A stretch of 64,000 bases of DNA, taken from the NCBI GenBank assembly GCA_045105515.1, contig JBGCDR010000035.1, forward strand, positions 413 through 64,412. The letters run 5' to 3'. Below, one piece after another: positions 1-64,000 of the stretch. The notes beneath the pieces are model-generated. The model was not told the DNA's origin. It ran no database searches and was given only the letters and a program-made list of their open reading frames with translations. This DNA comes from Oligoflexales bacterium. GTDB lineage: Bacteria; Bdellovibrionota_B; Oligoflexia; Oligoflexales; Bog-1112. The position numbers and the translations under genes are program-made. The stretch's first letter is position 1, and the number at the start of each line of letters is the position of its first letter.

Positions 1-658
1 CAACGATTACCTCCAAAGTTTCCTTAGCTAAGTTGTGTTTTCCTTGCCTTCTTAAAGATATGGCATACCCCAGTTTTGACTCTTCACATCCTCCACAGCG
101 ATTGGAGGTTTGAACAAATATTTTCTGAGCAGATTGTGCATCTCCCATTTCCAATAATAAATATCCCAGATTAAGCCCAGCAGCGACTTCTCTGTCACTT
201 CGTTCAAAGGCTAACTGAAAGATCCTCTGAGCTTTCCTATAGTCCTCTAGAAGTTCTGCTCTGGAGTATATGCTTAACCCCAAGATATTGATCGCTGCGA
301 CATTTGTTGGAAACTTTTTTAGCACAAGCTTAGCATAGTAGGATGCTTTTTCATACTTCCCGAGACCAGCATAAGAAGTCGCCAAAACCAAAAAGCAGCC
401 TTTATTAAAAGGATTTTTCTTAAGATAATTCCTTGCCATATGAATGCTCTGCTTCCATTCTTTTTTCTCAATAGTCTGAATAATTTTAGCTAAAATTCCA
501 TCTTTTGACTCAAACTCACTAAGCCAAAGCTGTTTATCTTTGTAAAAAGGCTTTATATTTTTTTTCTTAATAAGAATACCTTGCATTTGCTCTTCATGGT
601 AGCTACCCGCACATGCTGAAAAAAATAAAAACATCAATAGCAAACTATAATACTTCAT
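1..658 (-). CDS. TPR-like lipoprotein, 3' end cut by the window edge
   Basis: Absent from the ORF track because it runs off the window. Manual reverse translation from ATG 658-656 gives MKYYSLLLMFLFFSACAGSYHEEQMQ..., a signal peptide with lipobox FSAC. Helical-repeat text follows (..LGKYEKASYYAKLVLKKFPTNVAAINILGLS..). No stop occurs down to base 1. The start overlaps the upstream gene's stop (645-647) by 14 nt. Confidence 0.55.
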   Translation of the reverse strand, partial: MKYYSLLLMFLFFSACAGSYHEEQMQGILIKKKNIKPFYKDKQLWLSEFESKDGILAKIIQTIEKKEWKQSIHMARNYLKKNPFNKGCFLVLATSYAGLGKYEKASYYAKLVLKKFPTNVAAINILGLSIYSRAELLEDYRKAQRIFQLAFERSDREVAAGLNLGYLLLEMGDAQSAQKIFVQTSNRCGGCEESKLGYAISLRRQGKHNLAKETLEVIV

Positions 659-3600
659 TTGATTGACCCTTAATATAATCTTTAGATAATTGCATAAAGC
701 CAGTACCTGATTCATTTCCTAATCGGAAGTTCCAATCTCTTTCATTTTGCCACAAAAGAGATTTGGTTACTTTTGGATTCGTGTTTCCATGTTCAAGTAA
801 AACCAATGCATCCTTCTTCGAAATTGCGTAATCTTGTTTCAATCTTTCTTTCAATTCTTTTCTTTCACTATCAAATTCCTCCCGCTTCTTGGCATCAAGG
901 TATGACTCGGGAGCAATGTCCGCAAGAAAAGAACTTACTTTTTTGTTGAATATTAACACATCTTGCATGCTGGGCACGCAATAAGCTGCCTGCTTTACTT
1001 GACACACAGCTTTAAAAGACTTTTTAATCTGTCTATAAGATGAATCCAAGAAAGGAACAACGTTTGCAAAATCTTGAGTCAAGACTTTCTTGAATGACCT
1101 AATCTTTGACTCCGCAAGAATCTTTGCCTTTAAATACCAGATAAAGCTTAGTTTATCGGAGACTACCATCACGTTTTGATCCATAGCAAGTAAGGCATTT
1201 TCTATTTCAGAAAGCCGATGAGAATTATTTTTTTGGTATAAACTTTCTGCTAAAATCCCATATGATCTTATTTGAAGCAACTGCGAGTACTGTTTTTGTG
1301 CAATAATTTTTCTCGCTAAATTGATGGTATTATCGTAATTATCTTCTTTTAAAGTTGTATAGAATATTAATTCTCCCAGCTTCTCTCGCTCATCTTTTGG
1401 CAAGTTATTCATATCTATTGTAAGTAACATATTCTTAGCATTTGAATACTCAGATTGTCCTAAAAAAATATCTATCATAGATTTTTTAACACCATCGACC
1501 TCAGCAGCATTTTTAAAGTTCACCAAAAAGTGCTGGTATAACTTTAAAGCTCCAGCTACATCAGCCATGCCGGTCCGAATTCCAGCTGCATTTAAAAGTG
1601 CCTGCCTATAATAAGGAACCGACTTTTTAAGTGCGAGAATAAGTTCTAGGACTTCTAAACTTTTGTCATATTCCTTCTCAGCCTTGTAGCATTGCGCTAA
1701 AAGGTAAAGGTATTCAGAATACTTTGGGGACCGTGTATATGTGTTTTCCAAAGTAACTAGTTTCTTAATAGCAAGATTTGGCTTTTTTTGATCTTTCAGA
1801 GTTAACGCGCCAAAATATAAACTTTCTTCGAGCTTATCTCTAACACTGACTACCTTGTCGTTTACCAATGGAACTATATTTTTTTCCATACTGATGTAAA
1901 CAATATCCTCGAGCTTTTGCCACTGTTTCTGCTGCTCTGCAATTTTCATCAATGTACCCATCGCTTTTCTAGGAGCTTTTCCCTTCGAGTGAGCTTTGAT
2001 TGCGTTTTGCCAAACGAAATGAGCTTTGTCGACTCTGCCAAGATCAATTTCCAACAAGCCAATATGACTACTAACCTGCCAGTTCAGTGATTTTTCAAGT
2101 TGGAATAAACCATAGTATAAACGTAAAAGATGATCTCTTTCTTTAGATACCAAGCCACGTTTAAACTTCCAAGGGTCATCTATAGGCCACTTTGCTAGAT
2201 AAGAAGCTGCTTGAATTTGTTTTTTGAGAAACTTTTTCTTTTTTTCTCCCTTCGACTCCTGACTGATATCTCCATAGAGATTCTCAGCCTTTTTGTGCAG
2301 TGAAAACTGGGAATACAAATCTGCAAGCTTGATCTTTAACCTCTGAGATCTAAAATCGGCACTTTGAGTATTCAAATACCTCGCCATCAAAGGCTCCACA
2401 ATCGTGATAATAAGCTCAGGATCCTTTGTCATTTGTACTTTTCTAAATTCCGCAAATAAGAGCTTATAGTGGAGATTTTGCAACCTGGCTCCTATATGAG
2501 TACCATGTTTAGCTTTTTCTGCATCCACTAGGTATTTTTGGTAAGCAAATGGATCTTGATTTTCTTTATATATCAATGCTAACAAATCAATAACCCGTTC
2601 TTCTACTGCATCCTTCTCTTTTTTATTTGTGATTCTAGAAACCAAACGCTGGTAAATATTCTTAGCTGACCCAAGATTTCCATGTTTCCATTCCATCAAA
2701 GCTAATCGCTCTTCAACTGCAAGCATATCAGGCAAAGACTTAAAGCATTCGTGCTTGAATGGTAAAGATTTCCAGTTATTCTTGAAATCTTTGGCATGCA
2801 TCCAAACTGCAAGCATATAACGTAAAACATCGGTTTTTTCGACATCACTCATATTCCTGCATAGACTAGATACAAGCTGTAAATGTTGTCTATAGGACTG
2901 ACTAAATCCTCCAATAGACTTTCCTTCATTGGAAATTCCAATAAATGCTTTCGACAGTACTAAATGTGCAAGCAAAGAAGCTTTTTTAGGTAGCTCATTA
3001 TATATACGATCAAGAACCTCAAGCGATTTTGCTCTCAAAATAGGATTACTACTTCCAACTTCATAGATACTAATTGCAAAATTCATCAAGTTTTTTCTAT
3101 CAAATTCAAATGGCATTCTAACTAGCTTTTTAAGTCTATCAACAGCATTCTTCCGAAGTTTTGGATACAGATAATCAATCATACAAATATGTAGCCAAAT
3201 CCATCTTTTTTCTCGCCTATTTTTTGTGAGTTTATGTAAATGAGCCCCAATTTTTTTAATTTTCATATGGGTACGATAGAGAATCTTTCTTAATTTTTTT
3301 TCAGGAATGCTACTTTTGCCATGACCACTTAATACATCACCCCAATAATATGAATATTTTATCAAGATGCTCAAATAGTCTCTCAGCGAATTTAAGTACT
3401 CTACTCCCTTGAGGGATCTTAAATTTTCTCTATAAAACTTTATTTTCCTGTTCAAACCATCCAACTCTTTCGTTGTTATTTTTCTGCCTAAATAAATCTT
3501 TGGATCTCGCAATGCTTGCTGAAGTAGAGGAAAAGAGCCCATATCCCGATGAAAATAAAGCACTGGATTTGGTGATGAAACTTTTTTTACAGCACCAAAA

Positions 3601-3725
3601 CTTAAAGGAGAATGAATAAGGAAAAAAACCGACAAAAGCTTTAAAAGACGCTTATAAAATACCAACAACACGATAGTTCCCCTCACTTTTTTCTTGTCAT
3701 AATTAATATGCTCGGGTATTAGCAT
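645..3725 (-). CDS. Large (1026 aa) helical/TPR-like repeat protein with an N-terminal hydrophobic segment
   Basis: Long uninterrupted ORF. N-terminal hydrophobic stretch LLKLLSVFFLIHSPLSFGA. The composition is rich in Y/L/K/A amphipathic helices typical of TPR/Sel1-like repeats. It is co-directional with and 43 nt downstream of the kinase-like gene. Confidence 0.6.
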   Translation of the reverse strand: MLIPEHINYDKKKVRGTIVLLVFYKRLLKLLSVFFLIHSPLSFGAVKKVSSPNPVLYFHRDMGSFPLLQQALRDPKIYLGRKITTKELDGLNRKIKFYRENLRSLKGVEYLNSLRDYLSILIKYSYYWGDVLSGHGKSSIPEKKLRKILYRTHMKIKKIGAHLHKLTKNRREKRWIWLHICMIDYLYPKLRKNAVDRLKKLVRMPFEFDRKNLMNFAISIYEVGSSNPILRAKSLEVLDRIYNELPKKASLLAHLVLSKAFIGISNEGKSIGGFSQSYRQHLQLVSSLCRNMSDVEKTDVLRYMLAVWMHAKDFKNNWKSLPFKHECFKSLPDMLAVEERLALMEWKHGNLGSAKNIYQRLVSRITNKKEKDAVEERVIDLLALIYKENQDPFAYQKYLVDAEKAKHGTHIGARLQNLHYKLLFAEFRKVQMTKDPELIITIVEPLMARYLNTQSADFRSQRLKIKLADLYSQFSLHKKAENLYGDISQESKGEKKKKFLKKQIQAASYLAKWPIDDPWKFKRGLVSKERDHLLRLYYGLFQLEKSLNWQVSSHIGLLEIDLGRVDKAHFVWQNAIKAHSKGKAPRKAMGTLMKIAEQQKQWQKLEDIVYISMEKNIVPLVNDKVVSVRDKLEESLYFGALTLKDQKKPNLAIKKLVTLENTYTRSPKYSEYLYLLAQCYKAEKEYDKSLEVLELILALKKSVPYYRQALLNAAGIRTGMADVAGALKLYQHFLVNFKNAAEVDGVKKSMIDIFLGQSEYSNAKNMLLTIDMNNLPKDEREKLGELIFYTTLKEDNYDNTINLARKIIAQKQYSQLLQIRSYGILAESLYQKNNSHRLSEIENALLAMDQNVMVVSDKLSFIWYLKAKILAESKIRSFKKVLTQDFANVVPFLDSSYRQIKKSFKAVCQVKQAAYCVPSMQDVLIFNKKVSSFLADIAPESYLDAKKREEFDSERKELKERLKQDYAISKKDALVLLEHGNTNPKVTKSLLWQNERDWNFRLGNESGTGFMQLSKDYIKGQSNEVL

Positions 3726-3768
3726 AAATACTTTAAGAGCTTTGGTAGGAAATAAATGCTACATAGAA

Positions 3769-5076
3769 CTAGAATTTATCGGCGTTTCGTAAGTGTATAT
3801 TTTTCTGCATTTTAGGTAATTTTATTACAATTTTTGTATTCTCTGAACTTTCATCCAACCAGATATTACCACCATGATCATGAGTAATAAATTCAGAAGT
3901 GCTAAGACCAACGCCTAAACCTGAATGATCTTTTTTAGTACTATAAAAAGGTTTAAACATCATTTTCACCACATCTTTTTGTATTCCTTTCCCACTGTCA
4001 GTTACACTAATTATAATCGAATTGTCCTGGTCTTCATACAGCTTAACTTTTACCCATTTTTCATCTAGATGAGAGATAAAATCGTTGCAGTTATTAAGTA
4101 AATTTATGATAATTTGTGAAATTTGTACTGCTTTACATTGAGCCCATATATCATTTTTTTCGAAATCAATCATAAGTTTGATTCCATTACGATCGAATTT
4201 ACTCTTGAAATAAACGAGAGAATCTTCTACAACTTGCTTGATATTGACCATCTCAAAGGGATCATTTTTCCCACTTCTGGATAAAAATCTCATTGTTTTA
4301 ATGACCCGAGAAACTTCATCAACAGTCTCTGCAATAGATGTGGCTGACTGCAATAAAGTATTTTCTTCTAGTTCGTGAGAACCTGATTTATCGGAAGAAA
4401 TAGCCCTATTCATCTTATCTGCATGTGTTTTCAGTGAATCAATTGGTAAACTAATTTCCTGTGCTATTCCTCCCGCCATCTCACCTAGTTGAACCAACTG
4501 GGATGCCTCCATAATTTGGCTGTTTTGATCTTCAATGACTCCAATTAATTTTTTTAGATCTTCACTATATTTATTTAGTTTATCGTGACTTTCCTCAATT
4601 TCTCTAAACATTTCTTTGATTTCAGTGATATCATGACCTACTACGGTCACAAGTGGTGACTGAGATTTCAGCCCCTCAAGAATAGATAGTTTCCAGTGAT
4701 AGAGTTTCGAAATCGAGTTTATTCCATCAGTCAACAGTTCAAATTCAACCGTTTTTTTTGCATCTGAAGAGTTGCAAATATTTGTCAAGTTCTTTTGGAA
4801 CTGCTTCCAGGATTCATCGGTAAATAATCGAGAAACTGGGAAGTACAAAAGTTCCGCCCCAAAAGATTTAACAGCTTCCTCGATTTGAAAGTTTCCTTTT
4901 AAAATTCTCCCATTTTTATCAATTATCATAATGAGATCAGGGAGGTGGTATATCAAACTTTCAGATGTTCTTTTGGACTTCTCCAATAATACAATCAGGT
5001 CATGATTTGCATGAATATTTGTCATAGGAACTTCTTCTTTTTCAATAATTTTTTCGTCGTTATTTGAATCAGTCAT
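3769..5076 (-). CDS. Cytoplasmic PAS / HisKA / HATPase_c sensor-kinase-like protein with Gln at the H-box phospho-acceptor position
   Basis: PAS-like N-terminal half. The H-box-like block GEMAGGIAQEISLPI has Q206 (CAG at 4461-4459) where HEINNPL-type kinases have His. N box IINLLNNCNDF, G1 VTDSGKGI, F box MFKPFYSTK and G2 GLGVGLS are all present. Confidence 0.8.
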   Translation of the reverse strand: MTDSNNDEKIIEKEEVPMTNIHANHDLIVLLEKSKRTSESLIYHLPDLIMIIDKNGRILKGNFQIEEAVKSFGAELLYFPVSRLFTDESWKQFQKNLTNICNSSDAKKTVEFELLTDGINSISKLYHWKLSILEGLKSQSPLVTVVGHDITEIKEMFREIEESHDKLNKYSEDLKKLIGVIEDQNSQIMEASQLVQLGEMAGGIAQEISLPIDSLKTHADKMNRAISSDKSGSHELEENTLLQSATSIAETVDEVSRVIKTMRFLSRSGKNDPFEMVNIKQVVEDSLVYFKSKFDRNGIKLMIDFEKNDIWAQCKAVQISQIIINLLNNCNDFISHLDEKWVKVKLYEDQDNSIIISVTDSGKGIQKDVVKMMFKPFYSTKKDHSGLGVGLSTSEFITHDHGGNIWLDESSENTKIVIKLPKMQKNIHLRNADKF

Positions 5077-5276
5077 GGAATCTCAATCTCGGCATTTTTC
5101 TCACAAAATATATGTAAGATTCATTTGAAAAAATTTTATTTTATTAAAATTTGGTTCAAATCTATATCGGGTCAAATATCTATATATTTAGTGGGTATGT
5201 TTGAAACATCAGATTGTGACATCTTCGCATTTTTTCAAAGCGTGTTTAAACCTAGCTATAGTTTTCACCGAAGATA

Positions 5277-7643
5277 TTGTTAAGCAAAGAAAAAAAGGTA
5301 AAAGGGAGAGGTAAGGTGCTAATTTTGCTCCATACTGTCAGGTCTTTCATATTTTTAACAATGATCTTGATCATATTCAGCTCTTGTGGTGAGTCATCGG
5401 AAGATTCTAGTGAGACTGCTCGTTCCACGGATGCACCTGCAAATAACCCCACTGCAAAAGATAACCCAGATGCCCCCTCTGGTAATTCAAGCCCAATAGA
5501 AGATACTGGCGAGGCTAAAACAGCCCAAGAGGTTCCACAAGCAAATGAACTAGATCCACGTACCTTTATTCCAACTGGAAGTTGGGATATTGGCAAAGGA
5601 ATAAAAGAGCTAGAGTTAAATTCTACTCAAATTGTAAGCAATGATGATGGGCGCGATCACAATTTCCCAGTCTGTGAGAACCCTATTCCTGCTCCAGGCC
5701 ACCTTTCACCGAGTGAAATTGTTATCGATGGATTAATTAACGACTGGTCGGTAGGCTCAATTGTAAGTATTGATAAAAAAGACGATTCTAATAACTTTGA
5801 AAACCTCGATCTAAGATCTTTTTTTTGGGCATCTGATGATGAAAACTTTTATATTGCTATTGAATTGTATTCGGACTGGATCGCAGAAAATACTGAACCA
5901 GCTTATATGAATATATTCTTTAATTCTTTCATTTTACCTGAAGATCAGACCACTATACCGGTTGCTAGTTTTTCCCATGGATTTGCAATCATTAATAGTG
6001 GACTTTACATTCTGGATGATGAAGCATTCATTCCTGCCAAGCAAGGTACTGAGGAAGGAGAATACGATTATGAATTAGAACTCTCAGGCAATATAATTGA
6101 AATACGCATAAATCGAAAGCACCTGAGCACCTTGAATGAGCTTCCATTTGCTGTCGATATATTCACCAGCGATTCAATAAAGCAAATCGACCGCACTGGT
6201 CCTCATATTGTAGGTCTAGTGGATGATTATGCTTGCTTAGTGGCTATCCCGAACTCTGAGAAGCAGCTCTCTGCTTATAAAATGCTTGTCATGCGCCGCA
6301 GCCCTGATGTTAAGCAAAGTATCGCAGAATTGAGTTATAGGGCCATGTTAAATGCTCTGCCATATGCTACCTATTTAACAAAAAACCAACTAAATAATTG
6401 GGATACTAACAATGTCATCTCTATAGGTCTTATGAATACAGCGGGTCTTTATATTCCAGCAATTGGACATTTTATCATCAATGAACCTAACAATTTTGCC
6501 AATGAAACAGGTCTGCCTATCAGTCATTTTTTCGTCGCCTCACATGAGCTTTTGCATAGCTTTAATGTTTCCGAGTACAAATTACCGTCAGAATGGTTGC
6601 GTGAAGGTCATAGTAATTGGTTCACACTTAAAATTTTTGAATCATATTTCGGAAAGGGAGTTTTTCAAAAGAATATAGTATTAGAAAATAACAGTTTCAT
6701 TGACGAAGAGTTTCAATTTGCTTCCAGTGACCATTCCATCGCTGATATTAATTGGAACAAAAGGCCGCATACACCGTTATTTTATTATCGCAAAGCTGCT
6801 GCACTATTTAGCCTCCTTCTTGCAGAAGTAAACTATGATGAATTTCATCATCAACTGCTCATGAAGGCACTACGCGAATCCGAATTTTATGACACTGATG
6901 CATTTCTCTTTGCATATAAAGAATTGCCAAGCTACCCTGGTGACACTAACGAAAATATTAAAGCATCATGGTTTGACAATGATGAAAATACGGGTAGTTT
7001 TAGCAAAGATCAATTCAAAGACAATGATTTTGATGGACTTTTTGATTATCAAGAGGCGCAATTGGGGACGAACCCAGCAAGCTACGATAGTGATCAAGAT
7101 GGGCTAAGTGACACCTTCGAATGGACTATTGGTCTTGATCCTACTATCGGTGATGAATACCATTTTTTAGGGAATGACAACTTCCTCAGCGATTGGGAGC
7201 GAAACCACCCCAATAAACTAATTTCTAGCTCACAGAATTTGGGTAGTCCGGATTTATGTGATGAACGCTCCAATATTTCTCGGTTTGGCATCATTCAGGA
7301 TAAAAACCAAATATTTATTGCTATAGAGCTTGGTGAGCAGCCACTAGAAACAGATAAAGATCAACTACAAATTGTCATATTTATCAATGATCCAAATCAT
7401 AATCCCCAAGTCATAATTCCTTTTGGCTCAAGTTTCTATTTAATTAAAAATGAAGATAATTCTCTCTTACGATCAAATCAGCTTCTGGCTCCGTTTCGCT
7501 CCACCACCTTAGAAATTCTATTAAAATCAAAATGGTTAGAATGGAACGAGACTCCTCCTGAAGATACGAAATTTAGAATAGTAACTTATATAAACAACCA
7601 ACAATGTGACTACACAGAAAATATATCTGCTATATCACTTTAA
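5277..7643 (+). CDS. Secreted lipoprotein, gluzincin-type (M1-like) zinc metallopeptidase with thrombospondin-type-3-like Ca-binding repeats
   Basis: Lipobox IIFSSCG. HELLH is followed by WLREG (HExxH-x15-E, resembling the M1 WLxEG motif). Contains DNDFDGLFDYQEAQLGTNPASYDSDQDGLSDTFE (DxDxDG/TSP3-like). Similar beta-rich modules flank the catalytic part (IDGLINDW...FYIAIEL and FLSDW...IFIAIEL). The exact start is uncertain. Confidence 0.7.
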   Translation: MLSKEKKVKGRGKVLILLHTVRSFIFLTMILIIFSSCGESSEDSSETARSTDAPANNPTAKDNPDAPSGNSSPIEDTGEAKTAQEVPQANELDPRTFIPTGSWDIGKGIKELELNSTQIVSNDDGRDHNFPVCENPIPAPGHLSPSEIVIDGLINDWSVGSIVSIDKKDDSNNFENLDLRSFFWASDDENFYIAIELYSDWIAENTEPAYMNIFFNSFILPEDQTTIPVASFSHGFAIINSGLYILDDEAFIPAKQGTEEGEYDYELELSGNIIEIRINRKHLSTLNELPFAVDIFTSDSIKQIDRTGPHIVGLVDDYACLVAIPNSEKQLSAYKMLVMRRSPDVKQSIAELSYRAMLNALPYATYLTKNQLNNWDTNNVISIGLMNTAGLYIPAIGHFIINEPNNFANETGLPISHFFVASHELLHSFNVSEYKLPSEWLREGHSNWFTLKIFESYFGKGVFQKNIVLENNSFIDEEFQFASSDHSIADINWNKRPHTPLFYYRKAAALFSLLLAEVNYDEFHHQLLMKALRESEFYDTDAFLFAYKELPSYPGDTNENIKASWFDNDENTGSFSKDQFKDNDFDGLFDYQEAQLGTNPASYDSDQDGLSDTFEWTIGLDPTIGDEYHFLGNDNFLSDWERNHPNKLISSSQNLGSPDLCDERSNISRFGIIQDKNQIFIAIELGEQPLETDKDQLQIVIFINDPNHNPQVIIPFGSSFYLIKNEDNSLLRSNQLLAPFRSTTLEILLKSKWLEWNETPPEDTKFRIVTYINNQQCDYTENISAISL

Positions 7644-7742
7644 CGAAAATTTTGAAAAAAATATGAGAAGGTTTTTTATTGAATAACTTTTTGGCATAAT
7701 ATTATCTGTAATAATAAGCAACATAGGAAGTAAATAAATGTC

Positions 7743-8183
7743 ATGAAACAACTTATCACTAAATTTAAAAAAGATCAGTTGGCAATCATCAATACTCTAG
7801 AAAAAGCCAACAGAACAGGAGTTTATACTTCAAATGGAAAGCACCTAGTTAAAGAGGCACGCAGAAAAATCAGTAACCACATAGAATTCGATGTATATCT
7901 ATTAAAATCTAAAATAGCAAAAGATCCACAGAATGTTAGGTCCGGAAAAACTAAAATCATCTTAAAACGTTTAATGATATATCAAAATGAATTGAATAGG
8001 TATTCGCGAAAATTTTCGGAATTTACTGGTACAACTTTGCAAGCACAAATTCAGACTCGCCACGAAAGTTACGACTTCTTCAACTTAGTGGCAAATCTCA
8101 AGCAAAGATTCCAAAAAGATGAGAATGAGCTAGTCAAAGCTTTAGACGTTTTGGAACTTGAAGGTAAGTCCAAGAGATTATGA
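7743..8183 (+). CDS. Hypothetical protein (146 aa, helical, K/R-rich)
   Basis: ORF only, with codon and amino-acid composition like its neighbours. No motif recognised. Confidence 0.45.
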   Translation: MKQLITKFKKDQLAIINTLEKANRTGVYTSNGKHLVKEARRKISNHIEFDVYLLKSKIAKDPQNVRSGKTKIILKRLMIYQNELNRYSRKFSEFTGTTLQAQIQTRHESYDFFNLVANLKQRFQKDENELVKALDVLELEGKSKRL

Positions 8184-8283
8184 TTAAGCTTCATAAAATG
8201 TGCCAATAGAGTCTTTCCATGATTGTGAAAAGAGAGTAGTCTGTGTGAGCTCTTCTCCTTCTACAACTGCTTAGGGGAATATC

Positions 8284-8598
8284 ATGGACAAAAGAGTTTT
8301 CTTCATTGCAGCCTTATTGCTCGCATGCATTACAATCTTTAGTCAAACTTATGATTTTATTGTTAAAAGAGAAGCTGAAGAATTACTTACAAACGGAGTT
8401 GGAAAAAAGGAATTCATCAAGCGATGCTCTAGTTGTCATAGCTTAGAAAAAGTAATACATCATGAAAGGTCATTCGAAAACTGGAGTGCAGTAGTATTAT
8501 GGATGCAAAAAATGCAGGGTATGAGCCCAATTCCACCTAAAGAACAAGCATTGATAATTTCCTATTTAGAGGAAAACTACCCAATGAAGAATAAATAA
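8284..8598 (+). CDS. Small membrane-anchored monoheme c-type cytochrome
   Basis: N-terminal hydrophobic helix FFIAALLLACITIF. A single CxxCH heme-binding motif (CSSCHS), with Met residues downstream (WMQKMQGM) as possible axial ligands. Confidence 0.6.
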   Translation: MDKRVFFIAALLLACITIFSQTYDFIVKREAEELLTNGVGKKEFIKRCSSCHSLEKVIHHERSFENWSAVVLWMQKMQGMSPIPPKEQALIISYLEENYPMKNK

Positions 8599-8628
8599 AG
8601 ATTGCTGATGGCAAAAGCAAATTTTATT

Positions 8629-18376: not shown

Positions 18377-19030
18377 ATGACCACTTCAAGCTTCATAAAA
18401 ACATCACTTCCTTATTATATCTTTTCTCTATTGATTTTATTAGCTTCCAATCACTGCCTAGCTGGAACACATAAGCAAAGAATCCAAGGTTACAATAAAA
18501 TCAAATTAAAAGTTGCAAACGGCCTAGAAAGACCTAAAGTTGGGGAAGCAAGTTTTAAGGATAAGGTCCGCATCGGCTTGCGGTTAACAGTTTATGAACC
18601 TGTATCAAAAAAAACATCTGGTACAAGTATGAAAGTCAGCAGAGTGCTCAGACACACCTTGAGAGCAAAAGTCCTTACTCCAAACCACTTCTACATCGAC
18701 AAACTTCACGTGCAAACTACGCCAATCAAATGGAATCGTATCAATGGAAATTATGGGGTAAAAATAACATTTTTTTCCAAATTCGGTAAAAATGGTGAGG
18801 TAGAAGAAAAGCTAGGATCCTTAACTGTAAAGGGCATCTTAAAGGGAAAAAATGGTCTATTCATTCTTCATGGTATTGGAAAAACAACTTTCAAAGACAA
18901 GTTTAGCAAACCAAAACTTAGCGTCGTTGCGGGTTACAACCCATTAGCACCTAAAGAAAAACTTGCCAAAAGAGTTTCTCCTAAAGAGAATCAACCACAA
19001 CATGGTTTTCCAAAGTCTCAGAAGAACTAG
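18377..19030 (+). CDS. Hypothetical secreted protein (217 aa)
   Basis: Signal-peptide-like N-terminus (LPYYIFSLLILLASNHCLAG) and K-rich beta-type sequence. The 3' end overlaps speH convergently by 50 nt. Confidence 0.45.
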   Translation: MTTSSFIKTSLPYYIFSLLILLASNHCLAGTHKQRIQGYNKIKLKVANGLERPKVGEASFKDKVRIGLRLTVYEPVSKKTSGTSMKVSRVLRHTLRAKVLTPNHFYIDKLHVQTTPIKWNRINGNYGVKITFFSKFGKNGEVEEKLGSLTVKGILKGKNGLFILHGIGKTTFKDKFSKPKLSVVAGYNPLAPKEKLAKRVSPKENQPQHGFPKSQKN

Positions 19031-19436
19031 ATGTTACTGAGATCTGCTCCTGCCCTGGAACCTCACCTCTTTTAATGGTGCTCAGCGTATGACGAGTTGG
19101 ATTAAGCGCATCGATTAAGGCTTTAGCTATCAACTCAGGTTTACAGCGATCACCACATGTAAACGCATCGAAAAACAATGACCCCCGATCAGGATAAGTA
19201 TGAATCGAAGCATGGGATTCTGACAACAGAGCTAAAATGGTAACTCCACAAGGATCAAATTCCTTGCTTTGTGTTCCACAAAGGCTCGCACCGCTAGCCT
19301 CAATACCCTTTTTAAGGATCTTCTCAAGGAACTTCGCATCATCTAAAACTGAGGCCTCAACCCCATAAATCTCTCCAAGGATGTGCACACCATGGAATAA
19401 GTGTTCGTCACCAGGCACCATTTCCGCATTCTCCAC
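18981..19436 (-). CDS. speH: S-adenosylmethionine decarboxylase proenzyme, small pyruvoyl-dependent bacterial/archaeal type
   Basis: Contains LLSESHASIHTYPD, the ES self-cleavage site and HTxPE-type block of class 1 AdoMetDC. Also GVTILALL and FDAFTCG. Confidence 0.85.
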   Translation of the reverse strand: MENAEMVPGDEHLFHGVHILGEIYGVEASVLDDAKFLEKILKKGIEASGASLCGTQSKEFDPCGVTILALLSESHASIHTYPDRGSLFFDAFTCGDRCKPELIAKALIDALNPTRHTLSTIKRGEVPGQEQISVTSSSSETLENHVVVDSL

Positions 19437-19516
19437 TTACCACAGGTTGTATTTATTATTATACTCTCAAAAGTCATGCTTTAGAGAATATAAGCTCTTA
19501 CCACGCATGATCCAGG

Positions 19517-20314
19517 CTAGCCAAATAGCTGCTCGTAGTTATTCCAGATTTTTTGTTTAGCCTTTTCCACTTCCCAATTTTTAAGGTTTGCAAAAAGGCT
19601 AACGGTATGTACCACATTTGCTGGTTCATTTCTAGTGTTTCTATCAGGGCTTAAATATGGTGCGTCCGTTTCCGTAAGAATCTGATCTTCAGGCAATTCC
19701 TTTAGAAGTTTTGTAAACAATTGGTTAACTTTTGCATTAGCTGGAATTGAAAAAAACCAACCATCATTTTCTGCAGCCTGCAGAGCCAATTTTGACTTGC
19801 CTCCAAAACAATGAAAATTGACCTTCTTTACTCCTAGATGCCTCAATATTTCCATGCTTCTCTTTTCTCGTTTCCTAGTATGGATGATTGCAGGCAAATC
19901 ATATTTTACTGCAATTTCAAGAAGTTGCTCGAAAACAAATTCCTGTCTAGCATAGGTTTCTTCACCTAACCAGTAGCCATCAAGCCCACACTCCCCAATC
20001 CCAACTAAAGCTCCACTTTTGGCTTGCTCTTCAATAAATTGAATCTCCTTTTCAACATCAAAATTCTTGACGTCCAGCGGAAATTCTCGAGGTAGCCTAT
20101 CATTTACGGCATCAATAGGATAGATCCCCAAAGCAGCTTTAATAATCGGACTTTTAGACCTCATCCTCAATATTTCTCTATTCGATTCCGGCTCCAATCC
20201 ATTAACGACAACAACTCCCAAGCCAGATTCTTCAGCTCTTTTTATTACCAAATCTTGATCCTGCTTAAATGCAGAATGGGTAAGATGGGTATGAACATCC
20301 ACATAAGCACTCAA
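19517..20314 (-). CDS. tatD: TatD-family metal-dependent hydrolase/DNase
   Basis: N-terminal DVHTHL, internal GECGLD, IHTR and a C-terminal ETDAPYL. Length of about 265 aa is typical. Confidence 0.85.
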   Translation of the reverse strand: MSAYVDVHTHLTHSAFKQDQDLVIKRAEESGLGVVVVNGLEPESNREILRMRSKSPIIKAALGIYPIDAVNDRLPREFPLDVKNFDVEKEIQFIEEQAKSGALVGIGECGLDGYWLGEETYARQEFVFEQLLEIAVKYDLPAIIHTRKREKRSMEILRHLGVKKVNFHCFGGKSKLALQAAENDGWFFSIPANAKVNQLFTKLLKELPEDQILTETDAPYLSPDRNTRNEPANVVHTVSLFANLKNWEVEKAKQKIWNNYEQLFG

Positions 20315-20682
20315 ATATCAACCTTTCTTACTTCATAGTTTTTTATTTTATCATAGTGTGTGAGATTAAAAGTAATTTCACTTTATGTACCGATAGCCTT
20401 TTATTACCTTACTCGAACTATACTGGCATTCTAGGACCTTGTTTTCAATCAAAATGAAAACCCGAAATTTGAGCAACTAATGCTTTAGCTATTGAAAAAC
20501 CCCTTAAATCTTTTTTTTTAATGAATTAATGTAAGCATAAGTACCGACAATATAATTTCATTTAATTTATTGATAGACACATGAATTTGTTTCATTTGAT
20601 CCCCAAATGCCAAATAAGGTACACATATACTTAACAATTAAAAAAAGCAGTACTTAAAATTTACGAGACCGGGAGGTTATTT

Positions 20683-21231
20683 ATGCCCAGGAAGCCTATC
20701 TTTTTCCTGACAGGGGTTTTATTTTGCATTTTTTCTGGAGGATGTGCTATGAAGAAAGTACATTCTCCAAGTATGTACCTACGCCTAGGAACTAGCAAAA
20801 ATATTTCAGATCCCAAGAAAAAAATTTTAGGATTCAACATCGCTCAAAAACTTGCTGATCAACTTGGATACAAAATCAGATCGAAAGAGATAATAGAGGA
20901 AAACCTAGCTGATGACTTATCCAACAAAAAGTTTGATTTGATTTTGGCACCCAAAAGTCTAGCACAGAAATTTCCTATGCTTAAAGAACCTCAGGGATTC
21001 GATAATTTACAAGAAGAACTGACAAAACTGAAAGAAGCTCCGGCAAACAATAGCAATGATGAAAACCTCGCAACTTTTTTAATTAATCATGCAAGTAGAA
21101 ATGAAAAGTCAACAGAAAATACTTTAACATTATACCTGAACTCAGAAAGTGAGTTGCTAACTTCCTTTGAAAAATTGATCTCACATATAAATAGTCAATA
21201 TAGCCCCAATCAGATATTAAGACAGTGGTAA
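20683..21231 (+). CDS. Hypothetical lipoprotein (182 aa)
   Basis: Signal peptide with lipobox FSGGC and GGGAGG 6 nt upstream of the ATG. No functional motif. Confidence 0.5.
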   Translation: MPRKPIFFLTGVLFCIFSGGCAMKKVHSPSMYLRLGTSKNISDPKKKILGFNIAQKLADQLGYKIRSKEIIEENLADDLSNKKFDLILAPKSLAQKFPMLKEPQGFDNLQEELTKLKEAPANNSNDENLATFLINHASRNEKSTENTLTLYLNSESELLTSFEKLISHINSQYSPNQILRQW

Positions 21232-21455
21232 CCAATTCTAAATTGATTCCATTTATATCTGAACGGTTCCCCACTCTAACAATCATATCACTGAAAATTA
21301 GCCATTTTGGCATAAGCTTATAGCTCACTCTTACCGCTTTGGAATTAGGGATGCTATAAATTTTTGATGGCCCAAAACCAAAAAACATAATTTAATAGTA
21401 ATCTACTGGTTTAATACCTTTACCAGCTTCTCGCACATATACTTGGGAGAGAGGG

Positions 21456-23168
21456 ATGAATTTACTGACTATCGGCTCGTTTTTTGCATTTACCTCAATT
21501 GTCGCCTTCATATCTTACTTAAAGACTAGAGATGAAGACTACAATAGTACCGAGGGATATTTCTTGGGGGGAAGAAGCCTTACAGCTGGGGTCATTGCCG
21601 GATCTCTACTCTTGACGAATCTGTCAACTGAACAGCTAATTGGCCTCAATGGAATATCTTTTTCCGAAGGGGTTATTTGTGTAGCATGGGAAACAATAGC
21701 CAGTTTAACAATGGTAATTTTAGCTTTATATTTCCTTCCCAGGTATCTTAAAAGCGGAATTACTACGATTCCTCAGTTTTTAGAGGATCGATTTGACTCA
21801 TCCATACGGACTATGGCAAATGTGCTTTTCCTTTGTGGCTATGTTTTTGTGTTACTACCTATAGTGCTTTATTCAGGTGCTCTGGGAGTTAGCGGAATTT
21901 TCGATATTCCCCAAACTTTCGGAATTTCTATACAGCGGTCTGTTTGGATTTGTGTTTTTGGGATCGGTATCATTGGATCTATTTATGCAATTTTTGGAGG
22001 TCTAAAAGCTGTTGCTATTTCAGACACCATAAATGGTATAGGCTTATTAATTGGTGGATTAATCATACCATATTGCGGTTTATCACTCATTGGTGACGGG
22101 AACATTATTGACGGCTTTGCTACCCTTATGGAAGTGAATCCAGAAAAATTCAATGCTATAGGCCAAAAAACTGACTCTGTGCCCTTTAGTACGATATTCA
22201 CAGGTATGTTACTGGTTAACATGTTTTATTGGTGTACCAACCAGGTTATAGTCCAAAGGGTATTAGCAGCCCGTAATCTCCAAGAGGGCCAAAAGGGAGT
22301 CCTTTTGGCTGGTGCTATCAAACTTCTTTCTCCTACAATAGCCGTCCTTCCAGGTATTATCGCATTTCATCTTTATGGGGATATTATCAATAATGGTGAT
22401 CTAGCATACCCTACTCTGGTGAAAAAGGTTTTGCCTGCACCTCTAGTCGGATTTTTTGCCGCTGTCCTTGTAGGTGCGATTCTTAGCTCCTTCAACAGTA
22501 CCTTAAATAGCGCGTCCACTCTATTTAGCATTGGAATATATAAAAAGCATATTAATCCAGCTGCCTCCGAAAGCAGAGTCGTAAAATCTGGAAAGATTTT
22601 TTGCACTGTATTAGCGATTATTTCAATGTTTGTCGCTCCCCTAATCGCATATGCACCTCATGGTCTTTTTGGTTATCTACAAGAGGTCAATGGCTGCTAT
22701 ACCATTCCTATACTTACAGTCATTTTGATGGGCTTTACCAATAATCGAGCACCGAGCATTGCTGCGAAAGTAGGCTTGGTTTTTGGGTCACTCCTCTATA
22801 TCTTCTGCTCCTTTATTTTAAACCTTGAAATTCACTACCTTCACTTAATGTTTATAATATTCTTGATCAACAACTTACTGATGCTGACAATAACTTACTT
22901 TTATCCAAGGAAACATCCTTGGACTCATGTTTATACCGGGCAAGTTGACATTAAACCTTGGAAGTATGCGATGCCAGCAGGGATTGGTATTTGTACCCTC
23001 ACAATCACAAATTACTTATATTTTTCACCACTGTCATATTTATGGTATTTACCGCTTATAATTTATACTTTGTATCTCGGCATCTATATTTCATTGAATC
23101 GAAAAGTTCACCTTCCAGTAGACAGGACTAATATAAGAGACCTTGATCATCAATTAGATGGCTCTTGA
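21456..23168 (+). CDS. Sodium:solute symporter (SSS/SGLT family)
   Basis: 570 aa with about 13-14 hydrophobic segments. Blocks YFLGGRSL, LTNLSTEQLIGLNG and VQRVLAA are typical of SSS transporters. Confidence 0.85.
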   Translation: MNLLTIGSFFAFTSIVAFISYLKTRDEDYNSTEGYFLGGRSLTAGVIAGSLLLTNLSTEQLIGLNGISFSEGVICVAWETIASLTMVILALYFLPRYLKSGITTIPQFLEDRFDSSIRTMANVLFLCGYVFVLLPIVLYSGALGVSGIFDIPQTFGISIQRSVWICVFGIGIIGSIYAIFGGLKAVAISDTINGIGLLIGGLIIPYCGLSLIGDGNIIDGFATLMEVNPEKFNAIGQKTDSVPFSTIFTGMLLVNMFYWCTNQVIVQRVLAARNLQEGQKGVLLAGAIKLLSPTIAVLPGIIAFHLYGDIINNGDLAYPTLVKKVLPAPLVGFFAAVLVGAILSSFNSTLNSASTLFSIGIYKKHINPAASESRVVKSGKIFCTVLAIISMFVAPLIAYAPHGLFGYLQEVNGCYTIPILTVILMGFTNNRAPSIAAKVGLVFGSLLYIFCSFILNLEIHYLHLMFIIFLINNLLMLTITYFYPRKHPWTHVYTGQVDIKPWKYAMPAGIGICTLTITNYLYFSPLSYLWYLPLIIYTLYLGIYISLNRKVHLPVDRTNIRDLDHQLDGS

Positions 23169-23272
23169 TCCCTCATATCTAAATCTAACAATAACTTGAC
23201 TTTTAACCATCCTCTTCATACCTATCAGAATGGGCATCTAAATTCATTACAATCATTTTAAGGGAAGCAAAA

Positions 23273-23740
23273 TTGAAGAATTTACTAAAAAAATTATTTA
23301 CAGGTTGGATATTAATTTCTTCTTCCAGCGCCTTTGCAGGTAATGAGCATGCTAGAGAGTATCGAGAAAAAGTAATGAGCGCCGTGGGGGCTCATATGAA
23401 ATCACTTTCTCTAATACTTAAACAAAAGGATAACACGGCTCTCCACAAGCACATCAGCAAGCACACAGCAAACATGGATGAGCTAGCCGCAATATCCCAA
23501 GATATCTTTTCTTTTGACTCTAAAGACGCTAAAGGCAGCAAAACCAAGTCAAAAGCATGGGATGAAAAAACTAAATCGTTGAGTGACGGCTTTAAGAAAG
23601 AGCTTTCTAAATTCCAGGAAGCAACTAAAAAAGCTGCAGAACTGACAAAAAGTAACGACATTAGCAAGCTCAAACCCGCTCTTGGAGTACTAGGAAAATC
23701 ATGCAAAAGCTGCCATGATTCCTACAAGGAAAAAGACTAA
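23273..23740 (+). CDS. Class II c-type cytochrome (cytochrome c'/c-556-like)
   Basis: Signal peptide, four-helix-type sequence and a single CxxCH (CKSCHDSYK) at the extreme C-terminus, the hallmark of class II cytochromes c. TTG start as given by the track. Confidence 0.7.
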   Translation: MKNLLKKLFTGWILISSSSAFAGNEHAREYREKVMSAVGAHMKSLSLILKQKDNTALHKHISKHTANMDELAAISQDIFSFDSKDAKGSKTKSKAWDEKTKSLSDGFKKELSKFQEATKKAAELTKSNDISKLKPALGVLGKSCKSCHDSYKEKD

Positions 23741-23858
23741 GCATACCTTACTTCTGTTCAAATATTCTTATACACTCTCATAGGTTAAATTTCCTAGAGA
23801 GAAAGCATCTAATATTGAAAATCCTGTCTGTCAAAAACTATGTCTTATTTTTTGAACA

Positions 23859-23904
23859 TTTTTCTTACGAATTGCTGAAGTCACTCAGCAATTCGTAAGA
23901 AAAA
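23859..23904. repeat. Perfect 20-bp inverted repeat with a 6-nt loop
   Basis: TTTTTCTTACGAATTGCTGA (23859-23878), loop agtcac, then TCAGCAATTCGTAAGAAAAA (23885-23904). No mismatch. It lies about 120 nt downstream of the cytochrome c' stop. Confidence 0.9.
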
Positions 23905-24054
23905 CAACCGGAAAACTCAAGAAATGACCTTTTGCTCTTCACACTTTAAAAAAGGGGCCATTTTCAAAGTAGGATATACAGAGTTTTTTTTGCTTACCAT
24001 CCCAAGGCCAAATATAATATCCAAGCATGACATAATTCTTCATAGGAGATAACT

Positions 24055-24858
24055 TTGGACAAACAAGTACTCATAACACCATGGGATAAAGCATACCAAT
24101 TGCTCATGGAATATATCGATCAAATCAAAGTTCAAAATCCCAACACCCAATTCCTAAGTTGCTGGGACTTTGATGGAACCCTGATTAAAGGAGATATTGG
24201 TGAAGGTCTCTACACAGAAGGAAAGCATGAATACTGCGGCCTTGTGGAAGAAGCAATCATCCATGGATTTATTCCAAGATACTCAAATCATCATGGCTTG
24301 CAGCAGTTTTGGCAAAAATATAAAGACCTTGCTAAAGAGCATTCCCTTTTAAAAGCCTATAAATTTCTAGTAGACTGCATTTACACTATTCCTAGAACGA
24401 GGAGGGACGAATTCAAAGAGCTTTGTATACGTCTTGTCGATGAACATATTTCAAAATACTTTTACTCCCAAACCCGAGCCTTAATGGCAAGTTTCAACAA
24501 TAAAAAAATTATCCCAATCATTATTTCGGCTAGCCCTCAGATCCTTATAGATTCGGTTATCCATCACTTTCCGGTTGACCCCCAATTCGCATTTGGAGTG
24601 AGTGATCCTAAAGAAAATAAGCAAATATTTAACTATGGTGAAGGAAAAGTAGCTCGCATTGATGCGGTATCTAAACTTTTAAAAGAAAAGTTGAATACTA
24701 ATATAGTAGCAATTTTTGCGGCAGGGGATAGTTGGGCAAATGATGGAGCAATGATGCAACGGGTATGCAAAAACGGAGGTCTAAGCTTATGTATAAACCC
24801 TTACAGTAGTCCCAAATGGGTGACAGATTTCAACATTTATTGCACTCAAGTAAAATAG
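24055..24858 (+). CDS. HAD-superfamily (subfamily IB-like) hydrolase
   Basis: Motif I DFDGTLIKGD, motif II IIISASPQ and motif IV AAGDSWANDGAM. TTG start per the track. Confidence 0.6.
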   Translation: MDKQVLITPWDKAYQLLMEYIDQIKVQNPNTQFLSCWDFDGTLIKGDIGEGLYTEGKHEYCGLVEEAIIHGFIPRYSNHHGLQQFWQKYKDLAKEHSLLKAYKFLVDCIYTIPRTRRDEFKELCIRLVDEHISKYFYSQTRALMASFNNKKIIPIIISASPQILIDSVIHHFPVDPQFAFGVSDPKENKQIFNYGEGKVARIDAVSKLLKEKLNTNIVAIFAAGDSWANDGAMMQRVCKNGGLSLCINPYSSPKWVTDFNIYCTQVK

Positions 24859-24882
24859 AAGGTAAAAAAAACCTCTTGAATA

Positions 24883-25581
24883 TTATTCCCAAGAATAAAC
24901 TAGCAACCAAACCAGTGCCCCAGATCCTATCATAGTCAAAAATGCAAAAAGCAAATTCGGATACTTCAAATTCGAAACCACAGGTTTTAGGTCCTGAGGA
25001 AGCCATTTTTTTCCATTTATCATAGCTGGAATCAAGCTTTCCTTTTTGTAGATCCCATAGAATGCAATTGCAGCTAAATGCAGACCAATGCATACCAATA
25101 ATACATAACTATTGATGTAATGAACTTGAGTAAAAAACGAACAAACAGACCCGTCGACCGCACTACAAAGTGGGCCTTCTGTGAGGATATCATCGGTTGT
25201 AAATAACCCTGATACAGATTGAACTAGCAAGCAAATAAGCAACATCAAGGTGCCCATTGCAGCTGAAGGAGAGTGACCTATGGAATGAGATGACTCAGGC
25301 TTAAACATTTTAGGCATATATTTTAAAAGTTTTTGGGGACTAGGTACAAAGTAAAGGAAGCGTACCGTGGTATCTCCCCAAAGACCCCAAAATAGTCTAA
25401 ATATAAGTAGAGAAAGGAGTGCGATACCCGCTTTTTCATGGTAATCCATGCTATCGACGCCATCACCCCACTTCCCTGTATAATAGTTAAAAATAAGCAA
25501 TGCCACTAGCAGCCAGTGGAAAAGCCTGATGGGAAGACTCCAGATTTTAGCTCTAATCCTACCCTTGCTCACCATGATCAT
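24883..25581 (-). CDS. Cytochrome b561 / Ni-hydrogenase b-type cytochrome family membrane protein
   Basis: N-terminal PIRLFHWLLVALL, four or more TM helices and conserved His residues (YHEKAG, VHYINS..LHLAAIAFY). Confidence 0.7.
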   Translation of the reverse strand: MIMVSKGRIRAKIWSLPIRLFHWLLVALLIFNYYTGKWGDGVDSMDYHEKAGIALLSLLIFRLFWGLWGDTTVRFLYFVPSPQKLLKYMPKMFKPESSHSIGHSPSAAMGTLMLLICLLVQSVSGLFTTDDILTEGPLCSAVDGSVCSFFTQVHYINSYVLLVCIGLHLAAIAFYGIYKKESLIPAMINGKKWLPQDLKPVVSNLKYPNLLFAFLTMIGSGALVWLLVYSWE

Positions 25582-26085
25582 TCCCTTTCTACTGTCTATT
25601 GGTCTTTCCTCTTATACATTCACGCTTATACAAACCCAGAGGAGTTCTGAAGGCAAGGATCTTTTGAGAGGTGGATTAATATATAGCATACTATTATCAT
25701 TAAATTTTATGATATATTGTTGCAAAGTACTAAATTTTTGTGCATACTCCGGAATTATGGTTCTTGCCAATTGACCAGGTAATGTTCGTAAGTTGAAGTT
25801 AATAAACTTAAATGAGCACGAATGGACCAAACTAAAAGGCTGTAGCTATCTACCTGTTGGTGAATAGTGACATCTCAACCGATGAATCGGAAAGGAAAAG
25901 AATGACACACCCATACGCCTGTCAGTACGACCAAACCTCGGCTATAAAAACAAATTTAAATATGTGTATGAACATATAGGCAATGAGAGAACGATCCGTG
26001 TGGGACATTCTTTCTTTGTATTTAATTTGAAATTTTCAAACAGAAATCCTAAGTATTAAGCTATTATTAAGGCCTAAGGAATCAA

Positions 26086-26934
26086 ATGCTGTTCACCAAA
26101 AGTTTAATCAGACAAATAAATATCACTTTCCTCTTCTTGTTTTCACTGCAAATTCTTTCTGGATGTACATCAACAGCACAGCAAGAAATCAAAACCACTG
26201 CAGGGGCATTAAGCGAAGTCACAATTGGCACCATTGCTGGCCCAGAAACAGAAATAATGGAGGTTATCAAAGAAGTCGCTCTAAAAGAGCATAAACTCAA
26301 GCTCAAAATCATTACGTTTAATGATTTCATGACTCCAAATATTGCTCTGGAAGACGGAAGTATTGATGCAAATGCATACCAGCATTTACCCTACCTACAA
26401 GATGCAATAAAAGCTCGTGGATTTAAGTTTACTTCTATTGGACAAACCTTTATCTATCCTGTTGCTGCCTATTCAAAGAAAATTTCTCGTAGCAACCAAC
26501 TTGTTGATAAAGCAAAAATTGCGATCCCTAATGATCCAACCAATGAGGGTCGTGCTCTTCTACTTTTAGAAAAGCAGGGGCTCATAAAGTTGCGGGAAGG
26601 TGCTGGGCTAAGCGCACTTCCATCAGATATCGTAGAGAACTCTAAAAATCTTGAAATTATTGAGATTGAAGCGGCACAACTTCCCCGTATTTTAGAAGAC
26701 GTCGATTTGGCAGTAATCAACACTGTATTTGCTGCAAATGCCGACTTAAGCCCAAGCAAGGATAGTATATTTGCGGAAGGGTCTGAAAGTCCTTACGCAA
26801 ACATTATAGTTGTTAGAGAGCAAGATAAAAATAGTGACTGGACCTTCAAATTGCTCAAGGCTGCAAATAGCTCTCAAGTTGCTGAGGCTGCGGCAAGGGT
26901 CTTTTCTGGAAATGCGCTCCCAGCATGGAACTAG
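26086..26934 (+). CDS. metQ: Methionine ABC transporter substrate-binding lipoprotein
   Basis: Lipobox LSGC. NlpA/MetQ-type blocks (DANAYQHLPYL, IAIPNDPTNEGRALLLL, NIIVVRE). Immediately followed by metN and metI. Confidence 0.9.
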   Translation: MLFTKSLIRQINITFLFLFSLQILSGCTSTAQQEIKTTAGALSEVTIGTIAGPETEIMEVIKEVALKEHKLKLKIITFNDFMTPNIALEDGSIDANAYQHLPYLQDAIKARGFKFTSIGQTFIYPVAAYSKKISRSNQLVDKAKIAIPNDPTNEGRALLLLEKQGLIKLREGAGLSALPSDIVENSKNLEIIEIEAAQLPRILEDVDLAVINTVFAANADLSPSKDSIFAEGSESPYANIIVVREQDKNSDWTFKLLKAANSSQVAEAAARVFSGNALPAWN

Positions 26935-26958
26935 CATCAAATTAAAAAAGAGCTCCCC

Positions 26959-27996
26959 ATGATTCGTTTCGAAAATGTTCAAATGACTTATCGTTTTGGT
27001 AAAAAAGAAATCGTTGCTCTCAACGATATTAACCTTGAAATCCCGACAAAAAGTATCTTTGGCATTATCGGTGCTAGTGGAGCAGGAAAAAGTAGCCTTT
27101 TGCGTTGCGTTAATGGGCTAGAATCTCCCGACTCAGGGCAAGTGATTGTTGATGGCAAAGATATTAACAGCTTAAGCACGAAACTTTTAAGGCAAAGCCG
27201 TAAACAAATGGGTATGATTTTCCAACACTTCAATTTATTAGACGTCAGGAATGTTTACGATAATATTGCCCTTCCTCTTGAACTTTCTAAACATTCATCT
27301 TCTTATATTAGAGAAAAAGTCACTCCCCTTATTGAGCTAACAGGACTAGAGGGTAAGGAGTTCAATTACCCCCACCAACTGAGTGGAGGGCAAAAGCAGA
27401 GAGTGGCAATAGCTAGAGCACTTGCGAACGATCCTAAAGTTCTTTTGTGCGATGAAGCAACCTCGGCCTTAGATCCACAAACAACTGAGCAAATCTTAAA
27501 ATTACTCAAAAATATCAATAAGAAACTTGGAATTACCATTCTACTCATCACCCATGAACTGGAGGTAATCAAGTCAACTTGTGATCAGGTAGCTTTGCTG
27601 GACAAAGGATGCCTCATAGAATCCAATGAAGTCGTAAGCTTCTTTTCTAAACCTCAAAGCAGCTTGGCCAAAGAATATGTGAATAGTTCTTTTTGCCTTT
27701 CCTTACCTTCATGGTTAGTAAACAAAATCCAAGAGTCTCCATGCACTAAGCACCCTTACCCACTACTCAAAATTTCGTTTAGTGGAAAAGACGTCAACAG
27801 GCCTATAATATCAACTGCATCTCGTGAGTTTAACCTCGATATAAATATTCTTCTTTCCAATGTTGAATACATTGGTAACTCGAATATAGGTGCAATGATT
27901 GCTCAAGTCTACGGCGACAAAGATAAGCTTAGCCAGTGCCTAGAGTTTTTTAAAAATGAAAATTTATCAGTGGATATTATCGGTTATGTCGCTTGA
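26959..27996 (+). CDS. metN: Methionine ABC transporter ATP-binding protein
   Basis: Walker A GASGAGKSS, signature LSGGQKQR, Walker B LLCDEATSALD and a C-terminal NIL/ACT-like regulatory domain. Confidence 0.95.
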   Translation: MIRFENVQMTYRFGKKEIVALNDINLEIPTKSIFGIIGASGAGKSSLLRCVNGLESPDSGQVIVDGKDINSLSTKLLRQSRKQMGMIFQHFNLLDVRNVYDNIALPLELSKHSSSYIREKVTPLIELTGLEGKEFNYPHQLSGGQKQRVAIARALANDPKVLLCDEATSALDPQTTEQILKLLKNINKKLGITILLITHELEVIKSTCDQVALLDKGCLIESNEVVSFFSKPQSSLAKEYVNSSFCLSLPSWLVNKIQESPCTKHPYPLLKISFSGKDVNRPIISTASREFNLDINILLSNVEYIGNSNIGAMIAQVYGDKDKLSQCLEFFKNENLSVDIIGYVA

Positions 27997-28630
27997 TTTA
28001 CTATTTAAAGCGTGTCTTGAGAGCATTTATATGGTCCTTGTGTCTGGCATCGGATCATGCGTATTTGGCATACCTCTGGGGATCGCACTTTTTGTGAGCA
28101 ACAAGAATCAGATCATGGCTTCAAAGCTAAGGTATCACATGTTAAATACCCTAGTTAATAGCGCTCGCTCAGTACCCTTCATCATCCTACTCGTAGCGAT
28201 CATCCCATTTACGAGGTTTATAGTAGGTAGTTCGATTGGAACCCATGCGGCAATGGTGCCCCTAACTATTGCTGCCATACCTTTTATGGCCCGCCTAGTT
28301 GATGGAGTCCTTGCTGAACTTCCTTCCGGATTAATCGAAGCCATGCAAAGTATGGGAGCAAGTCCGATGCAGATAGTTACAAAAGGTCTGATACCAGAAG
28401 CGTTTCCAGGAATTGTGAATGCTATAACTGTCACCCTCGTCAACCTTATCGGATATTCGGCAATGGCTGGAACTGTTGGCGGTGGAGGCCTAGGTGATTT
28501 GGCGATTAGATATGGATACCAGCGTTTTGACGGCAAGGTGATGCTTATTACCGTTCTGATTCTGGTCTTTATGGTTCAGGGAGTTCAATCTTGCGGCGAC
28601 CTGCTAGCAAAGCACCTACGGAGAGTATGA
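27986..28630 (+). CDS. metI: Methionine ABC transporter permease
   Basis: Five TM segments with an EAA-like loop (EAMQSMGASPMQIV). The ATG at 27986 (MSLDLLF..) is in frame with the track ORF (27956). It overlaps the metN stop by 11 nt and gives a typical length of about 214 aa. Confidence 0.9.
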   Translation: MSLDLLFKACLESIYMVLVSGIGSCVFGIPLGIALFVSNKNQIMASKLRYHMLNTLVNSARSVPFIILLVAIIPFTRFIVGSSIGTHAAMVPLTIAAIPFMARLVDGVLAELPSGLIEAMQSMGASPMQIVTKGLIPEAFPGIVNAITVTLVNLIGYSAMAGTVGGGGLGDLAIRYGYQRFDGKVMLITVLILVFMVQGVQSCGDLLAKHLRRV

Positions 28631-28632
28631 AT

Positions 28633-29727
28633 CTAAAAAATATCCACATCCTGGGGCAAATCCTGTACTTTCGGAACCTCTTCAAGGGAAAGATTAAAAT
28701 ACATGAATCCTTTTGTCCTGCGGTAAACCTTTAAACGAATCCTCTCGGATGGGCGCTTTTGCGTCAGAAGCCTTTGCATAATATTTAAATCATATACTTT
28801 CTTATTATCCACAGACATGATTAGATCGCCAATACGAAGACCGCTTTTGTGAGCTGGAGCATCGATTATTAGATTTGAGACAATCACGCCATAAACTCCT
28901 GACTGATTGACGCTATGTTCGATATCTTCCTGGGATAAAATATTTTTGCCCACGATTCCAAGCCACGGACGTTTGACTTTTCCATATAAGCGTAGGTCTT
29001 TGACTACAGACCTAACCAGATTAATGGGAATGGCAAATCCAATCCCAGCACCTAGGGCGCTCACAGCAGTGTTAATACCAATAACTCGCCCTCTAACATC
29101 CAATAGAGGACCACCTGAATTGCCAGGGTGAATTGTGGCATCTGTTTGAAGAAAATTATCGTAGGGACCAGTCCCTATAACCCGTCCTTTTGCGGAGATG
29201 ATACCACTTGTAACAGTATGAGAATATCCAAAGGGATTTCCTATTGCGAGAACAACATCTCCAATTTTTAGCGAGTTACTATCTCCCCAAGTGAGAGGAG
29301 TTATGGCATGTTTCACCTTAACCTTGAGAAGAGCAAGATCAGTTTTACGGTCACTGCCTACAACCTCGGCTTGGGTTATCAGTTTATTATGGGCGAATAA
29401 AACCTCGATTTTATTCGCATCTTTAATAACATGATAATTGGTCACAATATGGCCTTGGCGATTAATTATGACTCCCGAGCCTAAGGAAGTTGTGCTCCCT
29501 CCCTGGGGAACTCTACCATTCAAAAAAAATTGATAAAGATCTAGGGCTGGCTCTTTCCTGACATAAGTTTTAGTACGAATATTCACAACACCAGGTATGG
29601 AGCGCTCTGCAATTTGGGAAAAAGATTGCAGAACTTTAGCTTCCAATTGACAAATATGGTCTAATAGGAAGTGACAAAGGATCAGCAAAATTAAAATTTT
29701 TTTCAAAGGCGCATGCATTAGCTGCAC
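28633..29727 (-). CDS. HtrA/DegP-family periplasmic serine endoprotease with one PDZ domain
   Basis: Signal peptide. Catalytic triad contexts TNYHVI, DLALLKV and GNSGGPLL. C-terminal PDZ (GLRIGDLIMSVDNKKV). Confidence 0.9.
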   Translation of the reverse strand: MQLMHAPLKKILILLILCHFLLDHICQLEAKVLQSFSQIAERSIPGVVNIRTKTYVRKEPALDLYQFFLNGRVPQGGSTTSLGSGVIINRQGHIVTNYHVIKDANKIEVLFAHNKLITQAEVVGSDRKTDLALLKVKVKHAITPLTWGDSNSLKIGDVVLAIGNPFGYSHTVTSGIISAKGRVIGTGPYDNFLQTDATIHPGNSGGPLLDVRGRVIGINTAVSALGAGIGFAIPINLVRSVVKDLRLYGKVKRPWLGIVGKNILSQEDIEHSVNQSGVYGVIVSNLIIDAPAHKSGLRIGDLIMSVDNKKVYDLNIMQRLLTQKRPSERIRLKVYRRTKGFMYFNLSLEEVPKVQDLPQDVDIF

Positions 29728-29938
29728 TTTTTTTTACTTTATTTTAAGACAGTTGTATAGCTTCGAGAGAAATACGGTAACCTATAAAAAATTCTAGCTC
29801 ATTTGTCTTCATGGCAACAGGGTACATACTGCCCATCATGGAAAACGGCAACAGGGGAAGCATATTTGGCGTTAAGTTAATGATTGTAATTGTTATGGCT
29901 TGATGCTTAATTAATGCCTCAAAAGGAGACTGTAATTT

Positions 29939-32900
29939 ATGTCAAGAATTGTTAGATTCCTTAGGCTTTCTTTTATCAGCGCAGCCTTTCTGGCAGTGTT
30001 GGGGATTTCTGGTGCATTTGGAATGCTTGGTGTGGTTGTTTGGCAGGTGATATACGGCGACCACACAGAACTGCAGAAAAGCACCATCCTTGCAAAAATA
30101 AAAGAAGAAACAACCCTATATTATCTTGATGAAAACACAAGAATCGGCAGTATTTTCGAGTCTCGCCATAGACGCTATGTTCCTGTCGAAGAAATGCCTG
30201 CTCATATGATCAACGCAATCGTTGCAGCAGAAGACAAGAATTTTTACGAGCACTTTGGTATAGACCCTCTCGCCATAGGCAAAGCAGCAGCCGAAGGAAT
30301 TTTAAGCGGAGGTCGATTTAGACGCGGAGGCTCAACCATAACCCAACAGACAGTTAAGAACATTATTGATGATTGGGAAGCGTCATTTTCTCGAAAATTC
30401 CGTGAAATGATTAAGGCTCTCCAGCTTGAACGCTTATATGAAAAACGCCAGATTCTTGAGTTTTACCTAAATCAGTTTCATGTGGCAGGAAATGGCAATG
30501 GAGTCGGAATAGCAGCACGCTATTATTTCAATAAAGATGTAATGGATTTAAACTTAGTCGAGGCTGCTTTTATCGCAGGTTCAGTGAAAGGCCCTGGCAA
30601 GTACAACCCATTTATTAAATACACAAAAAAGACACGGCAAAAAGCAAAAGAGTATGCCCATGAACGGAAAAACTATGTCTTAGGAAGAATGTTTGAACAA
30701 AACTGGATTTCTTCGGAAGAATACGAAGAAGCGATAAGTGCTGATATCCCTTTTAATAAGGGAGAATTTAGAACTGCAGAAGTTGCCTTAGTAGAGTTGG
30801 TACGCACTCAACTCGAAAAGCCAGAAGTTCTCGAGGCACTAGGTATCAAAAACCCAGATGAACTTAATATTGCAGGTATGAAAGTCTATACCACCATAGA
30901 CTCAGAAATGCAGAAAAGTGCACAGTTAGCAATGAGGAAAAACTTATCTAGACTCGAAACTATTTTGTCTGGATTCAAACCTGAGCCACCTGAACGCTAC
31001 AAACCTAAACGAGATTTAAAAGTTAATCGCTTTGAGTATGGGAAAGTGATTGCGGTCGAAGGTAGCAATATCAACGACTTTAAAATAAAGGTTTCTTTTG
31101 GATTGCCTGTAGGCACGATACCTAATGAATCACTAGTACGCTATGCCAAACTACTAGACCTTGCAGTAGGCAAGGGCCACAACTTTTATTTAAAGGAAAT
31201 TATCAAACAGATTCGACCCGGGGACATCCTCTTCGTTCAAGTCATGGATTATAACAAAGAAAACAATGAAGCTGTCCTAGAACTGCAAAAAAGGCCGAAA
31301 ATCAGCGGCGGAATGATTGCTCTTGATAAGGGGGAGGTAAGAGCAGTCGTTTCTGGTTTCGACACTCTGGGTTTTAATCGTGCCATGTACGCAAAAAGAC
31401 AGCCAGGGTCCCTTTTCAAAGCCCCGATCTATTTTGCTGCGCTGCAGTTAGGTTGGTCAATGCTAGATAGGATCGAAAATGTTCGCCAGATTTTTCCATA
31501 TCAAGGACAATTCTATTACCCTCGACCTGACCACAAAAGCCCCTATCAAAGCACCTCAATGATGTGGGCAGGTATTATGTCAGAAAATCTCGCTTCCGTT
31601 GCTCTAGGCTCAAGGCTTTTGGAAAAAATAAATTTCGAACAGTTCAAACAGTTGTTGGATAGCTTAGGCCTTATGCCCCAACAAGGAGAAAGCTCAAGAG
31701 ATTATCACTACCGGGTATCGCGGGAAACTGGTGTATCACTTGACAATGAAGGTATTAAAGCATTTCAGCTCTCAAACGCCATTGATGACATTGCACCGGA
31801 CCTTATCTTTGCAGGCAAGCAATCTCTACTAAGCCGCTTGAAACTCATGTGGTACGGTACTGGATATTTGGCAGAGTCGGTAGTACTAAGAAACTCTGAC
31901 CCGAAAGAGATCCCAGAGCACGAAATAAAGACACGATTACGGTTGCTTACCAATAATTTTCAACGAATGAAGATTCTTCGTGCGATGTTAAGGCAAGACT
32001 GGGAAAACATACAAATGTCCATCCAAAACCATGGCCTCGAAAAATCTTTTAACGAACCAAGGATTAGAACTTTAATCGATCGTTTCAGAGTACAGTCAAG
32101 CCCAAGTATGAAACCTGAATTGGGTTACCTCCCTCTCCTGGAGGAGGAGAATGAAATTGATATCGTAAATGAAATTCCAATCCAAGTGATAGGAGGCCGC
32201 CCTCTAAATATCCTTGATGTACAGGCAATTTGGGGCGGAGAAAGCACCTACGGCTCATTGAATTCAGCTGGAATAAACCGAGATGATGTTAAACTTGCTG
32301 GCTATTTAGACGCGCAAATTTTTAGCGCACTTGAAGAGGCTGTCGAACAAAGAACCCGATCAGCCATGTCAAGTCAAGACCCCTACCTCTTGGGTCGCTA
32401 TTTCCAACATCACGATTTTAGAATCGGATTAGGCCTCCATTATGTGGTAAAACTAAGCGAAGCAGCAGGCGTTTATTCAAAACTCGAACCTGTTTTATCT
32501 TTTCCTCTCGGATCCAATGACATCTCTGCGAGCGAAGTAGCTAAGCTCTACCAAACCTTTATCTCTGGAAAAACCTACCGTTTTTATAAGGAAGGACCAG
32601 ACAATCAAATTAATTTCATAAGGCGTATTGAAGACCGTTCCGGCCAGGTCTTATACCAACCTGTAGCCGAGGAGCACCAGTTAGTTGAACCGGTATTCGC
32701 CCTCCAAATGGGCGAAATTCTTAGAAAAACGATCACACATGGAACTGGTCGTCGAGCGCGAGGCGAACTTTATATCACGATGAATAGTGAGGAAGAGGGA
32801 GAGCAAAAACCTAAGAGCAGAAAAGATGAAAAGCGAGTCCGAATTCCAGCGTTTGGTAAAACGGGTACTACAAATGATTATATGACCAGCTACTTTGCCG

Positions 32901-33538
32901 GATTTATACCCTACCCTACAAGGTACGGAGAAGCCCTAGACAGACAAAATAGCTATGTGATATCCGCATATGTTGGATATGACTTTAACAAGGTCATGCG
33001 TAGGGGCAGACAGAGAATTTATGGTGGTTCAGGCGCCCTACCAATGTGGACCGACTTTGCAAAAAATATTCTTGAGACCCAAGACTATAAGAGCAGCCTC
33101 GACCCCCTTGACCTCAAAGTGATTGCCAGTAAAGAATGGCCTCTGTCGTACAATACAAAATTAAGTACCCCTTTACTCATCGATCTGCCACGCGGCCTGA
33201 TTTTGAGAACAAGTAAAAGAGACGATTTTGAAGTTTGGCAAACCACCGATATTGCATCTACCGGGGAGACGTACCAAGACTTATTTGCACTAGGAAGTAG
33301 CGTGAAGTCAGTTGTTTATGTTCCTACTGACAGTCAAGATAATGCATGGCAACCATTACGCTTATTCGGACCTTACCAAGCACACCCAAAGCCCGAGCAA
33401 TCAACAGTTAAAAAAAACAAGCCATCGAATAAAGTTTCAAAAGTAAGCTCTTCCGCAAACCCCAACGAAGGCTCAAAATTACAAGATCCTTCCGACCCAA
33501 CGATAACTGATGAATTGATAATGGAAGAAGATCTTTAA
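29939..33538 (+). CDS. Class A penicillin-binding protein (glycosyltransferase GT51 + transpeptidase), unusually long at 1199 aa
   Basis: GT51 motifs EDKNFYEHFGID, RGGSTITQQ and KREILEFYLN-like. Transpeptidase motifs SLFK (about aa 491), SEN (about aa 548) and KTGTT (about aa 974). Confidence 0.9.
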   Translation: MSRIVRFLRLSFISAAFLAVLGISGAFGMLGVVVWQVIYGDHTELQKSTILAKIKEETTLYYLDENTRIGSIFESRHRRYVPVEEMPAHMINAIVAAEDKNFYEHFGIDPLAIGKAAAEGILSGGRFRRGGSTITQQTVKNIIDDWEASFSRKFREMIKALQLERLYEKRQILEFYLNQFHVAGNGNGVGIAARYYFNKDVMDLNLVEAAFIAGSVKGPGKYNPFIKYTKKTRQKAKEYAHERKNYVLGRMFEQNWISSEEYEEAISADIPFNKGEFRTAEVALVELVRTQLEKPEVLEALGIKNPDELNIAGMKVYTTIDSEMQKSAQLAMRKNLSRLETILSGFKPEPPERYKPKRDLKVNRFEYGKVIAVEGSNINDFKIKVSFGLPVGTIPNESLVRYAKLLDLAVGKGHNFYLKEIIKQIRPGDILFVQVMDYNKENNEAVLELQKRPKISGGMIALDKGEVRAVVSGFDTLGFNRAMYAKRQPGSLFKAPIYFAALQLGWSMLDRIENVRQIFPYQGQFYYPRPDHKSPYQSTSMMWAGIMSENLASVALGSRLLEKINFEQFKQLLDSLGLMPQQGESSRDYHYRVSRETGVSLDNEGIKAFQLSNAIDDIAPDLIFAGKQSLLSRLKLMWYGTGYLAESVVLRNSDPKEIPEHEIKTRLRLLTNNFQRMKILRAMLRQDWENIQMSIQNHGLEKSFNEPRIRTLIDRFRVQSSPSMKPELGYLPLLEEENEIDIVNEIPIQVIGGRPLNILDVQAIWGGESTYGSLNSAGINRDDVKLAGYLDAQIFSALEEAVEQRTRSAMSSQDPYLLGRYFQHHDFRIGLGLHYVVKLSEAAGVYSKLEPVLSFPLGSNDISASEVAKLYQTFISGKTYRFYKEGPDNQINFIRRIEDRSGQVLYQPVAEEHQLVEPVFALQMGEILRKTITHGTGRRARGELYITMNSEEEGEQKPKSRKDEKRVRIPAFGKTGTTNDYMTSYFAGFIPYPTRYGEALDRQNSYVISAYVGYDFNKVMRRGRQRIYGGSGALPMWTDFAKNILETQDYKSSLDPLDLKVIASKEWPLSYNTKLSTPLLIDLPRGLILRTSKRDDFEVWQTTDIASTGETYQDLFALGSSVKSVVYVPTDSQDNAWQPLRLFGPYQAHPKPEQSTVKKNKPSNKVSKVSSSANPNEGSKLQDPSDPTITDELIMEEDL

Positions 33539-33663
33539 TCAAAAATAGCTCAACCATAAACACTTTTTTGAAAAAGTCACCAAACTAATATTTGTGGGTT
33601 TTTCAAAAACTATAAGGCATCTAATGAAAAATTTGGCAAACCAACCAAAAATTTAGAAATACT

Positions 33664-33720
33664 CACTCCTCGAGGATTACTTATCCTCCCCTAAAAGGAG
33701 GCTTTGAAAGATGGGTACAT
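33664..33720. repeat. Dispersed intergenic repeat, copy A
   Basis: ACTCCTCGAGG...CCTCCCCTAAAAGGAGG..TTTGAAAGATGG shares the CTCGAG / CCTCC / (C/T)T(C/T)GAAAGA(A)GTGG blocks with copies at 45776-45836 and 48866-48934. It lies in a convergent intergenic region. Confidence 0.4.
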
Positions 33721-33846
33721 CAACGGGTAAACTAAGGGTTCCTCTTAGCTTGGAGAAAAAGACCTACGAGTAAGCCATGCTTGCCTTCTAAGCTCGTTTG
33801 AATTTTGGAGAGGAGGAGAGGAGCAGAAGTAGATTTCTGCTCTGTA

Positions 33847-34209
33847 TTACTGCTGAAGCTGAGGGCGCTGAGGTAAGCCAACATCAGCGGTACCAAGCCA
33901 AAACTTCCAGCCCTGCCATCCTTTGACCTTATAAATCCCATCGGGGTGAGCAGGAATATTGGCTGGCTTAGGAGTCATATGAGGCATTTCACCTTTGACA
34001 TAAGAACGCCATTCCTTTCGGGTTTTTAAATTTAGAGAAACGGCAAACTTTCTCGCTTCTACAAAAGGAAGGTATCCCTTGGGAGCAACATACTCTGGCG
34101 CTACCTGTTCCTCAGATCCCGGATTAATACTTTCTGCACCTACGCTGTTTACGACAGCAACAGGTGTTCCGCCTTCTACAACATGGCTATTTTGTTGTGT
34201 TTCTTCCAT
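33847..34209 (-). CDS. Small protein (120 aa) carrying one mobile-element-associated 'integrase-repeat'-like module
   Basis: The C-terminal block YLPFVEARKFAVSLNLKTRKEWRSYVKGEMP..KPANIPAHPDGIYKVKGWQGWKFWLGT fits the FxEAR..L....EW..Y......P..IP..P...Y...GW.GW..WLG pattern. I recall that pattern from phage/virus/mobile-element proteins. It is an isolated gene in an AT-rich island. Confidence 0.45.
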   Translation of the reverse strand: MEETQQNSHVVEGGTPVAVVNSVGAESINPGSEEQVAPEYVAPKGYLPFVEARKFAVSLNLKTRKEWRSYVKGEMPHMTPKPANIPAHPDGIYKVKGWQGWKFWLGTADVGLPQRPQLQQ

Positions 34210-34237
34210 AGTCTCTCATTCCTTAGTTCAAATAGTT

Positions 34238-34260
34238 CCGCAGGGATCGCGATCCCGCGG
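34238..34260. promoter_or_regulatory. GC-rich palindrome just upstream of the 120-aa ORF
   Basis: CCGC-a-GGGATCGCGATCCC-GCGG. The 14-bp core (34243-34256) is a perfect palindrome. It lies 29-51 nt upstream of the ATG at 34209 and is a possible operator or 5'-UTR hairpin. Confidence 0.4.
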
Positions 34261-34318
34261 TAAACTGTGTATCAAACATCTCATGGCCCTGCAAGCCATG
34301 AGAGACCTCTCTTTTCTA

Positions 34319-34371
34319 CTATCTTGAAATTTTGTGCCTTTCTCATCTTGAAAGAACAAAGTTCAAGATAG
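34319..34371. promoter_or_regulatory. Cluster of ATCTTGAA / TTCAAGAT half-sites
   Basis: CTATCTTGAA (34319-34328) and TTCAAGATAG (34362-34371) form a 10-bp inverted repeat. A direct copy, ATCTTGAAA, sits at 34345-34353. A further ATCTTG-g-CAAGAT palindrome is at 34794-34806. Confidence 0.35.
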
Positions 34372-35168
34372 TTTTTGAACATTCTTTTCGTAGCTACTCA
34401 AACGATTATGGATAAACCTTCAATCTGCTACAATTGTACTTACCCTTATCCCATTGATTGCATGAGACTTTAATTAACGACACTTTCAATGATAATCAAG
34501 AAAAAACTGCTAGCGAAATTAGGTGTTCAACAACTTGATTAAAAAAACCTTTAATTAAGCACGAACAAGACAACTCATTAGTTGCTGTTAAATTCGCTTT
34601 TCTCACAACCTAAGCACAAGCAATAAAAATTTACTTGATTAGAATAAATATCAATTAAATATCCTACCTTTTTATACACCAAAAACCGTAATAAATACGC
34701 TAAAAAATGTATCTTTTTGACTAATGGTAGAGCTACCAATTAATATCAATCCTATTCGTTATATCTCTACATGTGTTTATATCATAAGTGCCGATCTTGG
34801 CAAGATAAATAAACAAGAAATCGAAAATTGAGAGGATCTCTCTATATGCAAAAGGAATTTTATTTCACAAAATCAAAGTATATTTAAGAATAATTGAATT
34901 CTTATATTTTATACTGGGTAAATTTTTTGATCGAAATACTAGTACTTTTTAGAAATCACATGCTAATTTAAAGAAAATATAAAATTTTTAAAAATATGAT
35001 ATAATTTAAAAAAACAAGTACATATTAAGTGGTGTTTATCATAATTTTTTTTGCCAAATAATCATTATTTCATTTTCTTAAACGCTTTTAAGGTGGTTGA
35101 TCAAAACATCAAAACAATAAGATATACCAATAGGTATTTTACTATCCAGATATTTAAGGACTACAAAT

Positions 35169-36014
35169 ATGCTAAATTTCACTCCCAATTTTTTAATAGT
35201 TCATCTTTTGTTGTCTCTTGTAGTATCTTGCACACATAAAGAATTTTACCAGGCATCAAAAAAGGGCCCTGTAACTGTAATTAGCAAGGGAGAAAAATCC
35301 TGTTTATCCAAGGGATTTAGATGGTATTGGAGCAAATCATCAGGCTGTTCTCTAAAGAAGTTTAAGCAATATTGCATAGAAGAGAAGAAACTTCCCAAGT
35401 CGACTAAATTAACTATCACGGTAATAAAAAATGAAACAGGAAAACAAAATTGTAGCGAAGCGGAAGCCGAATTAAAGGCCCAAACTGGTTTACACCTAGA
35501 TGGACTCGGGATTGTAGACATTTACCCTCTTATGGGTTTAACTCACTTAACAATTTTAAGATTAGATGGCAACAAAATCTACGATTTATATCCATTGTCT
35601 AAACTAGTCAAGCTACGGGTTTTACGTCTAGATCAAAATAATATAACTAAAATACAACATCTTTCAAAATTAAGAGAACTTGTAGTTTTAAGATTGGACA
35701 AAAATAATATTTCAGATTTATCACCACTAGCGAATTTAGTTAATATTGCTCAAATTAATCTAAGTACGAATAAAATTATATCAATAGAACCTCTAGAAAA
35801 ACTAAGCAGGCTCATGAAAGTTGGACTAAAAGGCAATAAAGTTAAAACATTGCTTCCATTGTCAAATTTAGAATTTCTTGAATTTATAAATCTTGAAGAC
35901 AATCCTATCAGCAGAAAAAATTTTCCTTTGAATGATTTAAACTGTCCAATAACTTTTGGGGTCAATTCAGTTGTAAAGAATTTTTGCGAGTCTAGGAGAA
36001 AACAAAAAACCTAA
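35169..36014 (+). CDS. Leucine-rich-repeat (internalin-like, about 22-residue LRR) lipoprotein
   Basis: Lipobox LVVSC with AAGGA 8 nt upstream of the ATG. About seven tandem units of LxxLxxLxLxxNxIxDLxPLxxL (for example LTHLTILRLDGNKIYDLYPLSKL and LVKLRVLRLDQNNITKIQHLSKL). Confidence 0.8.
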   Translation: MLNFTPNFLIVHLLLSLVVSCTHKEFYQASKKGPVTVISKGEKSCLSKGFRWYWSKSSGCSLKKFKQYCIEEKKLPKSTKLTITVIKNETGKQNCSEAEAELKAQTGLHLDGLGIVDIYPLMGLTHLTILRLDGNKIYDLYPLSKLVKLRVLRLDQNNITKIQHLSKLRELVVLRLDKNNISDLSPLANLVNIAQINLSTNKIISIEPLEKLSRLMKVGLKGNKVKTLLPLSNLEFLEFINLEDNPISRKNFPLNDLNCPITFGVNSVVKNFCESRRKQKT

Positions 36015-36028
36015 ATTTGCGATTCAGT

Positions 36029-36076
36029 AGCTCCCTAGGAAGGGAGAGGCGGGCAAAGAGGTGGCAATGTGTGGAG
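36029..36076. repeat. Possible degenerate copy (D) of the dispersed intergenic repeat
   Basis: AGCTCCCTAGGAAGGGAGAGGCGGGCAAAGAGGTGG resembles the CTCCCTTCGAGAAGGAG...GGGGAGAGGAGG part of the copy at 48866-48934. It is weaker than copies A-C. Confidence 0.25.
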
Positions 36077-36229
36077 TTTGTTCAGGTAGCTAGTTGAGGA
36101 AAGACCTTCACACCTAAAACATAAGTCTCTATCCACTCAAGTCAAGGTGCAGCAAGAAAGTATTTTAATTTTAGCAAGCATTATGGATAGAATTCTTTAT
36201 TTGATTCGCCTCTGTAGGCCTTTAGGAAA

Positions 36230-37237
36230 TCAGTTAAAAGACTGTTTTAATTTACGCAGACCCTCTTCAGTCGAAATACTTACTTTATAAGCAAAATCGC
36301 GTTTTGCCCTATCATGGTTGAAATAGTGGGATTTACTAAGTTGTAAGGCTAAAAACCTAGTCATCGGAGGGTCACGATGAAAAGATCCAATCCCATTGTA
36401 AAGTAACTCAAACAGACAGCCTAAAGCGAAAGCAAATGGAAACGGAATTCTTGTTGATCTCAGTGGCTTTTGTCCTCCGGCAACAAGCAGCTGGTCAATA
36501 AATTTCCAAAGTTTTACCGGCTTTTCTTGACCCAGAAAATAAGCTTTTCCACCTAATTTTTTATTTGCCTGCATAGCTTTCAAAGCGTCTGTATGAGCAG
36601 CAGCTGCATTCTCAACATAAATTACGTCCACCATATTCCCTTGGTGACCTACCCGAAAAAGACGTCCTTGCCTTGATTGCTGCAACAGCCTCGGAAGAAA
36701 ATGTGGATCATCAGGGCCCCATATGAGATGAGGTCTCAAAGCCAAAGTTTGCATTTCAGGTGAATTGGCCGCCAACACGGCTTCTTCTGCTAGTTTTTTT
36801 GAGTAGGAGTATGAACAAAAAAACTTTTTAGCGTATGGAATACTCTCGCTCAATCCTTGAATATCACGACCCTCGAAGGCAACACTAGGAGAACTGGTGT
36901 AAATCAATTGCCTAATTTTTAGCTGCCTGGCAGCCTCAATCACGTTGCGAGTCCCTTCGAAATTGGTATCCAAATAATCCTTTTGCCTACCCCAAATTCC
37001 AGCTAAAGCAGCAGTGTGTATGAAGCTGGTGCAACCTGCTCCAGCTTCCATGAGTTGGTTTACGTTCCTTAAGTCTCCTTGGTAAGATTCAATACCAAGC
37101 TCCTCAAGAAAAGAGTACTTTTTCCTCGAAAAACTAATAACCTTATAACCTCGCTCAACGAGATTTTTTGCAATATAGCGACCTAAAAAACCACCACCAC
37201 CTGTTAGTAAAATCTTTGATCCAGTCTCTGCGTTCAC
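36230..37237 (-). CDS. oleD: OleD: NAD(P)H-dependent 2-alkyl-3-oxoalkanoate reductase (3-beta-HSD / extended SDR family)
   Basis: Rossmann motif LLTGGGGFLGRYIA and catalytic YSYSKKLAE (YxxxK). The GTG start overlaps the oleC stop (GTGA, 37234-37237). It is the fourth gene of an A-B-C-D ordered cluster. Confidence 0.8.
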   Translation of the reverse strand: MNAETGSKILLTGGGGFLGRYIAKNLVERGYKVISFSRKKYSFLEELGIESYQGDLRNVNQLMEAGAGCTSFIHTAALAGIWGRQKDYLDTNFEGTRNVIEAARQLKIRQLIYTSSPSVAFEGRDIQGLSESIPYAKKFFCSYSYSKKLAEEAVLAANSPEMQTLALRPHLIWGPDDPHFLPRLLQQSRQGRLFRVGHQGNMVDVIYVENAAAAHTDALKAMQANKKLGGKAYFLGQEKPVKLWKFIDQLLVAGGQKPLRSTRIPFPFAFALGCLFELLYNGIGSFHRDPPMTRFLALQLSKSHYFNHDRAKRDFAYKVSISTEEGLRKLKQSFN

Positions 37238-38904
37238 AAGCTTAATTCCTGATGTTGAATAAAGTGCTCTCCAAGAGCACTGCGATCGATTTTAATATTA
37301 TGCCTTGGGTCCACGGGAAAGCTCTTATGGAGAAAGAATGTATCTATAGCCTCAGTGTGCTTATAAGATTTAGCTAAGCTCAAAAGTTCGTCCTTAAACA
37401 AACGTCTTTTTTTACTTCTTAGATTGCATTTATGGTCTTTTCTTTCTATTACAAGCGCCGGTATAGTACTTACACCTTTTGCTCCAATGCTTATTAAAGC
37501 TGTTCGTTTTATCTCCGGGTGTAGGTTGAAAATCGCTTCACATGGAATCGAATAAAAGGGTAATGATTCGCTCTCTATCTGATGAGCTTTACGACCACAA
37601 AACCAAAGCATCCCTTGAGGATCAAAATACCCCAGATCACCCATTCGATGCCAAAGACGCCCATTTTTTTTATCCTCTATTTTCGCAAAAGCTGTTTGCT
37701 GTTTGAGGCCATAGTACTGTGGAGTTACCTGATTTCCTGCCACGATGATCTCACCAATCTCTCCAGGGCCTAGTTCTTTACAATCACTAAGACTCTTGAT
37801 GATTTGAGAAGTCTGAGCGACAACCTTAACCTCCGTCTCAGGAGCTGGAAATCCAACACAAGTTCCCTTTCCCTGTTTGGAGGCGTTCAAGGTATCCTCG
37901 ATCACATCATTTCCACTAATACTTGTAACTGGCAAACATTCAGTTGCCCCATAAGGGGTATAAGTCTGACCATTAATCAAAATTTGGCGAAAATCTGCTA
38001 ATATCCCTGGAGGTACAGGCGCACCAAACATCATCAAATGTTTTACTGATGGAAGGTTCAAATTCTTTTGTTTACAGTACCCAGCAAGTCTCTCCCAAAT
38101 TGCGGGTGAACCTCCCATTGTCGTCACCCCTTGATCATTAATTGCTTCAAACAACTTTCGAGGATCACACTGTACCGGCTTACTCGGATTCATAGGAGGG
38201 ATAACACTAGTCACACCCATTGCCATAGTCATCAAACAAAATAAGGGAAAACCCGGCATATCAACATCTTGCTCACTCATACAGAATAATTGTTTAAGGA
38301 GTCTAACTTGAGTAGCAAAAATTCCATGTGTATAGCATACCCCCTTGGGCTTACCAGTTCCCCCAGAGGTAAATAGTATTGCAGCAAGATCATCTGCCGT
38401 AGCTGAAAACGTTGGAAAAGGGTATACAGCAAGTTTCCGGCCTTTTTTGAGAAGATTTCTAAGGCTACTAGCAGAAATACCGAAACGACCGGTAGTAATG
38501 GTATTTTTTATAGACTTAAACTGTTCAGGATAGAATCTTCTCATAACATGAACTACTGGTTCGGCAATGAGCAATTGTGGCTTAACTTCAGCAATTGCTG
38601 TCAATAAATTCTTCTTACCCATACCAGGGTCAATCATAATCGGAATTGCTCCAATCTTAAACAGAGCAAATACAACGAGAGGGAATTCCAAGGATGGTTT
38701 GAGAAAAAGCAAGACTAGGGTTCCTTTCTTGACCCCTAGCTGTTGAAAGCTATATGCAAGTGCTTCCGCATCTTTCTCTATAGCTTGGTAGGTATAATGG
38801 GTATAAGTATATCGTCGGTACAGGTCTCTGCCATTAGGAAAAATAACTGCTTTCTTATATGGGTTCTTTTTTGCCTGAATCTTAATGAGTTCTACAATAT
38901 TCAT
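37234..38904 (-). CDS. oleC: OleC: AMP-dependent ligase-family beta-lactone synthetase
   Basis: AMP-binding signature FTSGGTGKPKGV, YGATE and a later GDLGYFD..G.LWFCGRK block. 556 aa. It overlaps oleB by 23 nt. Confidence 0.85.
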   Translation of the reverse strand: MNIVELIKIQAKKNPYKKAVIFPNGRDLYRRYTYTHYTYQAIEKDAEALAYSFQQLGVKKGTLVLLFLKPSLEFPLVVFALFKIGAIPIMIDPGMGKKNLLTAIAEVKPQLLIAEPVVHVMRRFYPEQFKSIKNTITTGRFGISASSLRNLLKKGRKLAVYPFPTFSATADDLAAILFTSGGTGKPKGVCYTHGIFATQVRLLKQLFCMSEQDVDMPGFPLFCLMTMAMGVTSVIPPMNPSKPVQCDPRKLFEAINDQGVTTMGGSPAIWERLAGYCKQKNLNLPSVKHLMMFGAPVPPGILADFRQILINGQTYTPYGATECLPVTSISGNDVIEDTLNASKQGKGTCVGFPAPETEVKVVAQTSQIIKSLSDCKELGPGEIGEIIVAGNQVTPQYYGLKQQTAFAKIEDKKNGRLWHRMGDLGYFDPQGMLWFCGRKAHQIESESLPFYSIPCEAIFNLHPEIKRTALISIGAKGVSTIPALVIERKDHKCNLRSKKRRLFKDELLSLAKSYKHTEAIDTFFLHKSFPVDPRHNIKIDRSALGEHFIQHQELSL

Positions 38905-39784
38905 CTTTAACTAAAAACCTCTCCATTGCAGCAAGCACAGCTTGCGTCTCATCTTCGAGTAAATAATGCCCCCCTTCAGGGAATACAATGGACTTGGCTC
39001 TAGGGAAAAGAGTTTTCCACTTTTCCAAAAAACCTAGATGAAAGCAAAAGTCCTTAGCTCCCCATAGGAGCTGCATTGGAGCCTGCAAATTCCCAAGGCC
39101 TAACTCAATTGACCTCACAGTTTCATAGCTTGGATGGCTTGAAAAATAAGGTATATCTTGAACAAACCGTGCTATTCCAATCCGATTACGATAATTGTTA
39201 TAGGGGAACAAAAGGCCTTTTTTTACTTTTGGATCTAAGCCCTTACCTGTAGCCATAAATGAAGCTGCCAGTGCAAAAGCATTAAACCTTCGCATAAGCA
39301 TCTCACCCACAACAGGAGTTTTACATGCACTGATACGTTTCGGAATATCTCTAGATAAGAAAGCTGCAGAATTCATGACAATAACATTTTCAACCTTTTC
39401 AGGATGCTTCACAGCAAAACCTAAACCAATTGCTCCTCCCCAATCATGAAGTAACAAGGAGACTTTATCAATATTTAAACCTTCTATTAAAGCCTCGAAA
39501 TTTTTAATATGATTGCTGAGAGTATAGGAATAATCTTGAGGGTGATCTGACAAACCACATCCAAGATGATCGAATGCTACGACCCGCATCTTCTCGCGAA
39601 AATGCTCAATCACGTTGCGAAAATAAAAAGACCAAGTAGGGTTGCCGTGAACACAAATAAGTGCCTTTCCTTTACCTTCATCAATGTAATTGAGACGGTA
39701 ATCATGTGCACTTTCTCCACCATCTAGCAAGAATGACCGGGCTTGAAAAGGTAGGAATTCATCTGAAGTTTGAGGATTCACCAC
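38882..39784 (-). CDS. oleB: OleB: alpha/beta-hydrolase (haloalkane-dehalogenase-like) beta-lactone decarboxylase
   Basis: HGNPTWSFYFR and the nucleophile elbow LLLHDWGGAIG (Asp nucleophile, as in haloalkane dehalogenases and OleB), plus a C-terminal GGHYLLED His motif. The GTG start overlaps the oleA stop (GTGGTGA). Confidence 0.85.
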   Translation of the reverse strand: MVNPQTSDEFLPFQARSFLLDGGESAHDYRLNYIDEGKGKALICVHGNPTWSFYFRNVIEHFREKMRVVAFDHLGCGLSDHPQDYSYTLSNHIKNFEALIEGLNIDKVSLLLHDWGGAIGLGFAVKHPEKVENVIVMNSAAFLSRDIPKRISACKTPVVGEMLMRRFNAFALAASFMATGKGLDPKVKKGLLFPYNNYRNRIGIARFVQDIPYFSSHPSYETVRSIELGLGNLQAPMQLLWGAKDFCFHLGFLEKWKTLFPRAKSIVFPEGGHYLLEDETQAVLAAMERFLVKDEYCRTH

Positions 39785-40803
39785 TGAACTCCTAGCATCA
39801 TACAGTTGAGACCAGAGCCAATACCTAGTAGTGCCAGAAGATCACCACTCTTAAAAGTGCCTTTTTCTTCCTGCAAGGATAATGAAAGTGGGGTTGCTAC
39901 TGTGCCGGTGTTCCCTAAGGTCTGCATATCGAAAAAAGCTTTTCTTTCATCAAGCCCAAGCAAATTAAAAACTTTGGATTGATGTGAACGACTAACCTGA
40001 TGGTTAAAAATATAATCGGGGGTGCTGTTATCCCATCCCAAATGTTGCTTAAAATATTCCCAAGTTACCTGCGAAAGAGCTAAACCAGATTTCATTAACC
40101 CACTAGTATTTGTCACCATCGTCTGATGGTAGCAATCTCCATGACCTTCACATAGATCATAAGCATCATTATCAGTTTGGGAGACCCCTCCCAAAAGATA
40201 GTGCTGGCTTCGGCTTATATCCTTATGCTGCAATACAAATGCAACAGCACCCGAGCCAAGAGTCAAGCTAGCCATAGACTCGCGGATGTTAGCTCCTTCC
40301 TGGTTTTCAAGTAGGGCTTTGATCGTAACTTCGTAAATTGGCGCTGAGTTTTCGCCAGAGACAACAAGGGCAGTTTTGATCTGGCCAAGCTCTATCATAT
40401 TTGCCGCAACCGTCAGACCATTTAAAAAACCTAGACATGCATTTGAAAGATCAAATGCCATGCAGTGAGGAGGCAAGTTTAACTCGTGATGAACCACATT
40501 TGCTGTGGAGGGCTCCGATGCATCGCGACAAACCCCGGTATGCATCACGAGGTCGACCTCTTCCGGAGCAACTCCTGCCTTAACCAAAGATTTTCTTCCA
40601 GCTTGCGAGGCAACAGATGAAGGTTTTGTGCCAACAGGCCAAACTCTGCGGGACCGAATCCCAGTGAGTAACTCTAAATACCCTGTCTGCAATGAATATC
40701 TGTCCCACAATGGCTTTAACCTGGTCTCAATTTCCTCGGAAGTTAACTCCTGCTCAGGTAAAAAATGTCCGGTTGATTCGATACATACATTGCGATATCT
40801 CAT
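39778..40803 (-). CDS. oleA: OleA: FabH-like thiolase catalysing head-to-head acyl-CoA Claisen condensation
   Basis: Blocks EPSTANVV, HCMAFDLSNACLGFLNG (active-site Cys), ALVVSGE, LTLGSGA, NHQVSRSH, GNTGTVATP and the C-terminal LALLGIGSGLNCMMLGVQW. These agree with my recollection of Xanthomonas-type OleA rather than housekeeping FabH. Confidence 0.88.
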   Translation of the reverse strand: MRYRNVCIESTGHFLPEQELTSEEIETRLKPLWDRYSLQTGYLELLTGIRSRRVWPVGTKPSSVASQAGRKSLVKAGVAPEEVDLVMHTGVCRDASEPSTANVVHHELNLPPHCMAFDLSNACLGFLNGLTVAANMIELGQIKTALVVSGENSAPIYEVTIKALLENQEGANIRESMASLTLGSGAVAFVLQHKDISRSQHYLLGGVSQTDNDAYDLCEGHGDCYHQTMVTNTSGLMKSGLALSQVTWEYFKQHLGWDNSTPDYIFNHQVSRSHQSKVFNLLGLDERKAFFDMQTLGNTGTVATPLSLSLQEEKGTFKSGDLLALLGIGSGLNCMMLGVQW

Positions 40804-41049
40804 AGAGTTGCTCCGAAAACGCCTTCAAATTCAAACACTCAAAAAATAAAAGCTGCTTGGTTTCTGTCCAATCCCTTGAAATCCAGTGAAGCTTTTTCAC
40901 TGGAACAAACATCAGGTAAAAAGCAATACTGTTATAGAGGTTCAAGCCAAATTCTGTAATCTTTATTTTATTCGCGATTGAATCTGGCTCTCTAGCTATT
41001 TGTAAGAAGTTATATAATTATAGAAAATAATTTTGACTATTGATATCTT

Positions 41050-42078
41050 ATGAAGATTAGCCATAAAATTCGAATCGCACGAATGTGGCCATTTAGAGTC
41101 TTCAATTTTCGGAGGGTCAAGGCGTTGGATCGAAATTTTGCATTAGAGTTCGCGCGCGTAAGTGAGGCTGCTGCCTTAGCTTCCTCAAGATTCATGGGAC
41201 GTGGTAATGAAAAAGCCGCAGATCATGCGGCTGTAGAAGCGATGAGAAAGGCCTTTGATTCCATATATTTTGATGGGACTGTAAAAATAGGTGAAGGGGA
41301 GCGCGACGAAGCTCCTATGCTTTATATAGGTGAAAAAGTTGGGCGAGGGGATGGCCCCAAATTAGACCTTGCAGTTGACCCACTGGAAGGTACAACCATC
41401 ACCGCAAATGGCGGACCAAACGCCCTTTCAGTTATCGCAATAGCTACAGAAGGAAACTTTCTTCATGCGCCTGATGTTTATATGGAGAAAATAGCAGTTG
41501 GCCCCGAGGCTGCGAATGCGATTGACTTAACAGCAAGCGCTACTGAAAATCTAAAGAATGTGGCAAAAGCAAAAAAATGTAACGTCTGTGATTTAACGGT
41601 TACTCTTCTCGATCGACCTCGCCATGAGGAGCTGATCAGAGAAGTACGAGAGACAGGAGCACGCATCTGGATGATAGGTGATGGCGATGTTCAAGCTGCT
41701 ATTGCGGCTGGGATGCCTGATACAGGAGTAGATATTCTCATGGGAGAAGGTGGAGCACCTGAGGGAGTCATTGCTGCTGCTGCATTAAAGTGCATTGGTG
41801 GAAGCTTACAAGGCCGACTAAAATTTAGAACTGAAAACCAGAAAAGCCGAGCTAAAACCATGGGTATTAGTGACCTCGACAAAGTCTACATGCGAGATGA
41901 ACTAGCGAACGGGCACGTAATGTTTTGTGCTACCGGAGTCACAGATGGCTCAATGCTAAAAGGGGTTAAATTCAGAGGAGGTGGAGCCACCACCCATTCT
42001 ATGGTTATGAGGTCTGAAACAGGTACTCTGCGATTTATTGAAGCTTATCACGATTTCACACGCAAACCATTTTTCTAG
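41050..42078 (+). CDS. glpX: Fructose-1,6-bisphosphatase class II (GlpX)
   Basis: NFALEFARVSEAAALASSRFMGRGNEKAADHAAVEAM, DPLEGT and the GlpX-like sequence throughout. The true start is probably TTG at 41125 (in frame, GGAGGG 8 nt upstream), which removes a non-homologous 25-aa extension. Confidence 0.9.
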   Translation: MKISHKIRIARMWPFRVFNFRRVKALDRNFALEFARVSEAAALASSRFMGRGNEKAADHAAVEAMRKAFDSIYFDGTVKIGEGERDEAPMLYIGEKVGRGDGPKLDLAVDPLEGTTITANGGPNALSVIAIATEGNFLHAPDVYMEKIAVGPEAANAIDLTASATENLKNVAKAKKCNVCDLTVTLLDRPRHEELIREVRETGARIWMIGDGDVQAAIAAGMPDTGVDILMGEGGAPEGVIAAAALKCIGGSLQGRLKFRTENQKSRAKTMGISDLDKVYMRDELANGHVMFCATGVTDGSMLKGVKFRGGGATTHSMVMRSETGTLRFIEAYHDFTRKPFF

Positions 42079-42225
42079 TTGAAATACCCAGTTTCTTTGA
42101 CTTTCAGCTAGCAAAACAACCTCAACTTTTTTGATAAATCTTGCATGCAGCACCTCATAAAATGAGTCGCTCCCTGTGATATCAAATTTATAACAAATAC
42201 GGGTGTAATGCAGTAGGTAAGAGAT

Positions 42226-42663
42226 ATGTCTGAAATCGATTTAAATCATTATCCTCTAAATGCAAATGTTCGAGTATTACTTTCCCTAGGTATGTGTCAA
42301 CTTGTGGTATCAGCCAAAGGAAGGTCTATCAACGAACTTGGCATGAATGCTATCATTGATCTCAGCGCTCTCGAAAAAGAAAACTTGCCCGCAGAATGGC
42401 AATACCTCATGGAATCATTCCAAAACTGCATGGTTCAGATTGAAAGTGATCTCATCACAGATCCAATCATGATTGAATGTTACCTTGAGCAAACTCTTGT
42501 TTATGGTAATGTGGTCGAACTTAATCTATCCTTTTTTGACAATAGTCTGCCAATGTTAAGTGAGCTTACTACGCAAGTAAGGCAACATTGGAAGGAAAAA
42601 AGACATTTTAACCAAAAAAGAGAAAGCCCTCTAAAAATTAAAAAGTCCAAAAAAAGATTCTAA
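42226..42663 (+). CDS. Hypothetical protein (145 aa) with a basic C-terminal tail
   Basis: ORF only, with a K/R-rich tail KRHFNQKRESPLKIKKSKKRF. No motif recognised. Confidence 0.4.
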   Translation: MSEIDLNHYPLNANVRVLLSLGMCQLVVSAKGRSINELGMNAIIDLSALEKENLPAEWQYLMESFQNCMVQIESDLITDPIMIECYLEQTLVYGNVVELNLSFFDNSLPMLSELTTQVRQHWKEKRHFNQKRESPLKIKKSKKRF

Positions 42664-42729
42664 ATAATGGCTTGCTGATGTTAGCCCGATATCAACAAGT
42701 CCTCTTTAAAGAGAATAAATAACTAAATC

Positions 42730-44046
42730 CTAAAAAAGAGAGGAAAATGAAGACTCTTGTAGAGAGTTTCGGAGGTTTTCATCTAAAAATACAGTATAGT
42801 CTAAGAGAGTAGCATTTCTCAGTTGATCCATAGCATTTAACACTTTAAAAACACCATTAGGCTCTATTCCAGTAAATTGTTGTTCATAATGCTTAAGTAT
42901 ACTGATATAGCCAGGTTTCGCATTAGCCTCAATTACTACTGGAACACCTTTACCATCGAAAATAATATCTATTCCAAGCTCTGCAAGCGATTTTCCAGGA
43001 AGGAGCTGTTCAATAGCTTTGTGGGATGCTATTGCCAATGTTCGTGCAGTATCCAATAATATTTCAGACTGATCCCCTGCAAACTCAGCAATTAAACTAG
43101 ATTTAGCAAAATACCCTCCTTGGCTAATATTCCCACCTACCCTTAATAGTGACCCTGTAACTTGTACTTGATTTCCCCTATTTCTTTGGGTAGTTATTCT
43201 AAGGTCAAACTTTCTGCCTGCCAAGGTAGAACTATAAATTCCCTGTTGTACGATATAATCGCCAATAGAGTAATTAAATATAGTTCGAGCAATAGACTGT
43301 ATAATAGAGAACATACCAACGTGATCTAGTTTTTCGAAGTGAACCTTATAAAAAGTTGAAAACTCAGATATCGGTTCATAAATACCGTGCTCGAGTATCT
43401 CAGCAGTTTTCGGGATATTTATAGTCAGATTAAATCGGTCTTCTTCTAACTTTTCGACGATGAATATTCCTTTGCCACCACTACCATATATCGGTTTCAC
43501 AAAAACTAAGTCATTTCGTTCTATAAGTTTTAACAGATTTTTTTCATTGAATTCATAAGTAGCAGGATGATTCAAATTTGCGGCCTGCATAGCAAAGGCA
43601 AAATCTTTCTTATTTGACACCTTAGATACTAATTCTGGGTCATTCAGAAAGGTGATACCGTCATGAATTTTCATTCTTCTCCTAAGAGATTTTCCACTTT
43701 TCTTTTGGAGGTATTTTTTATTTTTTAGAAAAAAATAATCATAAACAAAATGAGGGATGGGTGCTTTTTTTGCTTTATACCAAACAAATCCCTTAGATTC
43801 TAGCTTTAGAAAGTAAACATCCCTTAAACAATTATTTCTTTTATCTAAGGTTGAAGTATGGTGAATATTAAATATCATGAAATTTGCATCCCTTGCAAGT
43901 TTATGTAGGTCCGACCTACTTTCTCTTGCAGCAAAAACCCCAAGAATATATCTATAGCCTCCTTGATCTAGCCTTTCTACTTCTGGATATGATGCATATG
44001 AATATTCACTAGAAAATAGCGTAGCTATAAAAAAAATCCACTTCAT
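42730..44046 (-). CDS. ATP-grasp enzyme (YheC/YheD-like) with an N-terminal signal-peptide-like segment
   Basis: FVKPIYGSGGKGIFIV (phosphate-binding loop region) and ELGIDIIFDGKGVPVVIEANAKPG (Mg/ATP-binding E-x-N). The N-terminus MKWIFFIATLFSSEYSYA looks like a cleavable signal. Confidence 0.6.
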   Translation of the reverse strand: MKWIFFIATLFSSEYSYASYPEVERLDQGGYRYILGVFAARESRSDLHKLARDANFMIFNIHHTSTLDKRNNCLRDVYFLKLESKGFVWYKAKKAPIPHFVYDYFFLKNKKYLQKKSGKSLRRRMKIHDGITFLNDPELVSKVSNKKDFAFAMQAANLNHPATYEFNEKNLLKLIERNDLVFVKPIYGSGGKGIFIVEKLEEDRFNLTINIPKTAEILEHGIYEPISEFSTFYKVHFEKLDHVGMFSIIQSIARTIFNYSIGDYIVQQGIYSSTLAGRKFDLRITTQRNRGNQVQVTGSLLRVGGNISQGGYFAKSSLIAEFAGDQSEILLDTARTLAIASHKAIEQLLPGKSLAELGIDIIFDGKGVPVVIEANAKPGYISILKHYEQQFTGIEPNGVFKVLNAMDQLRNATLLDYTVFLDENLRNSLQESSFSSLF

Positions 44047-44250
44047 GGGTAAAGCCTTTCGAATTTATTGAATCTAATTTTAACCGAAAAGCTAATGTAA
44101 TTGGATAGAATAAAATTTGAAATAAATAGTTAACCAAGCGGCAATTTCAGCATAAAGTTTTGTAGGCACTGAAAATACAGAAGAAACCTTGGATAGAATC
44201 CAGCCTATGGATGCGGTATTCTGCCCAAGTTATATAATAATACAAATGGG

Positions 44251-44889
44251 TCAGTTAACGTTTTTATAGAACCTTAAGCCATGTAGGTCATCAAAAATAC
44301 ATTTACCTGTCCTAACTTTCTTTTCCAATTCTTGATGAATTGCAGAAACAGGCATATTTGCGGTATGAATAGAGCGAATTATTTTTTCTACATCGTAATA
44401 ATACATTTTCAGGGTATTGTAAATATAGGCACGATCCTGATCAGTGATTTCACCAGTTCTTTCAGATTTATGTAGTTTTACAGCGTTCTCGACTTTTTCA
44501 AGGAGATCTTCTTTATCGAAGGGTTTTTCGATAAGATTATATGCTCCAGCATGAAAAGCTTCACGAATAACTTTATCATTAGCATTTCCTGTTACAAAAA
44601 GAAAAGGAATAGCTATCTGCTTTTTCTTAAATTCATGAAGAAGAGCCAAACCATTTATTAAAGGCATAAGAATGTCACAGATAACAACATCATAAGTATT
44701 ACGTTTTACCATCTGGAAGGCCGTAAATCCATCTCCTGCATAGTCAATCTCAAGAAATTCACCTAAAGACAACTGCACAATCTGGTAAAACTCATAGTTA
44801 TCATCTACCAATAGCACCTTATACTTTTTAGATGCATCATCACTTGATTTCTTTTCTTCTGAATCAGTATCGTTTTTGTGATCTTTCAT
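44251..44889 (-). CDS. Response regulator: receiver domain plus a C-terminal region of about 70 aa and unknown function
   Basis: VLLVDDN, phospho-acceptor VVICDILMP, FVTGN and EKPF are the REC signatures. The track ORF starts at 44964. The ATG at 44889 (MKDHKND..) behind GGTGGG is the more plausible start. Confidence 0.75.
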   Translation of the reverse strand: MKDHKNDTDSEEKKSSDDASKKYKVLLVDDNYEFYQIVQLSLGEFLEIDYAGDGFTAFQMVKRNTYDVVICDILMPLINGLALLHEFKKKQIAIPFLFVTGNANDKVIREAFHAGAYNLIEKPFDKEDLLEKVENAVKLHKSERTGEITDQDRAYIYNTLKMYYYDVEKIIRSIHTANMPVSAIHQELEKKVRTGKCIFDDLHGLRFYKNVN

Positions 44890-45116
44890 AATCCCACCAT
44901 AGCTCAAAGAATCAATTAAACATAGGCAAGTGAATTTTTTACTTACATATCTATATATCTTCAAAATGCCAAGAAAACTTGAGTACTTTCTTATTTTTTT
45001 AATTTTGGTTAAAAGCTACCGGATCAGTTGTTATACTCTACTGATATTATGATATTTTTTTTAATTGTTTCATCGTAAGATGATGGTAAGAAAATGGTAT
45101 TTTTTTCTAAAAAAAT

Positions 45117-45165
45117 GGTCTCGAGGAGTAAAATTCAAAAATCAACGAAGTATCGAGCCCAAATC
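45117..45165. repeat. Possible partial copy (F) of the dispersed intergenic repeat
   Basis: GGTCTCGAGGAGTAAAA...GTATCGAGCCCAAATCTCAC shares the ACTCCTCGAG 10-mer (reverse orientation) with copy A and the TCGAGCCC block with copy C. Confidence 0.25.
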
Positions 45166-45179
45166 TCACTTAATCAAGT

Positions 45180-45680
45180 CTAATTGAGGTATTGTTCAAT
45201 TTCTCCTGCAATTTTATCAGGGCTATCTTTAGGGGCAAACCTTTTGATTGGAACACCCTGATTATTTACAAGAAACTTTGTAAAGTTCCATTTGATCGCT
45301 TTACTGCCAAATACTCCTGGCGCTTTCTCACAAAGATATTTGAAAAGAGGGTGAGCACCCTCCCCATTTACTTCGACTTTTTGGAACATAGGAAAACTAA
45401 CACCATAGTTTAAGCGACAGAACTCACCAATTTCTTCATTGTTATTAGGCTCTTGCGCCCCAAATTGGTTACACGGAAAGCCCAACACTACAAAATCACG
45501 TTCACTGTATTCTTGAAAAAGATCTTCTAGCCCCTTGTATTGCGAGGTAAACCCACAATTACTTGCAGTGTTAACTATTAGCAGAGCCTTTCCTTTAAAT
45601 TGGGCTAAATCTAATTTCTCTCCATTAATAGATTTTGCCTCAAAAGCATAGACACTATCAACCATGACTTTTCGCTCCAA
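45180..45680 (-). CDS. gpx: Glutathione peroxidase (Cys-type)
   Basis: LIVNTASNCGFTSQY (peroxidatic Cys), LGFPCNQFGAQEP and KWNFTKFLV are the canonical GPx blocks. Confidence 0.9.
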   Translation of the reverse strand: MERKVMVDSVYAFEAKSINGEKLDLAQFKGKALLIVNTASNCGFTSQYKGLEDLFQEYSERDFVVLGFPCNQFGAQEPNNNEEIGEFCRLNYGVSFPMFQKVEVNGEGAHPLFKYLCEKAPGVFGSKAIKWNFTKFLVNNQGVPIKRFAPKDSPDKIAGEIEQYLN

Positions 45681-45775
45681 TAATAACTGTTACGAATAAA
45701 AAGACTTACTCATCATATTTAGCACTAAGAAAAGATCTTTAGAAGTAAAACTACTGAAATTTTCAGGAAGAGGAT

Positions 45776-45836
45776 TCTTGCTCCACTTCTTTCGAGGGGC
45801 AACTAGCACTCCGCTTAAAAAGGAGGGCTCGAGAGT
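45776..45836. repeat. Dispersed intergenic repeat, copy C
   Basis: Minus-strand reading begins right after the stop of the 362-aa gene: AAACTCTCGAGCCCTCCTTTTTAAGCGGAGTGCTAGTTGCCCCTCGAAAGAAGTGGAGCAAGA. It aligns end to end with copy B (CTCGACCTCCTCT...CTCGAAGGGAGAAGAGTAAGA). Confidence 0.45.
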
Positions 45837-45837
45837 T

Positions 45838-46926
45838 TCAATAATTTACATCGCTATTTTTATTGTTGTAATTTTGGCTCTTGTTAGCATTGGAATTATT
45901 ATAACTCTCGCTCTGGTTGGTGTTTGGGCTATTGCCATTCTGACCTTGAGTATAATTTTGGCTAAAATCTGAGTTATTACTTTGATTGGGATTTGAACCA
46001 TTAGTTTGGTCCGAATTAATGTTTGAGTTGGTATCTTCCTGATTTTGATTGAAGCTTTGATTATAGTTATTAGTATTCTGATTTTCATTTTCCAAGTCAT
46101 CTTCTGAATTCATACCTTGGACTGCATCATAACCAGGCGGAACTAGCTCCTCTAATGATTTATAATATACTTCAATTCCCCGCGTCTTCAAGCCTGCATT
46201 TCGAATATCCTGCAAGCTTACATACTGTGAACGTCCAATTTTAACCCAATTATTTTCAATAGTTAAAGCATGGACATAGTCCCCACGATTCAAGTAGCCA
46301 ACAATTTCAAACTTTCTATTTGGACCTAGATGGACACTTCCCCGTGGCACCACAACATAAAAAACTCCCTCCGCATGCCCCGCTAAAAAACTTGAGAAAT
46401 GCTGACGAAATTCGTCTAAGTTAGAACGTTGATCACCTGAGACTGAGCTACTGGGATCAAGACTCGTTGCCACATTCGAATTTCCGTATGAATTTCCTTG
46501 CGAGAAGCTATTTCCATATTGATCTTGATCTTGAGTATCACTATAGTTTTGGTCTTGGTCGAAAAAATCGTCATCATTTTCGGAATAGTTATTATTTCCA
46601 AAAGATTGATCATCGAGGTTCTCATCTACTGAATTGCCGAACTCGTTACCTTGAAGATCTTCATTGCCATTGTTCTCATAGCTACCATTATCGTACTGGT
46701 TAGAATTCTCAGAATATTGGTCAGAGTTCTCGTTACCATTCTCTTCTTGATCATAGTCTTCAGAGTTTTGGGAATTTCCTTCTTGGTAATCTTCAGAGTC
46801 TTCCTCTCCTTCTTGTTGAGAAGCAACTTCCTCTGTAAGCTGCTGCTGATCGGAAGAACAAGAAACTACTTGTATAAATAATCCGATACTACATAGCATC
46901 AAAAAATTAAATGAATGCAGCTTCAT
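45838..46926 (-). CDS. Lipoprotein with a central SH3b-like domain flanked by D/E/Q/N/S-rich low-complexity regions
   Basis: Lipobox VVSC. The acidic N-terminal region is rich in repeated Q, E, D, N and S. The central part, VVVPRGSVHLGPNRKFEIVGYLNRGDYVHALTIENNWVKIG, looks like a bacterial SH3. The C-terminal tail is N/Q/S-rich. Confidence 0.6.
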   Translation of the reverse strand: MKLHSFNFLMLCSIGLFIQVVSCSSDQQQLTEEVASQQEGEEDSEDYQEGNSQNSEDYDQEENGNENSDQYSENSNQYDNGSYENNGNEDLQGNEFGNSVDENLDDQSFGNNNYSENDDDFFDQDQNYSDTQDQDQYGNSFSQGNSYGNSNVATSLDPSSSVSGDQRSNLDEFRQHFSSFLAGHAEGVFYVVVPRGSVHLGPNRKFEIVGYLNRGDYVHALTIENNWVKIGRSQYVSLQDIRNAGLKTRGIEVYYKSLEELVPPGYDAVQGMNSEDDLENENQNTNNYNQSFNQNQEDTNSNINSDQTNGSNPNQSNNSDFSQNYTQGQNGNSPNTNQSESYNNSNANKSQNYNNKNSDVNY

Positions 46927-47195
46927 GACAGCCTCACTTACTATTTAGAAATTAAAACCTGCCGTCTTACTATCGGGTAAATTAATATTTTTTTAATATT
47001 TAAAATAATCTATATTGGGATAAATTCTAAATTAAAGATAAACTTATTTATATACAATATATTAAAAAAATGGCGTAAATGTAATTTTTTAATATAAAAA
47101 TGTAGTTTGACTAGCATAAGATCAATTATGATAGGAATTTTTATCCAAGTGGGGTAAGAGCGATAAAGCCCAAAAGCAATCCATGAAACTCACCT

Positions 47196-48167
47196 TTATG
47201 ATGATTTAAAGGAGAATTGGTAAATATGAGCGCTGCCCCCAAATGGTTCACCAAATTCATTGGAAAATCTGGTCCATTTTCCTTTGATCTGTGAAGATTC
47301 AAACATAAAATTCCCAAGATTTTGCTTCGCAGTTCTGCCTAGAATTCCCGAGTCCACCCTAAATTTGTAATAACTTTCTTGCGAATGGAGGTAAGGAGGA
47401 ATAGGCAAAGCAAACTTTATTTTTTGCGATTGCCCTGGATATCCAGCAGGGAACATAGCTACAATCTTATTCTTATGTATGATTTTTATTGCTGGGAAAT
47501 AAGAATCATCAGTAAGTTCTGGCATTGTTCGTGTTACACTCACATAAGCATCTTTTTCTTCGGTAGCCTTTTGATTTCTAATTTCACAAGCACCCACCCA
47601 TTCGCTCTTATCTACATTATTATAGAATTCTATCGCTTCCTTAAGTCCTGAATAAGCATCTACATAACCCGTAAAAGTTTGAATCAATGGCTGTTCACAT
47701 TCGCTGTATTTTTTCAATATCTCAACATGTGTTTCACTGTGACAACCACATAAAGCTACAAACTTAATTCCAAGGTTTAGTTGATAAAAAAAAGGCTTAA
47801 TATCAACACGATCATTTCTACCGTTGTAGCTTATAAATAGGCCCTTTTTTGAGAATAAATTAAGCTGCCGACTAGCTAATTTATTCATATGAGCAAATAG
47901 AAATATTCCTTCAATATTATTTGAACTAACTACTTTATATAAATCATAAGGATCTATATTTCTGAAAGTTTCAAATTCATTATCACGTCTGTCAATTGAG
48001 GCGAAAAATTCATTTTCTAGCTTCAAAGCAAGAGCATCTTCACTTCTCCCCAGATTAGTAATTAATACTATTTTTTTTGAAGGAGAAGCACATATTTTTT
48101 CATAAAAAAAAGAACAAACCAAAACTATGGAGCATAAGAATTTAAAATTTTTCAAACAGTCTCTCAA
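47196..48167 (-). CDS. Hypothetical secreted protein (323 aa)
   Basis: Signal-peptide-like N-terminus (FLCSIVLVCSFFYEKICASP). Hydrophobic strand-His (GIFLFAHMN) and strand-Cys (KFVALCGCHSE) pairs are present. No confident family assignment. Confidence 0.5.
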   Translation of the reverse strand: MRDCLKNFKFLCSIVLVCSFFYEKICASPSKKIVLITNLGRSEDALALKLENEFFASIDRRDNEFETFRNIDPYDLYKVVSSNNIEGIFLFAHMNKLASRQLNLFSKKGLFISYNGRNDRVDIKPFFYQLNLGIKFVALCGCHSETHVEILKKYSECEQPLIQTFTGYVDAYSGLKEAIEFYNNVDKSEWVGACEIRNQKATEEKDAYVSVTRTMPELTDDSYFPAIKIIHKNKIVAMFPAGYPGQSQKIKFALPIPPYLHSQESYYKFRVDSGILGRTAKQNLGNFMFESSQIKGKWTRFSNEFGEPFGGSAHIYQFSFKSS

Positions 48168-48209
48168 TACTTAAAATAGACAAATTTGGATCCATAATCA
48201 AAGTTGGAA

Positions 48210-48815
48210 TTATAGATCATTTAGTTGGTATTCAGCAATCTTGGAACAAGTCTGAAGTAATGATCCCATTTCAGATAAATCACCCAATTCCATCCAGGCT
48301 CGCAAGCTTTCTTTATAACTTAGATTACTGGAATAGAGGCCTTCCAACTCAACAATTTGCTCTATTTTTATTGCGACAGTCTCTAGTATAGCGTTTACCT
48401 CCTCTATGTTATCATTATAATCTTCCATTTCTTCCAAAGTAATCCCAATCTTTTTAGCCTGATCAAATGCCAATTCACTAAAGATTAGGCTCTCTTCACC
48501 ACCTTCTGTTGGCAATAGAAAATATCCAGCGTTACGATTCATCAGTAGCTGTCTAACATTCTTAATAAATGGTGAATCTTCTTTGTGCTCATCTACACCA
48601 AAGTACTTCTTAATATTATAAGATGTTTTAGATGCTATCTGTTCCTTTGTAGCATCATCGCAGGCTACATCAAAACCTCCTCCTGCCAAAACGACTAAAC
48701 CCACGATAGCATGAGCTGATAAAAATAAGGTAGTCCCAACACCAGCCACAGCTTGCCCAGTTAATAAACATACAAGACTTATTGTCATACAAAAATTTAA
48801 ATATTTTTTCCTCAT
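48210..48815 (-). CDS. Hypothetical membrane/secreted protein (about 201 aa)
   Basis: The ATG at 48815 (MRKKYLNFCMTISLVCLLTG..) sits behind GAGGA. The 15-codon extension in the track ORF (to 48860) runs into the intergenic repeat region. Two hydrophobic segments are followed by an acidic helical domain. Confidence 0.5.
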   Translation of the reverse strand: MRKKYLNFCMTISLVCLLTGQAVAGVGTTLFLSAHAIVGLVVLAGGGFDVACDDATKEQIASKTSYNIKKYFGVDEHKEDSPFIKNVRQLLMNRNAGYFLLPTEGGEESLIFSELAFDQAKKIGITLEEMEDYNDNIEEVNAILETVAIKIEQIVELEGLYSSNLSYKESLRAWMELGDLSEMGSLLQTCSKIAEYQLNDL

Positions 48816-48865
48816 AAATTCCTCATCTAAAAGTTGTGAAAACCCACCTAAGCTTCCCAAAGAGC

Positions 48866-48934
48866 CATCTTACTCTTCTCCCTTCGAGAAGGAGCCTAAT
48901 ACCACGTCTTGGGGAGAGGAGGTCGAGTGAAAGT
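48866..48934. repeat. Dispersed intergenic repeat, copy B
   Basis: CCATCTTACTCTTCTCCCTTCGAGAAGGAGCCTAATACCACGTCTTGGGGAGAGGAGGTCGAGTGAAAG. Its reverse complement aligns with copy C at both ends. Confidence 0.45.
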
Positions 48935-49206
48935 GTTATTTATGAAAGACCCAACAACACCGTTCTAGTACTCTATCCACGAGAAATAATCAACATTAAG
49001 TCTTTAATCACATGGGTTATTATTGATAAGAACCATAAAAATTAGCAGGAACTGAAAACACAGCAATTACTTGCATAAACTATTCGCTAGTAGCTTAGAG
49101 TATTCACTAAGCATTTAATTATATTTATTCATGAAAAACTTGGAAAAATAAAAAAAATAAATTAAAAAGGAAGTTTAATGAAGGTGAGTAAATTTCTGAT
49201 CAAACA

Positions 49207-51417
49207 TCACCCAGTACTCGAAAGTTTTTCATTATAAATCAATTTATAGAATTCCATATTACGAAAGATTAGTTTGATATAGTTTCGCGTTTCTTTATAA
49301 GGTATAGATTCGATGAATTGAATTTGACTAAGGCCACCTCGCCTCCTAATCCATCTATCAGTTACAGCATCACCAGCATTATAGGCACTAAGCATATAGT
49401 CAATCCTTCCATCATATTTGTAAAACAATCGATTAAGAAGACTAATTCCAAGCTTTATATTCAAGCCTGGTTCAAATATATCATATTCATCTAGGTTTAA
49501 TTTTTTCGCCAGTATTTTTGCAGTACTAGGTATAATCTGCATTAATCCATTAGCATTAGCACTTGAAATTGCTACAGGATTAAATGCACTTTCTTGCCTG
49601 ATAAGTGAAACAACAAATTCGTATTTTAGAGGACTATTTAGCTTTTTAATGCTGTCTGCAATCTGTTCTCGATAAAGCAAGGGATATATATCCCTCCAAT
49701 TTAAGAAAGACTTTAAAGCGTCAAACTTATAGAAAACCTGAGGTCCCTTTATCGTTACAAAAGAAGGATGTTCAAATTGTTTAGCTTGCCCAAGGCTATA
49801 TGCAAACCATTCTGGGCTTTTTGAAAGGCGTTCAGAGAGTTCAGAAAGAACAAGGAATGCATCTTCATGAAGGCCAAATTCTCTAAGTTCCAAATACAAA
49901 TCCCATAAATGTTGATCTTTCAATCCAAGACTAAAGATGTGATTAGATTTATGATAATTATTGATTGGTTTTTTTGATCCTCCCAACTGATTCATAACTA
50001 GATTCTTAGGGAGTTGCCACTCCTTTAGTAGACGTAAGCTATAGTAATTCATTGGCTCATGGCTAATAAAATTGACTACTCTATCTCTTATGCTTTTAAC
50101 ATTGGTATGATTTCTTGATTTCAAAACTATTAAGAAGTAGAAGCAGGCTGAATAATAATCCCCTCTTGGGTACTTTTTAAGATAGCTTTCAAACAGCTTA
50201 GACGCATTTTCTTTTTTACTAAGGTAGGCAAGCCAAGCCATTCTAAAATCTAAGTTTTCTTCATGAGAGGTTCCTCTAATCCATTTTTCATTAATAGTAA
50301 GACTTTTAAATGCCTTTTTATGACTTCCTTGATCTTCTAAAATTCTACCTAGATCATAAGCAACAATAGAATAGTCTGGATGACCTTTAAAACTACTTAA
50401 AAACAAATCACTAGCTTTAATAGCTCTATCCAGATGTTGACGCTGCCACATTTTTCTAATGTAATATAAAACCAAGTCTGGAGGTAATTTTTTTAAAGAA
50501 CCATCGATTTTAGCAACAAAGGATCGATGAATACTAATTTTATCCTTTGATTCCAACGCTTCTAAATAACGGCTGATAAATTTTCTAAAGCTTGGAAGAT
50601 GATCTCCGAAATAGCTTTCTTCAGTTTGGCCAAGAAAGTCACTCCACTCGGGTATTTTATTGTCGACACTCCTTGAATTATTTCTCTTATTATTTTCAGA
50701 TCTTAGTTTCTGCTTCAAAGCAAGTTTTTTCCTAAGATTATAGAAAATTTTTCGATTCTGAATATTTTCTTGAGCTTCTATTTTTTCTAAAAGATGAGGA
50801 TGCTTCAGGATCAAACGCTGAAACCTTGTTAATTGTTTTGTTTCGAAATAAGATACTGCTACTAAATAGAGATGTTGATCGTTAACTGGCCTGTTTGCAA
50901 GCATTTGAGCATATTTAATTACCTTAAAATATGCTCCTTGAGAATAACTGATATTTATCAATTCATCGATAACCTGCCGACGCCAATAGTCCGAATCAAA
51001 ACTCTGTTTTTTAGTTTCAAACCTAACCGAATCTAAAAGTCCTAAAGATTGCTGCAAAAATTTTTGCTTTTGATTTGTGGAAATTGATTTATTCTGACTA
51101 GCCAGTAAATAGGTGAGGGCTTGATAAGATTTCAGGTAGTTCGAAGCCTGAAACGAACTAAAATCATGTTTTAAAAAGGGCATTGCGAAAGAGCCTAAAT
51201 CTGAAGGATCATCGCCGATCTTATATTGTTGAATCTGTGACCTTAGTAGAGCAATTTGGCCTGCAGTCAACTTTTTCAGTTTCTGGTCATTTTCTGCCAA
51301 AACATGACAAGGATGAGCGCAGATAACAGCAAGGATCAGAATTTGTATAACTTGTCGCAATAGTGGTGTCCTCGTAAATACGGCCACCCAATTTGGATCA
51401 GCAATTAGCCTAAGCAC
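49207..51417 (-). CDS. slt: Soluble lytic murein transglycosylase (Slt70-like): superhelical N-terminal domain plus a C-terminal SLT domain
   Basis: The C-terminal block IRQESAFNPVAISSANANGLMQIIPSTA...YNAG has the catalytic Glu and GLMQ motif of family 1 lytic transglycosylases. The N-terminal region is long and helical. A signal sequence is present. Confidence 0.85.
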   Translation of the reverse strand: MLRLIADPNWVAVFTRTPLLRQVIQILILAVICAHPCHVLAENDQKLKKLTAGQIALLRSQIQQYKIGDDPSDLGSFAMPFLKHDFSSFQASNYLKSYQALTYLLASQNKSISTNQKQKFLQQSLGLLDSVRFETKKQSFDSDYWRRQVIDELINISYSQGAYFKVIKYAQMLANRPVNDQHLYLVAVSYFETKQLTRFQRLILKHPHLLEKIEAQENIQNRKIFYNLRKKLALKQKLRSENNKRNNSRSVDNKIPEWSDFLGQTEESYFGDHLPSFRKFISRYLEALESKDKISIHRSFVAKIDGSLKKLPPDLVLYYIRKMWQRQHLDRAIKASDLFLSSFKGHPDYSIVAYDLGRILEDQGSHKKAFKSLTINEKWIRGTSHEENLDFRMAWLAYLSKKENASKLFESYLKKYPRGDYYSACFYFLIVLKSRNHTNVKSIRDRVVNFISHEPMNYYSLRLLKEWQLPKNLVMNQLGGSKKPINNYHKSNHIFSLGLKDQHLWDLYLELREFGLHEDAFLVLSELSERLSKSPEWFAYSLGQAKQFEHPSFVTIKGPQVFYKFDALKSFLNWRDIYPLLYREQIADSIKKLNSPLKYEFVVSLIRQESAFNPVAISSANANGLMQIIPSTAKILAKKLNLDEYDIFEPGLNIKLGISLLNRLFYKYDGRIDYMLSAYNAGDAVTDRWIRRRGGLSQIQFIESIPYKETRNYIKLIFRNMEFYKLIYNEKLSSTG

Positions 51418-51770
51418 TCAGGCAGCATTTTTTTAACCCTTTGCACTTTCAATAAGATATCGAAAATATATGATAAAGTCCAGAAGCACTCCCTAGGAGG
51501 TACTTAGTATTGCTAGTAATGACACCGAAACAAAGTGAAAACATAGTTTATTACTTCCAAATTCTAACTTCTAATGAAGGTGGCTCATTGACCAAAAATG
51601 TAGACACTTTAGACAGTCGACAGTAATGTAATCAATGAGATCTAATCTATAACTTTGGTCGAACATTTAAGCTATTAAAATCATATGTACTTAATCTGAA
51701 GTGACAACTGGTCCGTGAGTTGCATTATGATAGTTAGAGACATAATTCCTAATAAAACCCTCTCTCTGTA

Positions 51771-51803
51771 ATCCTTGTTTTTGTTAGCAAGGGTTATTTT
51801 TTT
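51771..51803 (+). terminator. Orphan intrinsic-terminator-like hairpin inside a 700-bp intergenic region
   Basis: ATCCTTG (51771-51777), a 10-nt loop, CAAGGGT (51788-51794, one G-U pair), then TATTTTTTT. No annotated plus-strand gene ends upstream of it. Confidence 0.4.
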
Positions 51804-52122
51804 GTCTAATTAATTTAATAAGTAAGAATTAGGTAAACATTTTTTTAGCTCAAACTATGATAAAGAGTGGAAATTATCCTATAAATCAATATTATCGAAA
51901 TCCTTAAGGAACGTAATTCAACGAGAATTTAAGAATCTTTTTGGGTAGAATTTAGCCAATTTGTGTGTCGTACAGGGGTCTAATGGTAATATCTTTACCA
52001 TTAATTTTCATTTAAGAGATATTTTGTACGATTATTCTTTATTCCTTGTTGCGTTTGATGCTAAACATAGCATGTAACTTTTGATTATGTTTTTTATGAT
52101 GTGTAGATAGGAAAATAAAATT

Positions 52123-52632
52123 ATGGAACAAAGCATGGAAATCAGCGAAAAAAACTATGTAAATGAAAATGAAATTCAAAAAACAGCATCTGGAGAGGAC
52201 ATGAGTTCTGATGCAGTTATGAGAAAGAGAAAGACTAGGGAAGAAAAAATCGCTTACGCTCGCGAGTACTATAAGAAAAATAAAGATAAAATTGCGATGC
52301 GACGTAAGTACTACCGAGAGAAAAACAAGGACTCTATTGCTGCTTACGCTAAGTCTTACAGAGAAAAAAACAAAAATAAGATTGCAGATCGTGCAAAAGA
52401 TTACCGAGAAGCAAACAAAAACAAAATCGCAGATTACGCAAAATCTTGGTATCAAAAGAACAAAGACGAAGTAGCTAAGAAGACTAAGCTTTACCGTGAA
52501 AAAAACAAAGAAAAGATCGCTCTAAAGAAGAAGCTATATCGAGAAAGAAAGAAAGCTGAACTTGCTGCTCACAAAAAACTGCTCCAAGAAAAAATGCTTG
52601 GTCAGTTAGAAAAGCAATCAAACCAAGCTTAG
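52123..52632 (+). CDS. Lys-rich protein made of seven tandem 15-residue repeats (YREKNKxKIAxxAKx)
   Basis: Residues 49-153 (nt 52267-52581) read YYKKNKDKIAMRRKY / YREKNKDSIAAYAKS / YREKNKNKIADRAKD / YREANKNKIADYAKS / WYQKNKDEVAKKTKL / YREKNKEKIALKKKL / YRERKKAELAAHKKL. Confidence 0.6.
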   Translation: MEQSMEISEKNYVNENEIQKTASGEDMSSDAVMRKRKTREEKIAYAREYYKKNKDKIAMRRKYYREKNKDSIAAYAKSYREKNKNKIADRAKDYREANKNKIADYAKSWYQKNKDEVAKKTKLYREKNKEKIALKKKLYRERKKAELAAHKKLLQEKMLGQLEKQSNQA

Positions 52633-52750
52633 CTTTAAAATGGGGCCAGATACTCTGGTCTCACCACCTTTCCCACCTTTCAAGTTTAATTTATATTCAT
52701 ATCACTGTATTCTTAGCTTATCCGATAGAACAATCTCAAGGTGCGCTATT

Positions 52751-53119
52751 ATGAGTCAGTGGTTTTTTGTTGCTCTTGGTGGAGCAATCGGAGCAATTCT
52801 TCGTGGGCTAATTCAACATGGATTAGAACAGCTAACTCACAACTTTCCGTTAGGAACTTTTACAGTCAACGCGCTAGGTTGCTTTCTTGCGGGTCTATTT
52901 ATTCCTTTCTGGCCCCTTTGGTCAGCAGGGGTAAAGGCATTCATTATCACTGGTTTCTTGGGAGCTTTAACCACTTATTCTAGCTTCGCAGTAGATTTTG
53001 TTAACCTGTTCACGGGTCAAAAAACGACTGTTGGTTTCAGTTACTTAGGCTTAACTATAGTCCTTTGTATCGGCCTCTGTTTTCTCGGCTACAGTTTAGG
53101 ACAAAAGCTGGCAACATAA
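52751..53119 (+). CDS. crcB: Fluoride ion channel CrcB/FluC
   Basis: MSQWFFVALGGAIGAILRG.....FPLGTFTVNALGCFLAG....GFLGALTTYSSF are the CrcB signatures. The ATG at 52751 (AAGGTG 8 nt upstream) is in frame with the track ORF start at 52640 and gives the usual length of about 122 aa. Confidence 0.85.
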   Translation: MSQWFFVALGGAIGAILRGLIQHGLEQLTHNFPLGTFTVNALGCFLAGLFIPFWPLWSAGVKAFIITGFLGALTTYSSFAVDFVNLFTGQKTTVGFSYLGLTIVLCIGLCFLGYSLGQKLAT

Positions 53120-53129
53120 GCACCAAAAT

Positions 53130-53951
53130 TTACCTATAGCTCTCTAAAGCTTTTCTGTTGGTAGATATTATCGCCTGCTTTTTCAGATCTTGAGACAATT
53201 GATATTGCATATCTCTTGCTCGAGCATGCTTCACGTCACTTTTCAATGATACATACTGTTTATCTTGATAATACTTCACATCATCTACCCTCATAATATG
53301 GTACCCTGAAGTGGTTTTTATAATATCGCGATACACATTTCCTTTTGCAGTAGTAAAAGCAGCTTTTTCGAAATGAATAGGTTGGCTTCCTTTAACAATC
53401 CAGCCTATTCTTCCTTGGCTCTCCGCATCAGAAATGGAATATTCTCGGACTAAAGCTGGAAAACTTGTAGGATTTTTTTGCACCAATCCAAGTACCTTAA
53501 AAGCGTCAGCTTCATCTCTTAACAAAATATGGGAAACCTCTACTTCCTGACGATAAAACATCTCATGATTCGTCTCAAAATAAGCCCTCAAAGATTCATC
53601 ACTCATATGATCCGCCATCCACCTCTCTGTCAAAAGAGACGCAAGGATTTGCTTTTTAGCCTGAGCAAGCCTTTGCTTGAACTCTTCACTTTTATCAAGG
53701 TTTTGAGCCATCGCTACTTGAGATTTAAGCTCCACCTCAGTGAGATGATCTAAAAACCTTTCTCTTAATTCAAGATCCTTAGCAACAAGAGAACCATGAG
53801 AACCTAAAGACTTTAGTGCACGGCGAAACTCGCTTACTGAAATATCTTTCCCATTTATGGTTGCTAAGGTTGAGCAGTAAGTCTCAAAGGAAAATAAAAA
53901 GACCCCCAAACGGAGAATGGTTTTCACAAACATCACGTCCTTACCTAACAA
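53130..53951 (-). CDS. Periplasmic PpiC/parvulin-type peptidyl-prolyl isomerase (SurA/PrsA-like)
   Basis: Signal peptide, N-terminal chaperone-like helical region and a parvulin domain (VSHILL....SGYHIMRV). Confidence 0.75.
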   Translation of the reverse strand: MLGKDVMFVKTILRLGVFLFSFETYCSTLATINGKDISVSEFRRALKSLGSHGSLVAKDLELRERFLDHLTEVELKSQVAMAQNLDKSEEFKQRLAQAKKQILASLLTERWMADHMSDESLRAYFETNHEMFYRQEVEVSHILLRDEADAFKVLGLVQKNPTSFPALVREYSISDAESQGRIGWIVKGSQPIHFEKAAFTTAKGNVYRDIIKTTSGYHIMRVDDVKYYQDKQYVSLKSDVKHARARDMQYQLSQDLKKQAIISTNRKALESYR

Positions 53952-54097
53952 AATGGAAAGCCTCTGTTAAATCCAACCGAAATACCCGGAAAAAAGACTT
54001 ACCCACTCCTTGTCACATTTAGGGACTATTTGCCCTTGTTGATGACGGTGGGTCAATTAGGCTTTAATTACATAACTCAGTCTTCTTAAACTTTTGA

Positions 54098-56629
54098 TTA
54101 GCGAAGTTCTGAACCAACTCTTTGCTTCAGCCACTGTAAGAGATTTTGAGATTCCTTCTCAACTTCCTTGTCTGTCAATGTCTTTTCTAAAGACTCGAAC
54201 ACGAAAGATGCGGCCATGCTTTTCTTACCTGACTCAACATGCTCACCCTGATAAAGGTCGAATAAACGCATTCTTTTGAGGTTCTTTTTCTTAGGAAATT
54301 CATTCACAGCTTTTTCAAGGTTTGCATAACTGAGCCCTTCATCTACCACCAGAGCAAAATCACGAATCACAGCAGGAAATTTTCGTGGACGTGGGTCTAC
54401 ATCTTGCTTCTGGTCTTGCGCCATATAAAGAGCTTCAAGGTCCAATTCAAAAACTACCGGACTTTCACCACCCAACTCCCAATCAAGTGCGGAGCTTGGG
54501 TGGAGCTCACCGACAAAACCAAGGACATGGCTTCCAGATATAATTTTTGCACAAGCACCCGGGTGCATAAATGGCAGCTCAGACTCCGAAGGACGATGCC
54601 ACTCCAAACAATAAAGCCCAAAACTAGCGCACAAGGCCTCAACGACCCCTTTTCCATGAAAGAAATGAGCTTGTTCTTCGGCATGATCCCACCCCTGCTC
54701 ACGGTAAAGGTGATCAAAGATTCCAGCAACTAAGTTACGCTCAATAGGCCTAGATTTTTCGCCATGAGCTTTAGCGGTTAGATGCAACTCATCTCTATCC
54801 CAGTCACTAAATAGCGGATATTGCTTTTTATCCAAGGTTACCGCACCGAAATCATAAAAAGCCCGCCCCACCTCAAAAAGTCGCGAACCCTTATGCCCAT
54901 GATGCCTGTTGAGGCGACTGGCTTTCAATAAACCCGGAATCAATGACGTCTGCATGAAAGCCATTTCCTCATTGAGAGGATTTAGTAATTCTTTAGTAGG
55001 CCAGTATGGATGTCCAATTTTTAGACGAAGTTTTTCATAGTCATGAACGCTATGAAAAGGAAATGAGATTGCTTCTGTAAGTCCTAGTTGAGCAAGTACA
55101 AGCTTAACGCTATCTGTAAATTCAATAATCGGATGCTCAATATTAGGAGTGATATTCATTCTTGGAAGCTCATAAGGGACTTTTTCAAAACCTTCCAAAC
55201 GAGCTACTTCTTCGATGAGATCCACTTCACGAACAATATCATGCCGAAATCCAGGGATCTCAAAAAGCATTCTCTCTGTAGTTTTATCAATTAATTTAAA
55301 CTGCAAAGCACTTAAGTGCTTAACACAGTCATCCAAACTTAATTGATGAAGATTAAGAAAACTGCGAACACGGGGCAGCCTCAATGCAATTTTAGCAGGA
55401 GTTTGAGGAGCAGGATAAACATCCAATAACTTGCAACTTACTTGCGGTGCTTGCTCACCTACTTCAAGTAAACAACGTTCAAGGAGGGTCCCAACTCTAA
55501 GTGATACCTGATCTATATTCTCTATATGAATCCCTCGTTCAAACCTATGAGACGCTTCTGTATGTAGGCCAAGGCGTTTGCTAGTCTTACGCACTTGTGT
55601 AGGGAAAAAATGCGCTACCTCAATGATCAAATCGCTTGTATCGCTTTTAACCTCAGAATTTGCACCACCCATAATCCCAGCTAAACCAACCGACTTAGTA
55701 CTATCGCAAATAAGTAGATCGCCTGGATCTAATTCAACTGTATTACCATCAAGCGTGGACAAGGTCTCACCTAAAGTGGCTGAACGCACTTCAATGACTC
55801 CACCCTCTAGGTACCTCTTATCATAGGCATGTATTGGCTGACCAAGCTCGAGCATGACATAGTTGGTAACGTCAACCAAAAGATTAATTGGCCTCATGCC
55901 TGCTGCTTTAAGCCTGGTTTGCATCCAAGTAGGTGCAGCTACGGACTTTACTCCTTCGATAGCCAATGCGGTAAACCGAGCGCAGCCTGCATCCGCAGCA
56001 ATCTTAACTTTTACTTTTTCACTAGTCTGAAATTCTCCACTACCACATTTAATATCAGGAAGCCTCAAAGTCCGGCCTAACTTTGCAGCTAGATCCCTGG
56101 CAAGTCCAACGTAACTCAGACAATCTGCCCTATTAGGAGTAAGTGATATATCAAGAATAATGTCATCAGTATTTACGTAATCAGCAATAGGAGAACCTAG
56201 CTTCCAGTCAGCTGTAATTTCTAAAATTCCCTCGTTTGCTTCTGAAATACTGAGTTCTTTTTCACTACATAACATACCCTGTGAAGGTTCGCCGCGAATT
56301 TTACTCGCCTTAATTTTGAAATCAGGTGCTAGTTGAGTGCCAACAGTTGCTACCGCAACTTTTAGACCGCTACGAGCATTCGGAGCGCCACAAACAATTT
56401 TTAATAGTTCACCGGCCCCAACATCCACATCACAAAGCTGTAAGCTGTCCGCTCCAGGGTGTTTTGCAGCAGTTTTTATTTGCCCGACAATGACTCCCTT
56501 TGGGATTGGAGCGATGGTTTCACTACCTTCAACCTCATGACCAAGCTGAGTTAGTGTTTCGGCAATAATTTCTGGTGAGAGATCTGAAAAATCACAATAT
56601 TCATTAAGCCAGTTTAGTGATACCAACAT
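54098..56629 (-). CDS. pheT: Phenylalanine--tRNA ligase beta subunit
   Basis: N-terminal MLVSLNWLNEY..., a tRNA-binding (OB) domain, B3/4 and B5 domains and a C-terminal FDLYQGEHV..GKKS anticodon-binding block. Immediately downstream of pheS. Confidence 0.95.
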   Translation of the reverse strand: MLVSLNWLNEYCDFSDLSPEIIAETLTQLGHEVEGSETIAPIPKGVIVGQIKTAAKHPGADSLQLCDVDVGAGELLKIVCGAPNARSGLKVAVATVGTQLAPDFKIKASKIRGEPSQGMLCSEKELSISEANEGILEITADWKLGSPIADYVNTDDIILDISLTPNRADCLSYVGLARDLAAKLGRTLRLPDIKCGSGEFQTSEKVKVKIAADAGCARFTALAIEGVKSVAAPTWMQTRLKAAGMRPINLLVDVTNYVMLELGQPIHAYDKRYLEGGVIEVRSATLGETLSTLDGNTVELDPGDLLICDSTKSVGLAGIMGGANSEVKSDTSDLIIEVAHFFPTQVRKTSKRLGLHTEASHRFERGIHIENIDQVSLRVGTLLERCLLEVGEQAPQVSCKLLDVYPAPQTPAKIALRLPRVRSFLNLHQLSLDDCVKHLSALQFKLIDKTTERMLFEIPGFRHDIVREVDLIEEVARLEGFEKVPYELPRMNITPNIEHPIIEFTDSVKLVLAQLGLTEAISFPFHSVHDYEKLRLKIGHPYWPTKELLNPLNEEMAFMQTSLIPGLLKASRLNRHHGHKGSRLFEVGRAFYDFGAVTLDKKQYPLFSDWDRDELHLTAKAHGEKSRPIERNLVAGIFDHLYREQGWDHAEEQAHFFHGKGVVEALCASFGLYCLEWHRPSESELPFMHPGACAKIISGSHVLGFVGELHPSSALDWELGGESPVVFELDLEALYMAQDQKQDVDPRPRKFPAVIRDFALVVDEGLSYANLEKAVNEFPKKKNLKRMRLFDLYQGEHVESGKKSMAASFVFESLEKTLTDKEVEKESQNLLQWLKQRVGSELR

Positions 56630-56659
56630 ACGAAGAGCCCTTAACTTTAATTCAGTAAA

Positions 56660-57712
56660 TTAGCGGTAAATAGGAAATTGAGATAGATAGCGATAATCTC
56701 CGGTAAACATCTGCCGGAGATCAGGAAGTCCATACGCAAGCATAGCCATTCTATCTATGCCAAAACCAAAGGCAAAACCCGTATATTCTTCACTATCGTA
56801 TTGCACGGACTCAAAAACATTTGGATGAATCATGCCTGAGCCTCCAATTTCTAGCCAACCAGTATGGCTACAAACTCGACACCCTTTTCCTCTGCAGATG
56901 GTGCACTGTAAATCTACTTCCGCTCCTGGCTCAACGAATGGAAAAAAGCTGGGTCGGAAACGAGTTTGCAAGTCGTTTCCAAATACACTTTTAAGGAAAG
57001 AATCAATAACACCTTTGAGATGCGAGAAAGAAATACCTCGATCAACAACTACACACTCAATCTGATGAAACATCGGGGTATGAGTTGCATCGTTATCGAC
57101 TCGATATACCCTGCCAGGCGCAACAAGGCGCACAGGAGGCCTCTCTTGAAGCATGGCGTGAATCTGAATATTGGAAGTATGGGTCCGTAGCAAAAAATTT
57201 TTATCTTTGAGAAAAAACGTATCTTGCATATCTCTTGCTGGGTGGTGTTCAGGAATATTCAAAGCACTAAAATTATAAAAATCTTGATCGATTTCCGGCC
57301 CATCATAGACTGTGAAGCCTAGGCGCCTAAATGCTTTGAGGAGCAAACTACGCATAAGTGTCACAGGGTGTAAGGAACCTTGAGTGACTTTGCCTTTAAG
57401 TGGCAAACTTATATCAATCGGAGTGCGAGAAAGCTTCTCCTCAATTTCAAAACCAACGGCTAGCTCCTTTAGCTGACCCACCTCTCCCTCAATAGATTGG
57501 CGTAGCTGATTGATTGCTTTCCCAGCCTCCGGGCGCTCTGCTTTGTCCACTGACTTTAGGTCTTCATACAATTTATTCAGAGCACCTTTTCGACCTAGCC
57601 AGCTGACCCTAAGCTCTTCAATAAGGCTGGAACGCGGTGTTTCCTTAACCTTTGTAGCTTCGGTAGTAAATTTTTCCTGTAGTTTTCGTGCATTATCTAT
57701 GAGGCTTGCCAC
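56660..57712 (-). CDS. pheS: Phenylalanine--tRNA ligase alpha subunit
   Basis: Class II aaRS motifs HPARDMQDTFF, LRTHTS, GRVYRVD, FFPFVEPG and GFAFGFGIDRMAML. GTG start. Confidence 0.95.
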   Translation of the reverse strand: MASLIDNARKLQEKFTTEATKVKETPRSSLIEELRVSWLGRKGALNKLYEDLKSVDKAERPEAGKAINQLRQSIEGEVGQLKELAVGFEIEEKLSRTPIDISLPLKGKVTQGSLHPVTLMRSLLLKAFRRLGFTVYDGPEIDQDFYNFSALNIPEHHPARDMQDTFFLKDKNFLLRTHTSNIQIHAMLQERPPVRLVAPGRVYRVDNDATHTPMFHQIECVVVDRGISFSHLKGVIDSFLKSVFGNDLQTRFRPSFFPFVEPGAEVDLQCTICRGKGCRVCSHTGWLEIGGSGMIHPNVFESVQYDSEEYTGFAFGFGIDRMAMLAYGLPDLRQMFTGDYRYLSQFPIYR

Positions 57713-57854
57713 AGTTCTACTCGCTTTTAAAATTAAGTTCCTTGAAAACAGAGGTACTCAAACCCCCAAAACCCCTTCACATCCAAGACAAAAACTTTGG
57801 GGATCGAGGGCAATATGTCTATTAGATTTAGAGACCAAACTAATATCTCGGCCA

Positions 57855-59042
57855 TTATATGGCTTCGACAGCCTCTTGCAACCTTTGAGTCCCTTTACGG
57901 ATCGTATCTTCATCGGTAGCATAGCTCAGACGCAAGTAACCCGGACTGCCAAAAGCCTCTCCGGGGACAACTGCAATATGCTTTTCTTCAAGTAAATATT
58001 CACAAAAAGCCATGGTGTCAGTGTCTTCAAACTTCTTGCTATTTTTCAGTGCAGGGCGCACATCAATAAATAGATAAAATGCGCCTTGCGGCTGAATATA
58101 ACCGAGGCCTTTGATAGATTTTATTCCATCAACTGCCAAGTCTCTTCGAGCTTTTAATAAAGAAATCTGCTCCGACATCAGTGGCGAGCCCTGCTTGATC
58201 GCCCAGCAAGCTGCCTCTTCGACAAAAGGAGGTAGGCAAGTTGATGAGTGGCTCTGCAGACTCTTCACAAGTTTCATAACCTTTGCTGGGCCACAACAAT
58301 AGCCTACTCTCCAGCCAGTCATAGCAAAGCTTTTAGACAACCCATTGACGAGGATAAACTGCTCGCGCAGCTCTGGACAAACTTTCAGCAGCGATACATG
58401 TGGAGTATCAAAAGTAAGGTATTCATAGATCTCATCAGAGACTACCCACCAGTCCTTTTGCGCTAAATAATTACCCAAAGCCTTTAATTCATCTTGTGAC
58501 AATGCGTATCCTGCGGGATTATTAGGGGAGCAGAGCAAATATGCTGCAGTCTTTGGGCTACGGTATTCTTCAATAATTTGGGGATCAAAACATGGCTTTC
58601 CATCAACCATAGGTAATAGAACAGGCACCCCACCTGCCGCTTTGATTTGATCCTGATAACTAACCCAAAAAGGAGCGGTCAAAAGCACCTCGTCTCCATC
58701 ATTTAGTAGAGAAAGCGAAAGATGGAACAAAATTTCTTTCGCACCTATGCCACAGACAATCTGCTCTGGAGGGTAGTCTAATCCATTCTCTCTTGATAGC
58801 TTTTCACTGATTGCCGTGCGGAAAGCTATACCACCGCCTGCAGGTCCATACTTGGTTTTTCCAGATTCAAGAGCCTTGATAGCAATATCTACCACTTGTT
58901 TTGGAGTACCATAATCAGGTTCCCCAACTGCAAAGTTCAAGACATCTGCACCACTTGCTTTTAGTTGCTTTGCCTTACTGTTCAAAGCCACAGTTGGAGA
59001 AACTTGCAAACTGCTAATTTTTTTTGAAACTTCCATACTCAT
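57855..59042 (-). CDS. aspC: Class I/II pyridoxal-phosphate aminotransferase (aspartate aminotransferase-like)
   Basis: NFAVGEPD, NPAG, SDEIYEY and the PLP-lysine block LSKSFAMTGWRVGY, plus RLSYA near the C-terminus. Confidence 0.88.
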   Translation of the reverse strand: MSMEVSKKISSLQVSPTVALNSKAKQLKASGADVLNFAVGEPDYGTPKQVVDIAIKALESGKTKYGPAGGGIAFRTAISEKLSRENGLDYPPEQIVCGIGAKEILFHLSLSLLNDGDEVLLTAPFWVSYQDQIKAAGGVPVLLPMVDGKPCFDPQIIEEYRSPKTAAYLLCSPNNPAGYALSQDELKALGNYLAQKDWWVVSDEIYEYLTFDTPHVSLLKVCPELREQFILVNGLSKSFAMTGWRVGYCCGPAKVMKLVKSLQSHSSTCLPPFVEEAACWAIKQGSPLMSEQISLLKARRDLAVDGIKSIKGLGYIQPQGAFYLFIDVRPALKNSKKFEDTDTMAFCEYLLEEKHIAVVPGEAFGSPGYLRLSYATDEDTIRKGTQRLQEAVEAI

Positions 59043-59157
59043 GCCTATACAGGTTTAATATATGCTACTCAGTGCAATACAATATCAAATCTGCATCGGA
59101 TAGAAAAAAAGAAAGCTGCAATTATAAATAAGTGGGGACTAAGGCCTGTAAATTGAG

Positions 59158-59358
59158 TGTAAGCTCACCAAGCAGATCAACGCGCGGTAGAACCCACCTT
59201 CTGATAGGTGGGTGCCACACAACCGTTTTAGGCTTCCCTCTACCTGAGTTCGCATATATGTTAATGCGAAATGGAGGGCTTGCACACCGCGGATAGATTA
59301 GGTTCCCTTTTTAAGAGCATCGGTTCTCCGGCAATTTAACCTAGCCGATGAGCTTACA
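59158..59358. ncRNA. Candidate structured RNA of about 200 nt. Class and strand unresolved.
   Basis: Nested perfect helices. P1 pairs 59158-59167 with 59349-59358 (10 bp). CGCGG 59183-59187 pairs with CCGCG 59287-59291. Hairpin ACCCACC/GGTGGGT spans 59192-59213. CCCTC 59236-59240 pairs with GAGGG 59274-59278 and encloses hairpin TTCGCAT/ATGCGAA at 59249-59270. TAGGTT pairs with AACCTA (about 59308-59342). A possible AACCG/CGGTT tertiary pair exists. The region is non-coding and more GC-rich than its flanks. Confidence 0.4.
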
Positions 59359-59562
59359 AAGCAAGAATACCATAAATACAAAAAAATAAAACAGCTAGAC
59401 GAATGCGAGTATAGATGCCTTGACTTACTCCGCTGAGTATGAATGAAAAATAGGTTCCATTACTCGGGTGAAATTTGCTTATAATCTAATTTAATTTCAA
59501 GAGAGTATCTGGCCTTAAGCTCAACTTCTCGGCCTAATAATATTTCAAGGGGATTTTCACAT

Positions 59563-59793
59563 ATGACACGAATAGTAGTTTCGAAAGTAGGTCCAGATAA
59601 AAAAATTGATGTAAAAATCAATGTCCATTCACTAGATAAGGTTGAGGCATACCACACAAAAGACACCTTATCCTCTCGAGTTTCACTTACAAAAGAGTCT
59701 GGCAGCATATTTTTGCTGCCACAAGAAACCCAATGGAAGGAGGGAGAAGAAGTTAACATTCTCATAAACTATCCAAAGCAAGTATTTAGCTAA
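59563..59793 (+). CDS. Small hypothetical protein (76 aa)
   Basis: K/E/V-rich composition like real genes in this window, with AGGGG 11 nt upstream of the ATG. The competing antisense ORF (59460-59765) is S/F/L-rich, like a shadow frame. Still weak. Confidence 0.3.
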   Translation: MTRIVVSKVGPDKKIDVKINVHSLDKVEAYHTKDTLSSRVSLTKESGSIFLLPQETQWKEGEEVNILINYPKQVFS

Positions 59794-59945
59794 TTTTTGA
59801 TCTGACCGAACAGAAGCGCTCTTTAAACATTCTTCGCACAAGTCCTAGGATCTGCTAGTGTTCTCATAGAAATGAATAATAAGCTCATAACTTCAACGTC
59901 TCCATGTTAAAGTTGATGATGTTACATTTTTTAGGGGAGAGTGAC

Positions 59946-62828
59946 ATGAGGTGGCATTACACACTTCTAGTAGTGGCACTTTTGGCCACAGGAATCTACT
60001 TTATGCCAGGTAAATTTAGCCAATATCTCAATAAGGAACAGCAGACTTTGATAGACCTGAACTGGAAGCATCCCAATGACAAAAGGCAATACAAATCCCT
60101 AACACTCCCCAACAATCTTGAAATTTTATTAGTCTCAGACCCTAGCTTAAATAAATCTGCAGCATCGCTTGATGTCGGTGTCGGTAGTTTAGAAGACCCT
60201 AAAGAACACCTTGGACTAGCTCATTTCCTTGAACATATGCTCTTTCTTGGAACTGAAAAATATCCAGACATCGAAGAGTATAGCCGCTACCTCCATTCCT
60301 ACCAAGGGTCATCCAACGCTTACACAGCGGCAGAGAACACAAACTACCACTTTGAAGTCAATCATGAAGGGTTCGAGGGCTCGCTCGACCGTTTTGCTCA
60401 ATTTTTTATCGCTCCAACTTTTAATCCAGAATTTGTTGAACGTGAGCTCAAAGCTGTCCATTCAGAACATCAAAAAAACCTCCAAGACGACTATTGGCGT
60501 TCTCGAATGATAATCAGGAAGCTACACAAAACCGGACACCCAAGACAAAAGTTTTCTACTGGGGACAAGAATACCTTAAGCAAGGTAAATCGTGAAATTT
60601 TAATGGAATTCCACAAAAGACACTACTCAGCCAATCAAATGAAACTTGCTATTCTTTCAAAGTACTCACTTGATGAACTAAGTGAAATGGTGAAAAAGTA
60701 TTTTACCGAGGTACCAAACTATGATCGTAAAAAACTAGAGTATGACTCTGAAATATTTTCAAATGAACAACTGCCTAGGCTTATAAGCATTAAACCAATT
60801 AAAGATATTAAGAAACTTACCCTGTTTTTCCCAACGCCAAGCAAAGAACCTTATTGGAAATCTAAACCTGGTTCAACCATTAGCCACTTAGTCGGGCATG
60901 AAGGGCAAGGTTCCCTATTAAGCAAACTAAAGAAAGAAAACTTAGTCACCAGCCTAAGCACATGGCTAGAATCAAGTTCCTATGCAGGCATGTTCCAAGT
61001 TGACATGACTCTAACTGAAAAAGGTGTCGCAGAAAAAGATCGCATTATCGAACTGTTTTTTTCTTATATCAAGATGCTCAAGAAGCAAGGTTACCAGCAT
61101 TATATTTATGAAGAACGAAAAACCATGTCCGATATAAACTATGTTTATCGGGACTTAAAGGAAGGTAGCTATGTAGTAGCTGCGTACGCATCAAAAATGC
61201 ACGATCACCCTCCCCTTGAAATAGACCGCCGGGAAATGCTAATTCATGAGTACAACGACAAAGATTTCAGCCTTTTCTTGAATATGATCAAACCTAATCA
61301 AATGAGCGTTGTTCTAAGCAATAAAAATGTGGAAACTGATCAAGTTGAGACCAACTATGGTACCCATTATAAAGTTGAAAAACTATCGCCAGTACTAGTC
61401 GAAAAGTGGCAAAAATCAAATATCGATCCATATTTTAATCTACCTTCAATCAACGATTTCATTCCAAAAAAGCTAGAAATCTTAAGTTCGGTAGAAAAAA
61501 CCCATCCCTATAAATTAGTTGACAATGAGTGGGGTGTTTTTTGGTTTCAACAAGACGATTACTTCAAATTACCTAAAGCAAATGTACAACTTCTACTTTT
61601 CAACAATAAAGTCAACACTGATCCCAAAGCTAAGATAATGTCGCTATTATATACTATGGCATTATCAGAGGGGCTCAATGAGTGGAACTATGATATCAGC
61701 TTAGCTGGACTTAACTATACAGTTTCGCGGACAGATCGAGGGATCCAACTAGATTTTTCCGGCTATGCAGAAAGCATTCCCCATCTCATGGAAGAGCTAG
61801 TATCAAAGCTTACTACCATTTCAATCGATGAAAAGCGATTTGATTCTCTAAAAAATGACCTCAAGCGAAATATTGCCAATGCTAGGTTAGATGTGGCCTA
61901 CCAACAGCTTCTTTATGAAATTAAGTTCTTAAGCTCGAAGTCTTTAATTCATAGAGATGAAATCTACAATCCATCTAGTGATATAGATTTGATTACTCCT
62001 GTTACTCTAAATGCTTTGAAGGAATATGTTTCTAAATTATACTCAGACATTGGTATAGAAGGCTCAGCCTATGGCAGTTTACGGCCGGATGATCTGCAAA
62101 AAGCTATCCAAACTTACTACACAAAACTCAAAGTCAAGCCAATTCCAGAAGCTCTAAGAAAGCAAGTGGAGACTATTAAATTTAAGGCAGGAAACCCAAA
62201 AGCTAAGCTAATAGCTTCTGACTCGCATAATCATTGTTGGGGGAGTAGTGCACAATTTGGGCTTCGCGACCCTAAATTAAACGCTGCGATTAGGGTTGGA
62301 CACGCCCACCTGAAGACAAGCTTCTTTACAGAACTCAGGACCAAACAACAGTTGGGTTATGTCGTATACAGTGGTTTAAACCATTCAGAAAAATCTCTTG
62401 GGATGTTGTTTCTAGTCCAGTCTTCAGATTATAATCCTTTTCTCATTTCCAATAAAGTGGAGCAATGGAAGGACAGTGCTTTAAAAGAGCTCGAAACGCT
62501 CTCAGAAGAGCAACTGCAAGCATACAAGCAAGCTGTTGCATCAGAACTACGAGAGTCTGACAAAACTATGGCTGAAAAGCACCAAACCAATATCTTCGAA
62601 ACTATTATCCTTGAAGGACAGTTCCAGTATAAAGAAAAGATTGCGTCGGCAGTAGAATCCCTCAATAAAGAAAAGGTCTTATCAGCTTTTAAACAAGCTT
62701 TTTCTCAAGAAGCAGAAGCATACCTCTCTGTATACCTTTATTCCAAAAAAGATCAAAGTCGCCTAGAAATACGAGAAGAGCTGATCAACGATGTCAAAGC
62801 TTATAAGCAAGGTTCTGCAATTTTTTAG
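59946..62828 (+). CDS. M16-family (pitrilysin / insulin-degrading-enzyme-like) zinc metallopeptidase, membrane-anchored or secreted
   Basis: Inverted zinc motif HFLEHMLFLGT (HxxEH) with downstream ...NAYT..E.T.Y. There are four M16-type half-domains over about 960 aa. The ATG at 59946 (MRWHYTLLVVALLATG, behind GGGGAGAG) is preferred over the track start at 59904. Confidence 0.85.
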   Translation: MRWHYTLLVVALLATGIYFMPGKFSQYLNKEQQTLIDLNWKHPNDKRQYKSLTLPNNLEILLVSDPSLNKSAASLDVGVGSLEDPKEHLGLAHFLEHMLFLGTEKYPDIEEYSRYLHSYQGSSNAYTAAENTNYHFEVNHEGFEGSLDRFAQFFIAPTFNPEFVERELKAVHSEHQKNLQDDYWRSRMIIRKLHKTGHPRQKFSTGDKNTLSKVNREILMEFHKRHYSANQMKLAILSKYSLDELSEMVKKYFTEVPNYDRKKLEYDSEIFSNEQLPRLISIKPIKDIKKLTLFFPTPSKEPYWKSKPGSTISHLVGHEGQGSLLSKLKKENLVTSLSTWLESSSYAGMFQVDMTLTEKGVAEKDRIIELFFSYIKMLKKQGYQHYIYEERKTMSDINYVYRDLKEGSYVVAAYASKMHDHPPLEIDRREMLIHEYNDKDFSLFLNMIKPNQMSVVLSNKNVETDQVETNYGTHYKVEKLSPVLVEKWQKSNIDPYFNLPSINDFIPKKLEILSSVEKTHPYKLVDNEWGVFWFQQDDYFKLPKANVQLLLFNNKVNTDPKAKIMSLLYTMALSEGLNEWNYDISLAGLNYTVSRTDRGIQLDFSGYAESIPHLMEELVSKLTTISIDEKRFDSLKNDLKRNIANARLDVAYQQLLYEIKFLSSKSLIHRDEIYNPSSDIDLITPVTLNALKEYVSKLYSDIGIEGSAYGSLRPDDLQKAIQTYYTKLKVKPIPEALRKQVETIKFKAGNPKAKLIASDSHNHCWGSSAQFGLRDPKLNAAIRVGHAHLKTSFFTELRTKQQLGYVVYSGLNHSEKSLGMLFLVQSSDYNPFLISNKVEQWKDSALKELETLSEEQLQAYKQAVASELRESDKTMAEKHQTNIFETIILEGQFQYKEKIASAVESLNKEKVLSAFKQAFSQEAEAYLSVYLYSKKDQSRLEIREELINDVKAYKQGSAIF

Positions 62829-62834
62829 GGAACA

Positions 62835-62861
62835 CTTGAGCTGATCTCACTCAAGATTTTT
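62835..62861 (+). terminator. Intrinsic terminator downstream of the M16 peptidase gene
   Basis: CTTGAG (62835-62840), a 9-nt loop, CTCAAG (62850-62855), then ATTTTT. It begins 7 nt after the stop codon. Confidence 0.45.
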
Positions 62862-62905
62862 CCTTAGAATCCCACCCTTATTGTTTTTATATACAAACTG
62901 TTTGA

Positions 62906-63091
62906 ATTCTTTTCGTAGGCCTTAGTATAAAAGCAGATAATGACAATATTTTATTCGACTGTAAAGACAGTGGAGTAGGAATATTACCAGAAAAATCTAA
63001 AATCATTTTCGAACCATTTGTCCAAGCCTATGACCAGTGTGACAGGGTGTTTACTGGTGCTTTCAGGCTATCTATTCCAAATCAACATTAG
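62906..63091 (+). pseudogene. Relic of a histidine-kinase HATPase_c domain
   Basis: A 61-codon open segment between stops reads ..GLSIKADNDNILFDCKDSGVGILPEKSKIIFEPFVQAYDQCDRVFTGAFRLSIPNQH*. The G1 (DxGxGI) and F (FEPFxQ) boxes are recognisable and the G2 box is decayed. No upstream HisKA, no start codon and no RBS. Confidence 0.5.
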
Positions 63092-63108
63092 CAGAATTAA
63101 CCAACCCT

Positions 63109-63154
63109 GATCTCCAGCAAAGCAACAGAAATTGCCCAAATACGTTCGAAATGA
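63109..63154. repeat. 46-bp direct repeat, copy 1
   Basis: GATCTCCAGCAAAGCAACAGAAATTGCCCAAATACGTTCGAAATGA. It is 44/46 identical to the copy at 63216-63261. Confidence 0.9.
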
Positions 63155-63215
63155 CCTTATGAACAATTATTCAGCTCTATATTAAGCCTTCTCGACTGAG
63201 TCCTGCGAATGGAGA

Positions 63216-63261
63216 GATCTCCAGCAAAGCAACAGAGATTACCCAAATACGTTCGAAATGA
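63216..63261. repeat. 46-bp direct repeat, copy 2
   Basis: GATCTCCAGCAAAGCAACAGAGATTACCCAAATACGTTCGAAATGA. The start-to-start spacing between copies is 107 bp. Confidence 0.9.
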
Positions 63262-63292
63262 GAATATCAAAATCTGTTTTCTCGAAAAAAAT

Positions 63293-63955
63293 TTAAAACT
63301 TAGGAAATAGACCTTGCTGAGCATCAAATATACAGAGCACTAATCCTTCAAGCACTTCAAGAACTCCATATGGCTCAATCAGCTCATTTCTTGTCGCTAA
63401 AATACCACGGTTTTGAAAGATAACTTGTTTGGAAAGCTTATATTTTAGTCCATGTGAATTCACAGTCGCCTTTGGGTATGGAAATAGAGAGATTTTTGCA
63501 CCAAGGTAACTATGGAATTCTAAACGTTTGTTGACTAAACAACCAATCTTACAATTACTAGCAAAATAGTCAAAAAAGTAAAACTCATCTTCATACTCTA
63601 AGTTTTTTACCAAAACTTGAATATTGCCAATGATATGATCTAATTCTCCGCCTCCTATCCCAAATATGCTTGTTCTCCCCCAGCACTGTTCACGGATAAA
63701 ATGGATAGATTTTTCAAAGTCAGTCATATCCTGATTATGGGTTTCAATCTTAGCTATGTCGCAGGCAATTTTGCTACCATCAACAGAGTCAAAGTCACCT
63801 ATGAGAAAATCAGGCGCTAGACCAAAGGATTGGAGCTTGTGATAAGCTTGATCAACTGCAATAAGACGCTTAGGATCAAAGGCTTGAATTTGCTTGGCAG
63901 CAAGACCGGATAACTCTCCACCTAGTACTAATATAGTCTCAGTTGGTAAAATCAA
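63293..63955 (-). CDS. thiN: Thiamine pyrophosphokinase
   Basis: LIGDFDS, DMTDFEKS, GIGGGELDHIIGNIQ, SLFPY, GLKYKL and ATRNE parallel the conserved blocks of ThiN/TPK enzymes as I recall them. Length is 220 aa. Confidence 0.75.
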   Translation of the reverse strand: MILPTETILVLGGELSGLAAKQIQAFDPKRLIAVDQAYHKLQSFGLAPDFLIGDFDSVDGSKIACDIAKIETHNQDMTDFEKSIHFIREQCWGRTSIFGIGGGELDHIIGNIQVLVKNLEYEDEFYFFDYFASNCKIGCLVNKRLEFHSYLGAKISLFPYPKATVNSHGLKYKLSKQVIFQNRGILATRNELIEPYGVLEVLEGLVLCIFDAQQGLFPKF

Positions 63956-64000
63956 AATTCCTCCTAGACACTATCTAGAATCTTTCCAAGATCGTTCAGA

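Follow-up and report, generated by a model that had tools for sequence, protein, structure and literature searches.

Four adjacent genes in a 64,000-nucleotide stretch of DNA (the whole stretch that was analysed, referred to here as the window) very probably form a functional oleABCD operon of an uncultured Bdellovibrionota-type bacterium, inherited within its family. The products usually carry the labels 3-oxoacyl-ACP synthase III, alpha/beta hydrolase, fatty-acid CoA ligase and NAD-dependent epimerase, and are better read jointly, as an olefin pathway. The chief value of this result is accurate annotation. No new mechanism is involved: the biochemistry of the Ole enzymes is understood in detail, and published ole genes already exist for the broad group.

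Layout of the operon

The four genes and the region ahead of them are listed in Table 1. An earlier, sequence-only reading had described a complete, translationally coupled cluster of consecutive minus-strand genes in the order A-B-C-D; the same four reading frames stand in the mechanical ORF list, the overlaps at the junctions were read from the sequence, and this core reading draws its support from four sources: family models, catalytic residues, phylogeny and synteny. The oleA/oleB overlap is 7 nt (GTGGTGA) when counted from the first GTG (CAG TGG TGA; oleB frame GTG GTG AAT) and 4 nt (GTGA) if oleB starts at the second GTG, at 39781. This second GTG is the start in a public gene call, gives a protein of 299 aa, and has GGAG 7 nt ahead of it; GGAG is also found 7 nt upstream of the oleA ATG. 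The oleB/oleC overlap is 23 nt and the oleC/oleD overlap 4 nt (GTGA). All four genes, oleB included, lie together on one strand. Ole proteins assemble into an OleBCD complex, and the overlapping frames would be compatible with co-translation of its proteins.

Table 1. Features of the putative ole operon in the window
Feature	Position	Strand	Length and start	Assignment
oleA	39778-40803	minus	341 aa, ATG start	OleA-type thiolase
oleB	38882-39784	minus	300 aa, GTG start	subfamily-III haloalkane-dehalogenase-like alpha/beta hydrolase
oleC	37234-38904	minus	556 aa, ATG start	ANL-superfamily adenylating enzyme
oleD	36230-37237	minus	335 aa, GTG start	3-beta-HSD/extended-SDR reductase
oleA-glpX divergent intergenic region	40804-41049	no strand	246 bp	presumed operon promoter region

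A consensus scan of the gap between oleA and glpX placed minus-strand promoter-like hexamers at 40994-40965 and 40870-40843, in numbers no greater than in shuffled sequence, and the promoter and terminator scan at the operon gave no clear candidate above background. The stretch was found in three DNA runs and in no RNA run. The source genome is a 6.3-Mb metagenome-assembled genome (MAG) from a "plant metagenome".

Identity of the four enzymes

Profile searches matched the four proteins to their expected families with E values of 1e-124, 3e-43, 4e-177 and 2e-107, and a whole-genome search found each of the four genes in single copy. None of the four enzymes has lost its catalytic residues, which are also conserved in sets of 30-99 homologues. 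The comparison with known Ole proteins that the sequence-only reading had proposed held in part: all four fall in the expected families, and OleA and OleC exceed a curated cut-off, but OleC and OleD score below the cut-offs of the Xanthomonas and Shewanella equivalog models.

OleA carries the Pfam domains ACP_syn_III and ACP_syn_III_C and scores 415.7 bits on NCBIfam PRK09258 (cut-off 285). It aligns end to end with X. campestris OleA (PDB 3ROW, E = 3e-71), the best FabH match being 1e-23, a gap of about 160 bits in favor of OleA. Its catalytic residues are identical to those of the X. campestris enzyme: C123, E97-P98, H268 and N298 align to C143, E117-P, H285 and N315. Among 99 homologues, C123, P98, H268 and N298 are kept in all and E97 in 97. 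The Glu117-Pro pair is diagnostic of OleA and absent from FabH, the Glu being the base supplied across the dimer (PMC7064751). A published OleA search pattern, EPxx[AS]x(14,18)DxxNACL (Surger et al. 2020, PMC7158056), is matched as EPSTANVVHHELNLPPHCMAFDLSNACL, the sole match when the whole genome was scanned in six frames; none of the genome's four FabH-like paralogues matches it. In a tree of OleA and FabH sequences, a check suggested in the sequence-only reading, the thiolase and X. campestris OleA share a clade of 98 rows (support 100/99), and the four paralogues are the outgroup, across a very long branch. The enzyme would be expected to perform a non-decarboxylative, head-to-head Claisen condensation of two long-chain acyl-CoAs. 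It is exceedingly improbable that four unrelated genes lie side by side here, with a housekeeping FabH/KAS III as the thiolase, as the public-pipeline label "3-oxoacyl-ACP synthase III" for its family might suggest. That reading is opposed by the Glu-Pro signature, the pattern match, the score gap and the genome's possession of separate FabH-like paralogues, and refuted by the tree placement.

The catalytic pentad of subfamily-III haloalkane dehalogenases (HLD-III) consists of an Asn and a Trp that bind the halide or oxyanion, an Asp nucleophile, an Asp acid and a His base. OleB, which matches Pfam Abhydrolase_1, has as its closest solved relative the HLD-III enzyme DhmeA (8CKP, E = 1e-34), and its N48, D114, W115, D245 and H273 align to the DhmeA pentad N63, D129, W130, D258 and H286 (PMC10503415). 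All 56 cluster-embedded homologues share the five residues. The gene also has the position expected of an oleB, which in ole clusters lies between oleA and oleC or is fused to oleC. The HDWGG motif pointed out in the sequence-only reading is present, at residues 113-117. Some homologues at 48-50% identity bear the JGI name cis-3-alkyl-4-acyloxetan-2-one decarboxylase. Judged from its residues, context and homologue names, OleB is probably a beta-lactone decarboxylase.

The best-scoring family for OleC is PRK09274 (589.7 bits, cut-off 478); the second-ranked family reaches 200 bits, and elsewhere in the genome no locus scores above 52 bits. Full-length matches to OlefBLtnSynXan (NF045786) and OlefBLtnSynShew (NF045785) score 479 and 466 bits, below the respective cut-offs of 900 and 850; these Xanthomonas and Shewanella beta-lactone synthetase models are narrow, and PRK09274 is broader. 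OleC also matches Pfam AMP-binding (E = 2e-59). Also conserved are the TSGGTGKPKG, YGATE, GD and GR motifs, together with the C-terminal Lys538; the residues concerned are T179, G181, G184, K187, E322, D423, R438 and K538. We infer that OleC is an olefin beta-lactone synthetase. OleD matches Pfam 3Beta_HSD (E = 5e-52), and its best NCBIfam match is oxyalk_red_Shew (NF042423) at 359 bits, with oxyalk_red_OleD (NF042422) at 337 bits; the cut-off of both is 580, and the next family, HpnA, is more than 200 bits behind both at 126 bits. The N-terminal GGGGFLG is present, with the GxxGxxG at residues 13-19 retained in 29 of 30 homologues, and the YxxxK motif noted in the sequence-only reading is YSYSK (residues 143-147), its Y143 and K147 retained in 30 of 30. 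OleD is predicted to be an NADPH-dependent 2-alkyl-3-oxoalkanoate reductase.

The cluster has the same four enzyme families, in the same A-B-C-D order, as OleABCD of Xanthomonas campestris and Stenotrophomonas maltophilia. OleA structures for that system include 3ROW and 4KU5. The HLD-III pentad is common to OleB here and in Xanthomonas and Stenotrophomonas, and the Xanthomonas equivalog models are among the top full-length matches of OleC and OleD, though the scores mark both proteins as diverged. The present system differs from that of Xanthomonas in that all three junctions overlap and in its host, an uncultured low-GC Bdellovibrionota-type bacterium. Likeness to Shewanella is seen in the score of OleC on the Shewanella model and in the top rank of the Shewanella model for OleD.

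Pathway, acyl supply and end product

Ole biochemistry is established in Xanthomonas, Shewanella and Micrococcus, and the steps proposed here are drawn from homology to those systems. OleA would join a pair of long-chain acyl thioesters head to head to give a 2-alkyl-3-oxo acid, which OleD, with NADPH, would reduce to a 3-hydroxy acid. OleC would adenylate the 3-hydroxy acid and close the ring, giving a cis-beta-lactone, and OleB, through its Asp114 nucleophile, would decarboxylate the lactone to a cis-olefin retained in the membrane. Acyl chains made by type II FAS could give an ordinary C27-C33 mono- to poly-ene as the product; five fatty-acid desaturases are encoded in the genome.

A different acyl supply is possible, though we consider it unlikely: a Pfa-like megasynthase might feed OleA, yielding a very-long-chain polyunsaturated hydrocarbon in place of a simple FAS-derived olefin. 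Such a product has a precedent in Shewanella oneidensis and S. pealeana, where OleABCD together with a Pfa synthase yields a 31:9 polyunsaturated hydrocarbon and the link from Pfa to Ole is established (PMC6463001). PfaA- and PfaC-like genes are also encoded in the present genome. The PfaA-like protein (2065 aa, KS-AT-ACP-KR) scores 634 bits on TIGR02813 over the whole protein, under the family cut-off of 1010, which speaks against this supply. The PfaC-like protein (2148 aa, KS-CLF-DH-DH) is split between two contigs, C435 and C308, and differs from that of Shewanella in having about 400 additional residues at its C terminus, which match no family.

The distribution of the pfa genes bears on both sides of the question. 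Among 41 genomes (the window's own and 40 relatives), a PfaC-like protein is present in 12, every one of them OleA-positive, and in none of the 19 OleA-negative genomes (Fisher one-sided p = 8e-5, uncorrected for phylogeny); in the relatives, pfa genes are confined to ole-positive genomes. Moreover, in the genome of one member of the same order (G024), pfaD and oleA are divergently transcribed and about 450 bp apart. These observations hint that in part of the order the Ole pathway may be coupled to Pfa-type synthases, as in Shewanella. Against such feeding in the present genome, the pfa-like genes lie on other contigs, unlinked to ole, and PfaD was not found in the genome (the MAG is 91% complete, and its pfa cluster is broken at contig ends) or in the sister species, whereas it exceeded the cut-off in 9 of 9 other Pfa-positive relatives tested. 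Eight other OleA-positive species of the family have no Pfa-like genes, indicating that ole is independent of them. It is more doubtful still that Ole in this genus is fed by an unusual, enoyl-reductase-less Pfa-like megasynthase, with a polyene-like or otherwise atypical very-long-chain hydrocarbon as the product and the nesting of pfa within ole-positive genomes reflecting a pfa-ole partnership. If this were true, the nesting in Oligoflexales would represent a functional partnership of the two systems outside the Gammaproteobacteria.

With OleB present, the likelier end product is an olefin, in agreement with the sequence-only reading, which had preferred an olefin to a retained beta-lactone. 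It is very unlikely that the pathway stops at a beta-lactone or a ketone, with the OleB homologue inactive or otherwise employed. OleA, OleC and OleD alone suffice for a beta-lactone (PMC7064751), and OleB was scored without an OleB-specific curated model, but oleB is present between oleA and oleC, overlapping both, its pentad is intact and invariant, and its dN/dS relative to the sister species is 0.09 (oleA, 0.04). The lipstatin (lstABCD) and nocardiolactone (nltABCD) clusters, in which OleA-, OleC- and OleD-type enzymes make a beta-lactone from two acyl chains, have a heterodimeric OleA pair and no oleB, whereas a single OleA and an intact OleB are found here; the absence of oleB is a defining feature of beta-lactone natural-product clusters (PMC7064751).

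Distribution and origin

The olefin pathway is, on the evidence of its genes, an inherited trait of the family and not a recent acquisition. Within the family, 14 of 16 species have OleA, and across the phylum 47 of 131 do; PRK09258 exceeded its cut-off in none of 14 control genomes. At least 12 related genomes share the A-B-C-D order, which also recurs in many other phyla. The divergent glpX lies beside the operon in seven relatives as well, across genera. The sister species keeps the whole PBP1A-LRR-oleDCBA-glpX-ATP-grasp neighbourhood. In the tree, a single clade unites the OleA sequences of the family with those of its sister family; there, the window's OleA joins sequences from its own genus, and next those from the family's other genera. 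The distribution shows long-chain hydrocarbon synthesis, as predicted from these genes, to be a widespread inherited membrane-lipid trait of this uncultured Oligoflexales family.

The sequence-only reading had taken the cluster for a rare, accessory lipid trait beside an AT-rich island. Neither the rarity nor the accessory status holds in this lineage, given the species counts, the conserved gene order and glpX neighbour, and a native base composition. The island is real as a low-GC stretch, which adjoins oleD (33539-36229, 2.7 kb), but it is mild (GC 0.343, the 6.6th percentile of same-size genome windows), and its AT-rich LRR gene belongs to the neighbourhood conserved in the sister species. 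Recent acquisition of the cluster as an accessory island trait is slightly less probable even than a retained beta-lactone or ketone product. Such an origin would fit the low-GC stretch, the patchy distribution of ole across bacteria and the presence of two separate OleA clades within the order, but is opposed by the single clade for the family and its sister family, by the prevalence of OleA in the family, and by the cross-genus synteny and the neighbourhood common to the sister species. The GC of the operon (0.418, the 87th percentile, against a genome mean of 0.383), its GC3 and its codon usage also resemble those of housekeeping neighbours, and no tRNA, and no mobility gene among the neighbouring ORFs scanned, was found. 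One of the two OleA clades within the order is nested among Planctomycetota sequences, which makes ancient transfers of ole into the order likely.

Ole clusters have been described in Halobacteriovorax marinus and the "Oligoflexia" (Smith et al., mBio 2020, PMC7064751), likewise predatory-lineage Bdellovibrionota, and an OleA of Halobacteriovorax was shown to be active; "Oligoflexia" ole genes are already published. Loci from Bacteriovoracaceae and Halobacteriovorax (L034, L047 and L092) have the A-B-C-D order found here. In contrast, OleA identity to H. marinus is only about 45%, and in the tree the OleA of the window's family forms a clade of its own, outside that of the Bacteriovoracaceae.

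The ole operon and its four enzymes

The sequence-only reading had described the four minus-strand genes as a complete, overlapping oleABCD operon. Their coordinates match the ORF list exactly, the overlap at all three junctions was verified by reading the sequence, and the HDWGG and YxxxK motifs were both found as quoted. The A/B junction reads CAG TGG TGA, with the oleB frame as GTG GTG AAT; the overlap is 7 nt when counted from the first GTG and 4 nt from the second, which has the better GGAG spacing and is the start used by a public gene call. The B/C overlap is 23 nt and the C/D overlap is GTGA. These overlapping frames fit balanced synthesis of the Ole proteins. OleB, OleC and OleD form an OleBCD assembly in Xanthomonas. 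The cluster is the plain four-gene form, without an extra fatty-acid or flavoenzyme module, and each of its genes is single-copy in the genome. A scan for promoters and terminators returned counts no higher than in shuffled sequence, and operon boundaries therefore could not be drawn from it. The sequencing runs that contain the locus comprise three DNA runs, labeled "plant metagenome", and zero RNA runs.

Features of the window and of related loci (ole genes as in the ORF list; G000 is the window's own genome, C a contig, L a locus)
Feature	Location	Strand	Description
oleA	39778-40803	minus	341 aa
oleB	38882-39784	minus	300 aa
oleC	37234-38904	minus	556 aa
oleD	36230-37237	minus	335 aa
LRR protein gene	35169-36014	plus	281 aa, GC 0.317, lipoprotein-like N-terminus (LVVSC)
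Small ORF	33847-34209	minus	120 aa, no family match, conserved in sister species
6S (SsrS) RNA	59159-59356	minus	RF00013
PfaA-like ORF and start of PfaC-like ORF	G000:C435:15794-24831 (L128)		PfaA-like 2065 aa, KS-AT-ACP-KR
Continuation of PfaC-like ORF	G000:C308:3-3311 (L129)		contig break splits ORF
Second small lipid-type gene group	G000:C3:14911-19272		KAS III-like thiolase and 3-beta-HSD/SDR protein

Several lines of evidence identify the thiolase as OleA. It scores 415.7 bits against PRK09258 (NCBIfam; cut-off 285), and true FabH models reach at most 124 bits. Among solved structures, Xanthomonas campestris OleA aligns to it end to end (E 3e-71; best FabH, 1e-23), and C123, E97-P98, H268 and N298 align with Cys143, Glu117-Pro, His285 and Asn315 of that enzyme. 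The Glu-Pro pair is the mark by which the Wackett group separates OleA from other thiolases (PMC7064751). When all six frames of the 6.3-Mb genome were scanned with the published OleA search pattern, EPxx[AS]x(14,18)DxxNACL (PMC7158056), the single match lay in oleA, and none of the four FabH-like paralogues fitted the pattern. In a maximum-likelihood tree of 102 sequences the protein fell within a 98-member clade that includes X. campestris OleA (support 100/99), and a very long branch lies between this clade and the four paralogues. Clustering with housekeeping FabH, which would have overturned the original assignment, was not what the tree returned; structure matches, tree and pattern scan together rule out a FabH identity.

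A search of the PDB returned no solved OleB, OleC or OleD structure, so the comparison with characterised enzymes is based on NCBIfam models. The best family for OleC is PRK09274 (589.7 bits, cut-off 478); two olefin beta-lactone synthetase equivalogs match it at full length with 479 and 466 bits, below their narrow cut-offs, and the next family after them scores 200 bits. The top matches of OleD are two 2-alkyl-3-oxoalkanoate reductase equivalogs (359 and 337 bits, below the cut-off of 580), followed by HpnA at 126 bits. OleB matches haloalkane-dehalogenase models with at most 148 bits, in every case below the cut-off. The closest PDB structures are human NSDHL for OleD, a Thermus long-chain fatty-acid CoA ligase for OleC and DhmeA for OleB, and all five residues of the OleB pentad align with DhmeA. 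DhmeA is the first structure of a haloalkane-dehalogenase-like protein of subfamily III, to which X. campestris OleB has been assigned (PMC10503415). Catalytic residues of all four Ole enzymes are invariant, or almost so, among 30-99 ole-cluster homologues. A plasmid search with OleC recovered actinobacterial relatives only, all distant (at most 33% identity). We consider the identification of oleABCD to be supported with high confidence.

Distribution and ancestry of the cluster

The operon had also been taken for a rare, accessory trait, a view that the comparisons do not support. At the level of the family, an accessory island or horizontal transfer is rejected by prevalence, synteny, GC, GC3, codon usage and the OleA tree. 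OleA exceeds the curated cut-off in 13 of 16 species-level genomes of the family, and one further family genome has a copy split into two frames; across the phylum it occurs in 47 of 131 genomes, compared with 0 of 14 control genomes. The gene order A-B-C-D is kept throughout the relatives compared, and in seven related genomes, representing six further genera, glpX lies next to oleA in divergent orientation. The sister species has the entire PBP1A-LRR-oleDCBA-glpX-ATP-grasp neighborhood in common with the window, the low-GC LRR gene included. The cluster has a GC content of 0.418 (87th percentile; genome mean 0.383), similar to the adjoining glpX, PBP1A and degP, and its codon usage correlates with that of the genome about as well as does the codon usage of the neighbors. 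In the tree, OleA proteins of the window's family group with those of the sister family in a single clade. In comparison with the sister species, oleA has a dN/dS of 0.04 and oleB one of 0.09; dS is saturated for oleC and oleD, which hence yield no ratio.

Some relatives depart from the full arrangement. An oleA in two frames (G015:C134:1972-2966) is a possible pseudogene, oleD was not found beside oleC in two genomes (G007:C12 and G014:C2), and oleA and oleB alone are adjacent in three others (G009, G019 and G034). The order's OleA sequences are divided between two distinct clades: one is particular to families f1 and f2, the window's OleA among them, and the other, which is rich in Planctomycetota, contains the sequences of f3, f5, f10 and f15. 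Given these two clades, the data suggest that ole had two origins within the order.

Predicted product and a candidate source of substrates

The pathway itself is a known one, found here in an uncultured lineage. More than 1000 genomes have been reported with ole clusters (PMC7158056), which span 17 bacterial classes, "Oligoflexia" explicitly among them, and OleA of Halobacteriovorax marinus has been shown to be active (PMC7064751). By analogy with the Ole systems characterised in Xanthomonas, Shewanella and Micrococcus (PMC7158056, PMC7064751), OleA would most likely join two acyl chains, OleD would reduce the resulting 3-keto acid, OleC would form a beta-lactone and OleB would remove CO2 to give a cis-olefin. 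Since the cluster contains an intact oleB, the expected end product is an olefin and not a beta-lactone that is retained.

The genome carries five fatty-acid desaturase genes. A search of it for true FabA found none and exposed instead a Pfa-like megasynthase. The PfaC-like ORF follows the PfaA-like ORF, leaves contig C435 and resumes on C308; its domains are KS-CLF-DH-DH, both DH being FabA-type dehydratases, with an extra C-terminal region of ~400 residues that has no family match. The PfaC-like protein of the sister species is intact at 2148 aa (G001:C703, L132). No PfaD enoyl reductase was detected in either of these two genomes, which are both genomes of the genus; PfaD exceeded the cut-off in all nine other Pfa-positive relatives tested. 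A PfaC-like protein is present in 12 of 41 genomes (those of 40 relatives and the window's own), namely 12 of the 22 with OleA and 0 of the 19 without (p = 8e-5, shared ancestry ignored). In one genome of the same order (G024:C223:6019-21497; L130, L113), pfaC-pfaA-pfaD divergently adjoins oleABCD, with ~450 bp between the end of pfaD and the start of oleA. The co-occurrence and this adjacency mirror the Pfa-Ole link known in Shewanella (PMC6463001), and it is therefore plausible that the Pfa-like megasynthase supplies OleA substrates. Apart from routine annotation, the only leads are the PfaD-less synthase and the confinement of pfa to ole-positive genomes.

The second small lipid-type gene group in the genome is ruled out as an ole cluster because its thiolase is without the OleA signature. 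Its 3-beta-HSD/SDR protein is 27% identical to OleD; the group also includes a protein that resembles, by eye only, MBL-fold hydrolases, and a gene for a membrane transporter lies between these members.

The low-GC stretch and a 6S RNA

Of the AT-rich island noted beside the cluster (33539-36229), the GC dip is present but only modest (0.343, 6.6th percentile). It contains the lipoprotein-like LRR protein gene and the conserved small ORF. The LRR gene is convergent with oleD and 68% identical to the sister-species copy, and internalin-type LRR models match it best. An Rfam search of the gap at 33539-35168 returned nothing significant. The ~230 bp upstream of the 120-aa ORF (~34170-34400) are almost identical between both species, a conservation above that of flanking coding DNA, and contain GC-rich palindromes. 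Elsewhere in the window, the 6S RNA matched its full Rfam model with 58.3 bits (gathering score 46.4; E 5.5e-9).

Follow-up and report, generated by a model that had tools for sequence, protein, structure and literature searches.

The block at positions 59158-59358 of the window, that is, of the whole 64,000-nucleotide stretch of Oligoflexales bacterium DNA that was analysed, is almost certainly a single-copy 6S RNA gene (ssrS) lying on the minus strand, as judged from comparison with the known family and with related genomes. In other words, the block is a real structured RNA gene, of a class that is already known and ordinary. Scanning with Rfam 15 places the 6S / SsrS RNA family (RF00013) at 59159-59356 on the minus strand, over positions 1-187 of a model of 187, with a score of 58.3 bits (E = 5.5e-09 for the 64-kb window). 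This score lies about 12 bits over the gathering threshold of 46.4 bits, which makes it solid and not extreme, and it is the sole match in the entire window at gathering thresholds. A permissive rescan of 58900-59700 on both strands (E <= 1) returned no family besides 6S and, in particular, gave no match of any kind to riboswitch or T-box families. The first-pass annotation had taken the block for an RNA of no known class, distinct from 6S; the full-length match over the curated cut-off, obtained likewise for the homologues in relatives, overturns that reading. The Rfam search that had been proposed as a check therefore yields a confident 6S match, by which the novelty is gone and the RNA is confirmed.

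The class is defined by rods of about 160-200 nt, with a closing stem, a large central bubble and an apical stem-loop (PMC8876501, PMC8414754). The block conforms to this definition in size, being about 200 nt long, and in its rod fold; it scores over the gathering threshold with the full model, its helices are upheld by covariation and it occurs, as 6S RNA genes do, in one copy per genome (two occasionally) and broadly across its lineage. Specifically, the gene is placed at 59158-59358 on the minus strand, with mature ends that are predictions, and the pairing of its closing stem reaches 59358 and 59158, beyond the limits of the Rfam match. The block is also more GC-rich than its surroundings (0.49 vs 0.36-0.385 in the neighbouring non-coding DNA), and a slice of 216 nt folds better than its dinucleotide shuffles, with z = -3.80 for the minus strand and z = -3.58 for the plus strand. 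These values, together with the covariation described below, bear out the earlier description of a GC-rich block holding a conserved multi-helix structured RNA of about 200 nt, and the sequence elements then listed are all present at their places. A coding explanation was dismissed, since neither of the two short open reading frames overlapping it (59132-59296, plus strand; 59139-59285, minus strand) has a Pfam match.

The genome from which the window derives, a 6.3-Mb assembly of 461 contigs with the window on contig C35, contains one copy of the 6S gene. The search also covered 40 relatives belonging to its genus, family or order, and of the 41 genomes 34 give a 6S match, exactly one each; 31 of these matches stand above the cut-off. 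Conservation of the block, compensatory changes included, extends to at least 16 families of the order. In comparison with the same-genus relative, it keeps 90.6% identity, while the flanking non-coding DNA falls to 62-78%, and most of the substitutions within its helices preserve the pairing. The closest public relative of the adjacent aminotransferase gene, at 91% identity, is found in an Oligoflexales bacterium MAG, and the DNA sequencing runs that contain the window exactly are plant metagenomes. The literature on 6S RNA and Bdellovibrio that was searched holds incidental mentions only.

The fold was evaluated on a MAFFT alignment of 28 full-length 6S matches, which was not fitted to structure and whose outer columns are unreliable. 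From these homologues, RNAalifold recovers the 6S core, namely the GAACC/GGUUC helix, GGG/CCC with the helix next to it, the long apical helix and CCCUC/GAGGG. In the core helices 95.1% of the cells are paired, compared to 87.5% in shuffles, and none of 500 shuffles reaches the observed value. Changes on both sides of a helix affect 12 pairs and 68 cells, a pair count that one shuffle out of 500 attains, and the covariation score is 0.303 vs 0.155 for the shuffles (0/500 reach the observed score). When the 3' partners are slid by 1-3 columns, pairing falls to 35-53%. The pairs of the first helix, GAACC/GGUUC, are invariant or covarying in all 28 sequences, and the apical arm, corresponding to consensus helices 2-4, is 91-99% paired, with 11 pairs showing both-side changes.

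Because the sequence of the closing stem is not conserved and its alignment is poor, this stem was tested instead by the energies of arm duplexes, each 5' arm being paired with its own 3' arm and with every non-cognate combination. In the window, the 5' arm UGUAAGCUCAUCGGCUAGGUUAAAUUGCCGGAGAACC (59322-59358, minus strand) pairs with the 3' arm GGUUCUACCGCGCGUUGAUCUGCUUGGUGAGCUUACA (59158-59194, minus strand) at about -38 kcal/mol. Among the 28 homologues, cognate duplexes average -39.1 kcal/mol and non-cognate ones -21.1 kcal/mol, and the cognate arm is the best partner in 26 of the 28, the two exceptions being cases in which the arm was truncated by the anchor pattern. The comparison with the same-genus relative, which also bears on the 3' arm, shows one compensatory C-G to U-A change in the closing stem and several changes that pass via G-U. 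The exact 10-bp inverted repeat that had been put forward as a closing stem (TGTAAGCTCA at 59158-59167, pairing with TGAGCTTACA at 59349-59358) is thus real, and corresponds to the outer 10 bp of a covarying stem of about 32 bp.

Above the closing stem, the Rfam alignment shows the helix below the bubble as GCCGGAGAACC with GGUUCUACCGC. The 5' strand of the central bubble, GAUGCUCUUAAAAA (59308-59321, minus strand), carries the conserved CCGAU and is unpaired in the Rfam consensus alignment. The sequence GAACCGAUGCU is invariant or nearly so in the 28 homologues, and the unpaired GAUGCU... that follows GAACC is conserved. The 5' strand of the bubble has a length of 14 nt, and the 3' strand, ACCUAUCAGAAGGUG, one of 15 nt. 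Beyond the bubble, the apical (internal) arm occupies 59210-59307 on the minus strand, from GGG at 59305-59307, which pairs with CCC at 59210-59212 in the Rfam alignment, and there it shows GUGUGCAAGCCCUCC ... GAGGGAAGCCUAAAAC. The arm includes the CCCUC/GAGGG helix (59274-59278 with 59236-59240; CCCTC and GAGGG on the plus strand lie at 59236-59240 and 59274-59278, respectively), another stem of the first reading that holds up, with 4 of its 5 pairs covarying. On the whole, the predicted structure is a canonical 6S rod, composed of a closing stem of about 32 bp with small bulges, the central bubble and an apical arm capped by a lineage-specific hairpin.

Other helices that had been read by eye in the single sequence do not belong to this fold. 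In particular, the proposed helix between CGCGG (59183-59187) and CCGCG (59287-59291) has 61.8% of its cells paired in the 28 homologues, a value equalled by 174 of 500 shuffles, and it was rejected, its pairing being indistinguishable from that of shuffles. The TAGGTT/AACCTA helix (59299-59304 with 59338-59343) and the long-range pairing of CGGTT (59321-59325) with AACCG (59221-59225) fall outside the conserved fold and were rejected indirectly: their arms are used by other covarying helices, namely GAACC/GGUUC, CC/GG (alignment columns 84-85 with 184-185) and CCGC/(A)CGG (columns 96-99 with 171-174).

The only large departure from the Rfam model concerns the apical loop, which carries an insert of 30 nt against 3 positions of the model. 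The insert contains a 7-bp hairpin, UUCGCAU/AUGCGAA, at 59249-59270 on the minus strand (TTCGCAT at 59249-59255 and ATGCGAA at 59264-59270 on the plus strand). This hairpin, already recognised in the first reading, is real and extends the apical loop in a lineage-specific manner: of the genomes searched, only that of the window and that of the same-genus relative have it. It is also found in two contigs of about 92% similarity from seawater RNA libraries, which carry the compensatory changes C59251T with G59268A and G59252A with C59267T. Independent insertions of 20-40 nt are present at the same position (alignment columns 115-156) in three other lineages, represented by genomes G005, G019 and G034, which indicates that the apical loop tolerates insertions.

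A second local hairpin involves the 3' side of the central bubble. The region at 59192-59213 on the minus strand can form an 8-bp hairpin, ACCCACCU/AGGUGGGU, which is predicted in the minimum free energy fold and corresponds to the ACCCACC/GGTGGGT element (59193-59213) of the first reading. This element is real as an alternative conformer: according to the folding predictions, the hairpin takes in the 3' bubble strand together with part of each of the two helices flanking the bubble, and it competes with these helices. Of the 28 homologues, 24 retain CCCACC...GGUGGG in full, one has a compensatory variant (CCCACU/AGUGGG) and in three the hairpin is partly disrupted; because it is nearly invariant, its covariation is neither proof nor disproof. 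A hairpin of the 3' central bubble drives release in gamma-proteobacterial 6S RNA and is pre-formed in 6S-1 of B. subtilis (PMC8876501). By analogy, the hairpin described here would have a role in release driven by product RNA.

Upstream of the gene, a putative promoter is recognised in the extended -10 element TGGTATTCT, at 59364-59372 on the minus strand. The motif TGnTAnnnT is shared across loci: 27 of 30 have it no more than 30 nt before the 5' end of the 6S RNA, compared with 2.9% of background 35-nt windows, and the same-genus relative retains TGTTATTCT despite its diverged surrounding DNA. The box was found by comparing loci, for which the 70 nt upstream of every 6S match were printed. 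A generic sigma-70 scan missed the 6S promoter because the -35 box is absent. The 6S promoters of the order (loci L001-L030) appear by eye as extended -10 elements without a recognisable -35 hexamer, and promoters of the lineage may generally be of this kind. On the basis of these motifs, we infer that the 6S RNA is transcribed from its own extended -10 promoter, with a transcription start predicted near G59357, which lies at the closing stem's base.

On the 3' side, the sequence just past the stem end at 59158 (minus strand) is CUCAAUUU. An intrinsic terminator was sought between the 6S gene and aspC and was not found in this 116-nt spacer, which forms no stable structure (z = +0.93); since no clear terminator comes after the gene in the window, the 3' end of the 6S RNA is a predicted one. 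Inspection by eye of the relatives shows a terminator-like hairpin followed by a T-run downstream of 6S in loci L005 and L013, and a T-run directly after the closing stem in L008 and L016. The same-genus relative has an insertion of about 41 nt directly past the 6S 3' end (L022:1693-1740), absent from the window, which implies that the sequence just 3' of the closing stem is unconstrained.

The search for RNA sequencing runs containing this organism found none, and returned only read-length contigs from relatives. The contigs of the two seawater RNA libraries, about 92% alike, cover the 6S core; they carry no strand information, and carry-over of DNA is possible. These runs (X12 and X14, both seawater metatranscriptomes) align to 59173-59331 of the window, and are about 92% identical to the 6S core of the organism found in plant metagenomes. 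Marine relatives thus exist, and their 6S RNA is probably expressed.

The gene directly downstream of the 6S gene, on the same strand, encodes an aspC-like class I/II aminotransferase (57855-59042; Pfam PF00155, E = 1.6e-64), whose ATG lies 116 nt from the block. It is followed by pheS (56660-57712) and pheT (54098-56629), both on the minus strand; the two genes together span 54098-57712, and the Pfam domains tRNA-synt_2d, B3_4, tRNA_synthFbeta and FDX-ACB are found across them. Such a position had suggested that the block could be a cis-regulatory leader, whether a riboswitch, a T-box-like element or an attenuator, controlling aspC-pheST, and several features of the region would suit it. The RNA precedes aspC directly and on the same strand in 15 of the 30 loci, in most of which pheS is the next gene on the contig, and it precedes pheS directly in 2 more; in four relatives (L019, L029, L028, L008) the gap to aspC is as short as about 6-40 nt; and in the window no terminator separates the RNA from aspC. 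The leader reading is nevertheless very improbable. The block gives a full-length 6S match, whereas riboswitch and T-box families are missing even in the permissive search, and no expression platform was found by the gene. In the 27 loci mentioned above, a promoter motif of the RNA's own lies right before its 5' end, and in about 13 of the 30 loci both RNA and promoter persist with other genes downstream, neither aspC nor pheS. Moreover, the terminator-like hairpin and T-run seen by eye after the RNA in at least two relatives (L005 and L013) argue against it, as does the architecture itself, a rod with a central bubble that has neither a ligand-pocket junction nor a terminator/antiterminator switch by the start codon. 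Of the original proposal, then, the minus-strand RNA upstream of aspC-pheST stands, while the riboswitch or leader function falls with the RNA's own promoter and its persistence where aspC and pheS are missing.

The second alternative to a 6S RNA gene is an unrelated small RNA, or an RNA of the plus strand, resembling 6S by chance. The plus strand does fold well (z = -3.58), and the helices listed in the first reading are Watson-Crick, and hence the same on both strands. The Rfam match, instead, is confined to the minus strand, where the promoter motif is also found in 27 of the 30 loci. Furthermore, 5 helix changes with respect to the same-genus relative keep pairing only via G-U and, like the G-U pairs of the closing stem, are C-A mismatches on the plus strand. 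Taken together, the exclusive minus-strand match, the changes that depend on G-U and the promoter motif fix the strand as minus. Since the whole model is matched, in one copy per genome across the order, a chance resemblance is extremely improbable. The third alternative, by which the block encodes no functional RNA and is either a GC-rich palindrome that arose by chance or what is left of a mobile element, has in its favour only that intergenic inverted repeats are common, deserves as little credence and is refuted by conservation with compensatory changes in at least 16 families, the block being moreover unrepeated in the genome and a distant blastn search against plasmids having given zero matches.

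The assignment to 6S RNA being preferred, its features can be compared with those of the RNAs already studied. With 6S RNA of E. coli and other proteobacteria (RF00013) it shares the length of about 200 nt, the closing stem, the central bubble, the apical stem and the presence of one copy per genome. The motifs also follow one another as in E. coli 6S: GAaCCGAU belongs to the 5' bubble, the apical arm has GUGnGCAAGCC and GAAGCCUAAA, and CACC...GGGUUC is found on the 3' side. In addition, E. coli ssrS is immediately upstream of ygfA on the same strand, a placement comparable to the one observed here. Differences are nonetheless evident: the downstream gene is an aspC-like aminotransferase gene followed by pheST and not ygfA, the apical arm bears the 7-bp lineage-specific hairpin (a 30-nt insert in place of 3 model positions), and the promoter is an extended -10 element with no evident -35 box. 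The 3' bubble strand can also form a hairpin together with the 3' strand of the adjoining helix, comparable to the 9-bp release hairpin known from gamma-proteobacterial 6S RNA (PMC8876501); while the E. coli hairpin forms only after product RNA synthesis, the one described here is predicted in the free RNA. In this respect, and in its rod architecture, the RNA resembles 6S-1 of B. subtilis, in which a 3' central-bubble hairpin is likewise predicted in the free RNA (PMC8876501), but its motifs are of the proteobacterial type, and a second paralogue, corresponding to 6S-2, was not found in the genome. A structurally related RNA, the rod-like and RNA polymerase-binding Ms1 of Actinobacteria, is also known (PMC9130861); it differs in being longer, in binding the core enzyme and in being restricted to Actinobacteria, whereas the RNA of the window matches the 6S model.

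The 6S RNAs studied so far mimic an open promoter, bind the RNA polymerase holoenzyme and are released upon synthesis of a product RNA (pRNA) (PMC8876501, PMC8414754). By analogy, the rod of the Oligoflexales RNA would mimic an open promoter and fill the active-site cleft of the primary-sigma RNA polymerase holoenzyme, and this occupation of the polymerase would dampen housekeeping transcription under nutrient scarcity. As the concentration of NTPs rises, the polymerase would copy the 5' strand of the bubble into a short pRNA. Its start would lie opposite U59319 of the conserved CCGAU, and the template would be copied toward its 5' end, with a product 5'-AUCGGUUCUCC...; the predicted product RNA begins 5'-AUCGGUUCUCCGGC... 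The alignment puts the conserved CCGAU at the position of the product RNA start in E. coli 6S. Synthesis of the pRNA would then unwind GAACC/GGUUC and favour the ACCCACCU/AGGUGGGU hairpin, and the polymerase would be released. Polymerase binding and product RNA synthesis, as well as the exact RNA ends and read-through into aspC-pheST, are what we infer for this RNA.

A further aspect concerns the relation between the 6S gene and the genes that follow it. The short 6S-aspC gaps of the four relatives leave scant space for a separate promoter and suggest co-transcription or read-through. The order ssrS, aspC, pheS (with pheT) on one strand is observed in the window (54098-59372, minus strand) and in loci L004, L006, L008, L011-L014, L016, L019, L026, L028 and L029, and the order ssrS-aspC-pheS is conserved over many families of the order. 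In the window, the aminotransferase gene may be co-transcribed with the 6S gene, and read-through into aspC-pheST, like that of E. coli ssrS-ygfA, would be plausible.

A divergent open reading frame of about 290-340 aa lies upstream of ssrS, on the opposite strand, in loci L003, L004, L011, L012, L014-L017, L020, L023 and L024; it is rsmI-like in the six cases that were printed, and a TP_methylase domain was confirmed by Pfam in the two that were tested. In the genus of the window, an M16 peptidase gene (59904-62828) stands in this position, along with a small open reading frame. A candidate frame of 76 codons (59563-59793, plus strand) has AAGGGGA 9 nt before its ATG and no Pfam match; its first 60 residues are 83% identical in the same-genus relative, in which the frame changes after them, and it overlaps a candidate minus-strand frame of 101 codons (59460-59765) and a terminator-like hairpin of the minus strand (59721-59700). 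The non-coding sequence at 59401-59555, upstream of the 6S promoter, is 78% identical to that of the same-genus relative, compared to 62% for the DNA adjoining 6S, and contains at about 59477-59486 a plus-strand TATAAT with TG two bases upstream, which may be the promoter of a unit composed of the small open reading frame and the M16 peptidase gene.

The appropriate annotation is ssrS (6S RNA, minus strand), and the element no longer belongs among the candidates for new RNA classes. Routine Rfam annotation detects this 6S RNA, so that the case has little significance past its correct labelling, except for the reminder that by-eye reading of helices in a single sequence can overlook a family already known and propose helices unsupported by relatives. 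Of modest value is the record, for the little-studied Oligoflexales and relatives, of a 6S RNA, of its extended -10 promoter and of the conserved rsmI | ssrS-aspC-pheST neighbourhood, and the prediction of the product RNA is concrete and could be sought in metatranscriptomes. A broader implication would follow if ssrS were the first gene of a conserved ssrS-aspC-pheS-pheT transcription unit in Oligoflexales and related families, a tentative idea to which we give somewhat less than an even chance. If this were true, the 6S RNA would be cut from the 5' end of the mRNA for an aminotransferase and phenylalanyl-tRNA synthetase, and the level of an RNA that dampens the polymerase would be tied to the expression of amino-acid and tRNA-charging genes, as a lineage-specific counterpart of the E. 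coli ssrS-ygfA operon.
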